This document shows, piece after piece, positions 1-64,000 of a DNA stretch of 64,000 nucleotides (positions within the stretch are counted from its first letter, which is position 1; every line of letters starts with the position of its first letter). Position numbers and translations under genes: made by a program. Origin of the DNA: Thalassobaculaceae bacterium (lineage in GTDB: Bacteria > Pseudomonadota > Alphaproteobacteria > Thalassobaculales > Thalassobaculaceae); the NCBI GenBank assembly GCA_965228875.1, contig OZ245843.1, forward strand, positions 3,950,616 to 4,014,615, in the 5' to 3' direction. The notes below the pieces were generated by a model. The model had not been told where the DNA came from and ran no database searches. It saw nothing but the letters and a program-made list of their open reading frames with translations.

Positions 1-24
1 GGTCGGCCCGACCCACCGGTACCG

Positions 25-444
25 TCAGTCCTGGCGGCGTTTGACCCGCACGATCAGGTCCACCCGCTCGATCTCCGCGCCGTCCGGCGCCTGCGGCAGG
101 CTGCCGATCGCGACCTGCTCGCCCGGGATGTCGGTGAGCCGGCCGGTATCGGCCTCGAAGAAATGGTGATGTCCGGTGGTGTTGGTGTCGAAATACGACC
201 GCCCGGCCTCGACCACGACCTCCCGCAGGAGGCCGGCGTCGGTGAACTGGTGCAGGGTGTTGTAAATCGTCGCCAGGGAGACCCGCACGCCGTCGCGCTC
301 CGCCTCGGAATGAAGCTGCTCGGCGGTGACGTGACGGTCGCCGTTCTCGAACAGCAGGCGGGCGAGCGACAGCCGCTGGCGCGTCGGGCGCAGGCCGGCT
401 CCCCGAAGGGTGTCCACCGCGGCGGCGAACGGTCTTGAAGTCAT
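25..444 (-). CDS. irr: Fur-family iron response regulator Irr
   Basis: GLRPTRQR...[13 protein letters not shown]ur helix-turn-helix and an HHH motif; divergent from fabA as is common in alphaproteobacteria; start set at ATG 444. Confidence 0.9.
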
Positions 445-710
445 GGTGCGCACCCTGTTCGACCTCGCCCGAGGTCCGGCGGCCGGCCGATCCAAGAGCG
501 TTGAAACAAAACGATTATCATGTAGGGGAAACGAAGGCAATCCATGCCCTTTGCATGCCGGGTTGCGATGTGGTTTCCTTGCTCCGAATGAGCGCGGCAC
601 CCTGGAGTGCGGCTCGGTGTGTGACGGACGGCGTGATTGTGTTACGCACATGGTGCACAGGGCACCGTGCGAACGGCACGGTCACGGACCAACGGACGGC
701 GAGGCCGGAA

Positions 711-1238
711 TTGGATTTCAAGACGCGCAGCAGCTTCTCCTACAAGGATCTGCTCGAATGCGCCCACGGGCGCCTGTTCGGACCCGGTAACGCGCAGCTT
801 CCGCTGCCGCCGATGCTGATGTTCGACCGCATCACCCATATCGCCGAGACCGGCGGCGCCAACGGCAAGGGCGAGGTCGAGGCCGAACTCGACATCAAGC
901 CGGACCTCTGGTTCTTCCCCTGCCATTTCGAGGGCGACCCGGTCATGCCCGGCTGCCTGGGCATGGACGCGCTGTGGCAGCTCCTCGGCTTCACGCTGGG
1001 CTGGCTCGGCGGGCCGGGTTCGGGCCGGGCGATCTCGGTCGGCGAGGTCAAGTTCATGGGACAGGTGCTGCCGACCGCGAAACAGGTCCGCTACCACCTC
1101 GACCTGAAGCGGGTCATCAGCCGCAAGCTGTTCCTCGGTATCGCCGACGGCTGGGTCGACTGCGACGGGGAGCGGGTCTTCGAAGCCAAGGACATTCGCG
1201 TTGGCCTGTTCGCCAATACGGCGGCGGCACCGGCCTGA
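711..1238 (+). CDS. fabA: 3-hydroxyacyl-ACP dehydratase/isomerase FabA
   Basis: [20 protein letters not shown] and [14 protein letters not shown] motifs; TTG start at 711 inferred. Confidence 0.95.
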
Positions 1239-1249
1239 CGGAGAGAAGC

Positions 1250-2473
1250 ATGCGTCGCGTCGTCGTCACCGGCATCGGTGTCGTCTCCCCGATCGGGAAC
1301 GACAAGGCCGAGGTCACGGAATCCCTGAAGGCCGGACGGTCGGGGATCACCTTCGCCCCCGAGTACAAGGAACTGGGCTTCCGCAGCCATGTGCACGGCT
1401 CGCTCAAGGTCGATCTGGAGGAACGGATCGACCGCAAGCTGCTGCGCTTCATGGGCGACGGCGCCGGCTACAACTACCTCGCCATGGAAGAGGCGCTGGC
1501 CGATAGTGGGCTGGAGCCGTCCGACATCTCCAATCCGCGCACCGGTCTGATCATGGGATCGGGCGGACCGTCGACCCGGAACATGATGCAGGCGTTCGAC
1601 ACGGCGCGGGAGAAGAGTCCCAAGCGGGTCGGCCCCTACATGGTGCCGCGGGTGATGTCCTCCACCAACTCGGCCAATCTGTCGACGATCTACAAGATCA
1701 AGGGGCTCAGCTACTCGATCAGTTCAGCCTGCTCGACCAGTTCGCACTGTATCGGCAATGGCACCGAGCTGATCCAGTACGGCAAGCAGGACATCGTCTT
1801 CGCCGGCGGCGGCGAGGAGCTGCACTGGACCCTGTCGGTGCTGTTCGACGCCATGGGCGCCCTGTCCTCGAAGTACAATGATACGCCGGAGAAGGCGTCG
1901 CGGCCGTACGACGTGAACCGCGACGGGTTCGTCATCGCCGGCGGCGGCGGCGTGGTCGTGCTCGAGGAACTGGAGCACGCGAAGGCGCGCGGTGCGAAGA
2001 TCTACGCCGAGGTCGTCGGCTACGGCGCGACATCCGACGGGGCCGACATGGTGGCGCCGTCGGGCGAGGGCGGACTGCGCTGCATGCAGCTGGCGCTGAC
2101 CGACGTGCATGACCCGGTCGACTACATCAACACCCACGGCACCTCGACGCCGGTGGGCGACATGGTCGAGCTGAATTCGATCCGTGAGGTGTTCCGCGAG
2201 CAGAACCGTCTGCCGGCGATCAGCTCGACCAAGTCGATGACCGGCCACTCCCAGGGAGCGGCGGGCGTGCACGAGGCGATCTACACGCTCCTGATGATGC
2301 ACGGCGGCTTCCTCGCTCCGTCGATCAACATCGAGAGCATGGAGCCGGACGCGGAGTCGATGCCGATCCTGCGCAAGGCGGTGATCGGCCAGGAGATCAA
2401 CGTCGCCATGTCGAACAGCTTCGGCTTCGGCGGCACCAACGCCGTTCTCGCCTTCCGCCGACCGGATTTTTGA
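1250..2473 (+). CDS. fabB: beta-ketoacyl-ACP synthase I
   Basis: [21 protein letters not shown] (catalytic Cys), HGTST and [10 protein letters not shown] motifs. Confidence 0.95.
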
Positions 2474-2537
2474 CCCGGCGCACGCCACCTCCGCCGACAT
2501 GTGACCGGCCGGGGATCGCTTCAGGAACAGGAGCCCC

Positions 2538-3365
2538 ATGACAGATCAGCCCTCCCCCCAGCCGATCATGGCCGGCAAGCGCGGACTGATCGTCGGCGTG
2601 GCCAATGATCGTTCGATCGCCTGGGGGATCGCCGCCGCCGTGGCCGAGCATGGCGCGGAGCTCGCCTTCACCTACCAGAACGAGAGCATCGAGCGTCGGG
2701 TCAGGCCGCTGGCGGAGTCGGTCGGCTCCGACATCGTCATGCCCTGCGACGTGACCGACCATGCGAGCCTGGACTCTGTCGCCGCGACGTTGAAGGAGCG
2801 GTGGGGCTCGATCGATTTCGCCCTGCACGCGGTCGCCTATTCCGACAAGACCGAGCTCAAGGGCAAGTACTACGACACCACGCGGGCCAACTTCACCAAA
2901 ACCATGGACGTGTCCTGCTACTCGTTCACGGCCCTGGCCCAGCGGATGACCCCTCTGATGTCCGTGGGTGGCAGCCTGCTCACCCTGTCCTATCTCGGCG
3001 CCGAGCGCAGCACCCCGAACTACAACGTCATGGGCGTGGCCAAGGCGGCGCTCGAGGCCAGCGTGCGCTATCTCGCCGCCGATCTCGGGCCAGACGGCAT
3101 CCGGGTCAACGCGCTGTCGGCCGGACCGATGCGGACCCTGGCGGGCTCGGCGATCGCGGACGCGCGCTACACCTATCGCTTCTCGGAGAACGCCGCCCCG
3201 CTCGGCCGCAACGCCGCCCTGGACGAGGTCGGCCGGGCCGGGCTCTACCTGCTGTCGAACCTGTCCTCCGGCGTCACCGGCGAGGTGATGCACGTGGATG
3301 GCGGCTTCCATTCCGTCGCGATCCCGCATCCGAGCCGGCGCGAGGGCAACAAGGGCGAGGGCTGA
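2538..3365 (+). CDS. fabI: enoyl-ACP reductase
   Basis: GVANDRSIAWGIA and YNVMGVAKAALEASVRYLA motifs. Confidence 0.95.
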   Translation: MTDQPSPQPIMAGKRGLIVGVANDRSIAWGIAAAVAEHGAELAFTYQNESIERRVRPLAESVGSDIVMPCDVTDHASLDSVAATLKERWGSIDFALHAVAYSDKTELKGKYYDTTRANFTKTMDVSCYSFTALAQRMTPLMSVGGSLLTLSYLGAERSTPNYNVMGVAKAALEASVRYLAADLGPDGIRVNALSAGPMRTLAGSAIADARYTYRFSENAAPLGRNAALDEVGRAGLYLLSNLSSGVTGEVMHVDGGFHSVAIPHPSRREGNKGEG

Positions 3366-3385
3366 GGCGCGTCAGCGCGCGGGCT

Positions 3386-4042
3386 TCATCCGTTCTCCGC
3401 CGCGACTTCCTGCTGTTTGGCGCGCGTCTCCTCGGGCCAGCGCGATTTGATGAAAGCGAGGATCGCCCAGATGTCGGCGTCGGCGAGTTGCCCCTCGAAG
3501 GCCGGCATCTCGTTGCGGTAGCTGGGCGGCGAGAACGGCTGACCGCCGAACTTCGTCACGTCGAAGATGTCGCGGTCGCTGAGCCGCCAGATCGGCGCGC
3601 TGCCGTCGAGCGGCAGGGCCGGTCGGCTGCCGTCCGGATACTCTCCGTCCCAGCCCGGTTTTCCGGCGAGATCGACGCCGTGGCAGTAGGCGCAGTGCTG
3701 ACCGTACAGGCTGCGGCCGAGGCCGACCTGGGCGGCGTTGGTGTGATCGGCCGAGATCGCCGTCTGGTTGGAATAGCGGTCCCAGAACACGCTGCCGCCG
3801 GTGATCATCGCGCCGATGAAGACGGCGGCAGCGAGGAACCGCCCTCGCGGGCCGAGCTTGGCGGCGGCGTCGCCGATCAGGCCTCTGGAGACGGGAGGTG
3901 GGGCGTCCTCCTCGGTGTCGACGAGGCCGCGCAGCCGGCGCGCCGGGTCGATCGTGCGTCCCGGCGCCTTGGGGATCCGCCCGCTCAGCCGCTGTTCGAG
4001 CCTGGCGCGGCGCTCGCGTCGAGCGGTTCTGGCGTCGCGCAT
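3386..4042 (-). CDS. membrane-anchored monoheme c-type cytochrome
   Basis: Hydrophobic TM segment, CAYCH heme motif and distal MPAF Met ligand. Confidence 0.8.
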   Translation of the reverse strand: MRDARTARRERRARLEQRLSGRIPKAPGRTIDPARRLRGLVDTEEDAPPPVSRGLIGDAAAKLGPRGRFLAAAVFIGAMITGGSVFWDRYSNQTAISADHTNAAQVGLGRSLYGQHCAYCHGVDLAGKPGWDGEYPDGSRPALPLDGSAPIWRLSDRDIFDVTKFGGQPFSPPSYRNEMPAFEGQLADADIWAILAFIKSRWPEETRAKQQEVAAENG

Positions 4043-4060
4043 TCACCCGTCTCCTTTCTC

Positions 4061-4747
4061 TCAGACCTCGCGCACCTTCGGCGTGCCGAAGACGTCGTCG
4101 AGCCAACCGGGTCGGGTCAGGCCGGCGCGGACCTTCTCCTCCATCGCCGCCTCGCCGGCGCGCACCTGGTCGAGCTTGTCGGCGACCGCGTCGATCCGCG
4201 CGTGCGGCACGATCACCACGCCGTCGCGGTCGGCCACGACCAGGTCGCCGGACGATACGGAAACCCCGCCGCAGATGATATCGAGGCCGATGGTGCCCGG
4301 TCCGACCCGGGCCGGCGAGTTCGGCGTAACCCCGGCGTGCCAGATCGGCAGGCCCATGCCCTCGACGCCGTCCTGGTCGCGGATCGCACCGTCGGTCACC
4401 AGACCGATGGCCCCGGCGTTGCGCAGCATGCCGGCGAGCAGATCCCCGGTCAGCGCGGTCTGGCGGTAGTTGTCGGTGGTGCAGACCACCACGTCGCCCT
4501 TCTCCAGCACGTCGAGGCAGCAGGCCAGCGCCAGGTTGTCGGCCGGGTGGGCGAAGGCGGTCAGCACCGGAGCGGCGATCGACTTGCCCGGCGCGATCTG
4601 CGGCTTGATCGCCGGGTCCAAGGCGCCCCGCCCTTCCATGGCGTCCACGACCTGGGCGGTGTAGGCGCCGCGGAAGCGGCGGAGCTGGGCCTCGCTCGGC
4701 CGGGGGAAGGTCCGGCGCACGGTGAGGATGGGAGGGTCTTCGAGCAT
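4061..4747 (-). CDS. RraA/HMG-aldolase family protein
   Basis: DNLA, GDLL, DGAIRD and GDLVVADRDGVV motifs; ATG at 4747. Confidence 0.85.
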   Translation of the reverse strand: MLEDPPILTVRRTFPRPSEAQLRRFRGAYTAQVVDAMEGRGALDPAIKPQIAPGKSIAAPVLTAFAHPADNLALACCLDVLEKGDVVVCTTDNYRQTALTGDLLAGMLRNAGAIGLVTDGAIRDQDGVEGMGLPIWHAGVTPNSPARVGPGTIGLDIICGGVSVSSGDLVVADRDGVVIVPHARIDAVADKLDQVRAGEAAMEEKVRAGLTRPGWLDDVFGTPKVREV

Positions 4748-4752
4748 GGGAA

Positions 4753-5634
4753 TCAGGACTCCGCGCGGGTGAACAGGGCGGTCATCGCATCGGCGCAGGC
4801 GGCGGGTTCCTCCTCGGCGAGGAAGTGGCCGCAGTCGAGCTCGACCGCATCGACATCGTCGGCCCAGCGGCGCCAGACGTCCAGATGGCGTTCGCCCTTC
4901 TCCTTGAGATAGCGCCGGCCCCACAACAGGATGCAGGGGCAGGCGATCCGCTGCCCGGCCTCGACCGACGCCTCGTCCAGCGCCACGTCGACGGTGGCGC
5001 CGGCCTGATAGTCGGCGAACATGGCGTCGACCACCGCCGGATCGCGATAGGCGTCGCAATAGGCCCGCACCGCCGCGTCGTCCAGCCGGTCGCGGTGGCC
5101 GGCCCATCGATCGATCAGATGGCGCACGTAGCCCGGGCCATTGGCCCCGACCATCTTGCGCACGAACGGATCCTTCTGCGCCAGCAGCAGCCAGTGATAG
5201 CCGCCCAGCGCCGAGCGCCACTCCATCTTCCGCCAGTTCTCCAGGGTCGGCACGATGTCGAGGATGGCGAAGCTCTTCACCCGCTCCGGCAGGTCGAGCG
5301 CCATGCGGTAGCCGATCCGCCCGCCGCGGTCGTGTCCGGCGAGATGGAAACGGTCATGGCCGAGGGCCGTCATCAGTCCGGCGCAGAGCTTTGCCAGGTG
5401 GCGCTTGGAGAACGTCTCCTGGCTCGGCGCCGGGCCGCGCGACGCGCCGTAGCCCGGCGTGTCCGGAACGACCACCGTGAACCGGTCGGCGAGCAACGGC
5501 GCCAGCTTGTGAAACGCCACATGGGTCTGGGGGAAGCCGTGCAGCAGGAGAACCGGCGGGCCGGATCCGCCGACCCGCACGTGAAGCTCCGCGTCGTCCA
5601 CCGCGATGCGCGCGCTGCTGAAACCCTCGAACAT
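4753..5634 (-). CDS. alpha/beta hydrolase, haloacetate/fluoroacetate dehalogenase-like
   Basis: HGFPQT, GHDRGGR, LDIVPT, YHW, DY and CGHF motifs. Confidence 0.8.
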   Translation of the reverse strand: MFEGFSSARIAVDDAELHVRVGGSGPPVLLLHGFPQTHVAFHKLAPLLADRFTVVVPDTPGYGASRGPAPSQETFSKRHLAKLCAGLMTALGHDRFHLAGHDRGGRIGYRMALDLPERVKSFAILDIVPTLENWRKMEWRSALGGYHWLLLAQKDPFVRKMVGANGPGYVRHLIDRWAGHRDRLDDAAVRAYCDAYRDPAVVDAMFADYQAGATVDVALDEASVEAGQRIACPCILLWGRRYLKEKGERHLDVWRRWADDVDAVELDCGHFLAEEEPAACADAMTALFTRAES

Positions 5635-5723
5635 CCGTCTCTCCCCTGATTCCGGGAATTTACCATGCATCGCCGGGGCGATCCGTTCCAGTATGGGATT
5701 GGGTATGGCAAGCGGAGGGCGGA

Positions 5724-6485
5724 ATGCTGGAGGACCTCAAGGGCAAGGCGGTGCTGGTCACCGGAGCGTCGAGCGGGATCGGCGCGGCGACGGCACGGGC
5801 CTTCGCGGGTCAGGGCAGCCATGTCGGCGTGCACTACTTCCGCTCCCGCGACAAGGCCGAGACGGTGGCGGCGGCATGCCGCTCCGCCGGGGGCGATGCC
5901 GCGCTTTTCCAGGCCGACATGCGCGACAGTGCGGCGGTGGCGGGGGTCGTCGAGGATTTCCGGTCGCGGTTCGGGCGGATCGACGTTCTGATCGCCAATG
6001 CCGGCGACATGATGGGTCGGCGCACCATCGAGGAGGCGGATGACGATTTCGTGCTCGACGTGTTCCGCACCAATGCCCTGTCGGTGGTCGCCGCGTGCCG
6101 AAGCGCGATCCCGATGATGCGGACGACAGGCGGCGGATCGATCGTCACCCTGTCCTCGATCGTGGTGCGCAACGGCGGGTCGACCGGCACCGCCTTCTAC
6201 GCCGCGACCAAGTCCTATGTCGCTTCGCTGACCCGCTCGCTGGCGAAACAGCATGCGGCCGACGGCATCCGGGTGAACGCCGTCGCTCCCGGCATCATCG
6301 ATACGCCGATCCACGAGCGCTTCACCCCACCCGACGTGATGGCCGGTCTGGCGGCCTCGATCCCCATGGGCCGGCTCGGCACCGCGGACGAGGTGGCGAA
6401 CGCGATGCTCTATCTCGGCTCCGACGCCTCGTCCTACCTGACCGGCGCGGTGATCGACGTGAACGGCGGAGCCTGGGTCGGGTGA
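5724..6485 (+). CDS. short-chain dehydrogenase/reductase
   Basis: TGASSGIG, NAG, YAATK and VNAVAPG motifs. Confidence 0.9.
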   Translation: MLEDLKGKAVLVTGASSGIGAATARAFAGQGSHVGVHYFRSRDKAETVAAACRSAGGDAALFQADMRDSAAVAGVVEDFRSRFGRIDVLIANAGDMMGRRTIEEADDDFVLDVFRTNALSVVAACRSAIPMMRTTGGGSIVTLSSIVVRNGGSTGTAFYAATKSYVASLTRSLAKQHAADGIRVNAVAPGIIDTPIHERFTPPDVMAGLAASIPMGRLGTADEVANAMLYLGSDASSYLTGAVIDVNGGAWVG

Positions 6486-7177
6486 CCGGGGCGGAAGACC
6501 CGTTGGCGCGCGCTCTGGGCTATCCCTACCCGGCGCATCCGGAACCCTATCTGTTTCGCGACGGTCGGCCGGAACCGCTGCCCGGCGACCTCGACACGCG
6601 GTCGCTGACGCCGGTCATCGCCGTCGGCTCCAACCGCGCCCCGGTCCAGCTCGCCCGCAAGTTCGCCGGCATGGCGGTGACGGTTCCGGTCACCCGCCTG
6701 GTGGCCCGTGATCTCGACGTCGTCTACGCCGCTCACATGGCCGGCTACGGCGCGGTACCGGCGACGCTCGCCCCAGCGCCGGGGACCACGGTCGAGCTGT
6801 GGATCACCTGGCTCGACGATCGGGCCCTGCGGCGCATGGACGAGACCGAGGCGGTCGGCGTGAACTACGACCGTCGGGAGATCGCACTGGAGATTGTCGA
6901 GGCGGACGGCCCGGCGCCCCGATCCGCCCTGGTCTATGCCGCCCGGCGCGGCTGCCTCGCCTTCGACGGCGTTGCAGTTCCGCTGGCGGAGATCCCGGCG
7001 ACGCAACGCATTGTGGAGGCCCTGGGTCAGCGGCAGGTGCTGGAGCGTCTGCACCGCGAGACCGGCGGGGGAGAGCCGTTCGAGCCCTGGCTGCTGGGGC
7101 ATATCGGCGTGGGCGGGACGCTCCGCCGCCGGCGACTGACCGAACGGCTTGCGGCGACCGCGCTCCAGGTCAGTTGA
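6482..7177 (+). CDS. hypothetical protein, possibly gamma-glutamylcyclotransferase-like fold
   Basis: GTG start overlaps the SDR stop (GTGA); AVGSN and MDETE...YDR resemble GGCT motifs. Confidence 0.55.
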   Translation: MTGAEDPLARALGYPYPAHPEPYLFRDGRPEPLPGDLDTRSLTPVIAVGSNRAPVQLARKFAGMAVTVPVTRLVARDLDVVYAAHMAGYGAVPATLAPAPGTTVELWITWLDDRALRRMDETEAVGVNYDRREIALEIVEADGPAPRSALVYAARRGCLAFDGVAVPLAEIPATQRIVEALGQRQVLERLHRETGGGEPFEPWLLGHIGVGGTLRRRRLTERLAATALQVS

Positions 7178-7616
7178 GCACCTGCGGGCCGTCGCCGTCC
7201 GATTCGCCCTCGCGCAACGGCGGCGGACAGATCGCGGGGTCCACCCCCTCCATCGCGCTCAAGGCCTCGTTGGTGGCGCGCAACCGGCGCAGCAGAACCT
7301 TGAGGAGAGCCACGACGCCGGGTTCGGCGCTGGCCAGCAGGCGCGTGAAATTCTGCTGAGTGATGACCTGGACGACGGTGAGGGTGCCGGCGCGGGCGGT
7401 GGCGCTGCGCGGCTCGTCGTCGATCAGACCCATCTCCCCGATCAGTTCGCCCTCACCGACCGTCGCCAGCAGCACCTCGTTGCCGCCGCCGGCGTTGCGC
7501 AGGATCTCGACCGACCCCTTCTCGATCAGGAAGGCGGCCCAGGACTGGTCACCCTCGTGGAACAGCGTCTGCCCGGGACGGTAGACACGTCGGTCCAGGA
7601 TCATGGCTTTGCGCAT
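7170..7616 (-). CDS. stand-alone cyclic nucleotide-binding domain protein
   Basis: LFHEGD...KGSVEI...IGEMGLIDDEPRSATARA cNMP-binding signature. Confidence 0.85.
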   Translation of the reverse strand: MRKAMILDRRVYRPGQTLFHEGDQSWAAFLIEKGSVEILRNAGGGNEVLLATVGEGELIGEMGLIDDEPRSATARAGTLTVVQVITQQNFTRLLASAEPGVVALLKVLLRRLRATNEALSAMEGVDPAICPPPLREGESDGDGPQVLN

Positions 7617-7702
7617 GCGATCTCTCCCGGCCATCTGCGGCTCCCTCGAATGTCCCGGCTTCATAAATGGTTACGGGCCGGGCGAGGGTAAGCCGCCGAG
7701 AT

Positions 7703-7717
7703 TTAAGACGGTGTAAA
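7703..7717. promoter_or_regulatory. imperfect CtrA-like box (TTAA-N7-TAAA)
   Basis: TTAAGACGGTGTAAA about 90 bp upstream of the cNMP gene; one mismatch to TTAA-N7-TTAA. Confidence 0.35.
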
Positions 7718-7795
7718 CGTTGCGTGAGGCGGCTGTGAGGGACGCCGTGAAGGACGCTGCGAGCGCCGCCGTAGGCCCCTGTGTGCCACCCGCCG

Positions 7796-8494
7796 TCACT
7801 CCGGTTCGACCCGCCACACGATGGTGCGGCGCAGGTCGCTGTCCTCCAGTTCGCGCGGCGTGGGGACCATGTACTCGCCGAGCCTGGTGAGGCCGGAGTC
7901 GGGAAGGTAGCTGCGGCCGGGATCGCCCATCAGCACCAGGGCGCCGGCGGTGGCGTGGCGCCTGAGCCAGGCGGCCATCCGGTCGGCCATGGGCTTCTTG
8001 TAGCAGACGTCGCCGGCCAGCACGAGGTCGTAGAGCGGGCCGCCGTCGTCGGCCAGCACCGGCTCGTCCAGCATGTCGCGCTCCACCGCCTCGAGCCCGC
8101 CCCCGACCCCGTCCCCGACCCCACCCCCGAGCCCGTTGGCGGCGGCGTTCAGGGAAATGGCGGCGGTGGCGAACGGGTCGATCTCGTTGGCGACCACGTG
8201 CGCGGCGGAGACCCACAGCGCCGCCAGGGCGACGATTCCGCTGCCGGAGGCGACGTCCAGCACCCGCCGCCCGGCGGCGACCTCGGGATGGTCGATGACG
8301 TAGCGCGCCAGAGCCTGCCCTCCGGCCCAGGCGAAGGCCCAATAGGGCGGCGGCAGGTCGCTCTGCGCCAGCTCCTCCTCGGTCAACTCCCACAGAGGGA
8401 CCGCCCGGTCGGCCAGGTGAAGCGAGAGTTCGGGCACCAGAGAAGGCGGTTTCAGGACGGTGTTCGCGCGCACGAAGGCCAGCGGATCGGCCAT
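7796..8494 (-). CDS. class I SAM-dependent protein methyltransferase (METTL20/ETF-beta lysine MTase-like)
   Basis: PPPYWAFAWAGGQALARY, VLDVASGSG, LAGDVCY and GDPGR motifs. Confidence 0.8.
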   Translation of the reverse strand: MADPLAFVRANTVLKPPSLVPELSLHLADRAVPLWELTEEELAQSDLPPPYWAFAWAGGQALARYVIDHPEVAAGRRVLDVASGSGIVALAALWVSAAHVVANEIDPFATAAISLNAAANGLGGGVGDGVGGGLEAVERDMLDEPVLADDGGPLYDLVLAGDVCYKKPMADRMAAWLRRHATAGALVLMGDPGRSYLPDSGLTRLGEYMVPTPRELEDSDLRRTIVWRVEPE

Positions 8495-8501
8495 CGCGCG
8501 G

Positions 8502-9440
8502 TCAGCCGAGGGTGAAGGCGAGGGCGATCAGCAGGCCGGCATCCCGGTTGGCCCAGAAGGTCCGCAGGCAGGCGTGCGGATCGTCCAGATCCGTGACCCA
8601 GAGCTGGCGGGCGAAGTTGACGCCGGCCAGCGCCACCCCGACATAGGCCAGCGGGCCGAGGCCGGCCTGCCACAGGCTGGCGCCGAGCAGCAGTATGGTG
8701 ACGGCGTAGAACACGGCCAGCGCCGGCTTGGTCCTGTCACCCAGGGCCAGGGCCGAGGAGCGCACGCCGACGATGGCATCGTCCTCCTTGTCCTGGTGGG
8801 CGTAGATCGTGTCGTAGCCGAGGGTCCAGAAGAAGCCGGCGGCGTAGGCCAGCAGCGCGGCCGGCGAGATCGTCTCGGTCACCGCCGCGAAGCCCAGCAG
8901 CGCGCCCCAGTTGAAGGTCAGGCCGAGCACCGCCTGGGGCCAGTCGGTCACCCGCTTGGCCGCCGGATAGAGGAACACCAGGATCAGCACCGCCGCACCG
9001 ATCGCCCATGAGGTGGTGTTGAGCTGCAGCAGGATGGCCAGGCCGACGGCGAGCTGGGCGGCGAGGAAGACGACGGCGGCGACCGGGGAGACCGCGCCGC
9101 TGGCCAGCGGCCGGGTGGCGGTGCGCGCCACCTTGGTGTCGATCCTGCGGTCCCAGAGGTCGTTCACCGTACAGCCGGCGCCGCGCATCACCAGGGCGCC
9201 GACCGTGAACAGCACGACCAGCCGGAGCATCTCCAGGATCGGGGCCGCCGTCATCGGGGCGCCGATCGCCTGCCACCCGAGGGCCAGGCCCCACAGGCAG
9301 GGCAGGTAGAGCAGCCACGTGCCGATCGGCCGGTCGAGCCTGGCCAGCCGCGCATAGGGGCGCCAGGAGACCGGCAGCCACCGGTCCACCCAGTTGCCCC
9401 GCGGGATGTCGCTGGCGCTTGAGATGTCCCTCTCGCTCAT
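8502..9440 (-). CDS. ubiA: 4-hydroxybenzoate polyprenyltransferase
   Basis: RLDRPIG, NDLWDRRID and YDTIYAHQDKEDD motifs; start uncertain (9440 or 9452). Confidence 0.92.
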   Translation of the reverse strand: MSERDISSASDIPRGNWVDRWLPVSWRPYARLARLDRPIGTWLLYLPCLWGLALGWQAIGAPMTAAPILEMLRLVVLFTVGALVMRGAGCTVNDLWDRRIDTKVARTATRPLASGAVSPVAAVVFLAAQLAVGLAILLQLNTTSWAIGAAVLILVFLYPAAKRVTDWPQAVLGLTFNWGALLGFAAVTETISPAALLAYAAGFFWTLGYDTIYAHQDKEDDAIVGVRSSALALGDRTKPALAVFYAVTILLLGASLWQAGLGPLAYVGVALAGVNFARQLWVTDLDDPHACLRTFWANRDAGLLIALAFTLG

Positions 9441-9596
9441 GGCGACAGTCATACGCGAGATGAGCGCTTCGGGAAATGATCGCCGTGTCGCAGGACGCCG
9501 ACGCCGCCGTTCAGACGAGTGGAGCGGGGGCTGAAGCGAATTCACACGACCGGATGGAAACCTCTGGCCGTGTGAATTTGCGCTGTTTTTAATGGC

Positions 9597-9650
9597 TTAG
9601 AGGGCGATTCACGCATCAGATCGATTCGATCTGATGCGATCGCACTCTAA
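9597..9650. repeat. 54-bp palindromic element with TTAGAG...CTCTAA ends
   Basis: Outer arms TTAGAGgGCGAT / ATCGCaCTCTAA and inner stem GCATCAGATCGA-T-TCGATCTGATGC; supplies the nudC stop codon. Confidence 0.75.
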
Positions 9651-10672
9651 CTCGGCCGCACCGGATAGGCGCTGGGCACGCCGTCGACCGCGTCGAGCAG
9701 ATCCGGGCGGACGCTCTCGACCCAATCCTGAATCAAGCGGCGGGCAATGGAATCGCGCCGCGGCAGGAACTTGCCCAGGGACTCGAAATCGGCGAGCTGG
9801 TCCAGGGAGAACCACTGGGCGTCGCCGAGCTCCTCGTCGTTGCGCACGATGTCGAACGACTTGGCCTCGGCGTGGAAGCCGAGCATCAGCGAGGACGGGA
9901 AGGGCCAGGGCTGCGAGGAGTGGTAGCGCACGTCGCGCACGCGGATGCCGCTCTCCTCCCAGACCTCGCGGGCGACCGCCTCCTCCAGGGTCTCGCCCGG
10001 CTCGACGAAGCCGGCGAGGGTCGAATACATGCCCTCCGGCCAGACCTTCTGACGGCCGAGCAGGCAGCGTTCGCCGTCGTGCACCAGCATGATGACGGCC
10101 GGATCGGTGCGCGGGAAATGCGGCGAGCGGCAGTCGGGATTGGTGCAGCTGCGCTGGTGGCCGCCCTTGACGCTCTCGGTCGGAGTGCCGCACACGCCGC
10201 AGAACCGGTGGCGCTGGTGCCACCACATCAGCCCGCGGGCATAGGCCAGCACCGAGCCCTCGAAGCGGTTCAGCAGCGGGCCGACCCGGCGCAGGTCCTG
10301 GAATAGGCCGTGGGCCGCCAGGATGTTGAGGATGTCGGTCTCCTCCAGCGGCGACAGGTCGATCGCCACATGGGCGATCCCGTCGCGCTCTCCGAGGAAG
10401 GCGACCATATCGGCGAACCGCATCAGGCCCCGGTGCTCGGCCACGGTCAGCAGACCGGCGCGCGGGCTGTCGCCGGGCGCGACCAGCGACTGGCTGCGCC
10501 AGACCGGAACCAGCACGGTATCCGGGCGCTCCAGCAACTCGTCGAGCCAGCCTTCGCGCTCGCGAATGTGGGCAGAACGATCCAGACCGCCGAATCCGTA
10601 GACATTCGGTCGCTTGGTGATCAGGTCGGTGACGGGGACAGACGGGTCCGTGCCGGGGGGGTCGAGACTCAT
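9647..10672 (-). CDS. nudC: NADH pyrophosphatase (Nudix)
   Basis: RFCGVCG zinc ribbon, FPRTDPAVIM, Nudix box GFVEPGETLEEAVAREVWEESG and SQPWPFPSS. Confidence 0.93.
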   Translation of the reverse strand: MSLDPPGTDPSVPVTDLITKRPNVYGFGGLDRSAHIREREGWLDELLERPDTVLVPVWRSQSLVAPGDSPRAGLLTVAEHRGLMRFADMVAFLGERDGIAHVAIDLSPLEETDILNILAAHGLFQDLRRVGPLLNRFEGSVLAYARGLMWWHQRHRFCGVCGTPTESVKGGHQRSCTNPDCRSPHFPRTDPAVIMLVHDGERCLLGRQKVWPEGMYSTLAGFVEPGETLEEAVAREVWEESGIRVRDVRYHSSQPWPFPSSLMLGFHAEAKSFDIVRNDEELGDAQWFSLDQLADFESLGKFLPRRDSIARRLIQDWVESVRPDLLDAVDGVPSAYPVRPS

Positions 10673-10709
10673 GGTCGCGCGAGTGTACACGCCTCGCCCC
10701 GGGTGGCAA

Positions 10710-10742
10710 CCGGTCACGGGCCGGTCACGGGCCGGTCACGGG
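10710..10742. repeat. 3 x 11-bp perfect tandem repeat CCGGTCACGGG
   Basis: Read directly, intergenic between the MCP gene and nudC. Confidence 0.9.
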
Positions 10743-10769
10743 GAGGTCTCCGGCGAAGGGGTCGGCCCC

Positions 10770-12227
10770 CTACCCCGCCCGCACGCGGGTGCAGAAGTCG
10801 GTGATCTCGCGCTGCAGGGTGTCGGCGTTGCCGGCCAGGTCCTTGCTGGCGTTGAGCACGTCGCCGGCGGCCTCGTTGCCGGCCCGGGCCTCGTCCGCCA
10901 CATGGGTGACGCCGCTGGCCGCCTGGCTGGCGCTCTGGGACATGGCGGCGACTTCCTCGCCAAGCTCGCGGGCGGAGGCCTCCTGTTCGGCGATGGCCTC
11001 GGAGATGGCGCGGGCAACCTCGTCGATCCGCCCGACCGCTTCGCCGATCCCGCGGATGGCATCCACCGCCCCCTGCGACTCCGCCTGGATCGAGGAGATC
11101 TCGTTGGCGATCGTCTCGGTCGCCTTCGCCGTCTGTCCGGCAAGGCTCTTCACTTCCGAGGCGACGACCGCGAACCCCTTGCCGGCATCGCCGGCGCGGG
11201 CCGCCTCGATGGTGGCGTTCAGCGCCAGCAGGTTGGTCTGCTCGGCGATGTCCTGGATCAGGGTCAGCACCTCGCCGATCCGATCGGTCGCCTTGGCCAG
11301 TCCGGCCACGGTCTGGTCGGTATCGGCGGCGCGCTGGACGGCCTCGCCGGTGATCCGGCTCGACTGGCCGACCTGGTCGCTGATGCGGGCGATCGACTGC
11401 GACACCCGGTCGAGCGCCTCGGCGGCGGACTCCGCCCGGACCTGGTTCTCGTTGGTGTCGCGCGCGACCATGGCGGCGCGCTCGCCGACCCGGCCCGTCG
11501 TCTCGGTCAGGGCGGTCGCCGTCCGGTTCAGTTCCTCCGATGCGGCGGCGACCGTGTCGGCGATGCCGCCGACGGTCTGCTGCAGGGAGTCGGAGAGGGC
11601 GATCAGCGCCTTGTTCTTTTCCTCGGCGGCGGCCCGCTCCTGGGCGCGCTGCTGCTCGGCGAGCCGGGCCTGCTCGGCCTGCGCGGTCTCGACCTCCTTC
11701 AGGGCCCGGGCGGAGGAACCGAACGCGTTCTGGATGTTCTGGGTGATCCAGACCAGGGCGCCGGCCTCGACCAGGACGATGACCGCGTGCAGAACGACCC
11801 GGCCGAGCGAGGCGTCGTCGGGGAAGACCGCGGCCGGCAGCAGGAAGCTCAGGGTGAGGTGATGCACGGCGACCACGACCGTGGCCACCGCAATCGACAC
11901 CATGCACACCATCGGCGCCAGGATCGCCAGCGCGGCGAAGTAGTACATGTGCATGTCGATCTGCCACGCGTTGCCCCAGAACAGGGACACCATGACCGAG
12001 ACGATTCCCATCATCACCGCCGCGATGAGGTAGCGGGTGGCGGGATCGTCGGGTCGGACCCGCGCCAGCGCCACCACGACGACCGCCGCGGCCGCCGTCG
12101 CCGCCGTCGGCCACACCACGTCCTGTCCCAGCAGGTAGGCGGTCACGCCGACCAGCGGAACGTGGCAGAGGATGAAGAGCGCGAGGGCTCGGGTGGCACG
12201 GCGACGGATCGAGAGGATATCGGACAT
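10770..12227 (-). CDS. methyl-accepting chemotaxis protein with polytopic membrane N-terminus
   Basis: [37 protein letters not shown] signalling hairpin; about 6 hydrophobic segments N-terminally. Confidence 0.92.
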
Positions 12228-12255
12228 CGGTGAACCTTATTGTCGGGGCGTCGGA

Positions 12256-12612
12256 TCACCCGGTTGCGGGGAGGTCGTCGAGGCCGAGACAACCGGCCGC
12301 GGCTTTGGGATCGACGATCAGAAGCGCGCCGGCCTGCCGCAGACGCTGCGGAAGCCCGGGGCGGTCGCTGGAAAGCAGGACCACGGCGGGTATGGCTCCC
12401 TGCCGCAGGATCGATGCGTCCGCGTCCGTCAGGCCGGCCATGACGTCACGCGCGTCCCACCACGGCGGGAAGATCGCGGCGACCCGGCCGCCGGCGTCCG
12501 ATCTCGGCGCCAGCACGCCGAACAGCGCGGCGAGCAGCATCGCGAGTCCGGCCACGGCGGCCGGCACGAAACTCGTCGGCGAATGCGAAGATATGCCGCT
12601 GTTCAAGGCCAT
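12256..12612 (-). CDS. small hypothetical membrane/exported protein upstream of the MCP
   Basis: N-terminal hydrophobic helix, VAAIFPPWW segment, co-oriented 28 bp before the MCP. Confidence 0.6.
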   Translation of the reverse strand: MALNSGISSHSPTSFVPAAVAGLAMLLAALFGVLAPRSDAGGRVAAIFPPWWDARDVMAGLTDADASILRQGAIPAVVLLSSDRPGLPQRLRQAGALLIVDPKAAAGCLGLDDLPATG

Positions 12613-12662
12613 TGTCTCACGGTTCCCTTACGGTACCGGAGAACGTCTTATCACCAGCCGAT

Positions 12663-12677
12663 TTAAGAGGCAGTTAA
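12663..12677. promoter_or_regulatory. CtrA-type binding site TTAA-N7-TTAA
   Basis: TTAAGAGGCAGTTAA in an AT-rich promoter region about 50 bp upstream of the small gene/MCP pair. Confidence 0.65.
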
Positions 12678-12789
12678 TGCTGATTTTTACTTTAGTTGAT
12701 TCAAGGCCCGGGCTTAGCCATCACCGGTTGCCGGCGGAAATCGTCGCGGCATTCCGGGGGGGGCGTCCAGGTGGCGTCCGGGCGGTGCC

Positions 12790-14223
12790 TCATGCGGCGG
12801 TCCCGCCGACCGTGATGCCGGTCATCTTCAGGGTCGGCTGTCCGACGCCGACGGGAACGCCCTGGCCGTCCTTGCCACAGGTTCCGATGCCGTCGTCGAG
12901 CTGCATGTCATTGCCGATCATGGTGATCTTGCGCATGGCGTCGGGGCCGTTGCCGATCAGCGTGGCGCCCTTGACCGCCGGGCCGATCCTGCCGTTCTCC
13001 ACCAGATAGGCCTCGTTCATGGAGAACACGAACTTGCCGGACGTGATGTCGACGGATCCGCCGGCGAAGTTGACGGCGTAGAGCCCGCGCTTGACCGAGC
13101 TCAAAATCTCCGCCGGGTCGGCCTGACCCGACGCCATGTAGGTGTTGGTCATGCGCGGCATCGGGTGGTGGGCGTGGGACTGTCGCCGGCCGTTGCCGGT
13201 GGCGGGGACACCCATGAGCCGGGCGTTCTGGCGATCCTGCATGTAGCCGACCAGGATGCCGTCCTCGATCAGGACATTGTGGGCCGACGGCGTGCCCTCG
13301 TCGTCGACGGTGATCGAGCCGCGGCGGTCGGGCAGGGTGCCATCGTCGATCACGGTGACGCCCTTGGCGGCGACCTGCTCGCCGATCAGGCCGGAATAGG
13401 TCGAGGTGAGCTTGCGGTTGAAGTCCCCTTCCAGGCCGTGGCCGACCGCCTCGTGCAGCATGACCCCGGGCCAGCCGGGGCCGAGCACCACCTCCATCTC
13501 GCCGGCCGGCGCGTCGACGGCGCCGAGATTCACCAGGGCGATGCGCAGGGCCTCGTCGGTGGCGTGCCGCCAGGTCTCCGGGTCGACGTATCGCTCGAAC
13601 GTGACGCGCGCGCCGCAGCCGTAGTATCCGGCCTCCATCTTGTCGCCGTCGCCGACCACGACCTGGACGTTCAGCCGGACCAGCGGACGCACGTCCGCGA
13701 CACGCTGGCCGCCGGCGCGCAGGATCTGCACCGCCTGCCAGGAACCGACCAGGGTGGCCGAGACCTGACGCACCCGCGGATCCTTGGCCCGGGCATAGGC
13801 GTCGATCTCCTTGAGCACGTCGATCTTGGCCTCGGTGGTGAAGCCCTGAAGCGGGTTCTCGGCGGTGTAGAGCGCGGCATTGGTGCCCTTCGGGCCGAGC
13901 GCCATGTTGCCGCCATGACCGGCGTGAACGGCGCGGACCGTGTCCGCCGCCCGGCGGATCGCGTCCTCCGACAGGTCGGCGGCGTGGGCGAACCCGCGGG
14001 CCTCGCCGGCGATCGCGCGCAGGCCGAAGCCCTGGGTCGTGTCGAAACTGGCGGTCTTCAGACGGCCGTCGTCGAAGGCGAGGCTCTCGCTCTGGCCGTA
14101 TTCAAGGAACAGTTCGCCATCGTCGGCGCCGTTCAGCGCCTCGTCGACGATCGCCTGGGTGCGTCCGGCATCAAGGCCGGCGCGAACGAAGAACAGGTCG
14201 TCGGTCAGGGCGAGATTGGACAC
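12790..14223 (-). CDS. tldD: metalloprotease TldD
   Basis: GPGWPGVMLHEAVGHGLEGDFNRK and GTCGKDGQGVPVGVGQPT motifs. Confidence 0.95.
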   Translation of the reverse strand: MSNLALTDDLFFVRAGLDAGRTQAIVDEALNGADDGELFLEYGQSESLAFDDGRLKTASFDTTQGFGLRAIAGEARGFAHAADLSEDAIRRAADTVRAVHAGHGGNMALGPKGTNAALYTAENPLQGFTTEAKIDVLKEIDAYARAKDPRVRQVSATLVGSWQAVQILRAGGQRVADVRPLVRLNVQVVVGDGDKMEAGYYGCGARVTFERYVDPETWRHATDEALRIALVNLGAVDAPAGEMEVVLGPGWPGVMLHEAVGHGLEGDFNRKLTSTYSGLIGEQVAAKGVTVIDDGTLPDRRGSITVDDEGTPSAHNVLIEDGILVGYMQDRQNARLMGVPATGNGRRQSHAHHPMPRMTNTYMASGQADPAEILSSVKRGLYAVNFAGGSVDITSGKFVFSMNEAYLVENGRIGPAVKGATLIGNGPDAMRKITMIGNDMQLDDGIGTCGKDGQGVPVGVGQPTLKMTGITVGGTAA

Positions 14224-14498
14224 GGGCCGGCTCCATCGGGGTAGAACGAGTCTGGTGTAACGCAGAGCTTCACATAGGCGCGCGCCGCGTGGAAGTCGAG
14301 CACGGCCTGACCGTTCCGACGCGAGTTACGCGACCGAATGCCGCGTCGGCCGCGCTTGTGGCCCGGGTGGCCGGGATCTAGCCTTGGTGTATGTAAAGAC
14401 CGGTCGCGTTGCGCGGGTGCGCGGATGGTGCCATAAGGGCGTCGCCGCAATCCGGGGGAATGCGGTCAAGGACCAACGACGACGGGAATGACCGAGTG

Positions 14499-15353
14499 AT
14501 GGAGCGGATCCTCAAGCGGGTTGTCGATGCCACGTTGCGCGGCGGGGCCGCACTTCTGGCGGCGGTGGCGATCCTCGCGGTGGCGGCGTTCGACGCGTCC
14601 GCCGCCGAGCCTCAGCCCTGGCAATTGGGCATGCAGGAATACGTGACGCCGTTCGGCCACAAGCTCGACCAGCTGCACGACATCCTTCTGGTGATCATCA
14701 CGCTGATCAGCATCTTCGTGCTGGCGCTGCTGGTCTATGTCTGCATCCGCTTCAAGCGGAGCAACAATCCGAATCCGTCGAGGACGACGCACCATACCTG
14801 GCTGGAAGTGGCGTGGACCGGCATTCCGGCGCTCATCCTGGTGTTCATCGGCCTCTACTCCTTCCCGCTGCTGTACTACGGCGACAAGGCGGTCGACCCG
14901 GACATGACGGTGAAGGTCGAGGCGCACCAGTGGTACTGGAACTACACCTATCCGGACGAAGAGATCGTCTTCGACAGCTACCTGATCCCCGACGAGGACC
15001 TCAAGGAAGGCCAGAAACGTCTGCTCGACGTGGATAACAGGCTCGTGGTGCCGGTCGGCGCGAAGGTGCAGGTGCTGGTGACGACGTATGACGTGATGCA
15101 CTCCTTCTTCATTCCGGCGCTGGCGGTCCAGGTCTACGGCACTCCCGGCCGGATCAACGAGACCTGGTTCCAGGTCGAGAAGGCGGGCGTCTTCTACGGC
15201 CAGTGCAACCAGATCTGCGGCATCGACCATTCGCGCATGCCGATCGTGGTCGAGGCGATGGAACAGGCCGACTACGACGCCTGGCTCGCCAAGGCCAAGG
15301 AAGAGTTTGCGATGAACCCGACGGCGACCAAGGTCGCATCGATCACCGACTAA
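14499..15353 (+). CDS. coxB: cytochrome c oxidase subunit II
   Basis: HQWYWNYTY, DVMHSF and GQCNQICGIDHSRM CuA ligands. Confidence 0.95.
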   Translation: MERILKRVVDATLRGGAALLAAVAILAVAAFDASAAEPQPWQLGMQEYVTPFGHKLDQLHDILLVIITLISIFVLALLVYVCIRFKRSNNPNPSRTTHHTWLEVAWTGIPALILVFIGLYSFPLLYYGDKAVDPDMTVKVEAHQWYWNYTYPDEEIVFDSYLIPDEDLKEGQKRLLDVDNRLVVPVGAKVQVLVTTYDVMHSFFIPALAVQVYGTPGRINETWFQVEKAGVFYGQCNQICGIDHSRMPIVVEAMEQADYDAWLAKAKEEFAMNPTATKVASITD

Positions 15354-17003
<1,650 letters not shown>

Positions 17004-17019
17004 GCGGGAGTTCCTCCAG

Positions 17020-17955
17020 GTGGCTGATGTGACGGCCCAGACACTGACGGCCCAGACATTGGCGACCGAGGCCGTTCCCGACAGGGGAACGGCCTCGGTC
17101 CGCGACTACATCGCCCTGCTCAAGCCGCGGGTGATGTCGCTCGTCGTCTTCACGGGGTTCGTCGGCCTGGCGATCGCACCCGGCGATCTCCATCCGGTGC
17201 TGGCGGCCATCGCGGTCCTGTGCATCGCCGTCGGGGCCGGCGCCTCGGGCGCGATCAACATGTGGTACGACCGCGACATCGACGCCGTGATGGGGCGGAC
17301 CGACAACCGGCCGATCCCCTCGGGTCGGGTCGACGCCGACGAGGCGCTGGCCTTCGGCGTCGTCCTGGCCGGATTCTCCGTTCTGGTCATGGCGCTGGCG
17401 GTGAACTGGCTGGCGGCGGTGTTGCTTGCGGCAACCATCGGGTTCTATGTCTTCGTCTACACCATGTGGCTGAAGCGCCGCACGCCGCAGAACATCGTGA
17501 TCGGCGGCGCCGCCGGCGCGGTTCCGCCGATGATCGGCTGGGCGGCGGCGACCGGAGAGATCTCCTGGCTTTCGGTGGTGCTGTTCGCGCTCATCTTCGT
17601 GTGGACGCCGCCGCATTTCTGGGCGCTGGCTCTGTGGAAGCGGGGCGAGTACGCCCGAGCCGGCGTTCCCATGCTGCCCGTCGTGTCGGGGGAGACCGCG
17701 ACCAAGCGGCAGATCCTGGCCTACTCCGCCCTGCTCGCCGTGCTCGGCCTCGTTCCCTGGGCCATGGCGGCGACGACCGCCGTCTACGGGGTGGCCGCCA
17801 CGGTGCTGGGCGCGCTGTTCTTTGTCGGCGCGGTCCAGGTCTGGCGCGCGCCGGCCGACGACATGAAGCCGGCCAAGCTGCTGTTCGGCTACTCCATTCT
17901 GTATCTGTTCGCCCTGTTCGGCGCCCTGCTGGCCGACCACTGGATCGCCGGGTGA
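17020..17955 (+). CDS. ctaB: protoheme IX farnesyltransferase (heme o synthase)
   Basis: [18 protein letters not shown] and [13 protein letters not shown] start after a GGGAG RBS. Confidence 0.93.
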
Positions 17956-17959
17956 AGCC

Positions 17960-18112
17960 ATGAGCGAGCCGCGTGAAGACCGTCAGGCCCCGTCGCCCCA
18001 GACCTCCGAGGATCTGTGGGCTCAGCGTCGGGGCAAGAACATCGCGATCTTCGCCGCGATCATGGCGCTGGCCGTGCTGTTTTTCGTCATCACCATCCTG
18101 CGGATGAGCTGA
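17960..18112 (+). CDS. 50-aa single-TM protein (CoxF-like), absent from the ORF track
   Basis: Manual translation MSEPREDRQAPSPQTSEDLWAQRRGKNIAIFAAIMALAVLFFVITILRMS*; fills the ctaB-ctaG gap almost exactly. Confidence 0.75.
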   Translation: MSEPREDRQAPSPQTSEDLWAQRRGKNIAIFAAIMALAVLFFVITILRMS

Positions 18113-18115
18113 GCG

Positions 18116-18751
18116 ATGACCGGAACGAACGACGACAAGACAGGTTCCTCGACGGACGCGCGGACGCAGCGCACACGCCGGTCCAACCGCCGGGTCGGGA
18201 TCGCGCTGGCGGGCCTGGTCGCCGGCATGGTCGGCGTATCCTACGCCGCCGTTCCGCTCTACGAGCTGTTCTGCGCGGTGACCGGCTTTGGCGGCACCAC
18301 CCGGCAGGCCAAGGCGGCGCCGGGCGCGGACCCGGGATCGGATGTGACCCGGACCTTCACCGTGCGCTTCGACTCCAACGTGAACGGGGCGCTCGACTGG
18401 GAGTTCGAGCCGGCGGTGCGCACGACAGAGGTGGAGATGGGGGTCGAGGCGCTTGCCTTCTACCGCGCCACCAACACCAGCGACAAACCGGTGGTCGGGA
18501 CCGCGACGTTCAATGTGACGCCGCACAAGGCCGGCCCGTATTTCATGAAGATCGACTGCTTCTGCTTCACCGAGCAGGTGCTCGCTCCGGGACAGAGCAT
18601 GGACATGCCGGTGCAATTCTTTCTCGATCCCGAACTGATGGAAGACCGCAAGATGGACGGCGTGACCACGGTCACCCTGTCCTACACCTTCTATCCGGCC
18701 GAGGATCAGTCGAAGGCCCAGCAACTCGCGCTGGCGCCGTCCGTACGCTAA
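18116..18751 (+). CDS. ctaG: cytochrome c oxidase assembly protein CtaG/Cox11
   Basis: [22 protein letters not shown] copper motif and TLSYTF. Confidence 0.95.
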
Positions 18752-18794
18752 CATACCGCCAGCTCCGGCGGAGGGTCTGAAGACGAGGGGACCG

Positions 18795-19580
18795 ATGGCA
18801 CACGAACAGAATCATCCCTACCACCTGGTGGAACCGAGCCCGTGGCCGCTGATGGGCGCCGGCTCCGGCTTCGTGCTCGCGGTCGGCGGCATCATGGTCA
18901 TGCACGGCTTGCCGTTCGGGGTGCTCACCACGATCGCCGGGCTCGCGCTGATCCTGCTGACCATGTTCTTCTGGTGGCGCGACGTGGTGCGCGAGGCCCA
19001 GTGGCAGGGGCACCACTCTCCGGTCGTGCAGATCGGCATGCGCTACGGCATGGCGCTGTTCATCACCTCGGAGGTGTTCTTCTTCCTCGCCTTCTTCTGG
19101 GCGTTCTTCGACATGGCGCTGTATCCGCGCCTGGGCGAGTGGCCGCCCGAGGGGATCGTGACCTTCGATCCGTTCGACCTGCCGTTGATGAACACGCTGA
19201 TCCTGCTGCTGTCGGGCACCACGGTGACCTGGGCGCACGCGGCCCTGCTGCAGAACAATCGCCGGGAACTGCTCTGGGGCCTCGGTTTCACCGTCGCGCT
19301 GGGGTTCATTTTCTCCTGCCTGCAGGCGTATGAGTACAGCCACGCCGCGTTCGGCTTCACCGACACGGTCTACGCGTCGACCTTCTACATGGCGACGGGC
19401 TTCCACGGCTTCCACGTGATCGTCGGCACCCTGTTCCTGGCGGTGTGCTGGTACCGCGCCTATATCGGCCATTTCACCCCGGAGCAGCATTTCGGCTTCG
19501 AGGCGGCGGCCTGGTACTGGCACTTCGTCGATGTGGTCTGGCTCTTCCTGTTCATCTGCATCTACTGGTGGGGCGCCTGA
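18795..19580 (+). CDS. coxC: cytochrome c oxidase subunit III
   Basis: [20 protein letters not shown] and [16 protein letters not shown] motifs. Confidence 0.96.
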
Positions 19581-19607
19581 CCCCAGCCGGGGCGCGAGGA
19601 CCGGCCA

Positions 19608-19958
19608 ATGGCGTACGGCCCGTCGCCGATCGTGACCGGTCTCGCCTGCAAGTGTCCGGCCTGCGGTAAGGGCCGGCTGTTCGACGGCTACCTGACGGTC
19701 GTCGAACGCTGCGAGGTCTGCGGGGCCGAACTTCGGAGCCGCAGCTCCGGCGACGGACCGGCGGTGTTCGTCATCTTCGCGCTCGGCGTCGTCCTGTCGG
19801 TGCTCGCCTGGATCGTCGAGGCGACCTTCTCGCCGCCGGCCTGGGTGCATGCCGTCGTCTGGTCCGTCGCGGTCGTCGCCGGCACGCTCGCTCTGCTGCG
19901 ACCGTTCAAGGGTGTGGTCGTGGCGCTTGAGTATCGCCACGGCACGCCCGATCAATAG
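19608..19958 (+). CDS. DUF983-like membrane protein
   Basis: CPACGKG...CEVCG, DGPA motif, two TM segments, typical position after coxC. Confidence 0.8.
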   Translation: MAYGPSPIVTGLACKCPACGKGRLFDGYLTVVERCEVCGAELRSRSSGDGPAVFVIFALGVVLSVLAWIVEATFSPPAWVHAVVWSVAVVAGTLALLRPFKGVVVALEYRHGTPDQ

Positions 19959-19992
19959 CGCCCGCGGCCGCGCGCCGTGGCTTGAGGAGATC

Positions 19993-20751
19993 ATGGCCTT
20001 TCGCCCGCGACTCTGGCCGACCCTGTTCACCGTTCCCGCCGTCGTCCTGATGCTGGCCCTCGCGGTCTGGCAGATGCAGCGCCTGGCCTGGAAGACCGAC
20101 CTGATCGACGCGTTCGAGGCCCGGGTCACCGCCGAACCGGCCGCGCCGCCGGCGGCCCTGACGTCCGACGACATGGCGGAGTGGCGCTATCGCCGGGTCG
20201 CGGCCAAGGGACGGTTCCTGCACGACCGGGAGCTGCAGATCACCGGCAAGCCCTACAAGGGCACCGCCGGCTTTCACGTCATCACCCCGTTCGTCACCGA
20301 CGGCGGACTGACGGTCTTCGTCAACCGGGGCTGGGTCCCGGAGGATCGCCGTCGGCCGGCCGACCGGCCGGAAACGCTGATCCCGCCGCCCGCCACCTTC
20401 GACGGCGTCGTCCGCCAGTCGGGCCTGAAGGGCCAGTTCGTCCCGGAGAACGAACCGGAGAACGACGTCTGGTTCACCGTCCGCCCCCAGGCCATGGCCG
20501 ACCATCTCGGCCTGGAGGAGCCGGTCGCGACCGGGTATTTCGTCGATCAGCTCGCCGAGACGCCGCGGCCCGACGCGCTGCCCTTCGGCGCCGCCCGGAC
20601 GATCTCGGTACGCAACGAGCACCTGCAGTATGCGATCACCTGGCTGCTCCTGGCGGTCACGCTGCTCGCGGTCTACGTGCTCTGGCACCGCCAGGCCGAC
20701 CGCGACGAGCGCAGGCGGGGATCCCAACAGGGACCGGGAGACGCGCCATGA
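19993..20751 (+). CDS. surf1: SURF1 family cytochrome oxidase assembly protein
   Basis: WQMQRLAWK, VNRGWVP and NEHLQYAITW motifs. Confidence 0.92.
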   Translation: MAFRPRLWPTLFTVPAVVLMLALAVWQMQRLAWKTDLIDAFEARVTAEPAAPPAALTSDDMAEWRYRRVAAKGRFLHDRELQITGKPYKGTAGFHVITPFVTDGGLTVFVNRGWVPEDRRRPADRPETLIPPPATFDGVVRQSGLKGQFVPENEPENDVWFTVRPQAMADHLGLEEPVATGYFVDQLAETPRPDALPFGAARTISVRNEHLQYAITWLLLAVTLLAVYVLWHRQADRDERRRGSQQGPGDAP

Positions 20752-22244
20752 CCGCGACACCGGCGATGGATGCGCTGGAGACCCGGTTCCGCCGGCTTTC
20801 CGCCCTGTCCGATGCCGCGGGCGTGCTCGGCTGGGACCAGCGGGTGACGATGCCCCCCGGCGGCGCCGAGGCTCGGGCGGAACAGCTCGCCACCCTCTCG
20901 GTCCTGCGTCACGACCTGCTGACCGATCCCGAGGTGGCGGACCAGCTTGCCGCCGCCGCCGCCGAGCCCGTCAGCGACTGGCGCGCCGCCAACCGGGACG
21001 AGATGCGTCGACAGCACGCCCACGCGACGGCCCTGTCGGCGGACCTGGTGGAAGCGCTGTCGCGGGCCGGTTCGCGTTGCGAGGCTCTGTGGCGCGACGC
21101 CCGGGCAAAGGGCGATTTCCCGATGGTCAGCGGCGCGCTGACGGATCTGGTCGCCCTTGTCCGCGAGGAGGCCGAGGCCAAGGCCGCAGCACTCGGCACG
21201 ACGCCCTACGAAGCCCTGCTCGACGGCTACGAGCCCGACGGGTCTGTGGCGCGGATCGAGACACTGTTCGCCGAACTCGAGACCGCCCTGCCGCCGATCC
21301 TGGAAGCGGTGCTCGAACGTCAGGCCCGGCACGACCCACCGCTCGCGCCGCCGGGCCCGTTCCCCGTGGAGGCGCAGCGCAGCCTGTCGCGCCGGGTGAT
21401 GGAGACGCTCGGCTTCGATTTCCGGCATGGCCGGCTCGACGAGACCCTCCACCCGTTCTGCGGCGGCGTGCCCGACGATGTCCGGGTCACCACCCGCTAC
21501 GACGCCGACGGCTTCGTCTCCGGCATCATGGGCGTGATTCACGAGACCGGCCATGCACTGTACGAGCGCGGCCTCCCCGCGGACTGGCGCAATCAACCCG
21601 TCGGCGCGTCGCGCGGGATGGTGATGCACGAGAGCCAGTCGCTGCTGATGGAGATGCAGGCCTGCCGGTCGCCGGCATTCCTCGCCCTGCTGTCCGGCTG
21701 GGCCCGCGAGGCCTTCGCCGCCGACGGCGCCGCCTGGACGCCGGAGAACCTCTACCGTCTCTACACCCGGGTCGACCGCAGCCTGATCCGGGTCGAGGCC
21801 GACGAGGTCACCTATCCGTTGCACGTGATCCTGCGCACCCGGTTGGAGCGCGCACTGTTGTCGGGAGACCTGCCGGTGAGCGATCTGCCGGGCGCGTGGA
21901 ACGACGGCATGCGCTCGCTGCTCGGCGTGACGCCCCCGGACGACGGGGTCGGCTGCCTGCAGGATATCCACTGGTACGACGGGGCGATCGGTTATTTCCC
22001 GACCTACACCCTCGGTGCCCTGGCGGCGGCGCAGCTGTTCCGCGCGGCGGTGGCGGCGGAGCCCGCGATCCCCGAGGCCATCGGACGCGGCGACTTCAGT
22101 CCCCTGGTCGCCTGGCTCGGCGCGGCCGTGCATGCCCGTGCCAGTTCCGCCGGAACGGAGGACCTGATCGCCGAGGCGACCGGCGCGCCGCTCGGCACGG
22201 AGGCCTTCCTGTCGCACCTGCGCACCCGGTATCTGGAAAACTGA
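20748..22244 (+). CDS. carboxypeptidase, M32 family
   Basis: HPFC, HETGH, HESQS, IRVEADE and GYFPTYTLG motifs; ATG overlaps the surf1 stop. Confidence 0.93.
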   Translation: MTATPAMDALETRFRRLSALSDAAGVLGWDQRVTMPPGGAEARAEQLATLSVLRHDLLTDPEVADQLAAAAAEPVSDWRAANRDEMRRQHAHATALSADLVEALSRAGSRCEALWRDARAKGDFPMVSGALTDLVALVREEAEAKAAALGTTPYEALLDGYEPDGSVARIETLFAELETALPPILEAVLERQARHDPPLAPPGPFPVEAQRSLSRRVMETLGFDFRHGRLDETLHPFCGGVPDDVRVTTRYDADGFVSGIMGVIHETGHALYERGLPADWRNQPVGASRGMVMHESQSLLMEMQACRSPAFLALLSGWAREAFAADGAAWTPENLYRLYTRVDRSLIRVEADEVTYPLHVILRTRLERALLSGDLPVSDLPGAWNDGMRSLLGVTPPDDGVGCLQDIHWYDGAIGYFPTYTLGALAAAQLFRAAVAAEPAIPEAIGRGDFSPLVAWLGAAVHARASSAGTEDLIAEATGAPLGTEAFLSHLRTRYLEN

Positions 22245-22304
22245 CCCTCGACGCCCGGCCCTTGAGGACCGAGCCCGGCGCGGCGGCCCGGCCCGACACC
22301 GGGC

Positions 22305-23222
22305 CTAACCGTCCTCGCCCTGCGGCAGGCCGGCCTCGAGGGCGCCGGCGATCACCTCGGCCACCTCGTCGGCGGTGAACCCGAAGGTACGATTCTCCGG
22401 CACCTCCTGGCCCAGGGGCGTGCCGGCCACCAGCCGGTAGGTCTCGGCGGCGCCCATGAAGACCTGCGGGTCGAGGCCGACATCGTTGAAGGTGCGGGCG
22501 ATCTCTTCCATCTCGCCGACCCAGCGGTGGGCCTTGGGCGCCATGTCCGGAAGGCTGCGGTCGAAACGCTCGCGCAGGATGCGCAGGCTCGCCACCATTT
22601 CGGCGTTCAGTTCCCGGTCGACGCCATAGGCCTTGGCCGATGCCATGGACTGCACGGCGATGGCTGTCAGGCCCTTGGTCACGGCGGCATAGCTCATCTT
22701 CAGGGCCGAGGCCGCCCCGACGCCGCCGGTCACCGTCCGCATGTCGAGCCCGGCATCGCGCAGCTCCATCACCCGCCCGACGTCGTCGGCATGGCCGGAG
22801 ACGTAGAGCCGAGGCCCCATGCTGCTGGCGGATTTCGGCGGCCCGCCGATGATGCCGCCGTCGACGAAAGGCACGCCGATCCCCTCGATCACCTCGCCGA
22901 CCTCCACGGCCGAGGCCGGGGCTATGGCGTTCAGGTCGACGTAGATCGGCTTCGATCGGGCGAGGGCCAGGGCCGAGGCCAGCCGCTGCGCCAGCTCAAG
23001 CGCCGAGGCCGGCGGCAGGATCGAGAACAGGATGTCGGCGCCATCGACCGCGGCGACATCGTCTCCGGTATCGGTGATCCCCGCGCTCTCCGCGAGGGCG
23101 CGCGTCCGGTCGGAGCGGTCAGCGAGATTGGTCGTGACCGTGCGGCCGTTGGCGGTCAGCACACGGGCGATCGCGTGGCCCATGTCGCCGGGCGCGAAGA
23201 TGGCAACTCTGTCGATCGTCAT
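22305..23222 (-). CDS. NAD(P)-dependent oxidoreductase (6PGDH NAD-binding domain + DUF1932-like)
   Basis: Rossmann-like N-terminus, VDGGIIGGPP, ASALKMSYA and RWVGEMEEI. Confidence 0.8.
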   Translation of the reverse strand: MTIDRVAIFAPGDMGHAIARVLTANGRTVTTNLADRSDRTRALAESAGITDTGDDVAAVDGADILFSILPPASALELAQRLASALALARSKPIYVDLNAIAPASAVEVGEVIEGIGVPFVDGGIIGGPPKSASSMGPRLYVSGHADDVGRVMELRDAGLDMRTVTGGVGAASALKMSYAAVTKGLTAIAVQSMASAKAYGVDRELNAEMVASLRILRERFDRSLPDMAPKAHRWVGEMEEIARTFNDVGLDPQVFMGAAETYRLVAGTPLGQEVPENRTFGFTADEVAEVIAGALEAGLPQGEDG

Positions 23223-23344
23223 GCCTGGCGGTCCCTGTTGGTGGGTCTCGGATGGGCGTCACGACGGATCGCGTGATCGCAAGGTTGCACACGCGTGACA
23301 CGGAGCATAGGTTACCGCGTCAACGCTCGGGGATATACCGGTCC

Positions 23345-24760
23345 GTGCAGTACTTTAGCACCCGTGGGCAAGCGCCCGCACTCGCCTTCGACGATGTCCT
23401 CCTCTCAGGTCTGGCGCGGGATGGCGGTTTGTACGTCCCGGCCGTCTGGCCGCTGTTCTCCAAGGAGGAGATCCGCACCCTGCGCGGCCTGAGCTATGCC
23501 GAGGTCGCGACACGGGTCATGGCGCCCTTCGTCGGGGACACCCTTCCCGAGGCTGTGCTGCGGCGGATCGCGCGGGAAGCCTATGACGGTTTCGGCCATT
23601 CGGCGGTCGCGCCGCTGAAGCAGCTCGACGGCGAGCTGTGGATGATGGAGCTGTTCCACGGCCCGACCCTGGCGTTCAAGGACTACGCCATGCAGATCCT
23701 CGGCCGGCTGTTCGACCATGTCCTGGCCGAGCGCGGCGAGCGGGTGACGATCGTGGGCGCCACCTCGGGCGATACCGGATCGGCGGCGATGGAGGCCTGC
23801 CGCGACCGCGAGGCCATCGACTGTTTCATCCTGTTCCCCCACGGCCGCGTGTCGCCGGTGCAGCGCCGGCAGATGACGACGGTCGATGCGCCGAACGTGC
23901 ACGCGATCGCGGTCGAGGGGACCTTCGACGACTGCCAGGACCTGGTGAAGGCGGCGTTCGGCGACACCGAGTTCCGCGACGAGATGACCCTGTCGGCGGT
24001 CAACTCGATCAACTGGGCCCGGATCATGCCGCAGATCGCCTACTACTTCTGGGCGGCGGTGGCCCTCGGGGCGCCGGAGCGCACGGTCTCGTTCTCCGTG
24101 CCGAGCGGCAATTTCGGCAACGTCTATTCCGCCTACGCCGCGCGCAACATGGGCCTGCCGATCGAGACCCTGGTCGTCGGCACCAACGCGAACGATATCC
24201 TTTATCGCTTCCTCGATAGCGGCACGATGGAGACCACCGGCGTGCAGCCGACGCTCTCGCCCTCGATGGACATCCAGGTCTCGAGCAATTTCGAGCGGCT
24301 TCTGTTCGACCTGGTCGACCGGGACGGCCAGGCGGTGCAACGCACGATGAACGGGTTCCGCCAGTCGGGCCGCTACAGCGTCGATCCGGCGCAGCACGCG
24401 CGGGCGACCGCCCTGTTCCGCGGGGCGCGGGCCGACGACGACACGATCGTCGCCACCATCCGCGACGTGGCGGCGCGCACCGGCGAACTGATCGACCCGC
24501 ATACCGCCGTCGGGATCGAGGCGGAGCGGGCGACCCGGGCGGACCGCGACCCGACGGTGCCGATCGTCTCGCTGGCCTGCGCCCATCCGGCCAAGTTCGC
24601 CGACGCGGTGGAGCGGGCGGTGGGCACCGCCGCGCCGCTGCCGGAGCGGATGGCCGACCTCATGGACCGGCCGGAGCGCGAGACGGTGATGCCGAACGAC
24701 CTGTCGGCCCTGAAGACCCTGGTCCGCGACCGCGCCGCGCGGCGGGGAGCCGCGGCTTGA
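23345..24760 (+). CDS. thrC: threonine synthase
   Basis: YFSTRG, ELFHGPTLAFKD, GATSGDTGSAA and NSINWAR; GTG start. Confidence 0.95.
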   Translation: MQYFSTRGQAPALAFDDVLLSGLARDGGLYVPAVWPLFSKEEIRTLRGLSYAEVATRVMAPFVGDTLPEAVLRRIAREAYDGFGHSAVAPLKQLDGELWMMELFHGPTLAFKDYAMQILGRLFDHVLAERGERVTIVGATSGDTGSAAMEACRDREAIDCFILFPHGRVSPVQRRQMTTVDAPNVHAIAVEGTFDDCQDLVKAAFGDTEFRDEMTLSAVNSINWARIMPQIAYYFWAAVALGAPERTVSFSVPSGNFGNVYSAYAARNMGLPIETLVVGTNANDILYRFLDSGTMETTGVQPTLSPSMDIQVSSNFERLLFDLVDRDGQAVQRTMNGFRQSGRYSVDPAQHARATALFRGARADDDTIVATIRDVAARTGELIDPHTAVGIEAERATRADRDPTVPIVSLACAHPAKFADAVERAVGTAAPLPERMADLMDRPERETVMPNDLSALKTLVRDRAARRGAAA

Positions 24761-26031
24761 CCGCTGCCCCGCGTCCCGAGATGCGGCTGACGACCCTGGA
24801 CAGCGGTCTCACGGTCGCCACCGACGCCATGCCCTCGGTCGAGTCGGCCTCCGTCGGAGTGTGGGTCGGCGTCGGCACCCGCCACGAGAAGGCCGAGGAG
24901 AACGGCCTCGCGCACCTGATCGAACACATGGTGTTCAAGGGCACCAGGCGGCGCGACGCGGCGGACATCGCCCGCGAGATCGAGGACGTGGGCGGCCACA
25001 TGAACGCCTACACCTCGCGCGAGCAGACCGCCTACTACGCCAAGGTGCTGGCCGACGACGTGCCCGTGGCGGTCGACCTGATCGCCGACATCCTGCAGAA
25101 CTCGGTCTTCGATCCGGCCGAGCTCGACCGGGAGCGGGCGGTCATCGTCCAGGAGATCGCCCAGGTCAACGACACGCCCGACGACGTGATCTTCGACCAT
25201 TTCCAGACCGCCGCCTTCCCCAACCAGGGGCTGGGCCGGCCGGTGCTGGGCACCTCCGAGGTGGTGCGCTCGGTGCCGCGGCAGTCGCTGCTGGACTACG
25301 TGGCGGCCAGCTACGGGGGCGAATCCTGCGTGCTGTCGGTCGCCGGGCGGGTCGAGCACGAGGCTGTGGTGGCGCTGGCGCAGGAACGGTTCGCCGACCT
25401 GCCCGCGCGCACGACCAAGAGCACGGACCCCGCACGCTATGTCGGTGGCGAGGTCCGGGTCGACCGCGACCTGGAGCAGCTTCACGTGATCCTCGGCTTC
25501 CGGGGCACGTCGTTCAGCGATGCCGACTTCTACACCCTGCAGGTGCTGTCGATGCTGTACGGCGGGGGCATGTCCTCGCGCCTGTTCCAGGAGGTGCGGG
25601 AGAAGCGGGGCCTGGCCTACTCGATCTACTCGTTCACCTCGGCCTATCTCGACGACGGGCTGCTCGGCGTCTACGCGGGGACCGGCCCGCAGGAGGTCGG
25701 CGAGGTGATGCCGGTGATCTGCGATCAGCTCCGCGCCATTCCGGACGAGCTGGACGAGAGCGAGCTGGCCCGCGCCATCATCCAGCTCAAGTCGTCGCTG
25801 CTGATGAGCCGGGAGAGCACCAGCGCGCGGTGCGAGCAGATGGCCAACCACCTGCTGGTGCACGGGCGCATGCCGGACCTGGCCGACATCATCGCCCATG
25901 TGGAGGCGGTCGACGCCACCGCCATCGCCGGCGTGGTGGAGCGTCTGCTGGCCGATCCGCCGACCCTGTCCGCCGTCGGCCCGACCGGTTCGCTGGAGAG
26001 CTACGATGCAATCCGCGCCCGCCTGAGCTGA
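24757..26031 (+). CDS. M16 family zinc peptidase (MPP-like)
   Basis: HLIEH inverted Zn motif, NAYTSRE and SSRLFQEVREKRGLAYS. Confidence 0.92.
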   Translation: MTAAPRPEMRLTTLDSGLTVATDAMPSVESASVGVWVGVGTRHEKAEENGLAHLIEHMVFKGTRRRDAADIAREIEDVGGHMNAYTSREQTAYYAKVLADDVPVAVDLIADILQNSVFDPAELDRERAVIVQEIAQVNDTPDDVIFDHFQTAAFPNQGLGRPVLGTSEVVRSVPRQSLLDYVAASYGGESCVLSVAGRVEHEAVVALAQERFADLPARTTKSTDPARYVGGEVRVDRDLEQLHVILGFRGTSFSDADFYTLQVLSMLYGGGMSSRLFQEVREKRGLAYSIYSFTSAYLDDGLLGVYAGTGPQEVGEVMPVICDQLRAIPDELDESELARAIIQLKSSLLMSRESTSARCEQMANHLLVHGRMPDLADIIAHVEAVDATAIAGVVERLLADPPTLSAVGPTGSLESYDAIRARLS

Positions 26032-26051
26032 GGGCTGTTCCTTATCACTTG

Positions 26052-26155
26052 CCCACCTCCCGGCCTTTAGCCGGGACCCACGGGTCAGACGGCATGAGCG
26101 CTGGAAGCTTTGGAAGCGGACTGACGTAGGCGCCGGAACAGGTCCGGGGAGTGGG
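26052..26155. repeat. REP-like palindromic doublet between convergent genes
   Basis: CCCACCTCCCGGCCTTTAGCCGGGACCCA ... GGCGCCGGAACAGGTCCGGGGAGTGGG, mutually inverted hairpin units. Confidence 0.6.
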
Positions 26156-26170
26156 TGACGTCGGACGGCC

Positions 26171-26758
26171 CTACAACTCCCGCAGCATCAGCAGAACCCC
26201 GCCCTCGTGGGGCAGGCGCGGATGGGTCGGGATGTCGGCCGCGCCCACCTGCCGGAACCCGCATGTTCGGTACAGTCCGAGCGCCGGTGCGTTGTCGGCG
26301 AAGACCCGCAGCGTCAGTTCGGTGAACCCCGCCGCCCGCGCCTTCTCGACGACCGCGTCCAACAGCGCCCGGCCGACCCCGTGGCCGCTGGCCCTGGCAC
26401 CGACCGCCAACATGTTGACGAACCAGGAGCCCGGCCGACCCAACGCCTGGACCGGCGCCACATGGGCGGCGCGGTCTTCGGGAACGCTGGCCTCCAGGCC
26501 GGAGGGCGGCTGATCGTCGAACGGCTGGCTGGTGATCGCGCCGACCGGTTCGCCGTCCAGCTCCGCGATCAGGACGCGGCTCCAGGACAGGGCGGTGTCG
26601 GCCGACAGCACCGCCTGCAGCATGAGCTGGGCGGCGCCGGGCTCTCCCGGGCGGTCGTCGTAGATGAACTCGTAGACCCCGCCGCCGGCGAGAATGTCGA
26701 GGGCGGCGAGGACCGGCGCATCCCTGGGACGCGCCGGCCGGATCGTCAGGTCAGGCAC
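26171..26758 (-). CDS. GNAT family N-acetyltransferase
   Basis: SGHGVGRALL motif A and N..ALGLYRTCGF. Confidence 0.88.
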   Translation of the reverse strand: MPDLTIRPARPRDAPVLAALDILAGGGVYEFIYDDRPGEPGAAQLMLQAVLSADTALSWSRVLIAELDGEPVGAITSQPFDDQPPSGLEASVPEDRAAHVAPVQALGRPGSWFVNMLAVGARASGHGVGRALLDAVVEKARAAGFTELTLRVFADNAPALGLYRTCGFRQVGAADIPTHPRLPHEGGVLLMLREL

Positions 26759-26777
26759 AAGTCGGAACGGATCCGGC

Positions 26778-27803
26778 TCACGCCGCCTTCTTCAGGTGCT
26801 TGGCCACCAGTTCCTCGGCGATCTGCACCGCGTTCAGGGCGGCACCCTTGCGCAGATTGTCGCTGACGCACCAGAACACCAGGCCGTTCTTCACCGTCGG
26901 GTCGACGCGGATGCGGCTGATATAGACCGGATCCTCGCCGGCGCTCTCGACCGGGGTGACGTAGCCCTCGTCGGCGCGATGGTCGACGATCACCAGGCCG
27001 GGGAAGCCCTGCATCGCCTGCCGCGCGCTGTCGGCGTCGATCGGCTTTTTCGTCTCGATGAACACCGCCTCGGAATGGCCGATGAACACCGGCACGCGCA
27101 CGCAGGTGGCGACCACGTCGATGTCCGGGTCGAGGATCTTCTTGGTCTCGACCGTCATCTTCCACTCCTCCTTGGTGAACCCGTCCTCCATGAACTTGTC
27201 GATGTGGGGGATCACGTTGAAGGCGATCTGCTTGGTGAAATTCTCGCGCTCGATCGGGTCGTTCACGTAGACCGAGCGGGTCTGGTTGAACAGCTCGTCC
27301 ATGCCCTCCTTGCCGGCGCCGGAGACCGACTGGTAGGTCGAGACGACCACCCGCTTGATGCCGAAGGCGTCATGCAGCGGCTTCAGCGCCACCACCATCT
27401 GCGCGGTCGAGCAGTTCGGGTTGGCGATGATGTTCTTCTTGCCGTACTTCGCGACCGCGCCCGGATTGACCTCCGGGACGATCAGCGGCACGTCCGGGTC
27501 CATGCGGAAGGCGGAGCTGTTGTCGATCACGACGCAGCCGGCCTGCCCGGCCTTGGGCGCGTACTCCTTGGAGACGTCGCCGCCGGCGGAGAACAGGGCG
27601 ATGTCGGCTCGTGCGAAATCGAACTCGGCCAGGTTCTGAACGGTCAGCGTGCCGTCCTCGCCGTAGGAGACCTCGTTTCCGGCGGAGCGCCCGGAGGCCA
27701 GCGCGATGACCTCGTCGGCCGGGAAGTTGCGCTCGGCCAGGGTGGTCAGCATCTCGCGTCCCACCGCACCCGTGGCGCCGACGACGGCAACTCTGTAGCC
27801 CAT
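26778..27803 (-). CDS. asd: aspartate-semialdehyde dehydrogenase
   Basis: VVGATGAVG, ANPNCST, STYQSVSGAG and DNLRKGAALNAVQIAE. Confidence 0.97.
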   Translation of the reverse strand: MGYRVAVVGATGAVGREMLTTLAERNFPADEVIALASGRSAGNEVSYGEDGTLTVQNLAEFDFARADIALFSAGGDVSKEYAPKAGQAGCVVIDNSSAFRMDPDVPLIVPEVNPGAVAKYGKKNIIANPNCSTAQMVVALKPLHDAFGIKRVVVSTYQSVSGAGKEGMDELFNQTRSVYVNDPIERENFTKQIAFNVIPHIDKFMEDGFTKEEWKMTVETKKILDPDIDVVATCVRVPVFIGHSEAVFIETKKPIDADSARQAMQGFPGLVIVDHRADEGYVTPVESAGEDPVYISRIRVDPTVKNGLVFWCVSDNLRKGAALNAVQIAEELVAKHLKKAA

Positions 27804-27911
27804 TTCTCTCTCCTCTCGCGATGTGCCCGATCTGGGGGCACGCGACGTCCGGCCGGGGTTTACGCCCCCCGGTCCTGCATCGCAAGCACGCAAACGGAAG
27901 GGCGGAAGCCG

Positions 27912-28025
27912 CTAGCCGGTGGTCTTGGTGGTGGTTTTCGGGGTGGTGAACGCGCAGACGCCGGCGCCGGCCGCCACGGGGGCGGGGCGCAGGAGAAGGT
28001 CAGCCATGGAAGCCGTCGCGTTCAT
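27912..28025 (-). CDS. putative asd leader peptide (Thr/Lys-rich, 37 aa; alternative ATG at 28007)
   Basis: Ends ACC ACC CCG AAA ACC ACC ACC AAG ACC ACC GGC TAG, 108 nt before the asd start, followed by hairpins. Confidence 0.65.
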   Translation of the reverse strand: MNATASMADLLLRPAPVAAGAGVCAFTTPKTTTKTTG

Positions 28026-28123
28026 GGGCAGGACGTATAGGGGAAAACGCGGCTGTGGGGAAGAGCACTTCTGACGGCGACCGGCGCGCGCTAGGGTTGA
28101 GGAGGGAACGCCGGGGGGAAGGG

Positions 28124-31100
28124 ATGAAGCGACTGCGGATCGGGCCTTTCGAGATCGGCCTTGCGAATGTGGGGCTCGCCCTGGGCAAAGAGACGGTCCA
28201 GTTCGCCGCCGAAGATCTGGTCGGCGGCGGGGCATCGACCATTACCAAGATCGTCCTCTCCCAGGTGACCCTCGCCGAAGGAGAAACGGAAACCCCCGAG
28301 TCCCGGGCCACGCTCTGCGTGAACCGCGCGCTGGTCCATGCGGCGATGGAAGTGCTTACCGAGGCGGATCGGCACAGGGACCGCCGGCGGGCGATCAATC
28401 GCAGGGTGGAGCCGACGATCATCACCCTCGATGATCTTGACCCCGAGTTTCTGGAGAAACCCGAAGGCATACCCGTTCGGGAGACGCTTGAACGCGGAGT
28501 CAGCAACGAGTTGACCGAGGCCGGGTTCTCCCCGGAACAGGTGCTGGCGTTCGTCAGTCCATTGCAGGACAGGTTCATCATCGCCCTGCGCGATCTTTGG
28601 AAGCGGATGAAGCTCGATGGCCACACGCCCCGCGCTCTGGGGGTCACACCCGGCCTCGGCCCTGCGGCGGAGCGGGCAAAGCTCTGGAACGAAGCGGAGA
28701 AGGCGCTCATCGCCTGGCCGGACGACCCGGCGGCGAACACCCTGTTCCTTGATCGCGAGCTGTTCCCGAAGCCGTTCTCGATCCGCGACATCCATGTCGA
28801 CCTGCGCGCCTACGAGGTCCTGAAAGACGCGGGCGGCGGCATGGACGCGGACGTTGTCGCGCGGTCCGGCGGCGAAGAGCGCAGGCGCCGCGCGCGGCGG
28901 GTCGAGATCAAGGATGCGGTGACCGACTGGATGAACGACCCGGACGGCGCGCCGATCCGCTTCGTCAGCGGCGGGCCGGGATGCGGGAAATCGACCTTCG
29001 CGCGGATGCTGGCGGCGCGGGTGGCGGCCGATCCCGCCTGGCGGGTGCGGTGCGTCGAGCTGCACATGGTCGGGAAAGGCGATCTCTGGCAGTGGATCAC
29101 GGATACGACGGCGAAATCCCGGACACAGGCACGGGCCATGGTCGAGAGCGCCCTCGCCCTCGCCCGTCGCCGGATGCTGCTGATCCTCGACGGCCTCGAC
29201 GAACTGGCGACGCGCGGTCCGAAGGGGATGGAGCGGGCGGCGGAGATCGCGGGCGAGATCTCGGACCGCCTCCTGGCGTTCAAGGCGGACGGCTCCCACG
29301 TTCGGGCCCTGTTCCTCGGCCGCGATCTTGCGGTGCAGCGGGGTGAGGTCGCGGCCCTCATCCGGGCACGCACGCTGCACGTCATGCCGCTGCTGCCGTC
29401 GGACGATCTGATCCGGAGCATGGAGTGGGAGGGAGACCAGCCGGACGATGAGTTGGTCGGTCTCTTGAACCGGAAGTTCGACGAGGTTGGCGTCGTCACG
29501 CCGCGCATCCCCGAGGCATCGCCGGCGGGATCCGCCGTCCGCGAGTTGCTGGCCACGCCGGTCACCCAGGCGCTGCTCGTGCGCTATCTGGCGGCGCATC
29601 CGCAGGCCCAGGATGGCGACGGCGGTCCCGGCCTGCTCGAGACGCTGGATCGGGCAACCCTCTATTACGATGTGCTGAAGGATACCCATGCCCGGTCCTG
29701 GGGCCGGCTGTCCGGGACGGAGTTGAACGCGCTGCCGCAGTTCGGGCCGTTCCTGCGCTTCATGGAGGATGTGGCGCTGGCCTGTTTCCAGGACTCGACG
29801 CGCGCCGCCACGGTGGAGGCCATCGCCAGGCTCCTGCCGGACCAGGCGTTGCGCAGCGATCTGCGCCTGGCGGCGCGGAAGAAGGACATCGTCCCGGAGC
29901 AGGCGCTTCTGGCCTTCCATGTGCGGTTCCGGGGCGATGTCGGGGACCGGCGGATCGAATTCACCCACAAGTCCTTCGCCGACTACCTGCTGGCGCGGCG
30001 GTTGCTGCGGGCGGCGCGGGAGGGGGTGGGGCTCGGCGCATGGGGGGCGCTGTTCGGGGCGTTCCGGATCGAGATGGCGGTGGTCGACTTCCTGCGGCCC
30101 GAGGCGGCGCGGCAGCGGGCCGCCGGCGAGACCGGTACCGGCAAGACTGGTTCCGGCGAGCGTGCTACCGGCGAGCTCGCGGCGGGGGATGCGCGCGACC
30201 ATCTGGCCGGCCTGCTGGCAGAGGCGGTCGGGCCGGGATTTCCGATCGCCTCCCTGGCGGCGGCGATGGGCGACGCACCGGGGACGGGCGATCTCGCCCG
30301 AAGGGTCGCCGATGGCGAGGTCGCGCTGCTGGCGACGCTGGACGCGGTGTGCCGGGCACTCGACACCGAAGAGGAACCCGCCCGCGCCACCATCGACTGG
30401 CCGGACGAATGGGCCGCGTGGCGGATGATCGGGAGGCAGCCGCCGCCATCCGACGATTTCGACGTTCTGATGCGTCGCAAGCCGCCGACCGATCCGTTCC
30501 GCGAATGTCTGGGGCGATTGATCCATGTCATGGACAGGACGGTGTCTCGGGATATGGAGTCTTCAATCGCCGGGGCCGCCGAGGAAATGCCCCGGCCCCG
30601 GCGATTGCGGCTGAAAAACGCGAACCTTCTGGGCGCGAACCTTCGTGGCGCGGACCTTCAGCGCGCGGACCTTGAGCGCGCGGACCTTCAGCGCGCGGAC
30701 CTTGAGCGCGCGGACCTTCAGCGCGCGAACCTTCTGGGCGCGGACCTTCGTGGCGCGGTCCTTCAGCGCGCGAACCTTCGGGACGCGGACCTTCGTGGCG
30801 CGGACCTTCAGCGCGCGAACCTTCTGGGCGCGGACCTTCGTGGCGCGGTCCTTCAGCGCGCGAACCTTCGGGACGCGGACCTTCGGGACGCGGACCTTGA
30901 GCGCGCGGACCTTGAGGGCGCGGTCCTTCAGCGCGCGAACCTTCTGGGCGCGGACCTTGAGGGCGCGGACCTTGAGGGCGCGGACCTTCGGGACGCGGAC
31001 CTTCGTGGCGCGGTCCTTCAGCGCGCGAACCTTCGGGGGGTGAAGGGGGGGGAGGGCGAAACCGGGATCCGCGCCGGCCGCAACCTCGAGCACGCGATCC

Positions 31101-31141
31101 TGACGCCGGCGCTGCGGGAGTCCCTCGGCCCCGAGCCGTAG
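28124..31141 (+). CDS. NACHT/STAND-like P-loop NTPase with C-terminal pentapeptide repeats
   Basis: IRDIHVDL pre-NTPase motif, Walker A GGPGCGKS, Walker B LLILDGLDE, EFTHKSFADYL winged-helix motif and 28 A(D/N/V)Lxx repeats. Confidence 0.85.
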   Translation: MKRLRIGPFEIGLANVGLALGKETVQFAAEDLVGGGASTITKIVLSQVTLAEGETETPESRATLCVNRALVHAAMEVLTEADRHRDRRRAINRRVEPTIITLDDLDPEFLEKPEGIPVRETLERGVSNELTEAGFSPEQVLAFVSPLQDRFIIALRDLWKRMKLDGHTPRALGVTPGLGPAAERAKLWNEAEKALIAWPDDPAANTLFLDRELFPKPFSIRDIHVDLRAYEVLKDAGGGMDADVVARSGGEERRRRARRVEIKDAVTDWMNDPDGAPIRFVSGGPGCGKSTFARMLAARVAADPAWRVRCVELHMVGKGDLWQWITDTTAKSRTQARAMVESALALARRRMLLILDGLDELATRGPKGMERAAEIAGEISDRLLAFKADGSHVRALFLGRDLAVQRGEVAALIRARTLHVMPLLPSDDLIRSMEWEGDQPDDELVGLLNRKFDEVGVVTPRIPEASPAGSAVRELLATPVTQALLVRYLAAHPQAQDGDGGPGLLETLDRATLYYDVLKDTHARSWGRLSGTELNALPQFGPFLRFMEDVALACFQDSTRAATVEAIARLLPDQALRSDLRLAARKKDIVPEQALLAFHVRFRGDVGDRRIEFTHKSFADYLLARRLLRAAREGVGLGAWGALFGAFRIEMAVVDFLRPEAARQRAAGETGTGKTGSGERATGELAAGDARDHLAGLLAEAVGPGFPIASLAAAMGDAPGTGDLARRVADGEVALLATLDAVCRALDTEEEPARATIDWPDEWAAWRMIGRQPPPSDDFDVLMRRKPPTDPFRECLGRLIHVMDRTVSRDMESSIAGAAEEMPRPRRLRLKNANLLGANLRGADLQRADLERADLQRADLERADLQRANLLGADLRGAVLQRANLRDADLRGADLQRANLLGADLRGAVLQRANLRDADLRDADLERADLEGAVLQRANLLGADLEGADLEGADLRDADLRGAVLQRANLRGVKGGEGETGIRAGRNLEHAILTPALRESLGPEP
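30620..31039 (+). repeat. 28 x 15-bp coding tandem repeat (pentapeptide repeat)
   Basis: Every unit reads GCG-(GAC/AAC/GTC)-CTT-NNN-NNN. Confidence 0.95.
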
Positions 31142-31183
31142 CCGCAGGACCGCGACCTGCCCGAGGACTGAGCCTGGCCCCTC

Positions 31184-31383
31184 GTCATCCCGGCGGATGC
31201 CGGAATCTCTCGGGACCGGAACCTCTTGGGGCCTGCGCCTGGGCGGCGCGGGCGGGGCGGACCCGTCTTCTCCGACCGCCGAGCGGACGGGTGGGCCCGG
31301 GCACAAGGCCGGGGAGAGAGCCCGCGAGGGGCGGGGCGCCTGAGGAAGACCGGATGGAGGTCCCGGATCAGGTCCGGGACGAC
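31184..31383. repeat. REP-like inverted doublet (GTCATCCCGG type)
   Basis: GTCATCCCGGCGGATGCCGGAATCTC (31184-31209) and GAGGTCCCGGATCAGGTCCGGGACGAC (31357-31383), between convergent genes. Confidence 0.7.
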
Positions 31384-31405
31384 CGGCGGGTGGGACGCCC
31401 CGGCG

Positions 31406-32518
31406 TCACACCAGCTTGTCCAGCTCCTTGAGGATGCTGTCGGTCATGGTCGCGGTGGAGACCTTGGCCTTGCCCGGGGCCATGATGTCGGCGGTGCGCA
31501 TGCCGCCGGCCAGCACGTTGTCGATCGCCTTCTCCAGCAGGTCGGCGTCCTCGCCCATGTCGAAGCTGTAGCGCAGCAGCATGGCGAAGCTCAGCATCTC
31601 GGCGATCGGGTTGGCCATGCCCTTGCCGGCGATGTCCGGGGCGGAGCCGTGGACCGGCTCGTACAGGGCGTGGCGCTTGCCGGTGGTCGGATCCTCGGCG
31701 CCGAGCGAGGCCGAGGGCAGCATGCCGAGCGAGCCGGTCAGCATGGCCGCGCAGTCGGACAGCAGGTCGCCGAACAGGTTGTCGGTGACGATCACGTCGA
31801 ACTGCTTCGGCGAGCGGACAAGCTGCATGGCGCAGTTGTCGGCGAACATGTTCTCGTATTCCAGGCCCTCGCCCTCGGCCTTGTGCAGGCCGGTCATGAC
31901 CTCGCGCCAGAGCACGCCGGACATCATGACGTTGGCCTTCTCCACCGAGGTCACCTTGCCGCGGCGCTTGCGCGCCAGGTCGAAGGCGACCCGGCCGATG
32001 CGCTCGATCTCCGGCGTGGTGTAGGCCTGGGTGTCGTAGCCGCGCTTGGTGCCGTCGGGCAGGTCCTCGATGCCGCGCGGCTCGCAGAAATACACACCGC
32101 CGGTCAGCTCGCGCAGGATCATGATGTCGAGGCCGGAGACCAGCTCCGGCTTCAGCGACGAGTTCTCGACCATCGAGGGGAAGACCATCGCCGGGCGCAG
32201 GTTGGCGAACAGGTCCATCTCCTTGCGCAGGCGCAGCAGGCCGCGCTCCGGCTTCAGCTCGAACGGCAGGTCGTCGTATTTCGGGCCGCCGACCGCGCCG
32301 AACAGGACGGCGTCGGCATGGGTGGCGTCGGTCATGGTCTCGTCGGTCAGCGCCGTGCCGTGGGCGTCGTAGGCGGCGCCGCCGACCAGGCCCTCGTCGA
32401 TGTCGAAGGACACCGAGCGCTTCTTGGCCATCCAGTCGACCACGCGCAGCGTCTCGCCGACGACCTCGGGGCCGATGCCGTCACCCGGCAGCACCAGCAG
32501 TTTCTTGTTCGACGCCAT
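31406..32518 (-). CDS. leuB: 3-isopropylmalate dehydrogenase
   Basis: [19 protein letters not shown] and [13 protein letters not shown] motifs. Confidence 0.96.
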
Positions 32519-32712
32519 GGCGCGGTATCCTCCACATAATCCCGCTTTTTCCCGGCCGTTTCCTTACAGAAAGGGGGAGAGCGAAGCAAATCGGTTGTTT
32601 TTCGCGACCGGCGGGATATCGCCCGCCGGTTTCGCGCTGCGTTTCGAGGGCGGCACCCGTCCGGCCGCCCCCGCGTCTGGTGCGGGCCGAAGCCTCAGGC
32701 CCAGGGGGGGCC

Positions 32713-33318
32713 TCAGGCCCAGGGCTGCGATGCCTTGCGCTGATCCTCGAAGCTGTCGATCTTCGACGCCTTCTCCATGGTCAGGCCGATATCGTCGAGA
32801 CCGTTCAGCAGGCAGTGCTTGCGGTGGGCGTCGATCTCGAACGACACGCTCTCGCCGTTCGGCCGACCGATGGTCTGGTTCTCCAGGTCGACCTCCAGCA
32901 CCGCGTTGGACCCCTTGGAGGCGTCGTCCATCAGCTCGCGCAGCTGCTCGTGGGTCACCTTGATCGGCAGGATCCCGTTCTTGAAGCAGTTGTTGTAGAA
33001 GATGTCGGCGAAGCTGGTGGAGATCACGCACTTGATGCCGAAGTCGAGCAGTGCCCAGGGGGCGTGCTCGCGGCTCGACCCGCAGCCGAAATTGTCCTCG
33101 GCGACGATGACCTGAGCCTGGCGATACTGCGGCTTGTTCAGCACGAAGTCCGGCTTCTCGCTGCCGTCCTCGTTGTAGCGCATCTCGGCGAAGGCGTGCT
33201 TGCCGAGGCCGGTCCGCTTGATGGTCTTCAGGTACTGCTTGGGGATGATCATATCGGTGTCGATGTTGATCATGTCCATCGGGGCGGCGGTGCCGCGCAG
33301 CTGGGTGAACTTCTCCAT
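32713..33318 (-). CDS. leuD: 3-isopropylmalate dehydratase small subunit
   Basis: [13 protein letters not shown] and [15 protein letters not shown]; true start at ATG 33318. Confidence 0.96.
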
Positions 33319-33338
33319 CGCTCTCTTCTCCCCTCTCG

Positions 33339-34748
33339 TCAGTTGGCCAGGTCGCGCACGTCGGCCAGATGGCCGGTCACGGCGGCGGCGGCGGCCATGG
33401 CCGGGCTGACCAGGTGGGTGCGCCCGCCGGGGCCCTGGCGGCCCTGGAAGTTGCGGTTGGAGGTCGAGGCGCAGCGCTCTCCCGGCTCCAGCTTGTCGGC
33501 GTTCATGGCGAGGCACATGGAGCACCCGGGCTCGCGCCAGTCGAAACCCGCCTCCTTCAGGATCGCGTCGAGGCCCTCCTGTTCCGCCTGCTCCTTCACC
33601 AGGCCGGAGCCCGGGACGACCATGGCGTGGACGTTCGCCGCGACCTTGCGGCCCTTGGCGATGGCGGCGGCGGCGCGGATGTCCTCGATCCGGCCGTTGG
33701 TGCAGGACCCGATGAACACCTTGTCGACGGCGACCTCGGTCATCGGCGTGTTCGGCGCCAGACCCATATAGGCCAGCGCGCGCTCGATCGCCGCCTTCTT
33801 GCCGGGGTCGGCCTCGGCCGCCGGGTCCGGCGTGTGGCCGGTCACCGGAACCACGTCCTGCGGACTGGTGCCCCAGGTGACCTGCGGAACGATGTCCTCG
33901 GCCTTGAGCACGACCTCCTTGTCGTAGGTCGCGCCCTCGTCGGACGGCAGGGTCTTCCAGTAGGCGACCGCCTGCTCCCAGGCGCCGCCCTTGGGCGCCA
34001 TCGGGCGGCCCTTCAGGTACTCGAAGGTGGTCTCGTCCGGCGCGATCATGCCGGCGCGCGCACCGGCCTCGATGGTCATGTTGCAGACCGTCATGCGGGC
34101 TTCCATCGACATGGCGCGGATCGCCTCGCCGGCGAACTCGACCACGTGGCCGGTGCCGCCGGCCGTGCCGATCTTGCCGATGATGGCCAGGATCACGTCC
34201 TTGGAGGTGACACCCTCCGGCACCTTGCCCTCGACCGTGATGCGCATGTTCTTGGCCGGGGCCTGCAGCAGGGTCTGGGTCGCCAGCACGTGCTCGACCT
34301 CGGAGGTGCCGATGCCGAAGGCCAGCGAACCGAAGGCGCCGTGGGTGGCGGTGTGGCTGTCGCCGCACACGATGGTCATGCCCGGCAGGGTGAAGCCCTG
34401 CTCCGGCCCGATGATGTGCACGATGCCCTGGCGCACGTCCATGACCGGGAAGTACGGAACACCGAAGTCCTTGACGTTCTTCTCGAGCGTCTCGACCTGG
34501 ATGCGGCTCTCCTCGTCGGCGATCCCCTTGGAGCGATCCGAGGTCGGCACGTTGTGGTCGGCGACCGCGAGGGTCAGGTCGGGCCGGCGCACCTTGCGGC
34601 CGGCCATCTTCAGCCCCTCGAAGGCCTGCGGGCTGGTGACCTCGTGGACCAGGTGGCGGTCGATGTAGATGAGACAGGTGCCGTCCTCCTGGACGTCCAC
34701 CAGGTGGTTCTGCCAGATCTTGTCGAACAGCGTGCGCGGGTTCGCCAT
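33339..34748 (-). CDS. leuC: 3-isopropylmalate dehydratase large subunit
   Basis: [19 protein letters not shown] and [10 protein letters not shown] motifs. Confidence 0.97.
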
Positions 34749-34968
34749 GGCTGCCGGTTCCTCCTAAAGCATGGGGCCGCCGTCTCGGGGAGCGGGCTAG
34801 GCTCCGGCGGCGGCCGGTCTCTCGTGTCGATCCTGCGCTCCGTTGGCCGGAACAGCGTGCTTCGAGCGGCGGACTGTACAAGCACGATGGATGCAGGCAA
34901 ACGATGAAACGCGCAAGAACGCTTTGCGCGGGGGCATGTCCGCCCACCCCAACGACCGGAAAGCGACG

Positions 34969-35766
34969 ATGCCCGAGACCTCGACCCCGTCGGAGACCTC
35001 GATCCTGTCGGAGATCCCGACCCTGTCCGAGGTTCTGGCGGCGCTCGACACGGGCTCCCTGCTCCTGGCGGCCCTGGCCGTGGCGCTGGCGGGGCTGGTG
35101 CGCGGGTTCGCCGGCTTCGGCGCGGCGCTGGTCATGGCGCCGGTGCTGGCGCTGCTCTACGGGGTGACAGCGGCGGTGCCCATGATGTCGGCGATGGAGG
35201 TGCCGGCACTGTTCCAGATCGCCCGCATCGCCCGGCGCGAGACCGACTGGCGCAGGACCGGGCCGATGGCGGTCACCGCGGTGCTGGCGATCCCGGTCGG
35301 CGCGACGGTGCTCGTGGCCCTCGATCCGGAGCTGCTGCGCCGCGGGATCTCGGTGATCGTGCTGCTGCTGGTGGCGATCATGGCGGTCGGCGGACTGCCG
35401 CCGCTGCGCCGGACCCGGCCGCGCGACGTCTCGACCGCCGCGCTCGCCGGGGTGATGGGCGGGGCGACCGGGATCGGCGGGCCGCCGCTGATCCTGTACT
35501 TCCTGGCGACCGGCGATCCGGCCAAGCAGGTGCGCGGCGACCTGTTCGGCTATTTCCTGGTCACCTCCCTGGTCGGGCTGGCGACCTTCTTCGCCTATGG
35601 TCTGTTCACCCTGAAGACCGTCACCCTGGGCCTGGCGCTGAGCGTGCCCTACATGCTCGGGATGCAACTCGGGTCGAAGCTGTTCCCGCTGGCCAGCGAG
35701 AAGACCTTCCGCCGCATCGCCCTAGTGATCCTGGCCTGCGTCGGGGCGGGGACGTTGATGAAATAG
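34969..35766 (+). CDS. TauE/SafE (sulfite exporter-like) membrane protein
   Basis: [15 protein letters not shown] and [10 protein letters not shown] repeats, multiple TM segments. Confidence 0.8.
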
Positions 35767-35810
35767 ATCGGCCCGGATCGCCGCCGGGCACGGAGAGGGC
35801 GGACACAACG

Positions 35811-35850
35811 ACGAACGCCGCGACCCTCTCGGATCGCGGCGCCCGTTTGT
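35811..35850. terminator. hairpin between convergent tauE-like gene and rplS
   Basis: CGCCGCGA-ccctctcgga-TCGCGGCG stem; U-tracts weak. Confidence 0.45.
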
Positions 35851-35894
35851 CCGTGCCTGTATTCCGTTCCCCGGAGGAGGTCCGGGGGAGAGGC

Positions 35895-36386
35895 TTACGC
35901 CTCGGCGCTGCTCTCGGCGGCCTTGGCGGCGGCCTTCTCGGCTTCCTTGGCGGCCTGGGCGGCCTTGTTCGCGGCCTTGGCCTCGGCGGCCTGGGCGCGC
36001 TCGGCGGCGGCCAGCTTGCCGGCGACGCCGGTGGTCTTCTCGGCGATACGGGCCGACTTACCGGTGCGGCCGCGCAGGTAGTACAGCTTGGCGCGGCGGA
36101 CCTTGCCGCGGCGCATCACCTCGATGCCGGCGATCCGCGGCGAGTACAGCGGGAACACGCGCTCCACGCCCTCGCCGTAGGAGATCTTGCGCACGGTGAA
36201 GGACGAGTTCAGGCCGTCGTTGTTGCGGCCGATGCACACGCCCTCGAAGGCCTGGATGCGCTCGCGCGAGCCTTCGACCACCTTCACGTCGACGCGCAAC
36301 GTGTCGCCCGGCGCGAACTCGGGAATCTCGCGGTCCGCGCTCAGCTTCTCGACCTGCTCCTTGTTGAGCTGCTCGATGATGTTCAT
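35895..36386 (-). CDS. rplS: 50S ribosomal protein L19
   Basis: [18 protein letters not shown] and RRAKLYYLR motifs. Confidence 0.97.
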
Positions 36387-36456
36387 GGCTTCGTCTCCGT
36401 CTCGTGGCCGGTTGGTACTCGCCCCGGCGGTTGGTCCCGTCTCTGGCCGCCCGGTC

Positions 36457-37194
36457 TCACCGACGCTCGGCCCGTTCCTTGTCCTCCAGGTAGCGCGCCC
36501 AGAGATCCGGTCGCCGCTCCCGCGTGATGTTCTCGGCCTCCCGGCGGCGCCAGTCCCGTACCCGGGCGTGATGGCCGCTGGTCAGCACCTCGGGGACGGC
36601 CATGCCGCTCCACTCCCGAGGCTGGGTATAGAGGGGATACTCCAGCAGCCCCTCTTCGAAACTCTCCTCGGTCAATCCGTCGGCCGCGCCCATGACCCCG
36701 GGCAGCAGGCGGATCGCCGCATCCATCATCGCCAGCGCCGCCGGCTCGCCGCCGGACAGCACGAAGTCCCCGAGGCTGAGTTCCTCGAGACCGCGGGCGG
36801 CGATCACCCGCTCGTCGAGGCCCTCGTAGCGCCCGCAGAGGAAGACCGCACCCGGTCCATCCGCCAACGTCTTTGCCCGCGCCTGATCGAAGCGCCGTCC
36901 GCGCGGGCTGAGGTAGATCCGCGGACCCGGTCTGTCCTCCACCGCCGCCAGTGCCGCATCCACGACATCGGGGCGCATGACCATACCGGTTCCCCCGCCG
37001 AACGGGGTGTCGTCCACGGAGCGGTGCTTATCGCGCGCGAAGTCCCGTATGTCCAGCGTTTTCAGGCTCCACACGCCGGATTTCAGGGCCTTCCCCGCGA
37101 GCGACAGACCGAGCGGTCCCGGAAACATTTCCGGGAACAGCGTCAGGACGGTGGCCTGCCAGCCCGCCGTCTGCTCGTCGCTCCGCTCGTCCAC
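36457..37194 (-). CDS. trmD: tRNA (guanine-N1)-methyltransferase
   Basis: [24 protein letters not shown] and SGHH motifs. Confidence 0.96.
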
Positions 37195-37215
37195 ACCGAA
37201 TTCCTTCTTTCGGCC

Positions 37216-37719
37216 CTATTCCAGGGCGCCGTCCGGCGGATCGACGACCATCCGGCGCACCTCGAGATCGACCGTCGGCACGACCTGCTCGGTGAAGGGC
37301 AGCATCCGCGCCTTGCCGTCGGCCCCGCGAAACTCCAGCACGTCGCCGGCGCCGAAGTCGTAGAGCGCGGTGACGGTGCCCAGCGGGCTGCCGTCGGTCG
37401 CGACCACGTCCATGCCGATCAGGTCGGCATGGTAGAAGCTGCCGTCATCGGGGTCGGGCAGGGCCGTGCGCTCCACGTACAGCCGCTCGCCCTTCAGGGC
37501 CTCGGCCGCGTCGCGGTCGCCGACCCCGTCCACGGCGACGATCACCTGTCCCTTGGCGGCACCGGTGACCCGCAGGGTGAAGCGCCGGTTGCCGGTCTCG
37601 TCCTCGACGGGGCCGTAGGCGGCGACATCCTCCGGCACCTCGGTGAAGGGCTTAACCTTCACCAGGCCCCGGACCCCGTGCGGGCCGGTGATCGCTCCGA
37701 CACAGACGCGTGCGCTCAT
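37216..37719 (-). CDS. rimM: 16S rRNA processing protein RimM
   Basis: HGVRG, FYHADLIG and FGAGDVLE; start at ATG 37719. Confidence 0.94.
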   Translation of the reverse strand: MSARVCVGAITGPHGVRGLVKVKPFTEVPEDVAAYGPVEDETGNRRFTLRVTGAAKGQVIVAVDGVGDRDAAEALKGERLYVERTALPDPDDGSFYHADLIGMDVVATDGSPLGTVTALYDFGAGDVLEFRGADGKARMLPFTEQVVPTVDLEVRRMVVDPPDGALE

Positions 37720-37748
37720 GGCACCGGTCCCCGCGCGGCGCTCGGGCC

Positions 37749-38174
37749 TCAGGCCCCGGCCGACTCCGCGGCCGACTCTTCGGCCGGCGCCTCGGCGGCT
37801 TCGGCAGCGGCGGCGGCCGCGGCTTCGGCAGCCTCGGCGGCCTTCGCGGCTTCCTCGGCCTCGCGCTCGGCGCGCTTCTTGCCCGGCGCGGACTTCTTGG
37901 TCTGCTCGTTCCACTGGAACGGATCCATCACGCCGGCCTTGCCGAGCATCTTGTGGACCCGGTCGGTCGGACGGGCGCCGACGGACAGCCAGTGCTTGAT
38001 GCGGTCCTCTTTCACCACCAGGCGATGCTCGTGGTCCTGCGGCAGCATCGGGTTGTAGGTGCCGACCTTCTCGACGAAGCGGCCGTCGCGCGGCGACGTC
38101 GCCTCGGCAACGACGATGCGGTAGAACGGGCGCTTCTTGGCGCCGCCGCGCGCCAGGCGAATGCGAAGTGACAT
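37749..38174 (-). CDS. rpsP: 30S ribosomal protein S16
   Basis: [19 protein letters not shown]...PRDG motif. Confidence 0.97.
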
Positions 38175-38246
38175 AGTCGTTCCTTTCTCAGTGTATTTCG
38201 TATTTTTTCAATGCGTTAATGCGGTATCGGCAGGCTCACTCGAGGC

Positions 38247-39734
38247 TCATTTGCGCTTGCCGGGAAATCCGGGAGGCAGGCCGCCCGGCCCGCCCAGCCC
38301 CGGGAGCTTCAGGCCGCCGGGACCGCCGAGCCCCGGCATGCCGCCACCCGAGGGCATCTGCGGCATCTGCGACGGGTCCGGCATGCCGCCGGGTCCGCCT
38401 CCGCCCATCAGGCCCTTCATCATGCCCTTGCCGCCGACCTTGCCGACCTTCTTCATCATCTTGGCCATTTCCATATGGCTCTTGAGAAGGCGGTTGATGT
38501 CCTGGACCTCGGTCCCCGAGCCGGCGGCGACGCGGCGCTTGCGCGAGGCGTTCATCACCCGCGGGTTGGCCCGCTCCGCCTTGGTCATCGAGGAGATGAT
38601 GGCTTCCTGACGCTTCAGCTGGCCGTCGTCGATGTTGGCCCCGGCCAGCTGCTTCTGCAGCTTGCCCACCCCGGGCAGCAGGCCGAGGACGCCGCCGAGC
38701 CCGCCGAGGTTGCGCAACTGCTTGAGCTGGGTCGCCATGTCGTCGAGCGTGAAGGTGCCCTTCATCATCCGCTCGGCCATCTTCTCGGCCTCGTCGGCCT
38801 CGATGGTCTGGGCGGCCTTCTCGACCAGGCTGACCACGTCGCCCATGCCGAGGATGCGGCCGGCGATGCGCTCGGGGTGGAAGTCTTCCAGGTCCTCGAC
38901 CTTCTCGCCGACGCCGAGCGCCTTGATCGGCTTGCCGGTGATGCCGCGCATGGACAGCGCCGCGCCGCCTCGGCTGTCGCCGTCGACCCGGGTCAGGACG
39001 ATGCCGGTGATGCCGACACGCTCGTCGAAATTGGTGGCGGTGTTCACCGCATCCTGGCCGGTCAGCGCGTCGGCGACCAGCAGGACCTCGTGCGGGTTGA
39101 CCGCGTCCTTGACCGCCCGCGCCTCGGCCATCAGGCCCTCGTCGATCGACACCCGGCCGGCGGTGTCCAGCATGACCACGTCGTAGCCCTGCAGGCGGCC
39201 GGCGGTCATCGCGCGCTTGGCGATGGTCAGCGCGGTCTCGCCCTGGACGATCGGCAACGTGTCGACGCCGACCTGCTCGCCCAGGGTGCGCAGCTGCTCG
39301 CGCGCCGCCGGGCGGGTGACGTCGAGCGACGCCATGAGAACCTTCTTGCGGTCGCGCTCGGCCAGGCGCCTGGCCAGCTTGGCGGTGGTGGTGGTCTTGC
39401 CGCCGCCCTGCAGGCCGACCATCAGGATCGGCACCGGCGCGGCCGCGTTCAGGCTGACCGCCTGACTGTCGGAGCCGAGCGTGGCGACCAACTCGTCATG
39501 GACGATCTTGACGACCATCTGGCCCGGAGTGACCGACTTGATCACCTCCTGGCCGACGGCGCGCTCGCGCACCCGGTCGATGAAGGACTTGACGACCGGC
39601 AGGGCGACATCGGCCTCCAGCAGCGCCACGCGCACTTCGCGCATGGCGGCGGACACGTCGCTCTCGCTCAGCGCGCCGCGCTTCTTCAGCCGGTCGAAGA
39701 CCGACCCCAGACGCTCGCTCAATCCTTCGAACAC
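38247..39734 (-). CDS. ffh: signal recognition particle protein Ffh
   Basis: ALLEADV, GLQGGGKTTT, DTAGR and a Met-rich M domain; GTG start. Confidence 0.96.
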   Translation of the reverse strand: MFEGLSERLGSVFDRLKKRGALSESDVSAAMREVRVALLEADVALPVVKSFIDRVRERAVGQEVIKSVTPGQMVVKIVHDELVATLGSDSQAVSLNAAAPVPILMVGLQGGGKTTTTAKLARRLAERDRKKVLMASLDVTRPAAREQLRTLGEQVGVDTLPIVQGETALTIAKRAMTAGRLQGYDVVMLDTAGRVSIDEGLMAEARAVKDAVNPHEVLLVADALTGQDAVNTATNFDERVGITGIVLTRVDGDSRGGAALSMRGITGKPIKALGVGEKVEDLEDFHPERIAGRILGMGDVVSLVEKAAQTIEADEAEKMAERMMKGTFTLDDMATQLKQLRNLGGLGGVLGLLPGVGKLQKQLAGANIDDGQLKRQEAIISSMTKAERANPRVMNASRKRRVAAGSGTEVQDINRLLKSHMEMAKMMKKVGKVGGKGMMKGLMGGGGPGGMPDPSQMPQMPSGGGMPGLGGPGGLKLPGLGGPGGLPPGFPGKRK

Positions 39735-40135
39735 GCGATCACCCGTGGTGCTGTGTTGCGAATCCATCGCCCCGAATGCCGATCGCCCAAACGGAAACGC
39801 GCCCGTGCTCGAACCCTCGAGGACGGACGGAACCCGCTAAGGTCTCGGCGGCCGAAGCTGTGCCAAGAAGCGCGCTGTATACGCGGGCCGCGCCGATGGG
39901 TCAAGCGCGGGCAGTCCAAAGGCGGGCAGTCCAGGGACGGGCGGTCAAGGGCGGGCGACCCCCGCGTCCACGGCATGACCGCTGCGCTTGCGTCGCATGG
40001 CGGTAGGGCTTTCGAAGCGGCGTGCCCGGAGCGATATTATCGTCCCGTGACCTCGGGGAGCCCGGCGACTGTGTCCGGCGATAACCGGGTCGCGCCGCGC
40101 TGCACGCGCGACCGGGCCGGGAGGCCCTTTCCCCA

Positions 40136-40435
40136 ATGTCGTTCTTCAATGTCCGCACCGCCCTCTTCGCGGTCCTCGCGGTCGCCCTGTATTCCGCCGC
40201 CGCCCTCGCCGCCGGCAATGCCGCGCGCGGGATCGAGCCGGCGACCGATGCCGGTTCCTGCGCCCAGCTCGTCGCCGATACCCGCGAGATGCTCGAGGAG
40301 ACGGAGCTGTCCTCGGCCACCGACCAGGCCGTCGAGAGCCTCATCACCGAAGCCGTCGCCCAGTGCGACGCCGGTCAGTTCGGCGAGGCCACGGACAGCG
40401 TGGTCCAGGCCCGCGCCCTGATCACCCAGGAATAG
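40136..40435 (+). CDS. small secreted acidic protein with two Cys
   Basis: Signal-peptide-like N-terminus (ALA cleavage), helical acidic mature part. Confidence 0.6.
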   Translation: MSFFNVRTALFAVLAVALYSAAALAAGNAARGIEPATDAGSCAQLVADTREMLEETELSSATDQAVESLITEAVAQCDAGQFGEATDSVVQARALITQE

Positions 40436-40452
40436 TCGCGGGGACCGGTCGG

Positions 40453-41703
40453 TCAGGCCGGCACGATGGAGGGACGGGCGTTGAGGGCGTCCTTGTCGAA
40501 CCCGGCGAGGCGCTTATAGGCGGCGGCCGTCCCTTCGCGTTCCTCGGGGGTCAGCACGTCTTCGATGGTCGCGAAGCCCTGCGGCGCGCGCTCCTCGACC
40601 ATCTGCATCACCTGTTCCGGGCCGTTGCCGCGGTTGGCGGTGACGATCTTCGCCGTGGCGGGCCGGCGCTCGGCCTCGTAGGCCGCCAGCGCGTCGGGCG
40701 TGAGACCGTGCGCCAGCAGCTCGCGGGTCAGCACCCGGGCATCGAGGATGCCCTGGCTCGCCCCGTTGGAGCCGATCGGATACATCGGATGGGCGGCGTC
40801 CCCGAGCAGGGTCATGCGCCCGAACGTCCAGGCCTGCAGCGGGTCGCGGTCGACCATCGGATACTCGTAGACCCGGTCGGCCGCCCGGATCAGCGCCGGC
40901 ACGTCGAGCCAGTCGAAGCGCCAGTCCTCAAACGGCGGCAGGTAGTCCGCGCGGACGCCTTGGCGGTTCCAGTCTTCCCGCCGCCAGGCGTGGTCCGTCG
41001 CGAACTTGCGCTCGGCGATGAAGTTGATGGTCTGGCGGCCATCCGCGTGATCGCGGATCGGATAGCAGACGAATTTCTGAAACTCGTGACCGGCCATGAC
41101 CATCGTGCGGCCGCCCAGGAACGGCTCGGCCTCGGCGGTACCGCGCCACAGGACGGCGCCGTTCCAGATCGGCGGACCCTCGTCCGCGTAGAGCCTGGCG
41201 CGGGCCGTGGAGTGGATGCCGTCGGCGGCGATCAGCAGGTCGCCGACGACCTCGGCGACCGGCGCGCCCCGACGGTCGGCGAAGCGGGCGGCGACGCCGT
41301 CCCCCCGCTCTTCCCAACCGGTCAGGGCGTGGCCGGTGGCGATCGCCTCGGGGCCGAGCCTCTCGACCACGGTACGGGTCAGCAGCATCTGCAGCTCGCC
41401 GCGATGGATCGAGATCTGCGGCCAGGCATATCCGGCTTCTCGACCACGGGGTTCCGACCAGATCTCCTGCCCGCGCCGGCTGTAGTAGGACAGCCTGGCG
41501 GTCGGGATGCCGAGGGACAGCAGCGCATCCAGCAGGCCGAGTTCGGTCAGCTCGCGCACCGCGTGGGGCAGCACGTTGATACCGACGCCGAGCGGCGCCA
41601 GCCTGTCGACGGCCTCGAACACCCGGCACGGCAGACCCGCCTGGTGCAGGCTGAGCGCCATGGTCAGCCCGGCGATCCCGCCGCCGGCGATCAGCACCGT
41701 CAT
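40453..41703 (-). CDS. FAD-dependent aromatic-ring monooxygenase
   Basis: GGGIAG, AADGIHS and LLGDAAHPMYPIGSNG motifs. Confidence 0.9.
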   Translation of the reverse strand: MTVLIAGGGIAGLTMALSLHQAGLPCRVFEAVDRLAPLGVGINVLPHAVRELTELGLLDALLSLGIPTARLSYYSRRGQEIWSEPRGREAGYAWPQISIHRGELQMLLTRTVVERLGPEAIATGHALTGWEERGDGVAARFADRRGAPVAEVVGDLLIAADGIHSTARARLYADEGPPIWNGAVLWRGTAEAEPFLGGRTMVMAGHEFQKFVCYPIRDHADGRQTINFIAERKFATDHAWRREDWNRQGVRADYLPPFEDWRFDWLDVPALIRAADRVYEYPMVDRDPLQAWTFGRMTLLGDAAHPMYPIGSNGASQGILDARVLTRELLAHGLTPDALAAYEAERRPATAKIVTANRGNGPEQVMQMVEERAPQGFATIEDVLTPEEREGTAAAYKRLAGFDKDALNARPSIVPA

Positions 41704-41810
41704 GCCGTCCTCTCCTTGTCGTTGGTTTTGGCGCGATGATAAGGAAGGCGCCCCATGGCCGCCAAGCAAACCGTGACCGGCCGCGGGTGTGGGAGCGGGA
41801 GCCAGACTCC

Positions 41811-42635
41811 ATGAGCACGAGACGCAGCGAGACCGTGACGACGCCGTTCGGTCGCGTCGAGCTTCACCGCTGGGGCGACGGCGGCCGGCCGATCGTTCTC
41901 CTTCACGCCGCCGCCACCGGGCCGCGCGCCTTCGGCGGGCTGGCGGAGCGGCTGGCCGGTGCCGGCTGGTCCTGCGTCGCGCCGGCGCTGCACGGCTACG
42001 GCGGGAGCCGGGTTGAGGGGGCGGCGACCGCGGTGGAAGGCCATGTGACCGTCGCCCGCTGGACCGTGGAGACGACCGGCGCGCGCGTTCTGTTCGGCCA
42101 TTCCATGGGCGGGCTGGCGGCCCTGCTCGCCGCGGCGCGCCTCGACCTGGATCGCCTGGCGCTGTTCGAACCGATCCTGTTCGACGCCCTCGACCGGATC
42201 GCCGATGCCGCGCTGATCGCGGCCGAAGCGGCCATGGTCGCGGCGATGAGGCAGGCACTGGCGGCCGGGCGGGACGAGGAGGCGATCAGCGGTTTCGTCG
42301 AGGTCTGGAACGACGTGGCCTGGGCGGACCTGCCCGAGGCCATGCGAGCCCGCCTGACCGATCAGGCCCCGGTCGTCGTCGCCGATACCCAGGCGACGGG
42401 AAGCGTGACGCTCGGTGCCGGCGTGTGGGACGCGGCGCCGCAGACGGTACTGATTCGCGGCGATCGTTCGCCGGAGATCGCATCGCGGATGGTCGCCGGC
42501 GCGGCCGCCAAACTGAACGCCAGGCTGGCCGACAGCCAGGTCGTCGTCCTGCCCGGTTTGGGCCACATGGCGCCGCTCACCACCGCCGGTCCGGTGGCCG
42601 ATGCCCTCGCGGGGGTTTTGGCGGCGCCCTCTTAA
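41811..42635 (+). CDS. alpha/beta hydrolase
   Basis: GHSMG nucleophile elbow and C-terminal GHM. Confidence 0.85.
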   Translation: MSTRRSETVTTPFGRVELHRWGDGGRPIVLLHAAATGPRAFGGLAERLAGAGWSCVAPALHGYGGSRVEGAATAVEGHVTVARWTVETTGARVLFGHSMGGLAALLAAARLDLDRLALFEPILFDALDRIADAALIAAEAAMVAAMRQALAAGRDEEAISGFVEVWNDVAWADLPEAMRARLTDQAPVVVADTQATGSVTLGAGVWDAAPQTVLIRGDRSPEIASRMVAGAAAKLNARLADSQVVVLPGLGHMAPLTTAGPVADALAGVLAAPS

Positions 42636-42647
42636 CCTACGGGTAAC
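42632..42647 (+). promoter_or_regulatory. imperfect CtrA-like box TTAA-N7-GTAAC
   Basis: TTAACCTACGGGTAAC about 57 bp upstream of the glycosyltransferase; overlaps the upstream stop codon. Confidence 0.3.
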
Positions 42648-42703
42648 GCACAACTATATCCGAAAGTCAGCCACCGTCACCGCAACCGGCGAAAGGATCT
42701 TCC

Positions 42704-44428
42704 ATGCCCGGAGGCTGCGCCATTTACATTGGCCAACAGCAGCTTCGCCAGCGCCACAACCCGTTCGGCAAGGACGTCGCGAACCGGAACCTCTACCGGG
42801 CCCTCATCGAACATGGCCCCTGGGACGATCAGCTCTTCCTGGTCCACAACCGGATCGATGCGGACGAGCTCGGCGCCAACCTGTTCGACGGCAAGGCCCC
42901 GCCGAAACCACTGTCCTCCACCTCGGTTCTGAACCATGGAGCAATCGCCGAGCGGGGTACCTTCCTGCGCGGACAGGCGAGCATCGGCGAGCTGTCCTGG
43001 CTCAGGCGGGCCGAGAAGGGCGAGCGCGACTACAGTTTCGTGGGGCTGATCCACTCGCTGGCGCCCCAGGCGATGCGGGCCTATACGGCCGACGTGCTCA
43101 CCACGCCGATCGAGCCCTGGGACGCGCTGATCTGCACCTCGCCGGCGGTCGAGCGCCATCTCAGGGCGCTGCTGAACGAGCAGGCCGACTTCGTGGCGTC
43201 GCGCTTCGCGCCCGCCGACGCGCGCCGGGCGCCGCCCCTGCCGCATCTGCCGGTGATCCCGCTCGGCGTCGACACCGACCGTTTCGTCGAGCGCGGCGAC
43301 CCCGCCCGCCGCGGCCCGGCGCGTCAGGCGCTCGACATTGATGACGGCACGCTCACCCTGCTCTGGGTCGGGCGGCTGTCGTTCTTCGAGAAAGCCTATC
43401 CCCAGGGAATGTTCGCCGCCGCCGAGGCGGCCGCCCGGCGGCTCGGCCGGCCGGTGCGCTTCCTCCTTGCCGGCTGGTTCCCGGCGGAGCAGCGGGATCG
43501 GGCCTTCTGGTCCGAGGCCGCCGCGCTCTACGCCCCGTCGGTCGACGTTCGATACCTGGACGGCAACGACCCGCGGATCATGGACCTCGTCTGGGCGGCG
43601 GCCGATGTCTTCGTCTCGATGGTCGACAACACCCAGGAGACCTTCGGCATCACGCCGGTCGAGGCGATGGCGTCGGGTCTTCCGGTGGTGGTCAGCGACT
43701 GGGACGGCTATCGGTTCACCGTCGAGGATGGTGTCACCGGCTTCCGGGTGCCGACGATGCTCGCCCCGGCCGGCGCCGGCGAACTGATCGCCCGGCGCCA
43801 TGCCCTGGGTATGGACAGCTACCAGTACTACGGCGCCCAGGTTGCCTCGCACGTGGCGGTCAACGTCCGGGTGGCGGCCGACGCGCTCGTCGCGCTGGCC
43901 GAGAACCCGGAGCGCGCCGCGCAGATGCGGGACACCGCCCGTGCCCGCGCCCGCGCCCGTTTCGACTGGTCGGTGGTGATTCCCCAGTATGTCGCGCTGT
44001 TCGACGAACTGGCGGCGCTCCGGGGCACCGCCCGCTCCCACGAGCAGGGGCCGGCGCCGCGCGAGAACCCGGCGCGCAACGACCCCTATGCCGCGTTCGC
44101 CGGTTTCGCCACCGATGTCATCGGCGATGACACCCGCCTGCGTCCTGCCGCGGCCGGCGGCGACCCAAAGGCGCACCACGACGTGACGCTGAACGGCATC
44201 ACCGCGGTCTGGCGGCTGTCGCCGGATCGGAGTGCCGAGATCCTGGCGGTGCTGACCGAACGGGGCGAGATGACGGCGGGCGAACTCGCCGCCCGCCTGG
44301 GCGAGGCCGACGGGAGCGCGCTCATGCGGCACCTGGTGTGGATGTGCAAGGTCGGCTTGATCGATTGGATTCCGGCGGACATGGTGGCGATCGACAGTCC
44401 CGGCGCCGGAGCCCGAGATGGCCAATGA
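42704..44428 (+). CDS. glycosyltransferase family 4
   Basis: ETFGITPVEAMASGLPVVVSDWDGY (E-x7-E) motif. Confidence 0.88.
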   Translation: MPGGCAIYIGQQQLRQRHNPFGKDVANRNLYRALIEHGPWDDQLFLVHNRIDADELGANLFDGKAPPKPLSSTSVLNHGAIAERGTFLRGQASIGELSWLRRAEKGERDYSFVGLIHSLAPQAMRAYTADVLTTPIEPWDALICTSPAVERHLRALLNEQADFVASRFAPADARRAPPLPHLPVIPLGVDTDRFVERGDPARRGPARQALDIDDGTLTLLWVGRLSFFEKAYPQGMFAAAEAAARRLGRPVRFLLAGWFPAEQRDRAFWSEAAALYAPSVDVRYLDGNDPRIMDLVWAAADVFVSMVDNTQETFGITPVEAMASGLPVVVSDWDGYRFTVEDGVTGFRVPTMLAPAGAGELIARRHALGMDSYQYYGAQVASHVAVNVRVAADALVALAENPERAAQMRDTARARARARFDWSVVIPQYVALFDELAALRGTARSHEQGPAPRENPARNDPYAAFAGFATDVIGDDTRLRPAAAGGDPKAHHDVTLNGITAVWRLSPDRSAEILAVLTERGEMTAGELAARLGEADGSALMRHLVWMCKVGLIDWIPADMVAIDSPGAGARDGQ

Positions 44429-45236
44429 CTTCAACAGCAACGCACTGGCGAAGGTGCGGGAGATCCTCGACACCGAACCCGACGAGGTCGAGGCCCTGCG
44501 CCGGATGCTCCGGATCCTGGCGTTCCACCGCTCGACCCTGATCGCCAACACCCTGTACCGCAACGGCGGCGGTCGGGTCCGGCGCGGCCCGTTTGCCGGG
44601 CTGCGGCTTCCGCCGGCGGCGACCGAGGGCTGCCTGGCGCCGAAGCTGCTGGGCGCCTACGAAGCGGACCTGCACCCGGTGATCGAGCGCATCGCCTATC
44701 GGGGCTACCGGAAGATCGTGAACATCGGCTGTGCCGAGGGGTACTACGCGGTCGGTCTGGCGTTGCGGCTGCCGGAGGCGATGGTGTTCGCCTACGACAT
44801 CGATGCCGGAGCGCGGGCCGCCACGCAGGACCTCGCCACGGCCCATGGGGTCGCCGACCGCGTGATCGTCGGCGCCGAGTTCACGGTCGCCGACTTCGCC
44901 GACCTGGATCCGGCCGAGACGTTCGTGTTCTGCGACATCGAGGGGGCGGAGATCGATCTTCTGACCCTCGGGCGGGCACCGTCCCTGCGCCACCTCGACA
45001 TCCTGGTCGAACTGCACAACCTGCCGGAAACGCCGGCCTACCGCGAGATGCTGGCGCCTTTCCGCGACACCCACGGACTCGAGCTGATCGAGGTCGGGGC
45101 GCGGGATATCGCCGACTTCCCGGAGCTGCGACCTTTCGAGCATCTCGACCAGTTGCTCGCGCTGTGGGAGCACCGGCGCGGCCCCAATCCCTGGGTGCTG
45201 ATGCTGGCGCGGGAGCGGACGGCTTCGCCTACATGA
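44418..45236 (+). CDS. SAM-dependent methyltransferase-like protein (FkbM-like)
   Basis: LLGAYE, NIGCAEGYY and CDIEGAE motifs; overlaps the GT stop. Confidence 0.7.
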   Translation: MANDFNSNALAKVREILDTEPDEVEALRRMLRILAFHRSTLIANTLYRNGGGRVRRGPFAGLRLPPAATEGCLAPKLLGAYEADLHPVIERIAYRGYRKIVNIGCAEGYYAVGLALRLPEAMVFAYDIDAGARAATQDLATAHGVADRVIVGAEFTVADFADLDPAETFVFCDIEGAEIDLLTLGRAPSLRHLDILVELHNLPETPAYREMLAPFRDTHGLELIEVGARDIADFPELRPFEHLDQLLALWEHRRGPNPWVLMLARERTASPT

Positions 45237-46632
45237 ACGCCTGGTCCTCGAACGCCGGCCCCTCGGTCGGCCCATGGGCCAGCGCCTCGGCGACGATCTT
45301 CAGCCCGGTGGCGGTATCCTCGAAGCTGGACGGACGTCCAAGGGCGAGGCGGATGCGTCCGCGGCCGGCTCCCGCGACCGTGGCGAACACCTCGCCGGCC
45401 GTGGTGACCACGCCGCGGTTCAGCAGGGCAGCCGCAGGATCGCTGCCGTCCCAGGTGTCCGGAACCCGCAGCCAGGCATGGGGGCTCGCCTCGGCGTGGA
45501 TCGAGACCAGCGGTCCGAGCCGCCGGCGGGCCTCGGCCGCCCGGGCGGTCTGAGCGCGGCGCTTGCCGGCGGCCAGTCGGTCCGCCGTGCCGTCGGCCAG
45601 CCACCGGGTCACCACCTCGACGGTCAGAGGGGCGGCCATCCAGATTGTGTCGCGGATCGCCGCCCGGCCGCGGGCGCGCAGCTGCGTCGGCATGTGCAGC
45701 GCCCCGACCCGCAGGCCGGGGGACAGGTGCTTGGACGCGCTGGTCAGATAGATCACCCGGTCCGGCGCCAGGGCGGCGATCGGCGGCGGCACGTCCGGAT
45801 CGGCGTAGGCGCGGTACAGGTCGTCCTCCACCACCGGCAGGCCGTGGCGCTCGACGATCCGGGCGATCTCCCGCCGCCGTGTCTCGCCGAAGGTCAGCGA
45901 GGTGGGATTGTGCACCGTCGGGATGACGAACAGCGCCTTGGGCCGGTGGTGGCGGATCGCCGCGTCCAGCGCATCGGGCGCCAGGCCGTCGCCGTCCCAG
46001 TCCACGCCCACCGTGCGCAGCCGCAGCGTCGACGCCACGCTGATGAAGCCCGGATGGGTCAGGCTGTCGCACAGGACGACGTCGCCCGGTTCGGTCAGCG
46101 ACTGCAGGGCCGAGGAGATGGCGTGCTGGGCGCCGGCGGTGATGAGGGTGGTCTCCGCCGTTGCCTGCACGCCGAGGCCGGCGATCCATTCGGCGACGAT
46201 GCCGCGATGCGCGCGGCGCCCGCCGTTGACGTCGTAGTCGGCGAGGCGCAGGTCGCGGGAATCGGCGAGGATCTCGGCCAGAGTGGCCTTCAGTGCCGCC
46301 TCCGACTCCGCCATCTCGGTCGGGAAGTTCAGGCCCATGTCGACCGGCGCCGGCTCGCTCTCGGCGTTGCGGCCCCAGCCGTGGGTACGGGGATCGCGCA
46401 CGAAGGTGCCGCGGCCGATCTCGCCGTCGACCAGACCGCGCGCGGTCACTTCTTTGTAGGCGCGGGTGACCGTCCCCACGGTGACCCCCAGGCGCCAGGC
46501 CAGATCGCGGTGGGTCGGCAGGCGCGTTCCGACGGCGAGGCGGCCGGCCTGGATGTCGTCGGCGATCGCCTCGGCGATGGCGCGGTAGCGCGGTCCGGTG
46601 CGTCGGGCGATGTCCGGCAGCCAATGTGTCAT
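45229..46632 (-). CDS. MocR/GabR-family regulator (GntR HTH + PLP aminotransferase domain)
   Basis: RLPTHRDLA...TVTRAY HTH, HNPT, EDDLY and SASKHLSPGLRVG. Confidence 0.93.
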   Translation of the reverse strand: MTHWLPDIARRTGPRYRAIAEAIADDIQAGRLAVGTRLPTHRDLAWRLGVTVGTVTRAYKEVTARGLVDGEIGRGTFVRDPRTHGWGRNAESEPAPVDMGLNFPTEMAESEAALKATLAEILADSRDLRLADYDVNGGRRAHRGIVAEWIAGLGVQATAETTLITAGAQHAISSALQSLTEPGDVVLCDSLTHPGFISVASTLRLRTVGVDWDGDGLAPDALDAAIRHHRPKALFVIPTVHNPTSLTFGETRRREIARIVERHGLPVVEDDLYRAYADPDVPPPIAALAPDRVIYLTSASKHLSPGLRVGALHMPTQLRARGRAAIRDTIWMAAPLTVEVVTRWLADGTADRLAAGKRRAQTARAAEARRRLGPLVSIHAEASPHAWLRVPDTWDGSDPAAALLNRGVVTTAGEVFATVAGAGRGRIRLALGRPSSFEDTATGLKIVAEALAHGPTEGPAFEDQAFM

Positions 46633-46666
46633 GGTGACAATGTTCCGCTTGAACCGAATGTATCGA

Positions 46667-46708
46667 AACAATATTCCAGACAATCAGGAAGACAATCGAA
46701 ACATTGTC
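46667..46708. promoter_or_regulatory. candidate MocR operator: three direct (G/A)ACAAT plus one inverted ATTGTC, 12-bp period
   Basis: Motifs start at 46667, 46679, 46691 and 46703; an extra GACAAT lies at 46636. Confidence 0.65.
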
Positions 46709-46758
46709 TCCGTGACAGGCCCCGCCCGTTGGAGCCGCCCGCCCCGAAGGAACAAGAC

Positions 46759-47751
46759 ATGCCGCCCAGTGCCGCCCTCGACCGTCTGAACGCCGCCGCC
46801 GACATCGTCTATTCGGTGATGGGGCCGACGCCGCAATATGCCTGGCCGCTGCTTGGCGCGCGGGTCGGCGCGGAGGTCTGGGTAAAGCACGAGAACCACA
46901 CCCCGGCCGGCGCCTTCAAGATCCGCGGCGGCTCGGTCTATGTCGATCACCTGCGCCGCACGCAGCCGGAGGTGACCGGCGTGATCGCCGCCACCCGCGG
47001 CAATCACGGTCAGTCCGTCGCTATTGCTGCCCGGCGGGCCGGGTTGAGCGCGACCATCGTCGTGCCGGAAGGCAACTCGGTGGAGAAGAACGCGGCCATG
47101 CGGGCCTGGGGCGGCGAGCTGCTGGTCCACGGCCGCGACTTCCAGGAATCCTTCGAGCACGCGCAGGCGCTGGCCCAGGCGCGGGACCTGCACATGTTCG
47201 GCAGTTTCCACGACCTGCTGGTCGATGGCGTGGCCACCTATGCCATGGAATTCTTCAAGGCGGCGCCGGATCTGGAGGCCGTGTTCGTGCCCATCGGCCT
47301 CGGCTCCGGCATCTGCGCGGTGATGGCGGCGCGCGACGCGCTCGGCCTGACGACGCAGGTCTGGGGCGTGGTGTCGGAGAGCGCTCCGGCCTATGCGCTG
47401 AGCTTCGCCGCCGGCCACCCGGTGTCGACGAACGCGACCGCCGCGCGGCCGACCATCGCCGACGGCGTCGACTGCCGCGTACCCAATGCCGACGCGTTCG
47501 AGCGGATCAGGACCGGCGCGGCCGGAATCATTAAAGTCTCGGACGACGAGATCAAGGCGGCGATGCGCGCCTACTACACCGATACCCACAACATCGCCGA
47601 GGGCGCGGGCGCCGTCCCGCTGGCGGGCCTGATGCAGACCCGAGATCGATGGCAGGGGCGCAAGGTTGGCGTCGTACTGTCCGGTGGTAATGTGGACATG
47701 GACGTCTATCGTGAGGTCCTGACGGCAAGCGACGCGAAAGGTGCATCATGA
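46759..47751 (+). CDS. PLP-dependent threonine/serine dehydratase-like enzyme (no ACT domain)
   Basis: KHENHTPAGAFKIRGG, TRGNHG, PIGLGSG and SGGN motifs. Confidence 0.88.
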   Translation: MPPSAALDRLNAAADIVYSVMGPTPQYAWPLLGARVGAEVWVKHENHTPAGAFKIRGGSVYVDHLRRTQPEVTGVIAATRGNHGQSVAIAARRAGLSATIVVPEGNSVEKNAAMRAWGGELLVHGRDFQESFEHAQALAQARDLHMFGSFHDLLVDGVATYAMEFFKAAPDLEAVFVPIGLGSGICAVMAARDALGLTTQVWGVVSESAPAYALSFAAGHPVSTNATAARPTIADGVDCRVPNADAFERIRTGAAGIIKVSDDEIKAAMRAYYTDTHNIAEGAGAVPLAGLMQTRDRWQGRKVGVVLSGGNVDMDVYREVLTASDAKGAS

Positions 47752-48464
47752 CCGAGGAGCTGTTCCGCGAGGACTCCTACCTCACCTCCTGCGAGGCCAC
47801 GGTGACCGCCGTCGGCGAAGAGGGCATCGTCCTGGACCGCACGGTGTTCTATCCGACCGGCGGCGGCCAGCCCGGCGACACCGGCACGCTGACCACGGCG
47901 GACGGTCGCAGCGTGACGGTCGCCGACACCCGCAAGGGCAAGGCGCTGGACGGCATCGTCCACGTCCCGGCGGAAGGCGCGCCGACGCTGGCGGTGGGCG
48001 ACGCGGTGACCGCCGCCATCGACTGGGATCGGCGCCACCGTCTGATGCGGATGCACACGGCGATGCACGTGCTGTGTTCGCTCGTCGACGGCGGGGTGAC
48101 CGGCGGCCAGGTTGGCGATCCCAAGAGCCGTCTCGACTTCAACCTCGAACCGGAGAACGTGCCGGAGAAGGACGCGCTGTCCGAGAAGCTCAACGCCGTC
48201 GTCGCCGGCGATCACCAGATCGCCATCGGCTGGATCACCGAGGCCGAACTCGAGGCCAACCCCGACCTGGTGCGGACGATGTCGGTGAAACCGCCGATGG
48301 GGGCCGGCAAGGTGCGGATGATCCGCATCGGCGACACGGTCGACTATCAGCCCTGCGGCGGGACGCATGTGCGTTCCACCGGCGAGATCGGCCGGCTGGA
48401 GGTCACCAAGATCGAGAACAAGGGCAAGCAGAACCGCCGGATCAACATCGCCCTCGCCGACTGA
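47748..48464 (+). CDS. AlaX-type alanyl-tRNA trans-editing protein
   Basis: FYPTGGGQPGD, HTAMH and CGGTH zinc motifs. Confidence 0.92.
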   Translation: MTEELFREDSYLTSCEATVTAVGEEGIVLDRTVFYPTGGGQPGDTGTLTTADGRSVTVADTRKGKALDGIVHVPAEGAPTLAVGDAVTAAIDWDRRHRLMRMHTAMHVLCSLVDGGVTGGQVGDPKSRLDFNLEPENVPEKDALSEKLNAVVAGDHQIAIGWITEAELEANPDLVRTMSVKPPMGAGKVRMIRIGDTVDYQPCGGTHVRSTGEIGRLEVTKIENKGKQNRRINIALAD

Positions 48465-48524
48465 GAACCGTCGCACGCGAGGCCGCCGCAACGCGCCGCA
48501 CGGCGCGAACGGGAGAGGTGCATC

Positions 48525-49436
48525 ATGTCCCTGACCTTCGAGACCGTCGACGTGTTCACCGACACCCGTTTCGGCGGCAACCCCCTTGCCGTGGTGTTCG
48601 GTGCCGAGGGCCTGGCGACGGAGCGGTTGCAGGCGATCGCCCGGGAGTTCAATTACTCGGAAACGACCTTCGTCCTGCCACCGGAGGATCCGGCCAACAC
48701 CGCGCGGGTCCGGATCTTCTCGACCAAGCGGGAGATGCCGTTCGCCGGACACCCGAACGTGGGAACCGCGGCGGTGGTCGGCTGGCGCGGGGAGCTGTTC
48801 GGCCGGACCCTGGATGATGTGTTGCGTTTCGAGGAACTGGCGGGGGTCGTTCCGATGGCCCTGCGGCGCGAGGATGGCCGGGTCGTGTCGGCGACCCTGA
48901 CCGCGCCGGAGCCGTTCTCCGTGACGTGTGAGGTTCCGGTCGGTGAGATCGCGGCCTGCCTCGGCCTGCCGGTGGAGGCGGTGCTCGTCACCCGCCACAC
49001 GCCGGTGGTCGGCTCGGTCGGCCTGCCCTTCATCCTGGCCGAACTGCGCGACGCGTCGGCGGTCCGCGAGGCATCGCCGGTCCGCGAACGTTTCGCCGAT
49101 CAGCCGGCGGTGGCGGCGGTCGGTGCGATCCTCTGCTACGCAGACTGCACCGGGAGCGACGCCGGGGACGAGGCCGACATCCGCGCGCGCATGTTCGCGC
49201 CGATCCGCAATGTGGCCGAGGATCCGGCCACGGGCAGCGCGTGCGGGGCGCTCATGGGCCTGCTCGGCACCCTGGAACCCGGGGCGGGCACCCTCGGTAA
49301 ACGCATTGCCCAGGGGGTGGAGATGGGCCGCCCGTCGCTGATCCAGGGATCGGTGGACCATGCGGGCGGCAACAGCCTGGCGGTGCGCATCGGCGGCGGG
49401 TCGGTCGCGGTGATGCGTGGCGAGATCGAGATCTGA
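48525..49436 (+). CDS. PhzF-family isomerase, copy 1
   Basis: DVFT, GNPLAV, SETTF, PFAGHP, EDPATGSA and QGVEMGRPS motifs. Confidence 0.92.
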   Translation: MSLTFETVDVFTDTRFGGNPLAVVFGAEGLATERLQAIAREFNYSETTFVLPPEDPANTARVRIFSTKREMPFAGHPNVGTAAVVGWRGELFGRTLDDVLRFEELAGVVPMALRREDGRVVSATLTAPEPFSVTCEVPVGEIAACLGLPVEAVLVTRHTPVVGSVGLPFILAELRDASAVREASPVRERFADQPAVAAVGAILCYADCTGSDAGDEADIRARMFAPIRNVAEDPATGSACGALMGLLGTLEPGAGTLGKRIAQGVEMGRPSLIQGSVDHAGGNSLAVRIGGGSVAVMRGEIEI

Positions 49437-49446
49437 GGAGCGTGAG

Positions 49447-50355
49447 ATGACCCTGACCTACGAGACCGTCGACGTGTTCACCGACACTGCCTTCGGCGGC
49501 AATCCACTGGCCGTGGTGTTCGGCGCAGAGGACCTGTCGAGCGATCGGATGCAGGCGATCGCCGTCGAGTTCGGCTACTCGGAGACGACCTTCGTCCTGC
49601 CGCCGAAGGATCCGGCCAACACCGCGCAGGTCCGCATCTTCACCCCGACCCGAGAAGTGCCCTTCGCCGGCCATCCCAACGTGGGTACGGCGACGGTGCT
49701 CGCCTGGCGGGGGACCGCGTTCGGCCGGCCAGTGGGCGACGCGGTGCGCTTCGAGGAGGGCGCCGGCCTGGTCCCGGTCTCGATCCTGAGCGAGGGCGGT
49801 CTGCCCGTCGGCGCCCAACTCACCGCGCCGCAGCCGTTCCGGCGCGGGGAGGCGGTGCCGGTCGCCGATGTCGCCGCCTGCCTCGGGCTGGATGAAGCGG
49901 CGATCCGCGCCGACCGTCATCCTCCGGTCGGCGGCTCGGTCGGGCTCGAGTTCATTCTGGTCGAGCTGACCGATCGCGCGGCGCTGGCGGCGGCGCGTCC
50001 GATCAGGGCGGAGTTCGAGGCCCGACTCGCCGACCGCCCGGTCTTCGACATCCACTGTTACGTCCGGGCGGAACCAGGCGACACGGTCGACATCCGGGCC
50101 CGGATGTTCGCACCGCTGGACGATATCGACGAGGATCCGGCGACCGGCAGCGCCAATGGTGCCCTGCTCGGGCTGCTGGCGGATCTCGACGGGCCGGCGG
50201 ACGGGCCGCTCGCCTACCGCATCGCCCAGGGCGTGGAGATGGGGCGGCCGTCGCTGGTGCTGGGCGAGGTCGACCGGTCCGGGGGTCAGACCGGGGCGGT
50301 GCGGATCGGCGGCAGCTGCGTGGCGATGATGCGGGGCGAGATCGTCGCGCCGTGA
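49447..50355 (+). CDS. PhzF-family isomerase, copy 2
   Basis: Same motif set as copy 1; clear tandem paralogue. Confidence 0.92.
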   Translation: MTLTYETVDVFTDTAFGGNPLAVVFGAEDLSSDRMQAIAVEFGYSETTFVLPPKDPANTAQVRIFTPTREVPFAGHPNVGTATVLAWRGTAFGRPVGDAVRFEEGAGLVPVSILSEGGLPVGAQLTAPQPFRRGEAVPVADVAACLGLDEAAIRADRHPPVGGSVGLEFILVELTDRAALAAARPIRAEFEARLADRPVFDIHCYVRAEPGDTVDIRARMFAPLDDIDEDPATGSANGALLGLLADLDGPADGPLAYRIAQGVEMGRPSLVLGEVDRSGGQTGAVRIGGSCVAMMRGEIVAP

Positions 50356-50837
50356 CGCTGCTCGTCGTCATCGCGCCGGCGGCCTCGCCCGGAGATCGCG
50401 CCGCCTTCGCCGGCCTGGTCCGCGAATACGTGGACTGGCTGGCGATCGATCTCGGCTATCAGGGGCTGGAGGCGGAACTGGCGGCGCTCGATCGGGTCTA
50501 CGCCGCGCCCGGCACGATCCTGCTGGCGCGGTCGGCGCCGGGGGATGTCCTCGGCGGCATAGCGGTCAAGCCTCTGCCGGATCTCGGAACCGGGATCTGC
50601 GAGATGAAGCGGCTCTACGTCCGTCCGGCCGGGCGTGGGCTGGGCCTCGGTCGGCGGCTTGCGGAGGCGGCGATGGACGCGGCCCGGCAGGCCGGGTTCG
50701 TCGCCATGGTCCTGGACACCATCCCCGGCCGCATGGGCGACGCGGTGGCGCTGTACGGCCGGCTCGGGTTCACGCCGCGCGCGGCGTATTACGACACCCC
50801 GGTCGCCGAGACCCTGTTCCTGGAGCGCCCGCTCTGA
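50352..50837 (+). CDS. GNAT family N-acetyltransferase
   Basis: CEMKRLYVRP..RGLGLG and LYGRLGF; GTG overlaps the upstream stop. Confidence 0.88.
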   Translation: MTLLVVIAPAASPGDRAAFAGLVREYVDWLAIDLGYQGLEAELAALDRVYAAPGTILLARSAPGDVLGGIAVKPLPDLGTGICEMKRLYVRPAGRGLGLGRRLAEAAMDAARQAGFVAMVLDTIPGRMGDAVALYGRLGFTPRAAYYDTPVAETLFLERPL

Positions 50838-50864
50838 TCCCTGCCGGCTTTGACGCCTGGGGCC

Positions 50865-52235
50865 TCAGGCGCGCGGCCAGACCGGATGGTGGTCGTCGAT
50901 GACGTAGGCATGGGCGTGGCGTAGCGGCCCGTGGCGGTGGGGGTGCACATGCGGCTCGGGCCCCTCCCAGCCCTCGTGATGGTGCTGGTGATGGGCGTCA
51001 TGGACGTGCTCGTGGGTGTGTTCGTGCTCCGGGTGGTCGTGCTCGAGGACCGTGGCGTCGTCCCTCGGCCAGAGCAGGGCCGCCGCCACGGTGCCGACGG
51101 CGGCGACGGCGGCGAGCGCCAGGAAGGCGATCCAGACCGCGTCGAGCCGGCCGAGGACGCCGGCCAGCGGGTAGGCGGCAAGCCAGCACAGGTGGCTGAG
51201 CGCGAACTGGGCGGCGAACACCGCCGGTCGGGACTCGTCGTCGGAAGAGCGGGCGATGAGGCGGCCGGCCGGCGTCGAGATCAGCGACCCGGCCAGTCCG
51301 AGCGCCGTCCAGGTCAGCGCCAGAGTGACCAGGTCGCCGGCGGCCGTGCCGACAAGCAGCGCGCCCGCGACCCCGGCGCCGCCGGCCAGCATCGCCGCGC
51401 GATCCGTCACCCGGTCCAGCAGCCACGGCAGGGTCAGTGCGGCCAGCATCGATCCGCCGCCGAGTGCCGCCATCAGCAGGGCCACGTCGCTCTCCCCGCC
51501 GCCCAGGCGGACGCGAACCAGGACGATGGTGTTGACGATCGCCATCGCGCCGCCGGCCGAGACCGCCACGTACAGCGCGAGCAGCCCGCGCAGCCTCGGG
51601 GTGGCAAGGAAGATCCGCACGCCCTGGGTGGCCCGGTCGGCGAACGGCCGGTCACCGGACGTCTTCGGTGCCGGCAGGCGGCAGGACAGGATCAGCACCG
51701 CCGACAGCGCGAAGGTCGCCGCGTTGGCGGCGAACAGCGCGTCGTAGCTGAGGACGGCCAGGGCCAGCGCGGCGAGGCCGGGACTGGCGAGGTTCTCGAT
51801 GTCGTAGGTCAGGCGCGAGAGCGCCAGCGCCCTGGTGTAGGTCTCGGTGTCCGGCAGAACCTCCGGCACCGTCGCCTGAAACGCCGGCGTGAACCCGGCG
51901 GCACAGAACTGAAGCGCCAGGAACAGGGCGTAGACCTGCCAGATCTCGGTGACGAACGGCATGCCGAGGACGATCGCCGCCCGGGCGATGTCCAGCGCCA
52001 CCAGCAGCCGTCGGCGGTCGAGCCGGCGGGCGGCGGCGCCGATGACCGGCGCCAGCACCACGTAGATCACCATCTTCAGCGCCAGCATGAACCCCAGCAC
52101 GACGCCGGCGTCGCCGCCCGCCAGATCGTAGGCCAGCAGCGCGAGGGCGACGGTGGTCAGCCCGGTCCCGATCAGACTGGTGGCCTGGGCGGCGAACAGA
52201 CGGCGGAAGACCGGATGGGCGAGGGGCGTCAGCAT
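50865..52235 (-). CDS. MFS transporter with His-rich C-terminal tail (NreB-like metal efflux)
   Basis: About 12 TM segments, FAAQFALSH and tail HDHPEHEHTHEHVHDAHHQHHH...HAHAYVIDDHH. Confidence 0.85.
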   Translation of the reverse strand: MLTPLAHPVFRRLFAAQATSLIGTGLTTVALALLAYDLAGGDAGVVLGFMLALKMVIYVVLAPVIGAAARRLDRRRLLVALDIARAAIVLGMPFVTEIWQVYALFLALQFCAAGFTPAFQATVPEVLPDTETYTRALALSRLTYDIENLASPGLAALALAVLSYDALFAANAATFALSAVLILSCRLPAPKTSGDRPFADRATQGVRIFLATPRLRGLLALYVAVSAGGAMAIVNTIVLVRVRLGGGESDVALLMAALGGGSMLAALTLPWLLDRVTDRAAMLAGGAGVAGALLVGTAAGDLVTLALTWTALGLAGSLISTPAGRLIARSSDDESRPAVFAAQFALSHLCWLAAYPLAGVLGRLDAVWIAFLALAAVAAVGTVAAALLWPRDDATVLEHDHPEHEHTHEHVHDAHHQHHHEGWEGPEPHVHPHRHGPLRHAHAYVIDDHHPVWPRA

Positions 52236-52341
52236 GGCGCAAGCACAGCGCCCGTCCGGTGGCGAGTCAAGGCCCGGGGTCCGCATCCGGTGCCCTGGAA
52301 CCCGCAGACTCCGGCGTCGGAGGCGCTCGGGGTGCCGAGGT

Positions 52342-53889
52342 CTACGTCGTGGCCAGCGACCGCCAAGCCGGCAGGGTGACGGTCACCCGCGTGCCCTGGC
52401 CGATCTCGCTGTCGATCGTCAACTGGCCGCCATGGGCCTGGGCGATCGCCCGGCACAGGGGCAGGCCGAGGCCGGCGCCATGGTGTTCGCGGTGCAGGCG
52501 GGTATCGAGCTGGGTGAAGGGTTCCAGCACCCGCTCGATCTGGTCATCGGGGATGCCGATGCCGGTATCCGCGACGAAGAAGGAGACCGAGCGACTTGCG
52601 TCCATCCGGGCGCCGATCGTGATCTCCCCGCCTGGGCGCGTGAACTTGACCGCGTTGGTGATCAGGTTGGAGAGCACCTGAAGGATCAGCCGGGCGTCGG
52701 CCCGCAGCGGTGGAATGTCCGGGTCGAGATCCACGGTCACGGTCAGCCGCGACGACTCGATCTGCGTCCGGCTCATGTCGACCGCCCGGCGGATCTGGGC
52801 GTCGAGGGCGACGGTCGAGTCCGCCGGGATCAGTCCCCCGGCCTCAGCCCGCGAGAGATCCAGCAGGTCGTTGATGAGCTCGAGCAGATGGGTGCCGCTG
52901 GTGCGAACGATCTCGGCGTAGCTGCCGTAGCGCTCGTCGCCGAGCGGACCGAACCTCTGGTTCTTGAGAACCTCGGCGAACCCGATGATGGCGTTCAGGG
53001 GCGTCCGCAGCTCGTGGCTCATGTTGGCGAGGAACGAGCTCTTCGCCCGGTTCGCGGCCCGTGCCTCGTCGCGCGCGCGCTTGAGTTCCCGGGTCCGTTC
53101 CTCCACCCGGTGCTCCAGCTCGATCCGGGCGTCGTCGAGTGCCGCCTCGTAGGCGCTGTGGCGGCGCTGCATGCGGTTGAATGCCTCGATCACCTGGGCG
53201 ATCTCGTCGGTGCCTGTCCACGTCAGCTCCTCGCGCGGGGCGCCGAGACGGATGCTCTCGATCGCCGACTGCAGGGTCCGCAGCGCCCGGCCGATGACCA
53301 GATGAAAGGCGATCTGCGCGGCCACTACGATCGCCACGCTCAGCAGGAGGGCGAAGACGACGAGAACGCCCGCCCGCGACTGCGCCGTCGCGCGGATGCC
53401 CGAGTCGGTCATCACCAGCTCCAACCGGCCGGCGGGCTTGACGGTTGATCCGTCCACGTAGTGGATCGGTGTCTCTCCCGTGACCGCCATGCCGTCGGCA
53501 GGGGTCTTGAGCCCGAACTCCGCCAGGGTCCGACCGTCGCGGTCGTAGACGAAAACGCCGACGACGTCCGGATCGATCAACGTCGGCGCGATGTGGGTGG
53601 CGACCAGCACCTTGTCGCGTTTCCACGCGGGTCTCGCCAGCATGACCGAACTGCTCGCGAGCAACCGGTCGCGCTTGGCTTCGAGGTGCGCCATCGCGGT
53701 GTCATAGGCGTCACGCTCGATCAGGAAGAAGCAGACGCCGACGATGACCAGCACAAGGGGCAGGATGACGGCGAGGAACGCCGTCCGTACCGACGCGAAC
53801 CGGAACGCCCGCTTCGGTCCGCGGCGCCGGCGGGAGGCTCCTGGATCTCCGTCAGGCGACCGGTCCCCATCGGTCGATGCCGTCCCCAT
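52342..53889 (-). CDS. membrane sensor histidine kinase (HAMP-HisKA-HATPase)
   Basis: MSHELRTPLNAIIGF H-box, NLITNAVKFT, DTGIG and GAGLGL. Confidence 0.92.
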   Translation of the reverse strand: MGTASTDGDRSPDGDPGASRRRRGPKRAFRFASVRTAFLAVILPLVLVIVGVCFFLIERDAYDTAMAHLEAKRDRLLASSSVMLARPAWKRDKVLVATHIAPTLIDPDVVGVFVYDRDGRTLAEFGLKTPADGMAVTGETPIHYVDGSTVKPAGRLELVMTDSGIRATAQSRAGVLVVFALLLSVAIVVAAQIAFHLVIGRALRTLQSAIESIRLGAPREELTWTGTDEIAQVIEAFNRMQRRHSAYEAALDDARIELEHRVEERTRELKRARDEARAANRAKSSFLANMSHELRTPLNAIIGFAEVLKNQRFGPLGDERYGSYAEIVRTSGTHLLELINDLLDLSRAEAGGLIPADSTVALDAQIRRAVDMSRTQIESSRLTVTVDLDPDIPPLRADARLILQVLSNLITNAVKFTRPGGEITIGARMDASRSVSFFVADTGIGIPDDQIERVLEPFTQLDTRLHREHHGAGLGLPLCRAIAQAHGGQLTIDSEIGQGTRVTVTLPAWRSLATT

Positions 53890-53910
53890 TCCGCCCGGAC
53901 CGGGGCGGGA

Positions 53911-55875
<1,965 letters not shown>

Positions 55876-55923
55876 GAGCCCTCGACCTCATCGTTGTCGC
55901 CGGTGTCGACCCCGGCCTCGTTC

Positions 55924-57792
55924 TCAGTTCGCGTCTTCCAATGTCGACGCCGATAGAATTGCCTGAAGTGTGCTCTGCAGGCTCAGCATCCGCTGCCAGC
56001 TCGCATCGCTGAATGTCTGTCCATATTCCTGCTGTGCATCGAACAGCTGTTCTCGTAGCAGAGGGGTGGCGAATCGTCCAAGCAGTTCCGCCAATCCCTG
56101 CCGGGCATCGAAATGGCTGGCACCCTTTCGGGCGAAGCCTGCGTGATGCAGCGCCTCGTCGGACAGCAGCCCATCCACGGTTTCCGAATAGCCCAGCGAC
56201 AACAGGTGGGCGCGCAGGCCGTCCGCGTCAAGACCCGCATCCTCGGCATTGATCTCGAGGATCTGCCGGCGGAGCCGGTCGAGGAAAGGATCGTCGAGCG
56301 CCAGGGTGGCCAGCACCTCGCCCAGTTCGTCCAGCAGGCCCGGGTGATGGATGAAGGTGGCAAGGATGACCTGCTGCTGTCGGCGGGGCAGGACGGCGTC
56401 CACCCGGGCGCGGGCGGCACGGCTGCCGACAGGCTCCGGCGGTGGCGGCGGTGTCCAGCGTCCGCCGCGCACCCGGTCGCGGGACGGGGCGCCGCGGCCG
56501 CGTCCCTGATCCCGTCCGTGCGGCCGGCGCAGGGCCTCGATCCGCGCCTCCATGTCGTCGCGGTAGGTGGTCTGCACCGTCTGATCGGCCACGTCGCGCA
56601 CCCGGTCGCGCATGCGCTTGAAGAAGGCGGCGCGGCGCTCCGGCGTGTTGATGGGGCTGGCCGCCATCTCGCTCGCCCACAGGAAGTCGGCGAGCCCGGT
56701 CGCCGTGGCCATCAGGTCGCGCACCGCCTTTCGGCCGTCGCGCTTGATCAGGTCGTCCGGGTCCTGGCCCTCCGGCAGGGTGACGAAGCGCAGGGAATGG
56801 CCGGGCTTCAGCAGCGGCAGGGCGCGGTCGCAGGCGCGGCGCGCGGCCCGCTGGCCGGCGGAGTCGCCATCGAAACACAGGATCGGCTCGGGCACGACGC
56901 GCCAGAGTTCGGCGATCTGGTCCTCGGTCAGCGCGGTGCCGAGCGGGGCGACCGCCGGGAACCCGGCCTGGGCCAGGGCGGTCACGTCCATGTAGCCTTC
57001 GGCCACCAGCAACTCGCCCGACTTGTGCGCCGGTTCGCGCGCCTGGGCCAGGCCGTACAGCACCCGGCCCTTGTGGAACAGCGGCGTGTCCGGCGAGTTC
57101 AGGTATTTCGGCTGACCGTCGCCCAGGACCCGGCCGCCGAAGGCGATGACCTTGCCGCGACGGTCGGCGATCGGGAACAGCACGCGCCCGCGCATGTAGT
57201 CGATGGTCTCGCCGGCGCGCTCGCCGTCTTCATAGCGTTTGACCAGCCCGGCCTCGACCAGGACGTCGGCCTCCACGCCCTCGGCCTTCATCGCGCGCTG
57301 CAGCGCCTTGCGGTCGTCCGGCGCCCAGCCCAGGCGGAAGGCGTCGATCGTCTCGTCGCTCAGCCCGCGTTCCCGCAGGTAGCGCAGCCCGGCCTCGCCG
57401 GACGACGTGTGGAGCTGGCGCTGATACCAGCGGCAGGCGAGATCGACCACCTCCTGCAGGCTGCGCCGACGCTCGGCCCGCTGCTGCTCCTCCGGTGTGG
57501 CCTTGGGCACCTCCATGCCGGCGAGGGCGGCGACCTGTTCGACCGCCTCCATGAACGCCAGCCCGTCATTTTCCATCAGGAACTTGAAGACGTCGCCGTG
57601 GGCGCCGCAGGCGAAGCAGTGGTAGAAGCCCTTGTCGTCGACGATCGAGAGCGACGGCTTGGTGTCCTTGTGGAACGGGCAGAGGGCGAGAAACTCGCGG
57701 CCCTTGCGGTCCAGCTTCAGCTTCCGGCCGATCACGCTGGACACCGTCACGCGGTCGCGCAGCTCGTCGAGGAAGTGCGGAGGCAGGGACAT
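55924..57792 (-). CDS. dnaG: DNA primase
   Basis: CPFH...CFAC zinc finger, KYLNSPDT, EGYMD and FDGD TOPRIM. Confidence 0.97.
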   Translation of the reverse strand: MSLPPHFLDELRDRVTVSSVIGRKLKLDRKGREFLALCPFHKDTKPSLSIVDDKGFYHCFACGAHGDVFKFLMENDGLAFMEAVEQVAALAGMEVPKATPEEQQRAERRRSLQEVVDLACRWYQRQLHTSSGEAGLRYLRERGLSDETIDAFRLGWAPDDRKALQRAMKAEGVEADVLVEAGLVKRYEDGERAGETIDYMRGRVLFPIADRRGKVIAFGGRVLGDGQPKYLNSPDTPLFHKGRVLYGLAQAREPAHKSGELLVAEGYMDVTALAQAGFPAVAPLGTALTEDQIAELWRVVPEPILCFDGDSAGQRAARRACDRALPLLKPGHSLRFVTLPEGQDPDDLIKRDGRKAVRDLMATATGLADFLWASEMAASPINTPERRAAFFKRMRDRVRDVADQTVQTTYRDDMEARIEALRRPHGRDQGRGRGAPSRDRVRGGRWTPPPPPEPVGSRAARARVDAVLPRRQQQVILATFIHHPGLLDELGEVLATLALDDPFLDRLRRQILEINAEDAGLDADGLRAHLLSLGYSETVDGLLSDEALHHAGFARKGASHFDARQGLAELLGRFATPLLREQLFDAQQEYGQTFSDASWQRMLSLQSTLQAILSASTLEDAN

Positions 57793-57849
57793 CGGGGCGG
57801 CGACTCGGACAGCGGGTGCGCAGGGCCGGGATCATACGCCCGTCGGGCG

Positions 57850-57885
57850 CCGGAGTCAGGACCCGAGTCAGGACCGGAGTCAGGA
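57850..57885. repeat. 3 x 12-bp tandem repeat CC(G/C)GAGTCAGGA, each with a GANTC site
   Basis: Read directly upstream of dnaG. Confidence 0.85.
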
Positions 57886-57909
57886 GCCGATGGTGTCCGC
57901 CGCCGCCGC

Positions 57910-59079
57910 TCACAGTTCCTTCAGGAACCCGAGGAGCCGTTCGATCACCGCTTCCGGCTGCTCCTGCTGCACCCAGTGCCCGGCCCCCTCGATCAGGTGG
58001 GTGCCGCGCCAGTCGGGGCAGACCGCCGGGCTGGACATGGCGTCCAGCGCGCCGGGCATCTGATGTATGCCCCAGTCGCTGGCGCCGGCGATGAAGGTGG
58101 CCGGCACGTCGATGGTCCGGCCGCAGAACACCTCCTGCTCCGCCAGGAAGCGGCCGGTGGTGTTGCAGCGGTACCACTGCAGCCCACCCTGGAAGCCGGT
58201 GCGGCCATACTCCCCGGCATAGACCGCCAGGTCGGACTCGGGCAGCCAGGCGTTGGCGGCGATCGCCTGTGGCGACGGCATCTCCGGCGCCACCGTCTCG
58301 GCCATCGTCGCGTCCAGGTCCATGATGTAGTAGGTCGGCATTTCGGCCAGCGCCTCGGCGGTCCAGCCGGCCAGCGGGTAGGGGCGGTTGCCCGGCCAGT
58401 CGGCGCTCTTGTGGTGGTAGTAGGCGCGCAGGAACGCGTGCAGTCCCTGGGCGCAGCCGGTCATGTCGGCATTGGCCGCGCGGGTCGAATAGTACCACTG
58501 GTAGTGCTTGCGCGGCCGGTCGAGGGCGGCGAGATCGGCATGCACGTCGCCGGCGGCCGGCCGGGCGGCGAACGGCGTCTTCGGCGGACCGGCGTACGGC
58601 GCGCTCATCATCGCGCAGGCGCGGAACACGTCCGGGCGCACCAGGGCGCAGGTCGCGGCGATCGGAGAGCCGAAATCATGGCCGATCACCGCGTCCACAT
58701 GGCGTCGGCCGAGCGAGGCGATCAGGCCGATCATGTCGCGCACCAGGTTCAGCGGCCGGAACGGCGTCAGGTCGCCGTCGTAGTCCGCGCTCCAGCCGGT
58801 GGTCCGGCCGTAGCCGCGCTGGTCGGGCGCCACCACGTGATAGCCGGCGTCCGCCAGCGCCGGCATTACCTTGCGCCAGCTGAAGGCAAGTTCCGGGAAC
58901 CCGTGCAGCAGCAGCAGGCAGGGCCGGTCCGAAGCGCCGTCCCATCCGGCCTCGAGCAGATGCATCCGCAGGCCGTTGATGCCCTCGACGAAGCGCGACC
59001 GCACGCCGGCCGGCAGCACGGCCGGGTCCAGCGGCGCCTGGGCCGGTTGCTCCCGGGAAGCGGTATCTGGCTGGCTCAT
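57910..59079 (-). CDS. alpha/beta hydrolase, epoxide hydrolase-like
   Basis: HGFPE...SWR, GHDFG and GAGHWVQQEQP motifs. Confidence 0.88.
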   Translation of the reverse strand: MSQPDTASREQPAQAPLDPAVLPAGVRSRFVEGINGLRMHLLEAGWDGASDRPCLLLLHGFPELAFSWRKVMPALADAGYHVVAPDQRGYGRTTGWSADYDGDLTPFRPLNLVRDMIGLIASLGRRHVDAVIGHDFGSPIAATCALVRPDVFRACAMMSAPYAGPPKTPFAARPAAGDVHADLAALDRPRKHYQWYYSTRAANADMTGCAQGLHAFLRAYYHHKSADWPGNRPYPLAGWTAEALAEMPTYYIMDLDATMAETVAPEMPSPQAIAANAWLPESDLAVYAGEYGRTGFQGGLQWYRCNTTGRFLAEQEVFCGRTIDVPATFIAGASDWGIHQMPGALDAMSSPAVCPDWRGTHLIEGAGHWVQQEQPEAVIERLLGFLKEL

Positions 59080-59178
59080 GCGGTATCTCCCTGCGTGCCG
59101 GGTTGTTCATTTGCCGGATCTGTCGTTGGACCGGTATTCTAGGCGCCCCGGGTCCTGCCGCGATACCGCCGCTCTGCC

Positions 59179-60447
59179 ATGATCGCTTCCGTCTCCGCCC
59201 TTCTGACCAGTCTCGCCCTGCTTCTCGCCGGCAATGGGCTGCTGACCCTGCTGCTGCCGACCCGGGCGGCGCTGGACGGTATGGCCACGGCGGCCATCGG
59301 CCTCGCCATGTCGGGCTATTTCGTCGGCTATGTCGTCGGCTGCCTGCTGACGCCGCATGTCGTCCAGCGGGTCGGCCATATCCGCAGCTTCTCGGCGCTG
59401 GCGGCGCTGGCGGCGGCGACGGCGCTGGCCTACGCGCTGGCCGGCGGGCCGGTCGCCTGGTTCCTGCTGCGGGCCCTCTCCGGCGTCGCCATGTCCGGCC
59501 TCACGATGATCGTCGAGAGCTGGCTGAACGACCGCGCCACCGACGAGACGCGGGGGCGCATCATCTCGGTCTATCGCGTCGTCGACCTGAGCGCGGTGTC
59601 GGTCGGCCAGCTGCTGCTGAGCGCGGCGCCGCCGGCCGGGTTCGAGCTGTTCAGCCTGGCGGCGATTCTCATCGTCCTGGCGCTGGTGCCGACGGCGGTA
59701 TCGACCGCCCAGGCCCCGGCGCCGATCCAGAATGTGCGGATCCGCCTGCTCTACCTCTGGCAGGTGTCGCCGCTCGGCATGGCCGCGGCCCTGGCGGTCG
59801 GGGTCGGCAACGGGGCGTTCTGGTCGCTGGGCGCGGTGTTCGGCCAGCAGACCGGGCTCGACACCCTCGGCATTTCGCTGTTCATGACGGCGGTCGTGGT
59901 CGGCGGCGCGGTGATGCAGGTGCCGGTCACCGCCCTCGACCGGATCTTCGACCGTCGCAAGGTGCTGCTCGGCGCCGCGCTCGCGACGGCGGTCGCCAGC
60001 ATCGGCGCCGCCTTCCTCGCCCCCCTCTCCGTCACCTGGGCGGTGGTCTCGGGATTCGTGCTGGGCGGTCTGTTCCTGCCGATCTACGGTCTGGCCCTGG
60101 CCCATGCCAACGACCGGCTGGCGGCCGGCGACTTCGTGGTGATGAGCGCCGGCCTGCTGCTCACCTTCGGCCTGGGCGCCATCGTCGGTCCGCCTCTCGC
60201 GTCGTTCCTGATGGAGTGGATCGGACCGCGTGCCCTGTTCCTGCACATCTCGGCGGTCTGGCTGGCGCTGTTTCTGTTCGGCCTGTGGCGGCTGCGCGCC
60301 CGCCCGCCGGTGGCGCTGGAGGAGCAGGCCGAGCTGGTGCCGACCCCGCGCGGCGGCACGATCATGTTCGAACTCGACCCGCGCACCGAGGAGAGCGATC
60401 CGGGAGAGACGGCCGAGACGCCGGCGGACCGCCGGACCGGAACCTGA
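59179..60447 (+). CDS. MFS transporter (YcaD-like)
   Basis: Multiple TM segments, VGHIR, ESWLN and AHAND motifs. Confidence 0.85.
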   Translation: MIASVSALLTSLALLLAGNGLLTLLLPTRAALDGMATAAIGLAMSGYFVGYVVGCLLTPHVVQRVGHIRSFSALAALAAATALAYALAGGPVAWFLLRALSGVAMSGLTMIVESWLNDRATDETRGRIISVYRVVDLSAVSVGQLLLSAAPPAGFELFSLAAILIVLALVPTAVSTAQAPAPIQNVRIRLLYLWQVSPLGMAAALAVGVGNGAFWSLGAVFGQQTGLDTLGISLFMTAVVVGGAVMQVPVTALDRIFDRRKVLLGAALATAVASIGAAFLAPLSVTWAVVSGFVLGGLFLPIYGLALAHANDRLAAGDFVVMSAGLLLTFGLGAIVGPPLASFLMEWIGPRALFLHISAVWLALFLFGLWRLRARPPVALEEQAELVPTPRGGTIMFELDPRTEESDPGETAETPADRRTGT

Positions 60448-60450
60448 CGT

Positions 60451-61269
60451 TCAGCGCCGCCAGGCCAGCAGCGCCCGTTCGGCCCGCCCGATCAGCCAGT
60501 TCACCACCAGCCCGATCGCCGACAGGATCGCGACGCCGGCGATCAGCTCGTCCATCGCCATCAGGCTGCCGGCCAGCAGGATGTAGGCGCCGATCCCGTA
60601 TTCCGCGCCGATCATCTCGGCGGCAACCAGAAGCACGATGGCGATGGCCGCGGAGATCCGGAACCCCGGCAGGATTGCGGGCAACGCGCCTGGGAGGATG
60701 ATCTTGCGCACGATCGAGAACCAGGAGAGGCCGAAGGATTGCCCCATGCGGATCAGGGTGCGGTCCACGTTGTCGACCCCACCATAGGTGGCGACGACGG
60801 TGGGGAAGAACGTGCCGAACAGGATGGTGGCGACCTTCGAGCCCTCGCCGATGCCGAACCAGATGACGAACAGGGGCAGCAGCGCGATCTTCGGCACCGG
60901 GAACAGGGCGGCGACGATCGGCGCCAGTCCGGCCCGGGCGAAGGAGAACAGTCCGATGGAGAGGCCGACGGCGATGCCGAGCAGGGTGCCCAGGGTCCAG
61001 CCGGCGACCAACCGCTGAAGCGAGGCGCCGAGATGGTCCCAGATCAGTCCGGTGCGTACCAGTTGGGCCAGGGCGGCGTAGACCTCGGACGGCGCCGGCA
61101 GCACCAGGGGCGGGATCATCCCCGTGCGACAGCCGGCCTCCCACAACGCGACGAGGCCCGCGAACACGACAGGCCCGATGATTCCGAGCCGTCGCGGCGC
61201 GAAACCGCCGCCGCGGAACGGGACCGGGCGCGCCTCGGGCGGGGCGGCGTCCGCGACCCGGTCAGCCAT
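60451..61269 (-). CDS. ABC transporter permease (NitT/TauT family)
   Basis: PVPKIALLPLF..WFGIGE, ILPGALP and AAEMIG. Confidence 0.9.
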   Translation of the reverse strand: MADRVADAAPPEARPVPFRGGGFAPRRLGIIGPVVFAGLVALWEAGCRTGMIPPLVLPAPSEVYAALAQLVRTGLIWDHLGASLQRLVAGWTLGTLLGIAVGLSIGLFSFARAGLAPIVAALFPVPKIALLPLFVIWFGIGEGSKVATILFGTFFPTVVATYGGVDNVDRTLIRMGQSFGLSWFSIVRKIILPGALPAILPGFRISAAIAIVLLVAAEMIGAEYGIGAYILLAGSLMAMDELIAGVAILSAIGLVVNWLIGRAERALLAWRR

Positions 61270-62029
61270 CGACCAGCTCCTTGTCCGCCGCCTCGGCTTC
61301 GTCGCGGATCAGCGACCAGAGCCGTCCCTGGTGCGTTTCCAGTTCGGTCATCCGCGCTTCGCGTTCGCCGAGCGGCATGTCGATGTCGACCGCCTCGCGG
61401 ACCCGTCCGGGCCGGCGCGACAGCACGATCACCCGGTGGCCGAGGCGCACCGCTTCGGCGAGGTTATGGGTGACGTAGACGGCGGAGAACCGCTCGCGTT
61501 CCCACAGGTCGACGAGGTCGGCCATCAGCAGTTCCCGCGTCTGGGCGTCGAGCGCCGAGAGCGGCTCGTCCATGAGCAGCACCGAGGGGGAGACGGCGAG
61601 CGCGCGGGCGATCGCGACGCGTTGGCGCATGCCGCCGGAGAGCTGGCGCGGCCAGGCCCGCCGGAACTCCGACAGCTTGGTGCGCGCCAGAACGTCGGCG
61701 ACGATCCGCTCGCTCTCGGCCGCCGTCAGCCCGTGGTCCTCGAGCACCAGACGGATGTTGCCCTCGACGCTGCGCCACGGCAGCAGGGCGAAGTCCTGGA
61801 AGATGAAGGTCAGCGGGTTGAGGCTGCCGGCGGGCGGGCTGCCGACCTGAAGGATCTCGCCGCGGTCGGGGCGCTCCAGCCCGCCGATCATGCGCAGCAG
61901 GGTGGACTTGCCGCAGCCCGACGGGCCGACGATGCAGACGATCCTGCCCGCCGGGACCTGGAAATCGATGCCGTCGAGAACGGGGAGCGGACCGTAGGCA
62001 TGGCCGACGCCGCGGATATGCAGGTCCAA
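61262..62029 (-). CDS. ABC transporter ATP-binding protein (NitT/TauT family)
   Basis: GPSGCGKS, LSGGMRQR and LLMDEP motifs. Confidence 0.93.
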   Translation of the reverse strand: MDLHIRGVGHAYGPLPVLDGIDFQVPAGRIVCIVGPSGCGKSTLLRMIGGLERPDRGEILQVGSPPAGSLNPLTFIFQDFALLPWRSVEGNIRLVLEDHGLTAAESERIVADVLARTKLSEFRRAWPRQLSGGMRQRVAIARALAVSPSVLLMDEPLSALDAQTRELLMADLVDLWERERFSAVYVTHNLAEAVRLGHRVIVLSRRPGRVREAVDIDMPLGEREARMTELETHQGRLWSLIRDEAEAADKELVDG

Positions 62030-62049
62030 CGGTCCGCTCCCGGCAACGC

Positions 62050-63135
62050 TCAGTAGGTCTCGACGTAGCTGGCGTCGACCAGCCCGTCGACAGTGATGTC
62101 GCCCTTCACCAGCCCCTCGGCTTTGAACCAGTCGAGCTGGGCGCCGACGTTGGTGACGTTCAGCCTGGTGTCGGCGTTGAGACGCATGGCGCCGTTGCGG
62201 ATCGACGGGGCGGCCTTCTCGTAGGGCCGGGTGGTGTAGACGTACTTGTGGATCAGCCGGACGATCGCCTCGGCCTCGTCGTCGCCGGCGGTCTTGTCCA
62301 CCAGGGCGGCGTTGAAGTCGGCGGCACCCCTGGCGAAGGCGGCGAGAAATCGCTCGGTCTGGTCGCGCTTGCCGGCGGCGGTGTCGGCGGAGGTGAACAC
62401 CGTGGTCACCTGGTAGTCCGGCGCGTAGTCGTTGACCCAGCCGATGATGTGGACGGCTCCGCCGCCGGCCAGCGCTTTGGCGATATGCGGAACGATGGCC
62501 CAGGCATCGACCTGCCCCGACTTCAGCGCGCCGATGATGTTCGGCACCTTCTGCAGCGGGGTCAGCTTCAGGTCGGAGATCGCGAACCCTTCCTTCTCGG
62601 CTATCCGGGCGGCCATGTAGTGGAAGGAGGAGCCGGCCTGGGTGATGGCGAAGCTGCGGCCCTTGAGCTTGTCCGGCGACGTCACGCCGTCCTTGAACGC
62701 GGCATCGGAGACGATGATGGCCGAGCCGTCGATCCCCTTCTCCTCGTGCAGGGCGCCGCCGATCACCTTGATCGCGCCCTTGTCGGCCAGGTTGATCAGG
62801 CCGCCGGTGATCGAGGTGATGCCGTAGTCGATGTCGCCCGAGGCGATCGCCACCGCCATCGGCTGGGCCGCCTGGAAGAACTCGAACTCCACGTCGAGGC
62901 CGGCATCCTTGAAATAGCCGCGCTCGTAGGCGATGAAGCTGGCGGCGTGCGAGGTGAACCGCAGGGCGCCGACCTTGATCGTGTCGGCCGCGGCGGCGAG
63001 TTCGGTGGTGACCAGAGCCGGGACGGCGATCAGGGCGCCGAGCACGGCGCGGCGCGCTATGGCGCCCAGACGGATGGCGCCCAGACGGGTGGCGCCCAGA
63101 CGGGTGGCGCCTGACTGGGTGGTGAATGCCCGCAT
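62050..63135 (-). CDS. ABC transporter substrate-binding protein (SsuA/NMT1-like)
   Basis: Signal peptide with RR, GYFKDAGLDVE and LKSGQVDA; start uncertain. Confidence 0.85.
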   Translation of the reverse strand: MRAFTTQSGATRLGATRLGAIRLGAIARRAVLGALIAVPALVTTELAAAADTIKVGALRFTSHAASFIAYERGYFKDAGLDVEFEFFQAAQPMAVAIASGDIDYGITSITGGLINLADKGAIKVIGGALHEEKGIDGSAIIVSDAAFKDGVTSPDKLKGRSFAITQAGSSFHYMAARIAEKEGFAISDLKLTPLQKVPNIIGALKSGQVDAWAIVPHIAKALAGGGAVHIIGWVNDYAPDYQVTTVFTSADTAAGKRDQTERFLAAFARGAADFNAALVDKTAGDDEAEAIVRLIHKYVYTTRPYEKAAPSIRNGAMRLNADTRLNVTNVGAQLDWFKAEGLVKGDITVDGLVDASYVETY

Positions 63136-63237
63136 CTTCGTTTCCTCCGGTGGATTGTCCGCGCCCCTCGGCGGCGCTTTGGCGCGATCATAGTCGGATG
63201 CGCCGCCGCCGCCAGCGCTTCGTGGAGCGGCGGCCCG

Positions 63238-64000
63238 TCAGCCCGTGGGCTCCACGCCCATCCGCTCGGCCCAGAGCTGGGTCGTCAGCATGAGCCACAG
63301 GCGCCAGCCGAACATCGGCCGGTTCTCCTCGAACATCTGCGGCAGATGGACCATGGTTCCGGGGTGCATGACTCCGGTCTTCGCCACCCGTTCCGGCGTC
63401 AGCACCTCCAGCACCAGGTCCTTGAGCGGCCCGTTGAGCCACAGCGCCAGCGGCAGGGCGAAGCCGCGCTTTGGCACCGCGTCGAAGCCGGCCGGCAGCA
63501 GGGGCCGGGCGATGTCGATCAGGATCCGCTTGATGCCGCTCTCGCGGTAGCTCTGCTTCATGGGTTTCAGCGGCGCGCCGTGCGCCAGGATCGCCTCCTG
63601 CGGCAGGGACAGGCCGACGTCGATCACCCGCGGATCGAGATAGGGCACCCGGACCTCGAGCGAATGCGCCATGGACATGGCGTCGATGTCGCGCAGGAGC
63701 TGGTTGCTGGTGTAGCCGCGCAGGGTCAGGGCGGTCATCCGGGCGACCGGATCGGCGTCGCGCAGCTCGTCGATCGCGGCGTAGGTGACCCCTTTGCCCG
63801 TGGGCTTGCGGCGGGCCAGCAGCGGGTGGATCAGGTGCCCGAGGTCGCCCGGCGCGAAGGTCTGATGGAACTTGCCCGTGCACTCGGCGAAGTCGTCGAG
63901 GAAGTTCCGGGTGTCGGCGTGGTGGGTCAGCATCCGGGCGTGCCAGGGATAGCCCATGAACAGGTCGTCGGCACCGGTGCCGGAGATCGCCACCTTGACC
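63238..64000 (-). CDS. asparagine synthase-family amidotransferase, C-terminal part (truncated by the window edge)
   Basis: ISGTGADDLF.GY, LLRDID.MSMAHSLEVRVPYLD and PKRGF. Confidence 0.85.
   Translation of the reverse strand, partial: VKVAISGTGADDLFMGYPWHARMLTHHADTRNFLDDFAECTGKFHQTFAPGDLGHLIHPLLARRKPTGKGVTYAAIDELRDADPVARMTALTLRGYTSNQLLRDIDAMSMAHSLEVRVPYLDPRVIDVGLSLPQEAILAHGAPLKPMKQSYRESGIKRILIDIARPLLPAGFDAVPKRGFALPLALWLNGPLKDLVLEVLTPERVAKTGVMHPGTMVHLPQMFEENRPMFGWRLWLMLTTQLWAERMGVEPTG

Follow-up and report, generated by a model that had tools for sequence, protein, structure and literature searches.

How alphaproteobacteria tune the common aspartate pathway to threonine and lysine is poorly described, and the region upstream of asd in a genome of the family Thalassobaculaceae raises the question whether a short ORF read by the ribosome can do so at this gene. 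Asd is a shared step on the route to Thr and Lys, and a widespread leader reading both together at asd would fill that gap. In the window (the whole stretch of DNA that was analysed, 64,000 nt), asd occupies 26778..27803 on the minus strand and encodes an aspartate-semialdehyde dehydrogenase of 341 aa with the Pfam domains PF01118 and PF02774, the only match to asd in this genome. An ORF of 37 aa (27912..28025, minus strand) lies upstream. An earlier note on this DNA had put it forward as a candidate Thr/Lys-sensing leader peptide followed by two GC hairpins, and the parts that it described are all present: the ORF with seven ACC and two Lys codons, the distance of 108 nt from its stop to the asd ATG (27803), the hairpins at 27872-27853 and 27841-27823, a GAGGAG at 27815-27810 and a TATACG 8 nt before the leader ATG.

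The control-codon run (27918..27947, minus strand) reads T T P K T T T K T T; the ten codons before the final Gly comprise seven Thr (all ACC), two Lys (AAA and AAG) and one Pro, and the run is C-rich and G-poor. The locus has a short upstream ORF with control codons for the products of the downstream pathway, as is expected of an attenuator. A crude gene caller gave 3,808 genes. When the stop codons located 30-250 nt upstream of these are scored by the number of Thr and Lys codons among the last 12, this ORF alone among 14,557 stops reaches 9, the runner-up score being 7, before 2 genes, and no second comparable Thr/Lys leader is found among the called genes of this genome. The leader peptide has no match in a Pfam search, and the locus has none in Rfam at E values up to 5, RF00506 and RF00168 included. 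The lysine riboswitch (RF00168) is absent from the locus and from the rest of the genome, and in eight relatives the best score for RF00506 is 27.8 bits against a cut-off of 55. With its different codons, no U-tract and no match to the model, the asd leader is not a member of RF00506.

Among the family genomes, 58 have an asd match, and in 50 of these, that of the window included, the region upstream of asd was examined. The leader ORF is found in 19 of the 50, spread over five genera, and is absent from the other 31, so the conserved Thr/Lys run that the earlier note had proposed to look for in relatives is borne out in 19/50. The ORF is open in all 19 leader loci; its length in the 18 loci with a start ranges from 34 to 45 aa and changes in whole codons, and the reading frame survives indels in 18/18. 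The N-terminal part of the peptide is variable and the C-terminal Thr/Lys run is retained in the 19 loci. The last 12 codons of these leaders hold 116 Thr and 40 Lys out of 228, with Ile at only 3/228; AAA accounts for 17 of the 40 Lys codons, compared with 2.6 per 1000 codons in this genome. A codon run conserved while the rest of the peptide drifts, the pattern expected of an attenuator, is present here as well. Within the genus, the region behind the stop is near-invariant and the 5' half of the ORF drifts. In an Asd tree of 50 rows, the 19 leader genomes and two small genomes fall in one clade (100/98), with the root placed at midpoint and monophyly judged without a one-clade test. The two small genomes (L024 and L029) belong to the same genus, are AT-rich and 1.5 Mb in size, and are nested in the leader clade; they keep asd and lack the leader, which fits the regulatory loss expected in reduced genomes. 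Another family member, L079, carries a second, distant asd copy (G028:C6:12800-13580) with its own upstream ORF of 30 aa. The first half of this ORF contains Met, Thr, Ile and Lys codons and a GC hairpin lies behind the ORF, which makes it a leader of a different type.

The leader is not confined to this family. In other families of the class, it is found in one of 19 genomes. The architecture in Thalassobaculum litoreum (L082) is identical in type to that of the window, a similarity that puts the window in this lineage. A pattern scan of the genome collection, in which the pattern required Thr codons and not Lys codons, gave at least 120 stretches, many of which are from Mesorhizobium and hence not independent. 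At least seven Thr and Lys codons in the last 12 are present in 113 of the 120 matches listed. Lys makes up 344 of the 1440 end codons of these matches though the pattern did not select for it, while Ile, Met and Asn account for 5, 35 and 3; one match, L155, resembles a chance match and was left in these counts. Other genera among the matches listed are Aminobacter, Pelagibacterium, Roseibium, Pseudovibrio, Cohaesibacter, Dongia, Aestuariispira, Pacificispira and Magnetovibrio. In Mesorhizobium, Roseibium, Pelagibacterium, Magnetovibrio and others, a similar leader lies before asd. Judged from sequence, the Thr/Lys leader of asd is real and widespread. A classical terminator-type version, with a Thr/Lys leader and then a hairpin with a U-tract, occurs in Dongia, Aestuariispira and their kin (L090, L128, L133, L176).

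A published counterpart is probably SEP5 of Sinorhizobium meliloti 2011, likened here by its description. In SEP5, six Thr and three Lys codons lie towards the 3' end of a short ORF, for which Ribo-seq and Western blot have demonstrated translation (Hadjeras et al. 2023, PMC10117765). It lies in the 5' UTR of an 'aspartate dehydrogenase-encoding gene', which by this wording would be asd, and is described as a possible leader peptide; the accessible text limits its conservation to Sinorhizobium and offers no mechanism (PMC10117765). The accessible text of a 2026 survey of S. meliloti uORFs (PMC13285730) makes no mention of SEP5, threonine or lysine, and a literature search, which covered largely papers free of subscription, found no mechanistic study of an asd leader.

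The spacer between the leader stop and asd can be divided into segments, all on the minus strand. Segment 1 (27905..27920) consists of the last codon, the stop and the following bases; its predicted partner in the ON fold is the 3' arm of hairpin 1, and a ribosome at the stop would cover it. Segment 2 (27895..27904; CGCCCTTCCG, from stop+8) is C/U-rich and can pair with the G-run of hairpin 1 (ON) or, as predicted, with the Shine-Dalgarno (SD) region (OFF). Hairpin 1 (27853..27872), formed by segments 3 and 4, has a 6-bp GC stem and an 8-nt loop and would be the core of the OFF fold. A pre-SD hairpin (27816..27846; TCGCG/CGCGA), with GTGCCC/GGGCAC inserted at 27841-27823, is predicted in the ON state and in transcripts from an internal promoter (P2, below), with the SD left free. 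The SD itself, GAGGAG (27810..27815), is 6 nt before the ATG, and its AGGAG is invariant in 18/18 loci. The G-run and C-run of hairpin 1 are likewise invariant in all 18 aligned loci. The helix between segment 2 and the G-run has 8 bp in 17 of the 19 loci and 7 of 8 in the other 2. Its start is at stop+6 to +8 in every locus, and lineages differ in its three outer pairs. Hairpin 2 (GTGCCC), which the earlier note had also described, fared differently: among nine leader-bearing loci of the genus, one other has a different insert at this site and seven have none, and it was rejected as a conserved regulatory part, being a strain-level insert in this genome.

The choice between these helices is predicted to depend on the position of the ribosome. 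The ribosome was modelled by masking to 10 nt beyond the A site, a value derived from the 16-nt footprint given in the legend of Fig. S2 of PMC10117765, and the transcript was cut just past hairpin 1. Over the 19 loci, the G-run pairs with segment 2 at a mean of 0.99 when the A site is on the run, at -8 to -6. With the ribosome at the stop, this value falls to 0.00, a loss that is partly built in by the masking, and 3:4 pairing averages 0.72; position-dependent helix choice is predicted in 19/19 loci. In the window, the stalled state has the ON fold as its minimum-energy fold for six of the seven transcript lengths that run up to the SD, and the stop state for none of them. The stalled state gives a long ON hairpin and the small pre-SD hairpin; in the stop state, the OFF stem grows outward from hairpin 1. 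In a consensus fold of 18 sequences, GGAG is the partner of segment 2 in 17-18 of them. In masked folds of the kind that the earlier note had suggested, all 19 loci are predicted to switch, but the footprint must reach at least 10 nt beyond the A site (18/18 sequences switch at +10 and +13, 6/18 at +7 and 3/18 at +4) and 14-33 of 200 shuffled controls per sequence (7-17%) also switch.

Folding of the full spacer at equilibrium is less informative. Whatever the position of the ribosome, it yields a single long stem that ends on the SD, and in this genus, once the SD has been transcribed, the OFF fold prevails at equilibrium in both ribosome positions. The energy needed to open the ribosome-binding site is 6.3-12.9 kcal/mol, compared with a median of 9.9 for 273 genes of this 68% GC genome. 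Such folds alone prove nothing, because the stem ignores the position of the ribosome and the opening energy is ordinary; equilibrium opening energy was rejected as a sign of SD occlusion since ordinary genes give like values.

Comparison between lineages supports some of the helices. When partners are exchanged among six representatives, the 2:3 helix is best with the partner of its own lineage (2 of 720 permutations), as is the whole ON duplex including segment 1 (10 of 720). Lineage matching is not seen for the stem between segment 2 and the SD (179 of 720) or for the middle OFF stem (117 of 720). Column by column in a MAFFT alignment, the 2:3 helix has no compensatory pair, and 74 of 500 shuffles reach its paired share; its register slips along the G-run in this test.

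This organization resembles some known leaders and departs from them in several respects. In thrL, control codons for products of the aspartate pathway are followed by mutually exclusive 2:3 and 3:4 helices that are set by ribosome position. The asd leader shares with E. coli thrL (RF00506) the control-codon run and, by prediction, the exclusive helices; it differs in reading Thr/Lys rather than Thr/Ile, in preceding asd rather than thrABC, in having no U-tract, in its leaderless-type start and in its missing Rfam match. The regulatory logic is that of textbook attenuation, in a leader absent from Rfam. A Cys-codon leader described in 2005 (PMC1262725) also has its control run near the stop and no U-tract terminator, and Rho was proposed to act there; no conserved hairpins are reported in its accessible text, whereas hairpin 3:4 and its rival helix are conserved at asd. 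The trpL/rnTrpL of S. meliloti is, as here, an alphaproteobacterial leaderless leader ORF before an amino-acid biosynthesis gene (PMC10117765), but it has Trp codons and 14 aa and is a transcription attenuator with a released sRNA.

Taken at a probability of roughly 0.55, the leader would be a ribosome-mediated attenuator in which a stalled ribosome lets the RNA behind the stop unzip hairpin 1 and leaves the SD free, while a ribosome at the stop allows a long stem to form over the SD. Transcription from an upstream promoter, P1, would give a leaderless transcript, to judge from the conserved layout. At low levels of charged tRNA-Thr or tRNA-Lys, the ribosome would stall 5-11 codons before the stop, as the codon run and known attenuators suggest. 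In the computed folds of this stalled state, segments 1 and 2 pair with 3 and 4 to give one long hairpin, the pre-SD hairpin forms and the SD is single-stranded; this ON fold would be a kinetic state. A ribosome that reaches the stop is computed to cover segment 1 and the outer end of segment 2, so that 3:4 forms and extends outward; the freed segment 2 would then pair with the SD and turn asd translation off, and Rho polarity may come after SD occlusion. Transcripts from P2, which are without segments 1-3, would provide a basal, unregulated level of asd. Two observations favour SD occlusion as the output: the SD is where the OFF stem ends, and a T-rich tract (6 of 8) is rare, being found in only 4 of the 120 spacers of the pattern matches listed. 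Under this model, more Asd would be made when Thr or Lys runs short.

The same sensor and the same 2:3 versus 3:4 switch could instead have a transcriptional output, hairpin 3:4 pausing or terminating the polymerase without a U-tract or Rho loading on the C-rich run. This is a serious rival, though less likely than SD occlusion, since the switch in the computed folds peaks just when hairpin 3:4 emerges and, in this genus, fades within about 8 more nt. The 80 nt around the Thr/Lys run hold 33 C and 17 G, and rho is encoded in the genome. Also in its favour, only 40 of the 330 GC hairpins at gene ends in this genome have at least five T behind them, a raw count taken without a background set. 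The four T-rich spacers mentioned above, all of other lineages, and the homologous hairpin of a relative without leader (L020), which is followed by TTTTT, point the same way. In the window itself, however, the absence of a U-tract that the earlier note had recorded is confirmed, with one T in the 8 nt following hairpin 1 and no terminator-like site, and the OFF stem ends exactly at the SD. RNA contigs of relatives also pass from the leader into asd, although this is no measure of read-through.

P1 is a predicted sigma70-type promoter (28034..28062, minus strand) with a -35 element TTCCCC (28062-28057), a spacing of 17 nt and a -10 element TATACG (28039-28034). A TAT-N3 is present 6-8 nt before an in-frame ATG in 18/18 leader loci with full upstream sequence, where the ATG was selected by the same spacing rule, and a pyrimidine-rich hexamer is present 17 nt above it in these 18 loci. 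This layout fits a leaderless or near-leaderless transcript and lends support, with the ATG so chosen, to the leaderless-type start put forward in the earlier note. RNA data for relatives comprise 24 runs, all found as assembled contigs, six of which were examined. In five runs from two studies, a relative about 90-93% alike has contigs that span the spacer and break off 11-62 nt into the ORF; the contig of the sixth stops at 27902. The contig ends near the ORF start are a weak hint of a start at P1. A DNA origin of the contigs is possible because long contigs also span convergent genes and those on the leuB side extend into the intergenic stretch. In four genera, the first bases of the ORF (28025-28017, minus strand) are the complement of those just upstream of the Thr run (27956-27948) and pair with them in the folds, a pairing that could shut a leaderless start after one round of translation; it is not claimed as a real element, the swap test giving 86 of 720, which is not significant.

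A second promoter, P2, is predicted inside the spacer (27857..27885, minus strand), with a -35 element TTGCGA (27885-27880), a spacing of 17 nt and a -10 element TAAACC (27862-27857), and it overlaps hairpin 1. The motif TTG-N20-TA with this 17-nt spacing occurs 217 times in upstream regions of the genome, compared with 65-133 times at the other spacings from 13 to 21. A scan of the locus with E. coli-consensus promoters and terminators gives no site; the blank promoter result says little because alphaproteobacterial promoters keep TTG and mostly lack the T at -7 (PMC8407463). Of the 19 leader loci, 15 have a P2-like site, and so do 15 of the 31 family loci without leader, in the corresponding position; the spacer sequence varies and the 17-nt spacing is fixed. 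Because the site is also present in these relatives without the leader, asd probably has a second, internal promoter. Genomes with P2 but no leader fall on several branches outside the leader clade of the midpoint-rooted Asd tree, and P2 is for this reason probably older than the leader in this family, the order of events being inferred. Hyphomicrobiales spacers differ from that of the window in sequence and are without a P2-like site. The earlier note had named an asd start downstream of the ORF as evidence against a leader, and the predicted P2, lying inside hairpin 1, goes part of the way towards this; if P2 is strong, the leader governs only part of asd output.

In an unlikely extension, the leader was added upstream of the older promoter and its post-stop segment was fitted to the G-run of that promoter; in the boldest form, polymerase pausing at the hairpin gates the promoter beneath, so that the ribosome sensing Thr and Lys controls initiation at the second promoter. 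If true, the same 30 bases would be a sigma70 promoter in DNA and a switch hairpin in RNA, and this lineage-specific overlap is what might surprise a specialist. A related rival, even less likely, is that asd is expressed mainly from P2, with the leader minor, or with polymerase from P1 paused at 3:4 and blocking P2 until a stalled ribosome removes the hairpin. The frequency of P2-like sites with and without the leader and their fixed spacing agree with such control, as does the predicted P2 start at the foot of hairpin 3:4. It is opposed by the near-invariance of the post-stop region in the genus while the 5' half of the ORF drifts, and by the four leader loci without P2 hexamers that still have the ORF, segment 2 and the hairpin. 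Because these four keep all three elements, they suggest that hairpin 1 matters as RNA.

The codons ACC, AAA and AAG are all ANN codons, which are read by t6A-bearing tRNAs. The ORF might accordingly report some other signal, such as translation stress, ribosome-targeting drugs or t6A37 status, or the peptide or leader RNA might act in trans as rnTrpL and peTrpL do, trans roles of the S. meliloti trp leader being cited in PMC10117765. This is very unlikely, since the remaining ANN codons are scarce at the leader ends (the Ile and Asn counts of the pattern matches listed), the peptide outside the Thr/Lys run is not conserved and the downstream asd is the common step to Thr and Lys. That the ORF arose by chance in C/A-rich intergenic DNA is hardly credible given its top score genome-wide, its frame kept through indels in 18/18 loci, its conserved start layout and its occurrence in several orders.

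In the window, a gene for a NACHT/AAA-type NTPase with about eight C-terminal pentapeptide repeats (28124-31141, plus strand) is inserted between leuB and the asd leader, divergent from P1, and is not found in 10 other genomes of the genus, where leuB is usually 150-520 nt before the leader. Most same-genus genomes (L002-L007, L009) have a REP-like short palindromic repeat, with about 70-90 nt between its arms, in the leuB-leader gap. Elsewhere in the genome (G000:C1 near 332,904, plus strand), an ORF of 13 codons, nine of them Val, Ile or Leu codons, is located 214 nt upstream of a called gene and is possibly another leader or a chance ORF.

Follow-up and report, generated by a model that had tools for sequence, protein, structure and literature searches.

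The window, by which we mean the whole 64,000-nucleotide stretch analysed, carries between asd and leuB a single gene that encodes P0001, a bacterial NLR-type (NACHT) protein of 1005 aa. Its reading frame (28124–31141, plus strand) is open throughout. As the preliminary description stated, it runs opposite to asd and leuB and to leuD and leuC beyond, all on the minus strand. The motifs quoted there are present (GGPGCGKS, residues 283–290; LLILDGLDE, 352–360; EFTHKSFADYL, 612–622), and the tripartite layout of N-terminal domain, NTPase and C-terminal repeats is real. The features of the locus are as follows.

26778–27803, minus strand: asd, left flank, divergent from the NLR-type gene (Pfam on the orthologue at L027)
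28064–28123, plus strand: 5' leader of the inserted segment (borders against congeners from junction BLAST)
28124–31141, plus strand: NLR-type gene, P0001, 1005 aa, with NNH3-like, NACHT, C-terminal helical and pentapeptide-repeat parts
28148–28858, plus strand: divergent NNH3 helical domain, residues about 9–245
28859–29443, plus strand: pre-NACHT strands and NACHT nucleotide-binding domain, residues 246–440
28970–28993, plus strand: Walker A, GGPGCGKS, residues 283–290
29177–29203, plus strand: Walker B, LLILDGLDE, residues 352–360
R400, plus strand: sensor-1, invariant among aligned relatives
29444–30028, plus strand: helical domain 1 and winged-helix domain, residues 441–635 (secondary structure of the model, Foldseek)
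30013–30046, plus strand: inferred recombination breakpoint at the boundary of NOD and sensor modules, residues about 630–641
30029–30568, plus strand: C-terminal helical domain, residues 636–815, conserved with alleles P0008, P0009 and P0007
30620–31039, plus strand: pentapeptide-repeat beta-helix, residues 833–972, 28 in-register units in a 15-nt tandem array
31040–31138, plus strand: conserved C-terminal cap, residues 973–1005
31142–31405: downstream intergenic region, with GC-rich hairpins at about 31260–31292 and 31359–31386
31406–32518, minus strand: leuB, right flank, convergent with the NLR-type gene

The position of the ATG start is kept in 7/7 aligned homologues; an alternative start, GTG at 28055, sits in DNA common to congeners without the gene. 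GC3 of the gene is 0.84, as against 0.90–0.97 for its flanks. A sigma-70 promoter scan gave 0 sites and an Rfam search nothing relevant, while the terminator scan marked one terminator-like site, within the gene on the opposite strand.

The NTPase belongs to the STAND/NACHT class, as had been proposed, a placement that rests on its signature, on Pfam and on its structural match. D[GAS]hDE, which the text of the Kibby et al. preprint gives as the mark of the NACHT clade after Walker B, is present as LDGLDE. Pfam NACHT is passed narrowly (28.6 bits, cut-off 26.7) and NPHP3_N with 29.5 bits (cut-off 24.8); three of seven close homologues pass the NACHT cut-off and four lie just below it. In a full-length model (pLDDT 82.6, pTM 0.85), the winged-helix region consists of strands and helices at residues 561–633, which contain H615. 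Foldseek matches the NACHT-HD-WHD region to NLRC4 (4kxf, E 1.7e-8, probability 1.00) and, also with probability 1.00, to NOD2, NLRP3 and NAIP. Across 87 aligned relatives G283, P285, G288 and K289 of Walker A are invariant, as are G357, D359, R400 and H615, with D356 and E360 conserved in at least 90%. EFTHKSFADYL is the invariant winged-helix motif, in which F618 is invariant together with H615. Judged by these residues, Walker A, Walker B, sensor-1 and the winged-helix histidine of the NTPase are all intact. The NLR-type protein is real and probably active.

The region ahead of the NTPase, previously described as unrecognized, turns out to be a divergent version of a domain that Pfam already names in NACHT proteins, NNH3 (NACHT N-terminal helical domain 3, PF22735). 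By hhalign, residues 9–243 align with residues 21–247 of P0004 (98.3%, E 1.1e-14, 215 columns), and the top ESM Atlas cluster for the domain is NNH3 (score 0.96, 183 shared features). The Pfam NNH3 model itself has no match in P0001 at E≤1, nor in seven close homologues at E≤0.01. The modelled domain is all-helical, its helices (38–223) leading into the strands that precede NACHT and then into the P-loop, and residues 1–35 form a low-confidence, moderately hydrophobic helix rich in Gly and Ala. Foldseek of NNH3 against the PDB has a best E of 0.59, and the top Z of a wide VIA-align search, 6.5, was to generic helical bundles, a level that helical models reach by noise. Hence NNH3 lacks a usable match by fold; this alone does not make its fold novel. 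A search for an enzyme signature in the domain found none. The annotation 'pentapeptide repeat-containing protein' is thus to be replaced by NACHT/NLR-type protein carrying a cryptic NNH3.

At the other end of the protein, Pfam Pentapeptide (PF00805) matches with E 6.6e-70 and Tandem Repeats Finder reports a 15-nt unit repeated 28 times at 30619–31038. In the model of the repeats, strands are spaced five residues apart with pLDDT mostly >90, and Foldseek matches 2j8k, 3du1 and 2xtw. The NCBIfam Alr5209-type model is passed (132.8 bits, cut-off 125). Short-read contigs break within the array (X1 spans 27933–30677, then 31008–31460). The array of P0002 has 12 in-register units rather than 28, but it lies on a Logan contig and may reflect assembly collapse, so we do not take it as variation in repeat number.

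P0001 is not the orphan it was first taken for. A superfamily of 695 representatives surrounds it at E≤1e-10, and within this it falls in a close clade of 7 representatives, a tiny, separate and long-branched group in the tree. NNH3-NACHT-pentapeptide is the dominant architecture among these roughly 700 representatives, which are clusters at 50% identity; NNH3 is present in 44 of the 50 next relatives and pentapeptide repeats in 42, with 38 carrying the two together. The architecture is already catalogued, and P0001 belongs to it. Fused longer forms (1760–5000 aa) were not found among homologues, which is weak evidence, and a scan of genome contigs returned only two weak loci, L016 and L017. 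Our literature searches found no functional study of any member of the NNH3/pentapeptide branch, and pentapeptide, NNH and PF22735 go unmentioned in the searched passages of the STAND survey in Nature 2026 (PMC13581612) and in 7 supplements to it. Among bacterial NLR relatives, the NNH3-NACHT-pentapeptide proteins with their ~700 clusters are a large branch.

The gene occupies a 3.3-kb inserted segment at the asd|leuB junction, of which it is the single gene. The site is empty in 7/10 congeners, where asd and leuB are 102–464 bp apart; the other 3/10 are uninformative for it. Junction BLAST places the end of homology with the empty-site congeners at about 28063–28077, and L027, a metagenomic relative, has the leader in common as far as 28102. 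Homologues occur in 2/63 genomes of the order and 2/401 of the class. The gene, which the preliminary description had supposed to be acquired, is on these counts an accessory insertion and not universally syntenic.

The same description had placed a REP-like doublet behind the gene, and this stands in part. The two GC-rich hairpins downstream resemble the REP/MITE-like units that fill the asd-leuB intergenic region of the seven congeners, and short pieces have matches at many sites in congeners. In the genome of P0001 itself, BLAST finds only two other short matches, and two hairpin patterns occur in one copy each. Shuffled versions of the 264-nt region fold just as well (z −0.43).

L027 carries an allele, P0008, at the same asd|leuB site. 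The two alleles are 42% identical, set between flanks that are 94% (asd), 97% (leuB) and 94% (leuC) identical to ours. Informative sites reveal a change of affinity within P0001. Left of residue 641, 173 sites are like P0003 and 42 like P0008; to the right, 7 are like P0003 and 64 like P0008. By maximum chi-square this pattern is reached in 0/2000 shuffles, P0009/P0013 have the mirror pattern (358:8 and 16:41), and per-domain identities agree with a breakpoint at residues 630–641. AU tests on trees of the short C part (235 residues) do not reject the topology of the N half (p 0.32–0.51), so it is site patterns, together with pairwise identities, that carry the case for recombination. By these measures the alleles are mosaic, joined at the boundary between the winged-helix and C-terminal helical domains. 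Only the sensor half is shared by the same-site allele, only the NOD half by other alleles. Such natural chimeras are material for mapping which module sets specificity and which sets output. The asd|leuB insertion is a variable, mosaic single-gene locus between housekeeping genes. With one gene, a defined site and empty-site congeners, it constitutes a compact natural experiment.

The defence role put forward in the preliminary description drew no significant family from a PADLOC-DB v2 scan of P0001, in which the best hits, mad8 (E 0.0012) and TRIP13 (E 0.0042), each cover only the P-loop. Among neighbours in 12 loci, 10/96 ORFs match PADLOC at E≤1e-8, and most of the ten look generic (PolA, ABC-like ATPases, cyclases, HTH). 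A plausibly defence-type neighbour occurs in only 2/12 loci, L035 and L037, both of distant relatives. In this small sample of 12 loci we found no defence-island context, and no mobile-element genes beside homologues. Close-clade members adjoin housekeeping genes instead: asd/leuB, polA, and genes for a glyoxalase, a ferritin and a Na/H exchanger. The text of the Kibby et al. preprint describes phage protection of E. coli by distantly related NACHT proteins, and it counts pentapeptide repeats as one kind of predicted sensor repeat.

By analogy with such proteins, we hold with moderate confidence that P0001 would most likely function as a single-gene anti-phage or conflict sensor. In the resting state its C-terminal helical and repeat module would keep NACHT closed and bound to ADP. 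A macromolecule, either derived from phage or belonging to the host and perturbed by phage, would then release this lock by binding the beta-helix on its exposed and highly charged faces, upon which nucleotide exchange and oligomerization of NACHT would bring the N-terminal NNH3 domains together. Clustered NNH3 could act directly, perhaps at the membrane via its Gly/Ala-rich helix, or recruit a host factor, and the result would be growth arrest or abortive infection. The steps are modelled on tested bacterial and animal NACHT proteins; the output step we purely infer, since NNH3 has neither an enzymatic signature nor a structural relative. Accessory distribution, divergence of alleles at one site, module shuffling, the spread of repeat charge between alleles and the lower GC3 favour the sensor reading, along with the NACHT and NNH3 assignments and the shared architecture; the PADLOC result and the housekeeping neighbourhoods weigh against it.

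An unlikely reading makes P0001 a non-immune signalling or regulatory STAND NTPase, an NTP-gated switch that would sense an endogenous macromolecule or metabolite through its repeats and scaffold a cellular response. It would suit the housekeeping neighbours of all close-clade members, the missing defence islands, mobile-element genes and PADLOC match, and an N-domain with no recognizable killing activity, and regulatory bacterial NLR-related proteins exist, AfsR for one. Against it stand the lack of a DNA-binding or other output domain and an extremely patchy distribution across order, class and congeners. The divergence of same-site alleles between near-identical flanks, together with module shuffling, is moreover a hallmark of conflict genes and not of regulators. 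Very unlikely is the form of the defence hypothesis given in the preliminary description, in which the beta-helix would mimic DNA and serve as bait for phage DNA-binding proteins. The fold does resemble QnrB1 and other pentapeptide proteins, and some alleles are strongly acidic, P0008 having a net charge of −17 and only 3 basic residues in its repeat region. Acidity is nonetheless not a conserved property, because net charge runs from −17 to +1 between alleles, and the surface of P0001 is mixed (26 acidic and 21 basic residues, net −5). The Qnr and MfpA models, whose cut-offs are 240 and 360 bits, reach 41.8 and 43.6. By structure the repeats are best matched by pentapeptide solenoids of a generic kind, and the seven coils are estimated to cover only about one turn of DNA. 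The bait proposal is accordingly unsupported.

Least probable of all, in our judgement, is a kin-recognition or allorecognition locus, at which divergent same-site alleles would discriminate self from non-self in the manner of fungal HET-type NLRs instead of sensing phage. That only two same-site alleles are documented here weighs against it, as do the absence of a partner locus or of a secretion or transfer context at the loci examined and the absence of cytoplasmic fusion in free-living unicellular bacteria. In its favour are an allelic series at a fixed site, presence/absence polymorphism, mosaic alleles with internally very similar repeats, and the fungal parallel found in the discussion of the Kibby et al. 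preprint. Going beyond the anti-phage or conflict sensor that we prefer, one might see in asd|leuB a fixed-site, presence/absence-polymorphic NLR locus whose alleles swap entire NOD (NNH3-NACHT-WHD) and sensor (helical plus pentapeptide) modules through recombination at the invariant winged-helix motif, with NNH3 as a new, non-enzymatic type of executioner. We consider this combination quite doubtful. If the module swapping were true, the locus would parallel, in a bacterium, the allelic series of NLRs in plants and fungi; if the executioner were, the N-terminal Gly/Ala-rich helix would be exposed on oligomerization and attack the membrane like CC-/HeLo-type NLR outputs.

The nearest known relatives of P0001 are the NNH3-NACHT-pentapeptide proteins (PF22735, PF05729, PF00805; for example P0016, P0019 and P0004). 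They share its domain order, are of similar length (850–1050 aa) and have in common with it the extended motifs SGGPGSGKS, LLIFDGLDEL, GRDLAVQ and FEFTHKSF.EYL.ARR. They are nevertheless only 22–30% identical to P0001, and the Pfam NNH3 model, which detects the N-domain in the wider group, does so in 0/8 of the close-clade proteins scanned. The experimentally tested anti-phage proteins bNACHT01, 11, 16, 25 and others, as presented in the text of the Kibby et al. preprint, are like P0001 in having NACHT with D[GAS]hDE, a winged-helix histidine and the order of N-terminal output, NACHT and C-terminal sensor, and in being single-gene systems. They differ in carrying LRR, HEAT, REase, TIR, TM, NNH1 or NCH1 (legend of its Fig. 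S3). Substitutions at the winged-helix histidine and next to it are reported by Kibby et al. to have hyperactivated bNACHT16 and bNACHT25. PADLOC models do not match P0001.

By structure, the NACHT-HD-WHD region is matched best by animal NLRs (NLRC4, NOD2 and NLRP3; E 1.7e-8 to 1e-6), at 10–14% sequence identity. Their sensor is an LRR where that of P0001 is a pentapeptide beta-helix, and they bear CARD or PYD adaptors where P0001 bears NNH3. The beta-helix in turn has its likeness in stand-alone pentapeptide proteins (Np275/276, HetL, Rfr23, QnrB1 and MfpA), which share its right-handed, quadrilateral build from A(D/N)LXX units and match the repeats by Foldseek with E 8e-9 to 8e-6. In P0001, unlike these proteins, it is the C-terminal module of an NTPase. 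Models for Qnr, MfpA and HetL score far below their cut-offs on P0001, and the surface of its family is not consistently acidic, as would be expected of DNA mimics of the Qnr/MfpA kind.

Fungal NLRs of the HET-E/D and NWD type are also comparable, combining as they do NACHT with internally near-identical repeats and allelic polymorphism. Their repeats are reshuffled. They differ from P0001 in domains, since their repeats are of the WD40, ANK or TPR type and their N-domains HET or HeLo, and in their function in allorecognition. A general parallel between bacterial and fungal NLRs is drawn in the discussion section of the Kibby et al. preprint. The mosaic alleles suggest that bacterial NLRs can diversify through module exchange at the WHD boundary, much like eukaryotic NLRs.

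The NLR-type gene of the window encodes a 1005-residue protein, P0001, and lies between asd and leuB in the following arrangement:

26778–27803, minus strand: asd, divergent from the NLR-type gene
28124–31141, plus strand: open frame for P0001, 1005 aa
31406–32518, minus strand: leuB, convergent with the NLR-type gene
beyond leuB, minus strand: leuD and leuC

A longer reading frame from a GTG at 28055 is unlikely, since the DNA there is conserved in relatives without the gene and the aligned homologs (7/7) start at the ATG position. GC3 is 0.84 in the NLR-type gene versus 0.90–0.97 in neighbouring genes. The preliminary description had placed the gene on the opposite strand within the leu–asd run, followed by a REP-like doublet; this holds except for the multi-copy status of the doublet, which is unsupported in the window genome.

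The NTPase belongs to the STAND class. The motifs by which it had been proposed as such (GGPGCGKS, LLILDGLDE and EFTHKSFADYL) are found at residues 283–290, 352–360 and 612–622. Pfam detects the pentapeptide repeats at E 6.6e-70, and two of its NTPase models pass narrowly, NACHT at 28.6 bits for a cut-off of 26.7 and NPHP3_N at 29.5 bits for a cut-off of 24.8. LDGLDE satisfies the NACHT signature D[GAS]hDE (the Walker B aspartate is followed by a small residue and then by two acidic ones) as worded in the Kibby et al. preprint. An alignment of 87 relatives shows no variation at K289, D359, R400 (sensor 1) or H615 (winged helix). AlphaFold2 modelled the full-length protein with confidence (pLDDT 82.6, pTM 0.85), and in Foldseek this model matches NLRC4 (4kxf; E 1.7e-8, probability 1.00), as well as NOD2, NLRP3 and NAIP (probability 1.00). 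The class assignment thus follows from Pfam, the signature, the invariant residues and the model's matches to NLRs.

The N-terminal region, previously regarded as unrecognised, is by profile comparison and in the ESM Atlas a cryptic NNH3 domain. Distant homologs from the sequence search bear Pfam NNH3 ('NACHT N-terminal helical domain 3'); the Pfam model itself gives no detection in P0001 or its seven close homologs. A profile of the family N-terminus aligns over 215 columns with the NNH3 region of three NNH3 proteins (98.3% probability, E 1.1e-14), and residues 1–245 are closest to an NNH3-named cluster (0.96, 183/256 features; ESM Atlas). Modelled alone from 98 sequences, the domain folds as a bundle of helices (pLDDT 75.5), preceded by a low-confidence N-terminal segment and followed by two strands leading into the NACHT core. 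Neither Foldseek (best E 0.59) nor VIA-align (best Z 6.5) returned a convincing structural relative for this domain. Residues about 10–40 are Gly/Ala-rich and moderately hydrophobic, and this segment is the protein's most hydrophobic 19-residue stretch in three of nine family members examined (Kyte–Doolittle 1.6–2.0). The passages of the Kibby et al. preprint that name NNH domains state no function for them.

We determined the occupancy of the asd–leuB site by a DNA search of the genus. Both genes are close together on one contig in 7 of 10 congeners (G001, G003, G005, G006, G007, G008 and G009). The rest are uninformative, G004 having asd on a contig without leuB and the 1.5-Mb genomes G002 and G010 giving a weak asd match only. 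In the seven, the gap measures 102–464 bp and is filled by 1–3 REP/MITE-like units of ~100 nt with two hairpins each, whose copy number varies between species; apart from the NLR-type gene, this junction is itself a small hot spot for structural variation. Congener homology to the window stops at about 28063–28077 and restarts at 31406, the leuB stop codon. Hence 3.3 kb are found only in the window genome. We saw neither an integrase nor a tRNA or a target duplication at the insertion. Genomes that match residues 1–800 at E<=1e-15 number two among the 63 from the order (the window's own and G018, E 3e-41) and two among the 401 sampled from the class (the window's own and G141, the latter in the NACHT region only). 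The gene is not universally syntenic, and its absence from seven congeners and patchiness in order and class bear out the proposal that it was acquired.

Two features of this comparison are noted separately. G002 and G010, filed in the same genus, are 99% complete at their size, versus 4.6–5.6 Mb for the others, and their asd region is only 67–68% identical to the window; either this lineage is strongly reduced or its genus assignment is odd. A 37-aa ORF (27912–28025, minus strand), located about 108 nt upstream of where asd starts, ends in a Thr/Lys-rich tail (…TPKTTTKTTG) and is kept in 8/8 relatives examined (seven congeners and the metagenome contig L027). Between this ORF and asd come stable hairpins (MFE −53.4 kcal/mol over a 126-nt stretch), and Rfam gave no match at this leader. 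The asd product is an enzyme of the Thr/Lys/Met pathway, and the arrangement looks like a leader-peptide attenuator for asd.

A diverged allele occupies the same site in L027, which carries thrC, an M16 peptidase gene, asd (minus), an NLR-type gene (plus), leuB (minus) and leuC in window order. At the protein level, asd and leuC are each 94% identical to their window counterparts, leuB is 97% identical, thrC and the peptidase are 86–87% identical, and the NLR product, P0008, shares only 42% identity with P0001. DNA similarity crosses the left junction to 28102 and returns in the last third of the gene. DNA identity of the L027 flanks to the window (85–89%) is somewhat below that of empty-site congeners (88–95%). 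The gene may either have been lost repeatedly or have moved between lineages through recombination in the conserved flanks. Contigs from two metagenome studies (X3 and X4) bridge both junctions of the window allele at about 98–99% identity; they may derive from the same population as the window genome and are not independent support.

The alleles are mosaic. P0001 and P0008 share 22–40% identity over the first 600 residues versus 55–85% over the last 400, and the reverse pattern holds for the homolog P0003, whose identity to P0001 is 47–58% in the N-half and falls to 36% across the C-terminal helical region and to 9% immediately ahead of the repeats; P0009 and P0013 are 88% identical in residues 40–595 and 51% in residues 596–830. 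Maximum chi-square analysis of informative sites places the break at residues 630–641, directly after the invariant winged-helix motif. P0001 is nearer P0003 to its left (173:42) and nearer P0008 to its right (64:7), and P0009 is nearer P0013 to the left (358:8) and P0001 to the right (41:16); 0/2000 shuffles reached the statistic in either case, and the control triplet P0008, P0013 and P0009 was not significant (197/2000). In tree tests, grouping P0001/P0002 with P0008/P0009 is rejected by the N-half (AU p 0.0016), and nothing is rejected by the C-part, which is short (p 0.32–0.51). Lineage-specific rate shifts are a formal alternative, and the best reading of these patterns is exchange of the NOD module (NNH3-NACHT-WHD) against the sensor module (C-terminal helical domain and pentapeptide repeats) between alleles. 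A fixed-site, presence/absence-polymorphic, module-shuffled allele series is of some interest.

The repeat array comprises 28 units of 15 nt (81% matches), about seven coils. In standard pentapeptide-repeat geometry conserved Ala/Leu point inward and variable positions are exposed. The suggestion that the array is a DNA-mimic bait finds no specific support: its 26 acidic and 21 basic residues give a net charge of −5, the corresponding value is −17 in P0008 and ranges from −17 to +1 in the family, and NCBIfam gives generic pentapeptide matches only, with Qnr, MfpA and HetL far below cut-offs. The varied charge argues against DNA mimicry as the conserved principle and fits alleles with different ligand surfaces. 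Short-read contigs break in the array, and the apparently shorter array of P0002 was read from one of them, so we claim no repeat-number variation. Just 5' of the array and within the coding region lies an inverted repeat (30564–30607) whose 15-nt arms match perfectly across a spacer of 14 nt. It falls at residues about 814–828, modelled with low confidence as a linker, and may be a hairpin or recombination site. Elsewhere, the window genome has many other pentapeptide-repeat coding stretches, seen as 35 further matches to the repeat region (for example, in G000:C1, 1737915–1741015, 1925135–1927049, 3537579–3538763 and 4523915–4525830), some clustered, some in open frames up to 1097 aa, and none with the NNH3-NACHT part.

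A defence role had been proposed for the gene; PADLOC returned nothing significant for P0001. Close-clade loci adjoin housekeeping genes. The window and L027 have asd and leuB; L028 has polA and genes for a glyoxalase-family and a YHS-domain protein, with the same ORF layout in L029; L030 has polA. In L028 (7642–10626, P0011) and L030 (12853–15837; product without exact match to a stored protein) polA lies directly 3' on the same strand, the NLR homologs there being 33–34% identical to P0001; the longest polA frame of L028 overlaps the NLR stop by about 35 nt, perhaps only through start-codon choice. PADLOC on 96 neighbour ORFs at 12 of 17 loci (omitting L029 as a duplicate of L028, and L032–L034 and L036 as short contigs) matched 10 at E<=1e-8, mostly generic cross-matches. 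Defence-like neighbours occur only beside two distant relatives: in L035 a Uma2/PDC-S03 protein (8808–9398, plus) 15 nt upstream of the family member on the same strand, and in L037 a protein of 640 aa (2023–3942, minus) whose C-terminal domain is TIR-like. The scanned loci yielded no guilt-by-association evidence for defence and no conserved partner, the latter making this a single-gene system. With modest confidence, the most likely function would be that of a single-gene conflict or anti-phage sensor with NLR-like working, in which output, a step we wholly infer, would pass through NNH3.

P0001 had also been called an orphan, which its homologs contradict. An exhaustive HMMER search with residues 1–800 against 1.84 billion representatives gave 1032 matches at E<=1e-3, 695 at E<=1e-10 and 66 at E<=1e-30, and only seven below 1e-80 (P0002, P0003, P0007, P0011, P0013, P0014 and the fragment P0012). 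The next 50 relatives bear NNH3 (44/50), pentapeptide repeats (42/50) or both (38/50). With few close matches and these shared domains, the group is a small divergent clade within a large, already catalogued architecture. Literature searches found no functional study of the NNH3/pentapeptide branch, and neither pentapeptide nor NNH occurs in the text or 7 supplements of a 2026 STAND survey (PMC13581612). The tested bNACHTs of Kibby et al. bear other accessory domains, according to the legend of Fig. S3. P0001 adds a new and divergent member to an architecture already known, and its modelled C-terminus resembles the pentapeptide-repeat structures of Np275/276, HetL, Rfr23 and QnrB1 (Foldseek).
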